Shown piece by piece: positions 1-12,583 of a stretch of 12,583 nt of DNA. The stretch's first letter is position 1; every line of letters begins with the position of its first letter. The stretch spans positions 1 to 12,583 of the forward strand of contig JBFXGD010000099.1 of NCBI GenBank assembly GCA_050178385.1, given 5' to 3'. The translations under genes and the position numbers were made by a program. The notes beneath the pieces were generated by a model. It searched no databases. It saw only the letters and a program-made list of their open reading frames with translations, and was not told where the DNA came from. Source of the stretch: Calditrichaceae bacterium. Its GTDB lineage: Bacteria; Calditrichota; Calditrichia; Calditrichales; JBFXGD01.

Positions 1-48
1 CACTAATGAAATAATAAAGTACTTTACAACATTTTTTAACCTTGACAT
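1..48 (-). CDS. Possible 5' end of a gene running off the left edge (signal-peptide-like N-terminus MSRLKNVVKYFIISLV)
   Basis: Minus-strand ATG at 48-46 opens 16 stop-free codons to the window edge: basic residues, then hydrophobic. Weak GGTGA upstream. Too short to confirm. Confidence 0.35.
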   Translation of the reverse strand, partial: MSRLKNVVKYFIISLV

Positions 49-121
49 AAATCACCGTATTTTTTCGGACAGCATTTGACAGCTCTGAATCAGAGCAAAG
101 TATTTCAGCTACATCAAAATG

Positions 122-177
122 TTAGTAACACTAAATTGAGTTACTACTACATTAGTAATAAGAAATATAGTTACTAA
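122..177. promoter_or_regulatory. Two tandem operator-like inverted repeats, TAGTAA(C/T)-N10-GTTACTA
   Basis: TAGTAAC(123-129)/GTTACTA(140-146) and TTAGTAAT(152-159)/GTTACTAA(170-177); same 10-nt spacer, 30-bp period. Extra TTAGTAA half-sites at 276-282 and 303-309. Confidence 0.45.
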
Positions 178-444
178 AAATTATAGATCAAGCATTTTTT
201 TAATTATTTAACCGAATTTACATCAATCTCCGGTATTTTTTTAAAGTTTCTCTCTTCATGCAGGATAAATATTTGTTAGTAAAATCTGTCTGTCCCGAAT
301 TCTTAGTAATATTCAAATTATTCGTCGAACTTATCACGCGAATGGCCGTTACATACTTTTAAGATTTTTATTGCGGATGACAGGTGAATGCAGCAAATTC
401 TATTTACGATTACATTTACTTTATAAAATTCCGGAGGATAAATT

Positions 445-909
445 ATGATTGATGTGGGGAAAAAAGCACCCGAGTTTACATTGCCAAATCAGGAAGGCAA
501 AAACATTTCTCTTCCTTCATATCGCGGGAAATGGGTCATACTTTATTTCTACCCAAAAGATATGACACCGGGATGCACCACCGAAGCCTGCAACTTCCAG
601 GAATCTCTGCCGGACTTTAAGAGTCTTGACGCGGTTATTCTGGGTGTCAGCAAGGACTCCGTTGAGAGACATAATAAATTTGCCGACAAACATGACCTCG
701 ACTTTCACCTACTTAGCGATGAAGAAGGGAATGTCTGCGAGACATACGGGACCTGGCAAATGAAGAAATTATACGGTAGAGAATACCTGGGAATTGTACG
801 CTCCACCTATCTGATCAATCCTGATGGCGTTATCGCCAAAGTTTATCCAAAGGTAAGCGTTAAAGAGCACCACACGGAATTGCTAAATGACATTAAATCG
901 CTTGGATGA
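445..909 (+). CDS. bcp: Thioredoxin-dependent thiol peroxidase (BCP/PrxQ peroxiredoxin)
   Basis: LYFYPKDMTPGCTTEACNF (peroxidatic PxxxTxxC plus CxxxxC resolving Cys), GVSKDS, RSTYLI. GGAGG RBS at 433-437. Confidence 0.95.
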   Translation: MIDVGKKAPEFTLPNQEGKNISLPSYRGKWVILYFYPKDMTPGCTTEACNFQESLPDFKSLDAVILGVSKDSVERHNKFADKHDLDFHLLSDEEGNVCETYGTWQMKKLYGREYLGIVRSTYLINPDGVIAKVYPKVSVKEHHTELLNDIKSLG

Positions 910-998
910 TCAAAATATTCCGGCTGAAATATAGCTTAGTATTCACATGAGTATATGGCCTGAACAGCCAGTAGGATGAATTTTTAAAAGTTGGTCGG

Positions 999-1292
999 CT
1001 ACCAGTAATCCGTGTCTATCGTTAAATCCGTTTCAACCCAAATCTGACAGGCCAGGCGTTCATGCGCCTTAAGGCCTTTTTTTGCGCTGAATATGTTTTC
1101 GTCCGTTGTTGGCGGATGCAGTTCTTTTATTCCATCAACTATCTTCACTTTACACCAGCCGCAAATCGCCTCACCGCTGCAGGAATTAGCGACAGGAATA
1201 TCATGATCTCTTAACAATCGCAGCAGAGTTACATCACCCGCGGTTTTGATTTCTTTTTTCAGTTTTGGCAAACTGATTACTATTTTCTTCAT
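999..1292 (-). CDS. 2Fe-2S ferredoxin-type iron-sulfur binding protein
   Basis: CSGEAICGWC (Cx5Cx2C) plus distal RLACQ. The ATG at 1292 (MKKIVISL) gives a typical ~97-aa protein and is preferred over the TTG at 1343. Confidence 0.85.
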   Translation of the reverse strand: MKKIVISLPKLKKEIKTAGDVTLLRLLRDHDIPVANSCSGEAICGWCKVKIVDGIKELHPPTTDENIFSAKKGLKAHERLACQIWVETDLTIDTDYW

Positions 1293-1546
1293 ATTATTCA
1301 CTAATTTCTTGTTCAAATCAGTAATTCTCATCATAAAATGCAATTCGATATTGGAAAATGGCCAAAAAAGGTTTATTTTTTACACGCTTTTTATTAATTT
1401 TGGTTTATGGTTAATTGAATACTGTCCGGAATATTCAATCCCGGAAAATCATTTATACAAAATAATAAGTACACAGAAAGAAATTTTGTGTGAACTTTGT
1501 ATCAATAACCATTTGAATGAATAATGAATTCCCGTTCGGAGGATTA

Positions 1547-1915
1547 ATGAACAAAAGACCGGTTTTGTTTTTTTCAGTACTTCTGTTTTTAGCATTAATA
1601 CTTGTTGTTGTCTATCAGATCAAAACCGATCCATTTAAACAAATCATCAAAGTAAATCAGAACAATGTTGCCGCCAATCAACAGAATCATAATCATGACT
1701 TTGATGAAGCTATGGCATTATACGCAAAAAATTGTGCCACCTGTCATGGATCTTTTGGTGAAGGCAGAGGTTCCAATCCAACTTTACAGAAAAACCGGCT
1801 TAGCGTCGATCAAATTAAAACGGTTATTCTTTCCGGGCGCGGCAATATGCCTCCTATTCCCGGCATTAATGAACCGGCGCTTAGCAAACTGGCTGAATTT
1901 GTCACCCGATTATAG
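1547..1915 (+). CDS. Small membrane-anchored monoheme c-type cytochrome
   Basis: N-terminal hydrophobic helix, CATCHG heme-binding motif, GRGNMPP distal Met ligand. GGAGG at 1538-1542 favours the ATG at 1547 over 1517. Confidence 0.88.
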   Translation: MNKRPVLFFSVLLFLALILVVVYQIKTDPFKQIIKVNQNNVAANQQNHNHDFDEAMALYAKNCATCHGSFGEGRGSNPTLQKNRLSVDQIKTVILSGRGNMPPIPGINEPALSKLAEFVTRL

Positions 1916-1920
1916 AGAAA

Positions 1921-2337
1921 ATGTATCCTGATTCTATAAAAAATCGCTTCACTGCTGCTGTGGAACAATTTAATTGTGCCCATTTTTTTGAATGCCACGA
2001 CACGCTGGAAGATATCTGGTTTGATGTAAAGGGGAAAGAACGCTTCTTTTATCAGGGTCTCCTGCATATAGCTGTGGGATTTTATCATTTTGGCAATTCT
2101 AACTTCCGCGGCGCGCAAAGCCAGCTGCGAAAAGCGCGAAAAAAACTTGAGCCATTCGGCCGGATCTATCAGGGCGTTATGCTGACTGATATTCTTGAGC
2201 AGACGGATCCCTACCTGCAAACCGCTTTACAAAACATAGAAAATGGTCAATCCGAATTTCCGGGCGTCAATTATCCTAAAATCAAATGGCAGGATCATTT
2301 ATTCATTTCGCGCCATAAGCTAAACACAACACAATAG
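1921..2337 (+). CDS. DUF309 domain-containing protein
   Basis: FN..HFFECHDTLEDIW and FYQGLLHIAVGFYH..N..GA motifs characteristic of DUF309. Confidence 0.85.
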   Translation: MYPDSIKNRFTAAVEQFNCAHFFECHDTLEDIWFDVKGKERFFYQGLLHIAVGFYHFGNSNFRGAQSQLRKARKKLEPFGRIYQGVMLTDILEQTDPYLQTALQNIENGQSEFPGVNYPKIKWQDHLFISRHKLNTTQ

Positions 2338-2374
2338 AACAATAATTACCATGAATATAGAAAGAACAAATTAG

Positions 2375-3520
2375 ATGGACTTATTAAATCTAAAGATTAT
2401 CCCAAAGAAATATAATGAAGACCTTATCAAAGCCGTTATCGAAAATGATATTGAATCCGCCGATTCAATTGTCAGAAACGGCATCGATGATCCTGACTCC
2501 ATCAATCGGATTCTCGCTTCGTTCTATATCTTAGGCGCAAGGATGATCGACGATCAGTCAATCACTCCACAGGGAGTCATTTACGCCGACGCTGTAATCG
2601 ATCTGGTCAAGACTGTATTTAAGGACGAGGATCCGACACCGGTGCTTAAAAAAGCCATCCGCTACTTTTGCTCTTTTGATTACAAGGAAAATGATATCAG
2701 TAAAATGCGTTTCAAAGATGGCGAATTCCCACAGGCGGTTGTCGTCAAAGACCTGGCTCTCGCTATTTATGAGGGCAATTATGACGATGCCATCCGGACC
2801 GCCCGTAATATATTATACGCGATAGATTCAAAAAAATATTTCAATGAAAATCTGATTGAGATTGCTTCCGGATATTATTCAGAATCCGGGCATCAGGCTC
2901 TGATATTGGCCAACGCCACAAGCAAAGGGCTGGAATTTCTGGAATGGGAGAGCAGCGAAGATCTTGTTTTTAATGTAATCCGCTATCTGGTCGATTTGAG
3001 GAATGACACTTCAGGAGAATGGATCGAACCTGTCCAGGCGGATAAGATCAATTATCCCGATTATTTTCTTCGTATTTCGATAAATCCGGGTAAAAAGGGT
3101 GAAAATGCGGTTTATCTGACCCATGCCCGCCAGGTCTACAGATACGCCTCGGCAAAATATCAGATAATCTGGGGGAATCTGGCCGCTTATATCGCCCGTT
3201 CTTTTAATGAATTCCCGGCGCCGGAGAACCAGAGCATAGACACCATAAGCGGCAGCATTGAAGGCATCAGAAAAGCAATCGCCGACAAGGATGAGGCATC
3301 GGCAACAGCTCAGTTTGCAGGTTTGAACAAAGCCGGTGAGAATGAAAACAAATTATTCAAACCAATTGTTGACTCAATTTGTAATGACGGTGCGGATAAT
3401 GACGCGGACGGTCTGATTTTTCTAAACTCCGCGAGAAGAATGGCAAGAGCTTTGAAATATCCGAGAAATTTTCATATTGTACAAAATGCGGTAAAATTCG
3501 CGGTAAAGTTGCATTTATAG
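2375..3520 (+). CDS. Hypothetical all-helical protein with internal ~80-100 aa repeats
   Basis: 381-aa ORF in line with its neighbours; repeated segments visible by eye (see findings). No family recognised with confidence. Confidence 0.75.
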   Translation: MDLLNLKIIPKKYNEDLIKAVIENDIESADSIVRNGIDDPDSINRILASFYILGARMIDDQSITPQGVIYADAVIDLVKTVFKDEDPTPVLKKAIRYFCSFDYKENDISKMRFKDGEFPQAVVVKDLALAIYEGNYDDAIRTARNILYAIDSKKYFNENLIEIASGYYSESGHQALILANATSKGLEFLEWESSEDLVFNVIRYLVDLRNDTSGEWIEPVQADKINYPDYFLRISINPGKKGENAVYLTHARQVYRYASAKYQIIWGNLAAYIARSFNEFPAPENQSIDTISGSIEGIRKAIADKDEASATAQFAGLNKAGENENKLFKPIVDSICNDGADNDADGLIFLNSARRMARALKYPRNFHIVQNAVKFAVKLHL

Positions 3521-3605
3521 AATATAATTTTTTTATATATGAAACTAAACAAATCAAATATAAGTACTTAGGAATTCACCTGGTTAAATAGTTAAGAGGA
3601 AGGAA

Positions 3606-4451
3606 ATGATTCGCAAAAGCTATACGCTAAAGAACCATGATAATGAAGACATCCATATTGATATTCAATATCGTGAAGACGCGCGCACTGCACCGACGGT
3701 TATAATTGTCCACGGATTTAAAGGGTTTAAAGATTGGGGATTTTTCCCGGATATCGCCAGACGCCTGGCGTCAAGTGGATATGTCACTTTAACTTTTAAC
3801 TTTTCCAGAAACGGAATCGGACTTGACCCCAGTCAATTCACTGAACTTGACAAATTTGCCGATAACACTTATTCGCATGAGTTAAATGATCTTAAAAGTA
3901 TCATAGAAGCGATAAAAAGTGGTGAAATTGGATCTAAAATTATCGATCCTGAAAGGCTCGGCCTGATCGGCCACAGCAGGGGCGGCGCCATTGCCTTGTT
4001 GACGGCGAAAGAAATGAGTGAAGACATTCAAGCTCTTATTACATGGTCAACGATTTCCAATGTTTTCCGTTATTCGGATGAACAGATCAGGGAATGGGAA
4101 GAAAATGGCGTTCTAAACATCGAAAACAGCCGTACAAAACAATTGATGCCGATTAACAAATCATTCTGGGATGACCTGAAAAAAAATAAATCCCGGTTTG
4201 ATCTTATTAAGGCAGCTGAAAAATTAGAAATCCCGGTATTATTTATTCATGGGCTCGAAGACACTTCCGTGCCCCCTGCCGAGAGTGAGGAGCTTTACCA
4301 GAGCTGTGATACCGATGTAAAAAGGCTGGAACTGCTCGAAAATACCGGTCATACATTTGATATCAGGCATCCGATTGTCACGCTTACCCCCGCCTATGAG
4401 ACGGTTTGTGATTTAACCGAACACTGGCTGGATAATTATTTAAATATCTGA
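3606..4451 (+). CDS. Alpha/beta-fold serine hydrolase (S9/dienelactone-hydrolase-like)
   Basis: VHGFKGFKDWG oxyanion region, GHSRGG nucleophile elbow, IHGLEDTSVP acid, GHTF His. AGAGGAAGGA RBS. Confidence 0.9.
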   Translation: MIRKSYTLKNHDNEDIHIDIQYREDARTAPTVIIVHGFKGFKDWGFFPDIARRLASSGYVTLTFNFSRNGIGLDPSQFTELDKFADNTYSHELNDLKSIIEAIKSGEIGSKIIDPERLGLIGHSRGGAIALLTAKEMSEDIQALITWSTISNVFRYSDEQIREWEENGVLNIENSRTKQLMPINKSFWDDLKKNKSRFDLIKAAEKLEIPVLFIHGLEDTSVPPAESEELYQSCDTDVKRLELLENTGHTFDIRHPIVTLTPAYETVCDLTEHWLDNYLNI

Positions 4452-4482
4452 CAAGGGCGCGGTCATAAAGAAAGAGGAAAAA

Positions 4483-5331
4483 ATGATTCGTATCGGCGAT
4501 TATGAAATTTTTACAATAGAAACTGGATACGCAAGTCTTGATGGCGGCGCGATGTTCGGAATTATCCCAAAAACACTTTGGGACAAAACCAATCCGGCGG
4601 ACGAGTATAACAGAATCCGGTTAGCTTTACGGACACTTGTGATCAAAGGTAATGACAGGACTATTCTGGTGGATGCCGGGGTCGGTACAAAAATGAATGA
4701 CAAACTCTCCAAAATTTATGGCGTCGATCAATCAGTACACGAACTGCATAAGGGACTTGCTCAAAATGGGTTATCAGCCGAAGACATAACCGATGTCATT
4801 GTGACCCACCTCCATTTTGATCATATTGGAGGCGCCACTTATTTTGATCAGGACGGAAAACTTCAATTGACTTTTCCAAACGCGACCTTTTACGTACAGG
4901 GAGAACAATGGAGCTGGGCAAATAATCCATCTGAAAAAGACCGCGCCAGCTATATGCCTGAAAATTATCAGCCCATCCTGGATGCGGGTAAACTGCGGGA
5001 ACTTTCGGGACCCATGGAATTATTCCCCGGAATAGAACTGCTCGTCGTATTCGGCCATACGCATGGGATGCAACTTCCAAAGATTTCGGACGGTAATAAG
5101 ACGCTGCTTTATTGCGCCGATCTGATCCCGACCGCTTCACACATCCCGCTTCCCTATATAATGGGATATGACAATAACCCACTGGCAACATTAGCCGAAA
5201 AGAAACGCATTCTTCCTAAGGCAGTTGAAGGTAACTGGATCCTTGTATTTGAGCATGACCCGTTCCGCGCAGCGGGCACGGTTGAACTGACCGACAAAGG
5301 CTACAGATTAAAAGAAGAAGTGGCGCTGTAA
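4483..5331 (+). CDS. MBL-fold metallo-hydrolase, YtnP-like
   Basis: LDGGAMFGIIPK N-terminal motif, THLHFDHIGG (HxHxDH), GHT, ADL, GYD, FEHDP. AGAGG RBS. Confidence 0.9.
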   Translation: MIRIGDYEIFTIETGYASLDGGAMFGIIPKTLWDKTNPADEYNRIRLALRTLVIKGNDRTILVDAGVGTKMNDKLSKIYGVDQSVHELHKGLAQNGLSAEDITDVIVTHLHFDHIGGATYFDQDGKLQLTFPNATFYVQGEQWSWANNPSEKDRASYMPENYQPILDAGKLRELSGPMELFPGIELLVVFGHTHGMQLPKISDGNKTLLYCADLIPTASHIPLPYIMGYDNNPLATLAEKKRILPKAVEGNWILVFEHDPFRAAGTVELTDKGYRLKEEVAL

Positions 5332-5639
5332 TGTCATTTATCAAAGCGGCCAGGAGCAATGAAGTTAAGGAGCGATTCGGCAAGGCGATAGTCATAAATG
5401 CAAAAAAAATCGCCTTGTTCCGCCATCATGGAACCGTATACGCTTTGCGGAATTTTTGTCTTCATCAGGGCGCTCCGATCAGTGATGGTTTCGCAAAAGA
5501 CGGTCATGCCGTCTGTCCTCATCATGGATGGTCGTTCAGCCTGGATACGGGAGCTTTTATAAACAATGATAAACTAAAATTAAAAACTTATCCTGTTAAA
5601 GAACTGGATGGATACATTTATATAGAAACCGGTGACTAG
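5331..5639 (+). CDS. Rieske [2Fe-2S] ferredoxin (NirD / ring-hydroxylating ferredoxin-like)
   Basis: CLH...CPHHGWSF Rieske ligands. Start overlaps the upstream stop (TAATG at 5329-5333), suggesting translational coupling. Confidence 0.9.
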   Translation: MSFIKAARSNEVKERFGKAIVINAKKIALFRHHGTVYALRNFCLHQGAPISDGFAKDGHAVCPHHGWSFSLDTGAFINNDKLKLKTYPVKELDGYIYIETGD

Positions 5640-5708
5640 AACTGTCCGGTATCCTGAGTTGAATATCAAATTCTAAAACCGCTAAAGCAAAAGAAATCAT
5701 ACTTCAAA

Positions 5709-7106
5709 ATGAAAAACCGTTTGAACGATCTCGATTCAAAATCATATATGAAATTTCTCAAGTCGTGGTATATTAATGACGACTCATCTCTACTTGATTT
5801 TATCCGGTTTTTTACAAAAGAGTATAATCCCGATGAGACTTCTTCGGCAGTCGCTGTTTATGGTGTTGACTATGAATCCATCGACCTTCAGCGCTTGACC
5901 GGGCGAAGAATCACTGATATTACTAAAAACGCATTGAATGAAAAAATATCCTACGCCATCATAAATTTGCAAAATGAAACACTGGAATCTGAACAAGGCG
6001 TAAATATTTTTTTTGTAAACACACTGACCCCGATTCTCAAACAAATGTTTCAATATCTCGAAGATAGACGATACATCACCATTTTTGTACGAAATCATCA
6101 ATCCGGTAGTAATTTTTATCCGGCCGCATGGCACATGGGTAAATTAGTTACCGCTTATTTTGAAATGAAAGATGAAAAATTGGGATGCATAAACGGATCG
6201 GATTCCGGTGATAAAAATTTTCCGGTCACCGGTTCTGAAGTTTTGTATGCCTTAAATTTCAGACAGACTCTAACCGTTCCGAAAACATCAACCGCCATAA
6301 AATATCACCCCGGGCGGAATTTTACCAAATCCGTTATACCGTCATGGTTTATTCTAAAACCGCCGCCACGTCACGAGAAAGTAAAACTGCATCCCGCAAA
6401 ATTCCCCGAAGTTTTGATCAGCCGGTATATAGAGAAATATACAAAACCGGGTGAATCGGTATTCGATCCCATGTCAGGCACGGGAAGCACACAGATGGCC
6501 TCTCTTGAAAGTGGCCGTCTCGCCTATGGCTGTGAAATAACAGACCATTTTTATCGGATCGCTGTCGATAGACTGCGGCAGTTTTCCAAAAACAATAGTA
6601 TTTCATCAACAGATGGAAATCATCTTTTTTTTATCGAGCATGGAGACGCGTACTATTTCGACAGAAACGCCGAATTTCCACCAGAGTTTGATTATATTAT
6701 TACTTCTCCACCATACTGGGATATGCTGAACATGAAAGGCGCTGAGACTCAGCAAAAACGTCGTGACCGGGATCTGCTGACCAACTACTCCGACCTTGAC
6801 ACTGATCTTGGGAACTGCGCGGAATATGATATATTTCTGGCAAAATTAATTCGTATTTATGATAAGGTCATCTCCCGTCTGAAACCCGGCGGTCACATGA
6901 CTATTATTGTGAAAAATATCAAGAAGAAGGGGACGATTTATACTTTTGCCTGGGACCTGGCGGAAAAACTGGCGCCGAAAATGGAATTATGCGATCTTAG
7001 TTTCTGGCTGCAGGATGATATCCGGATTGCTCCGTACGGCTATGGAAATGCCTGGGTCAGCAATACATTCCATCAATACTGCCTGACTTTTCAGAAGACC
7101 GGATAA
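5709..7106 (+). CDS. Amino (N4-C/N6-A) DNA methyltransferase with a degenerate N-terminal duplicate domain
   Basis: HPAKFP, VFDPMSGTGST (motif I) and GCEI precede the catalytic TSPPY (SPPY at 6705-6716). Residues ~1-187 resemble the C-terminal domain but lack these motifs. Confidence 0.85.
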   Translation: MKNRLNDLDSKSYMKFLKSWYINDDSSLLDFIRFFTKEYNPDETSSAVAVYGVDYESIDLQRLTGRRITDITKNALNEKISYAIINLQNETLESEQGVNIFFVNTLTPILKQMFQYLEDRRYITIFVRNHQSGSNFYPAAWHMGKLVTAYFEMKDEKLGCINGSDSGDKNFPVTGSEVLYALNFRQTLTVPKTSTAIKYHPGRNFTKSVIPSWFILKPPPRHEKVKLHPAKFPEVLISRYIEKYTKPGESVFDPMSGTGSTQMASLESGRLAYGCEITDHFYRIAVDRLRQFSKNNSISSTDGNHLFFIEHGDAYYFDRNAEFPPEFDYIITSPPYWDMLNMKGAETQQKRRDRDLLTNYSDLDTDLGNCAEYDIFLAKLIRIYDKVISRLKPGGHMTIIVKNIKKKGTIYTFAWDLAEKLAPKMELCDLSFWLQDDIRIAPYGYGNAWVSNTFHQYCLTFQKTG

Positions 7107-7175
7107 GTCGGTTATTTTATTTATACCCGATCCGGCCATCCTATCTATAAACGCAACTGCTGCCTGAGATTATTT

Positions 7176-7979
7176 TTATAAGACAAAAATCTTTTTATCA
7201 AACCGGAGAAGATTTCTCGCGGCGGGTAGATCCCGAACCGCGCAGCCTTTATTTTTAATCCTCGTGGCGAACAATCCGTTCAAAAATTTGCTTCCCGGAG
7301 GGATATCGTCGAAAAATTGCCATTCCTCCGGTCCGGCGCAACCTGTAATCAGCATATAAGTCTCATTTTTATCCATCGTTACTTCAATCGGACCTATCAT
7401 ACGCAGAATATAGTCCTTTTGATTTTCATAATACGCTTTGTTGGCAACTATTTTTTGGAAATTTTGAAATTGTTCCTGTGAGAGAGGGACATTCAATCCG
7501 AATGAATTTAAAAAGGTAAAAAGATATCTTTTTCTCCGGCTCATGCTATATGCACATTTTCCTCTTTTTGCCCACTGATCCATATCATAATTATTTGGGA
7601 CTAAAACGGGCAAATCAACGATCTCATCGGTTTTTACTTTTTCCAGGTCCATGTTAAGACTTTTTATATCCCATTCTTCCGATTCGCCGTTAATACAAAT
7701 CATCAAATCAAAAAGATCACTTTGCCAATAAGGAGTGCTTCCTTTGTTAAAATCAGCTGGTATATTTAACCTGTGGAACGCTTCCCTGATAAAAATCTCC
7801 GGAAGTTTTCCAAGAACAATATTCCGCAGCCTTTTTTCAAATCCACGCCGTGTTAAATCATACTGCATACGGTTAATCGTCCAGGGCAGTGAAACCGCCC
7901 CGTAATGTTTCGATTCCGTCAATGCTTTAATCAGAAGATTTTTGCTAACGTAGATCTTAACAATCTCATCAGACGTCAT
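7176..7979 (-). CDS. Hypothetical protein, putative PD-(D/E)XK nuclease (restriction-endonuclease-like)
   Basis: 267-aa ORF with LGKLPE helix, SDLFDL and WDIKS in the E...D...D-x-K spacing of PD-(D/E)XK nucleases; convergent with the DNA methyltransferase. The ORF is solid, the function tentative. Confidence 0.5.
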   Translation of the reverse strand: MTSDEIVKIYVSKNLLIKALTESKHYGAVSLPWTINRMQYDLTRRGFEKRLRNIVLGKLPEIFIREAFHRLNIPADFNKGSTPYWQSDLFDLMICINGESEEWDIKSLNMDLEKVKTDEIVDLPVLVPNNYDMDQWAKRGKCAYSMSRRKRYLFTFLNSFGLNVPLSQEQFQNFQKIVANKAYYENQKDYILRMIGPIEVTMDKNETYMLITGCAGPEEWQFFDDIPPGSKFLNGLFATRIKNKGCAVRDLPAARNLLRFDKKIFVL

Positions 7980-8045
7980 AGAAGTTTATACGGTTAATAA
8001 ATACCAATAATACTTGTTTAAACAGAAGCTTATATATTCAATTAA

Positions 8046-8648
8046 TCAGACTTTCCTGCATAACCAGGCACTGCCAAAATCAGATGTGCGCAGTTCACGT
8101 TCAACATTTAATCCCGCGTCGCTAAATTCTTTTGCCCGTGACTCCGCTATAAAACCGGGATAATTTGGTCCTTCTATCCACTCAATCAATCGAACAAACC
8201 AGTTGCCCTTGCAGCAATAATCAAACACAACCACATATTTCCCCGCAATACGAGCCGCATCTTTTAAAATCTGTTTCCTGAAATCTGCCGACAGACCATG
8301 GAGAAAATAACCTGTAGATACGATATCATAAGATGAATCGCTCAATTCGTTCAAATTATAAAGATCAAATTTTTCAAAATTTACCTGCGGAAAATTAAGT
8401 TTGCCGCGTTTCAGAAGATTCTCCGCAAAATCAAATCCCCTTACGCGATGCCCGCGTTCCGCGAAAGCACCCGCGAGAATTCCTGTACCCGTTGCCAGAT
8501 CCAACACTGTAAACCGCGGATTCAGATCAAAGTCCACAAGTGTTTTCCGATATTCCGGAAAAAGATTTTTCTCTATTATCGGGAAAATGAATGAAATACG
8601 ATTAAAAAATCGTCTTGTCTCCGATCTTTCTTTATGATATAACTCCAT
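8046..8648 (-). CDS. Class I SAM-dependent methyltransferase (UbiE-like fold)
   Basis: VLDLATGTG motif I, GFDFAENLL motif II, YDIVSTGYFLH. Confidence 0.88.
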   Translation of the reverse strand: MELYHKERSETRRFFNRISFIFPIIEKNLFPEYRKTLVDFDLNPRFTVLDLATGTGILAGAFAERGHRVRGFDFAENLLKRGKLNFPQVNFEKFDLYNLNELSDSSYDIVSTGYFLHGLSADFRKQILKDAARIAGKYVVVFDYCCKGNWFVRLIEWIEGPNYPGFIAESRAKEFSDAGLNVERELRTSDFGSAWLCRKV

Positions 8649-8666
8649 ATCGATTCTTCTTTATGT

Positions 8667-9881
8667 TTATAAAATTGTTTCCTGTTCACCATCATTCGTT
8701 TTTTTTTGTTCCGGGAGCGCTAACTCTGAAATACTGCGGATATTTTCAATTTTTTGCAGAGGGCGCTCAAGCTTTGTTGTTCTTGTTGAGATGAGAGACT
8801 GATACTCCCTCTGAGCATCATCCAGCTTTTTCCCCATTTTATCCATCCCGTTTTTGAAATTATCCCATTGTTTATTGAATTCAGACAATAAAGAAAGGAT
8901 CTGCGCCGCAGTTTTTTCAAGATTAAAATTATCCACCGCCTGACGGATCACTGCCAGTACCGCGTACAGAGTGATCGGGGAACTTAAAATCACCTTGTTT
9001 TTAAGAGCCTCATCCAAAATGGTTCTATCATTTTCGTTAATGAACGCATAGACCTGTTCATTCGGGATAAAAACGATTACATAATCCACCGTGTTATCCG
9101 CGGAATTGATATAATCCTTAGTGGTCACTTCTTTGACCCGCTGCCGGACATCCTTAAGAAACTGAATTTTAAACTGATTTTTATCCTGCTCAGACTCGGC
9201 ATCCAGATAGGACAGGTAATTGTTCAGCGGAAATTTAACATCCATATTGACCTTTAAATTATGCGGCAAAAGAAAGGTAAAATCGGGACGAGTGGTGCCC
9301 TGGCTAATGGATTTTTGCTTCAGATAGTTTATGCCTTCTATAAAGCCGGCCATTCTTAATACATCTTCCGCCATTCGTTCACCCCACTGGCCCCTGGCCT
9401 GGGAATGGGAAAGCGCGGTATTGAGCTGATTTGTGGCCTGCTGCAGACGGAGCGTCTGTTCCTGAGAATTTTTCAGCTGTTGTTCTATGGCGCCAAAACT
9501 TTGCTTCCGTTCTTTTTCAATTTTTTCTATTTGCTCGGTAGCTTTATTCAGATCTTCCTTCATCCGCACCAGAGTCTGATCGATAAGCGCTTTTTTCGAA
9601 TCAAGATTTTGCTGACTGTTTTTAGATTGTTCGCTGAATTTTTCGTTTGCCAGTTTCAGAAATTCACCCGTCGTTTTGCTCAAAGCTTCCATGGATAATG
9701 AACCAAACGCGTCTTTTACGTGACCGATCAGACTTTCAAGCTCACGCGTCTTCTCTTCCTGCGTTCGCCTTAATAGCTCTTCAGTCAGTTTTTGCGTGTG
9801 CTTTTGCTGTCTTTGCATGATTAGCCAGATCAGAACCGCGCCAGCCAGAAATCCTGATCCAAAATATATTAATTCAAACAT
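8667..9881 (-). CDS. rmuC: DNA recombination protein RmuC
   Basis: N-terminal TM helix, long coiled coil, RGQWGE, RPDF, DVKFP, TVDYVIVFIPNE, SPITL motifs. Confidence 0.93.
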   Translation of the reverse strand: MFELIYFGSGFLAGAVLIWLIMQRQQKHTQKLTEELLRRTQEEKTRELESLIGHVKDAFGSLSMEALSKTTGEFLKLANEKFSEQSKNSQQNLDSKKALIDQTLVRMKEDLNKATEQIEKIEKERKQSFGAIEQQLKNSQEQTLRLQQATNQLNTALSHSQARGQWGERMAEDVLRMAGFIEGINYLKQKSISQGTTRPDFTFLLPHNLKVNMDVKFPLNNYLSYLDAESEQDKNQFKIQFLKDVRQRVKEVTTKDYINSADNTVDYVIVFIPNEQVYAFINENDRTILDEALKNKVILSSPITLYAVLAVIRQAVDNFNLEKTAAQILSLLSEFNKQWDNFKNGMDKMGKKLDDAQREYQSLISTRTTKLERPLQKIENIRSISELALPEQKKTNDGEQETIL

Positions 9882-10041
9882 AAAAATCTCCGGATAGAAT
9901 AGATAGACAAGAGATGAAAATAAAAAAAATTTACAAATAAAACACGTGAAAATGAATGCAGATATAACAAACCTTACAAAAATCGCCCGGCCTGATCATT
10001 TTTGGTCTTAAACCGGGGAAAAGTCATAGAATTTATATAAT

Positions 10042-11280
10042 CTATTCAGCATGATCCGGATATCGTTGTTGAATTGAGTGGATCACATCAAGAATTTCAA
10101 AAAACACTTCAACCAATTCCGGATCAAATTGCTTACCGCTCTCCGCTCTGAATACTTCAAGTACCTGTTCTTCATTCCAGGCTTCTTTATATACACGCTT
10201 TGACGACAAGGCATCATAAACATCCGCCAGGGCGACAATCCTGCCAAAAAGCGGAATTTCCTCTCCCCGTTTTCCTCTCACATTTCCTGTAACGTCGCCA
10301 TAACCGGTTAATGGCTCACCGGTTGTAACATCGATAAAGCCTGGATATCCCAAACCGTCCCAGCGTTCGTGGTGATTTAATGCCACCTCAGCCGAAATCT
10401 CATCAAACTCTGATCGCGCGTCTTTGAATAGCCTTGCCCCCAGGATGGTGTGCTGTTTCATTATTTCATATTCATCGTCGGTGAACCGGCCGGGTTTTTT
10501 GAGAATCAGATCAGAAATAGCCACTTTACCGACATCATGAAGCATGGCTGCCATGCGTAAAGAATCTCGTTGACTGTCAACATCATCTTTTAGCATATTT
10601 TTCTTTTTTGCATAGGCTTCAAACAATTCCAGCGAATATGCCGCCACTCTGTTTACATGAGGTCCTGTCTCTTTGGGATCCCTCAGTTCCGCCATACTAA
10701 TCATCCGCATAATCGTTGTCCGTGTAAGCTGAGCCCTTTCAATGGCATTTGCGGCATAGTTTGCAAAATGCTGAATAAGCGGTTCGTCCTCCACATCAAA
10801 TGGTTCAATTTCAGCGGAATCGTTTTTGGCGTTAATTAATTGTAAGACACCAATGATCTGACCTCTTGTGTTCTGAAGAGGTTCTGCCAGCATGGAATGC
10901 GTTTCATACCCGACTTTTTCATCGAAACTCTTATCGAAAGAGAAGGGCAGATTGGATGAAATTTGGTAAACATCAGGAATATTAAGTGTCTCTCCGTTAT
11001 TGGCAACAAATCCGGCGATTGAATTATTGTTGATCGGCATCGAGAAAGTGGTGTAAATTAATTTTTTACCGGCCGGCAACTTTTTTTGCAGCGTATCGTT
11101 CTGCGCATAGCTGAACTTCAGATTCTCATCTTCTTTTATATAAATAGATCCGGCGTCGGCGCATACAAGAGCCCGCGCCTCACTCAGAATTTTCTCCAGC
11201 AATACATCAAGATCACGAATATGGTTAACATCGATACCGATCTGGATCAGTCTGGAGAACTTTTCCTTTCGATTAAGCAT
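10042..11280 (-). CDS. GAF + HD-GYP domain cyclic-dinucleotide phosphodiesterase
   Basis: GAF (SIAGFVA, LNIPDVY, FDEKVGYETHSML, GVLQLIN) followed by ETGPHV.RV, LHDVGK, HHERWDGLGYP, ADVYDAL.SKRVYK, GKQFDP. Confidence 0.93.
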   Translation of the reverse strand: MLNRKEKFSRLIQIGIDVNHIRDLDVLLEKILSEARALVCADAGSIYIKEDENLKFSYAQNDTLQKKLPAGKKLIYTTFSMPINNNSIAGFVANNGETLNIPDVYQISSNLPFSFDKSFDEKVGYETHSMLAEPLQNTRGQIIGVLQLINAKNDSAEIEPFDVEDEPLIQHFANYAANAIERAQLTRTTIMRMISMAELRDPKETGPHVNRVAAYSLELFEAYAKKKNMLKDDVDSQRDSLRMAAMLHDVGKVAISDLILKKPGRFTDDEYEIMKQHTILGARLFKDARSEFDEISAEVALNHHERWDGLGYPGFIDVTTGEPLTGYGDVTGNVRGKRGEEIPLFGRIVALADVYDALSSKRVYKEAWNEEQVLEVFRAESGKQFDPELVEVFFEILDVIHSIQQRYPDHAE

Positions 11281-11493
11281 TTTCGTAAATCCTTTTTCTA
11301 TTAAACAATATTAAGGGCCATGTTTGAATATATAAAATTTGAGCCAGAAATCTAAATTTCTATTTATATAATTTTATAAAAGTGATATCCTTTCTACAAT
11401 GATCCATATCATGATCAGAGACACAATTTAACTCACCTGCCGAATAATTAAAAAATATTTTTAATATAACTCATATAAAATGACTTTGTGATG

Positions 11494-11522
11494 TTGACAG
11501 AGTAAAAAATCTTCTTTATATT
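11494..11522 (+). promoter_or_regulatory. Sigma70-type promoter for tRNA-Asp
   Basis: TTGACA (11494-11499), 17-nt spacer, TATATT (11517-11522), ~50 nt upstream of the tRNA. Confidence 0.8.
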
Positions 11523-11543
11523 TATGACTCAGTTAAAATGAAC

Positions 11544-11555
11544 GTTCTTTAAAAA
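11544..11555 (+). promoter_or_regulatory. boxA-like antitermination element in the tRNA leader
   Basis: GTTCTTTAAAAA resembles the boxA consensus and lies between the promoter and the tRNA. Confidence 0.5.
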
Positions 11556-11574
11556 TGTTTCAGAATAAATTTTT

Positions 11575-11648
11575 GGTCCGGTAGTTCAATTGGTTAGAGC
11601 ACCTGCCTGTCACGCAGGAAGTTGCGAGTTCGAGTCTCGTCCGGACCG
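11575..11648 (+). tRNA. tRNA-Asp (GTC), CCA not encoded
   Basis: Cloverleaf: acceptor GGTCCGG/CCGGACC, D arm GTTC/GAGC, anticodon stem CCTGC/GCAGG with loop CTGTCAC (GTC 11609-11611), T arm GCGAG-TTCGAGT-CTCGT, discriminator G followed by CTT. Confidence 0.97.
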
Positions 11649-11656
11649 CTTTAACG

Positions 11657-11684
11657 AGGGGAATCTTATGATTTCCCTTTTTTT
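11657..11684 (+). terminator. Intrinsic terminator after tRNA-Asp (copy 1 of 3)
   Basis: AGGGGAATC-TTAT-GATTTCCCT stem-loop ending in a 7-T run. Confidence 0.8.
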
Positions 11685-11710
11685 GTTTAGATTTGATTCC
11701 CATTAAATCT

Positions 11711-11804
11711 CTGTCGCGCAGGAAGTTGTCCCGATGTATCGGGAAGTCTCGTCCGGACCGCTTTAACGAGGGGAATCTTATGATTTCCCTTTTTTTTTGT
11801 TTAG
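11711..11804 (+). repeat. tRNA-Asp 3'-half copy A with palindrome-substituted T-arm, plus terminator copy
   Basis: 11711-11728 = tRNA 11607-11624 (one A>G); 11729-11744 TCCCGATGTATCGGGA replaces CGAGTTCG; 11745-11804 = 11633-11690 (T-run 9 vs 7). Confidence 0.95.
11769..11798 (+). terminator. Intrinsic terminator copy 2
   Basis: Same stem-loop as 11657-11684, with a 9-T run. Confidence 0.75.
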
Positions 11805-11855
11805 GACCCTTTCAATTCCATCATACTGATCTTCTGATTAAAATGTTTTTACTAT

Positions 11856-12110
11856 ATGAACAATCTCATTTGGTACGTCTATATTCTATATTCAGAATCC
11901 ATTAACCGCTACTATGTTGGATCGACTAGCAACCTTGTATGGCGATTAGAACGTCATAATTTAGGATGGGGAAAATATACAAAAAATGGAATTCCCTGGA
12001 TTCTTGTTTACTCTGAACAATTCGAAACAAAATCACTTGCTTCGAAAAGAGAAAGAGAAATCAAAAGAAAAAAATCCAGAATTTATATTGAATCTTTACT
12101 TGAAAAATAG
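11856..12110 (+). CDS. Stand-alone GIY-YIG nuclease (UPF0213-like, 84 aa)
   Basis: YVYIL...YYVGST (GIY-YIG strands), RLERHN (catalytic Arg/His), KYTK...PW.LVYSE, A..RE.EIK (metal-binding Glu). No obvious RBS. Confidence 0.92.
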   Translation: MNNLIWYVYILYSESINRYYVGSTSNLVWRLERHNLGWGKYTKNGIPWILVYSEQFETKSLASKREREIKRKKSRIYIESLLEK

Positions 12111-12217
12111 ACGCAGGAAGTTGTCCCGATGTATCGGGAAGTCTCGTCCGGACCGCTTTAACGAGGGGAATCTTATGATTTCCCTTTTTTTGTTTAGATT
12201 TGATTCCCATTAAATCT
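12111..12217 (+). repeat. tRNA-Asp 3'-half copy B with palindrome-substituted T-arm, terminator and trailer hairpin
   Basis: 12111-12123 = tRNA 11612-11624; palindrome at 12124-12139; 12140-12217 identical to 11633-11710. Begins on the base after the GIY-YIG stop codon. Confidence 0.95.
12164..12191 (+). terminator. Intrinsic terminator copy 3
   Basis: Identical to 11657-11684. Confidence 0.75.
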
Positions 12218-12243
12218 CTGTCGCGCAGGAAGTTGTCCCGATG
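12218..12243 (+). repeat. Truncated tRNA-Asp 3'-half copy C
   Basis: Identical to 11711-11736 (including the A>G variant); ends after TCCCGATG, halfway through the palindrome. Confidence 0.9.
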
Positions 12244-12583
12244 ATCCACGAGCTAAAGCTCGTGGCAATAATACGAATCGGTACCGTCCAGGAAGCACTC
12301 ACCGGAAATTCATAGCCCCGATCTTTAGATCGGGGACAATTGAGTAAGCGCGCGAATCCAAGACTCAGCCAACTCCGGTAATTCCCCAATACCCCACGAA
12401 CTAAAACTCGTGGCAATAATACGAATCGGTACCGTCCAGGAAGCATTCACCGGAATTTCATAGCCCCGATCTTTAGATCGGGGACAATTGATTAACCCCG
12501 CGAATCCAAGACTCAGCCAAATCCGTTATTTCCCCGATGATCCACGAGCTAAAGCTCGTGGCAATAATACGAATCGGTACCGT
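12237..12583. repeat. 148-bp tandem array of paired REP-like hairpins (BIME/REPIN-like), ~2.3 units, open at the window end
   Basis: Hairpin CCACGAGCT-AA-AGCTCGTGG at 12246, 12394 (variant) and 12542; hairpin CCCCGATCT-TT-AGATCGGGG at 12316 and 12464. Linkers are near-identical and the period is exactly 148. Confidence 0.92.

Follow-up and report, generated by a model that had tools for sequence, protein, structure and literature searches.

A GIY-YIG nuclease gene among hairpin-plugged partial tRNA copies in a Calditrichaceae bacterium belongs to a family of tRNA-linked cassettes

The tRNA-Asp locus of a Calditrichaceae bacterium carries a gene for a very small GIY-YIG nuclease, set among partial copies of the tRNA gene that are plugged by a short hairpin. 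This combination of a GIY-YIG gene with tRNA fragments is a trait of a whole family and not an oddity of a single locus. The feature is real, and it is best placed with a kind already known, the tRNA-targeting GIY-YIG selfish genes. Our best reading, to which we assign a probability of about 0.6 from comparative sequence analysis, is that of a chromosomal homing-type selfish cassette that would cut tRNA genes, be copied into them by host recombination and rebuild one intact tRNA gene.

The window analyzed here is the entire contig JBFXGD010000099.1 (C99; 12,583 bp) of a 3.89-Mb genome with 42% GC, and all elements of the locus are on its forward strand. An intact tRNA-Asp(GTC), the presumed target gene of the cassette, occupies 11575-11649 (ARAGORN; Rfam RF00005, 68 bits) and is preceded by a candidate sigma70-type promoter at 11494-11522, proposed by consensus match only (11/12 matches). 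It is followed by an intrinsic terminator (11656-11686) of host-specific sequence that recurs in each unit, by pseudo-tRNA copy A (11711-11761) and by a second intrinsic terminator (11768-11799). Copy A consists of tRNA positions 33-50 with one mismatch, a 16-nt hairpin plug (11729-11744) and positions 59-75. Downstream lies the stand-alone nuclease gene (PF01541; 11856-12110), which encodes an 84-aa protein of a tRNA-Asp-linked branch. Copy B (12111-12156) begins one base past the nuclease stop codon and contains positions 38-50, a plug (12124-12139) and positions 59-75; it is followed by a third intrinsic terminator (12163-12192) and by copy C (12218-12243), which ends mid-plug. The original prediction, made from the sequence alone, had listed these tRNA, terminator, copy and nuclease elements, and ARAGORN, Rfam, Pfam and repeat alignment bore out the layout. 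It had taken the copies for 3′ halves of the tRNA; they are tRNA-derived, but they are not whole halves, being made of positions 33 or 38 to 50, the hairpin and positions 59-75. Similarly, the 16-bp palindrome that it described as absent from the real tRNA does exist, but it is an interrupted palindrome (7-bp arms around 2 nt, predicted to fold as a hairpin) and represents a replacement rather than a pure insertion, in which the 8 T-arm nucleotides at tRNA positions 51-58 are swapped for 16 nt.

The locus is highly repetitive. Terminator-like hairpins at 11656-11679, 11768-11791 and 12163-12186 are identical. Direct repeats at 11717-11804 and 12112-12197 (88 nt) are 97.7% identical and, as had been claimed, differ only in a T run, by a 2-nt gap; moreover, 11633-11736 and 12140-12243 share an exact identity of 104 nt. 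Unit spacings downstream of tRNA-Asp are 112 and 395 bp, and each tandem unit runs from tRNA position 59 through the 16-nt hairpin at its end. The shorter unit is composed of positions 59-75, terminator, spacer, positions 33-50 and hairpin, and the longer one of positions 59-75, terminator, spacer, nuclease gene, positions 38-50 and hairpin. A second 112-bp unit is interrupted within its own hairpin by a separate tandem repeat of 148 bp (12237-12583), which overlaps copy C by 7 nt, has two palindromes per unit and is REP/BIME-like by resemblance. The array of this repeat continues into contig C146. We rejected the 148-bp repeat as a part of the cassette, given that its full-length form was found only in the host's genus. 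It is dispersed in that genus (also on C146, C59, C187 and C10), each of its palindromes singly recurs in other families of the class, and no transposase was seen beside the inspected copies.

The absence of integrase, transposase and reverse transcriptase genes, also part of the original prediction, held: these families had no Pfam match among 18 ORFs (17 from the window and one from C146). Overlapping ORFs at 11693, 11986 and 12210 were likewise without Pfam match and were discarded as genes, being read as read-throughs of the repeats. Elsewhere in the window, an N6/N4 DNA methyltransferase (Pfam; 5709-7106, forward strand) is convergent with a gene for a 267-aa protein without Pfam match (7176-7979, reverse strand), whose neighbors in the Atlas are clusters without names that weakly point to T4 endonuclease IV-like proteins; the two are possibly a restriction-modification pair. 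An additional ORF of 381 aa (2375-3520, forward strand) had no Pfam match.

The joints of the tRNA-Asp locus were also found in contigs of public sequencing runs from different studies. Contigs of run X2 join terminator 2 to the nuclease gene, and those of runs X1 and X3 join the nuclease gene to copy B and copy B to copy C and the 148-bp repeat. This bridging is piecewise, with no contig covering the whole stretch; the best run may be the source sample itself, and copy number is not readable from these data. A joint of 12195 to 11883 in a public contig was considered as a sign of a circle and rejected, as it fits equally well a tRNA 3′ end and terminator directly upstream of the gene.

The 84-aa protein matched PF01541 with an E value of 7.1e-15 and 55.5 bits (cut-off 22.6), and this was its single Pfam domain. 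It has the GIY and YIG motifs, central Arg, C-terminal Glu and beta-beta-alpha-beta-alpha fold of the GIY-YIG superfamily. Among 35 homologues, Y9, Y20, G22, R30 and H34 were invariant and E66 was at least 90% conserved. The structure was predicted with a pLDDT of 91.4. Its nearest solved sequences were PDB 1ZG2 and 1YWL (UPF0213; E values 1.6e-6 and 1.5e-4), and the nearest folds, which included SLX1, had TM scores by query of 0.59-0.70, every E value being above 0.001. TIGR01453 scored 12.5 bits, below its cut-off of 56; no NCBIfam match over cut-off and no match in PHROGs or PADLOC was detected. Relatives were absent from 50,697 phage records, from plasmid records and from viral contigs, the latter searched with the single 84-aa sequence. 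Look-alike Atlas clusters were mostly from Bacteroidota. Judging by dN/dS values of 0.07-0.34 in eight pairs (dS was saturated in four further pairs), the nuclease is under purifying selection. In-frame stops were present in 7 of 105 tRNA-linked and 4 of 36 unlinked loci.

All three PF01541 matches in the host genome were tRNA-linked. A second cassette is located at tRNA-Cys (C88:867-1783; L001), with the intact tRNA-Cys downstream. Its units contain tRNA-Cys positions 1-37, a hairpin, a T-arm piece and a nuclease 39% identical to the window protein; there are three units, with two full nuclease genes (one with an in-frame TGA) and one cut by an N gap. Alignment with G001, a genome of the same genus whose Gly-Cys-Leu operon is clean and without insertion, placed the insertion point exactly between tRNA-Cys positions 37 and 38; the units are 306 bp long, and the flanks are nearly identical. 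The insertion holds nuclease units only. In addition, at least three plugged 85-bp units were found at C119:1-285 (L415), where a 5′ part of tRNA-Val(TAC) has its anticodon arm replaced by a hairpin and the array runs off the contig end. No intact tRNA-Val(TAC) was present among the 40 tRNAs of the host assembly, and G001 has a clean tRNA-Val at the corresponding site. Filled and empty alleles thus occur within one genus; the original prediction had named empty tRNA-Asp loci in related genomes as support, and clean empty sites do exist, two of them being the tRNA-Cys and tRNA-Val sites of G001. The tRNA-Asp locus of G001 itself has at least four plugged units around an N gap, with an identical hairpin and an identical copy-C junction. 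No nuclease match was detected in this array, which the gap interrupts; we do not take it as proof of nuclease loss or of action in trans, since the gene may sit in the N gap, and an X1 contig with G001-type variants carries the nuclease. A UvrC-type GIY-YIG match was missing from the host assembly (94% complete), probably owing to an assembly gap, as its relatives have one.

Homologues of the 84-aa protein showed the same association. For the class set, 86 genomes from the class of the host yielded 146 matches, for which 109 loci outside the host's own genome were fetched (tandem matches share one locus; the weakest matches and a few second loci were omitted). A same-strand tRNA was present within 400 bp in 50 of 71 evaluable loci and an opposite-strand tRNA in one; fragments of the linked tRNA occurred in 44, fragments together with a hairpin in 23 and tandem copies in 10. 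In other phyla, 69 loci in named genomes were collected, of which 68 were scored and 57 had at least 400 bp on either side. Among these 57, a same-strand tRNA lay within 400 bp in 42 and an opposite-strand tRNA in none, and tRNA fragments were present in 36, accompanied by a hairpin in 31. The background was 28 of 2361 ORFs; linkage counts include a few plugged copies miscalled as tRNAs by ARAGORN, and loci from related genomes are not independent. No integrase was seen in the loci viewed, where the nuclease directly adjoins a tRNA fragment, and no conserved partner gene was found in the loci inspected. Cultured, non-pathogenic carriers include Algoriphagus, Litoribacter and Pedobacter. ARAGORN labeled several plugged pseudo-copies as tRNA-Cys, -Phe, -Leu or unknown isotypes (L011, L014, L016, L018, L020 and L040), and such copies are a likely source of false tRNA annotations.

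Plugged fragments of at least 10 tRNA isotypes were found beside homologues, in agreement with the expectation that tRNA-fragment and palindrome flanks would recur at different isotypes. In a quick protein tree (178 proteins, 85 columns, many forks open), linked proteins grouped by isotype, whereas most unlinked proteins and Ssn-type proteins formed a separate clade of 33 rows. The branch of the window protein (23 rows, SH-aLRT 93) includes Ignavibacteriaceae, and its identifiable tRNAs are all Asp. On a tree of 65 proteins from class loci with fragments, with automatic isotype labels of which one is known to be wrong, the isotype label (10 states) changed 13 times, compared to 38-51 times in 1000 shuffles; the host family label changed 31 times, compared to 30-40 when shuffled. 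Fifteen genomes had branches at different tRNAs. Against our best reading, sub-branches of the Asp clade track host family, a pattern that vertical inheritance over long times with repeated losses would also explain, and a same-strand tRNA within 400 bp was missing at four Asp-branch loci whose flanks were long (L235, L237, L239 and L243).

Junctions are fixed within each branch, and Cys and Asn have junctions of their own. Both T-arm junctions of Asp recur in 16 genomes, Ignavibacteriaceae among them, and the hairpins at these junctions have at least 20 different interiors. Isotype and junction position co-vary with nuclease phylogeny; the palindrome sequence, which had been anticipated to do so, varies freely in its interior within the Asp branch. 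An exact exchange of the 17-nt anticodon arm was seen in copies of six isotypes (Lys, Val, Glu, Arg, Asp and Leu); the T-loop motif persists in the fragment of these anticodon-arm branches, which counts against our best reading. The proposed restriction to tRNA 3′ ends did not hold, as D-loop, anticodon-arm and T-arm junctions all occur. Ser, Thr and Leu branches have other or double hairpins, and the rule that the plug loop retains the anticodon when the anticodon arm is replaced was dropped, since it was true in only 9 of 25 plugs.

The hairpin itself is not confined to tRNA genes. A strict hairpin pattern occurred 7, 30, 32, 33 and 72 times per genome in five genomes (control matches 0), exceeding the counts in tRNA arrays alone, and the host genome has 61 plug-type hairpins compared to 7-23 in shuffles, many of them within non-tRNA repeats. 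A perfect hairpin at the fragment edge was present in only 40 of 64 class loci, a few of these hairpins being terminators. Both the dispersal outside tRNAs and this limited occurrence count against our best reading, and because of the dispersal the hairpin is not a proven partner of the nuclease. From the sequences, the plug is best seen as a junction mark, possibly also as a second, more general hairpin parasite. GC-rich plug-type hairpins were also observed within two other dispersed repeat families of the host (one on C53, C68, C119, C162, C187, C191, C217, C229 and C277; the other on C138 and C187); one of these families resembles Ssn-type repeats by eye, a case of a hairpin parasitising other hairpin repeats.

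Occupancy of tRNA-Asp sites was variable. Among 39 evaluable loci (57 were fetched, the first 25 being biased to filled sites), 11 had the nuclease, 7 had fragments and hairpin, 5 only the hairpin and 1 only a fragment, i.e., nuclease-free scars, and 15 were clean, one of these with an inverted nuclease nearby. At one locus (G042:C22:90300-91900; L338), tRNA-Asp is inverted relative to its own nuclease cassette and plugged fragments, which suggests a local inversion. Tandem amplification, which had been predicted, proved common and was also seen in single-contig genomes (G002 at Val; G086 at Gln and Asn). The intact tRNA was upstream of the cassette in 88 of 103 cases and downstream in 12, at least 3 of the 12 being miscalled plugged copies; a downstream intact tRNA was seen directly at C88 and L003, so the intact gene is not always the upstream one, as had been thought. 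The duplicated arms match the host: duplicated 3′ flanks had a mean match of 0.84 within genomes (8 loci) and 0.62 between genomes (28 pairs), and fragments matched the host's own tRNA variant (G049, L002).

Several known systems share features with the cassette. Islands and integrative conjugative elements with tyrosine integrases insert into tRNA genes at junctions in the anticodon loop or T-loop, the element supplying a partial tRNA duplicate that restores the gene. A partial tRNA duplication restores the gene in the cassette as well; however, the cassette is only ~300-400 bp, is tandemly amplified, has neither tyrosine nor serine integrase in the 18 ORFs and, unlike these elements, has its displaced tRNA fragment plugged by a hairpin. 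REP/RAYT and IS200/IS605 systems also differ, as the gene adjacent to the repeats is of the GIY-YIG type and not an HUH tyrosine transposase, and no transposase family was matched. A close parallel is SegB of phages T4 and T6, which cuts tRNA genes at a T-loop motif and homes (PMC2330249) and drives tandem amplification through recombination (PMC13096335). Both SegB and the cassette gene lie among tRNA genes without an integrase, are present in some and absent from other related genomes and form tandemly amplified units of tRNA and nuclease. Moreover, the core of the SegB site, as given there, consists of T-loop bases, and the Asp plug removes the corresponding bases. SegB is, however, a phage protein with a C-terminal NUMOD3 DNA-binding part, whereas the window protein is chromosomal, has 84 aa and consists of a single domain. 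According to the same sources, SegB cuts many isotypes, and its neighborhoods show no isotype preference, whereas cassette branches are isotype-specific by linkage; hairpin-plugged partial tRNA copies are not part of the SegB descriptions consulted.

Resemblance to the Ssn system (SsnA/NTS, cd10448; PMC11893778) is also evident, in that SsnA is a single-domain GIY-YIG protein of less than 100 aa with a hairpin repeat of similar core on either side; the window protein, at 84 aa, has a plug on each side, and the Ssn authors compare NTS-ssnA-NTS to a mobile element (PMC11893778). However, the Ssn SRM pattern had no site in C99 or C88 and was found in 0 of 69 and 0 of 25 loci (positive control 80/80), and the window protein does not have the C-terminal extension of NTS-linked proteins. 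Grouping of the Asp branch with Ssn-type proteins was rejected (p-AU 0.0104, 40 rows) in a test that was defined after the first tree and used seven Ssn-type proteins exclusive of SsnA itself. These seven form a clade of their own; six come from viral contigs, where they lie next to exact NTS motifs, and one was grouped with them. The words "tRNA" and "tandem" do not occur in the main text of PMC11893778, whose supplements list GIY-YIG clusters that may include these proteins. Prokaryotic Slx1-like/UPF0213 proteins (PDB 1ZG2, 1YWL) share the minimal domain without auxiliaries; in the text available of the 2006 superfamily survey, stand-alone Slx1-like proteins are given without tRNA-gene linkage, repeats or mobility (PMC1564403), and in our tree most non-tRNA proteins belong to the 33-row clade apart from the tRNA-linked branches. 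No description of the cassette was found in the literature searched, which lay mostly outside subscription journals, or by terms in PMC9897764.

In the mechanism that we propose, the cassette would combine a GIY-YIG gene that encodes no more than the catalytic domain with a partial copy of one tRNA gene and a GC-rich junction hairpin, each nuclease branch being tied to one tRNA isotype and one junction pair. The nuclease would nick the tRNA gene; its probable target is a stem-loop that becomes accessible when the DNA is single-stranded or extruded. Such a target is proposed because the lone SLX1-like domain is without a separate DNA-binding domain, and isotype specificity together with junctions at cloverleaf loops also points to a tRNA stem-loop recognized in DNA. 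GIY-YIG domains cut by hydrolysis without religation, so that movement must use host repair. Host homologous recombination would copy the cassette from a donor allele, with the tRNA arms serving as homology. Given that the cassette carries a partial tRNA duplicate, one gene would remain intact, and in the other copy the plug would cover the position of the cut. The 112-bp and 395-bp arrays could arise if the intact gene is still cut at a residual rate and direct repeats cross over unequally, and repeat crossover could also excise a unit and regenerate an empty site. The layout corresponds to a single crossover of the tRNA gene with a unit of nuclease and pseudo-tRNA: crossover in the right arm would leave the intact gene upstream, and crossover in the left arm would leave it downstream. 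Both permutations were found, which is what a circle or tandem unit able to cross over in either arm should yield. The two terminators 5′ of the nuclease gene would hold its expression low. The intact tRNA retains the presumed target, however; self-protection is thus unexplained, which counts against our best reading. We also consider, tentatively, that the cassettes constitute a distinct class of minimal mobile elements of ~300-400 bp, in which one hydrolytic nuclease domain would act with a pseudo-tRNA, composed of left arm, plug and right arm, through which a mini-circle or tandem unit would recombine by crossover in either arm, and at least 10 nuclease branches would each read the stem-loop of one isotype in DNA.

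Among other explanations, the least improbable, though doubtful, is a pair of the Ssn/REP type, in which the nuclease reads the plug in single-stranded DNA, as SsnA does with NTS, and is responsible for its spread or maintenance. In that case, the plug would enter stem-loops generally, tRNA genes would survive only if duplicated, and the nuclease gene would accompany one plug. The plug core (5-bp outer arms with ~6 nt between) matches by eye the Neisseria NTS hairpin core, SsnA illustrates that a lone domain of ~94 aa can be sequence-specific on ssDNA hairpins (PMC11893778), and the copy number of the plug (7-72 per genome against 0 control matches) and its presence in other hairpin repeats of the host are consistent with such a pair. 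However, the unmatched SRM pattern and the position of the protein outside the Ssn clade argue against it, and reading of the plug leaves unexplained why branches track isotype while plug interiors vary. It is less probable that the nucleases are a domesticated host function, i.e., old residents of tRNA loci that cut incoming DNA with tRNA-like attachment sites or cause tRNA genes to be repaired or amplified; self-cutting would have left the fragments as by-products. Strong purifying selection, a partly vertical signal within branches and the absence of relatives from phage, plasmid and viral collections would agree with this idea, and a benefit is conceivable, as phage T6 is described as gaining from SegB-driven tRNA amplification (PMC13096335). 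Yet presence is very patchy and varies within one genus, copies are broken at 7 of 105 loci, the window protein has no PADLOC match, and the inspected loci have no conserved partner gene.

Quite improbable is the explanation that the loci are passive relics of tyrosine-integrase islands that carried the nuclease as cargo, and that the hairpin is a repeat without relation to them. Although tRNA fragments typically mark integrative elements and the hairpin also occurs independently, outside tRNAs, the nuclease adjoins the fragment directly, the loci viewed have no integrase, and the tRNA-Cys insertion is the cassette alone; isotype-specific branches with junctions fixed across phyla would not be expected from independent decay. 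An assembly artefact at the contig end appears negligible. The window end is repetitive, and related arrays are often at contig ends or contain N gaps, but the junctions recur in contigs of other runs, and the same layout is present in G001 and in single-contig genomes, so doubt is confined to copy number.

If our best reading of a homing-type selfish cassette is true, these cassettes would represent widespread, overlooked selfish DNA in bacterial chromosomes, which colonizes essential tRNA genes without integrase, transposase or intron, and for which a single 84-residue domain suffices. They would account for many pseudo-tRNAs and miscalled isotypes in Bacteroidota-type and uncultured genomes, as well as for assembly breaks at tRNA loci, and would assign a function to a large fraction of the orphans annotated as "GIY-YIG nuclease family". 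The map of branches to isotypes provides candidate enzyme-substrate pairs, with which the specificity of a lone GIY-YIG domain becomes testable. If the cassettes are indeed a distinct class, their nucleases would amount to a natural collection of nickases below 10 kDa that are specific for both structure and sequence.
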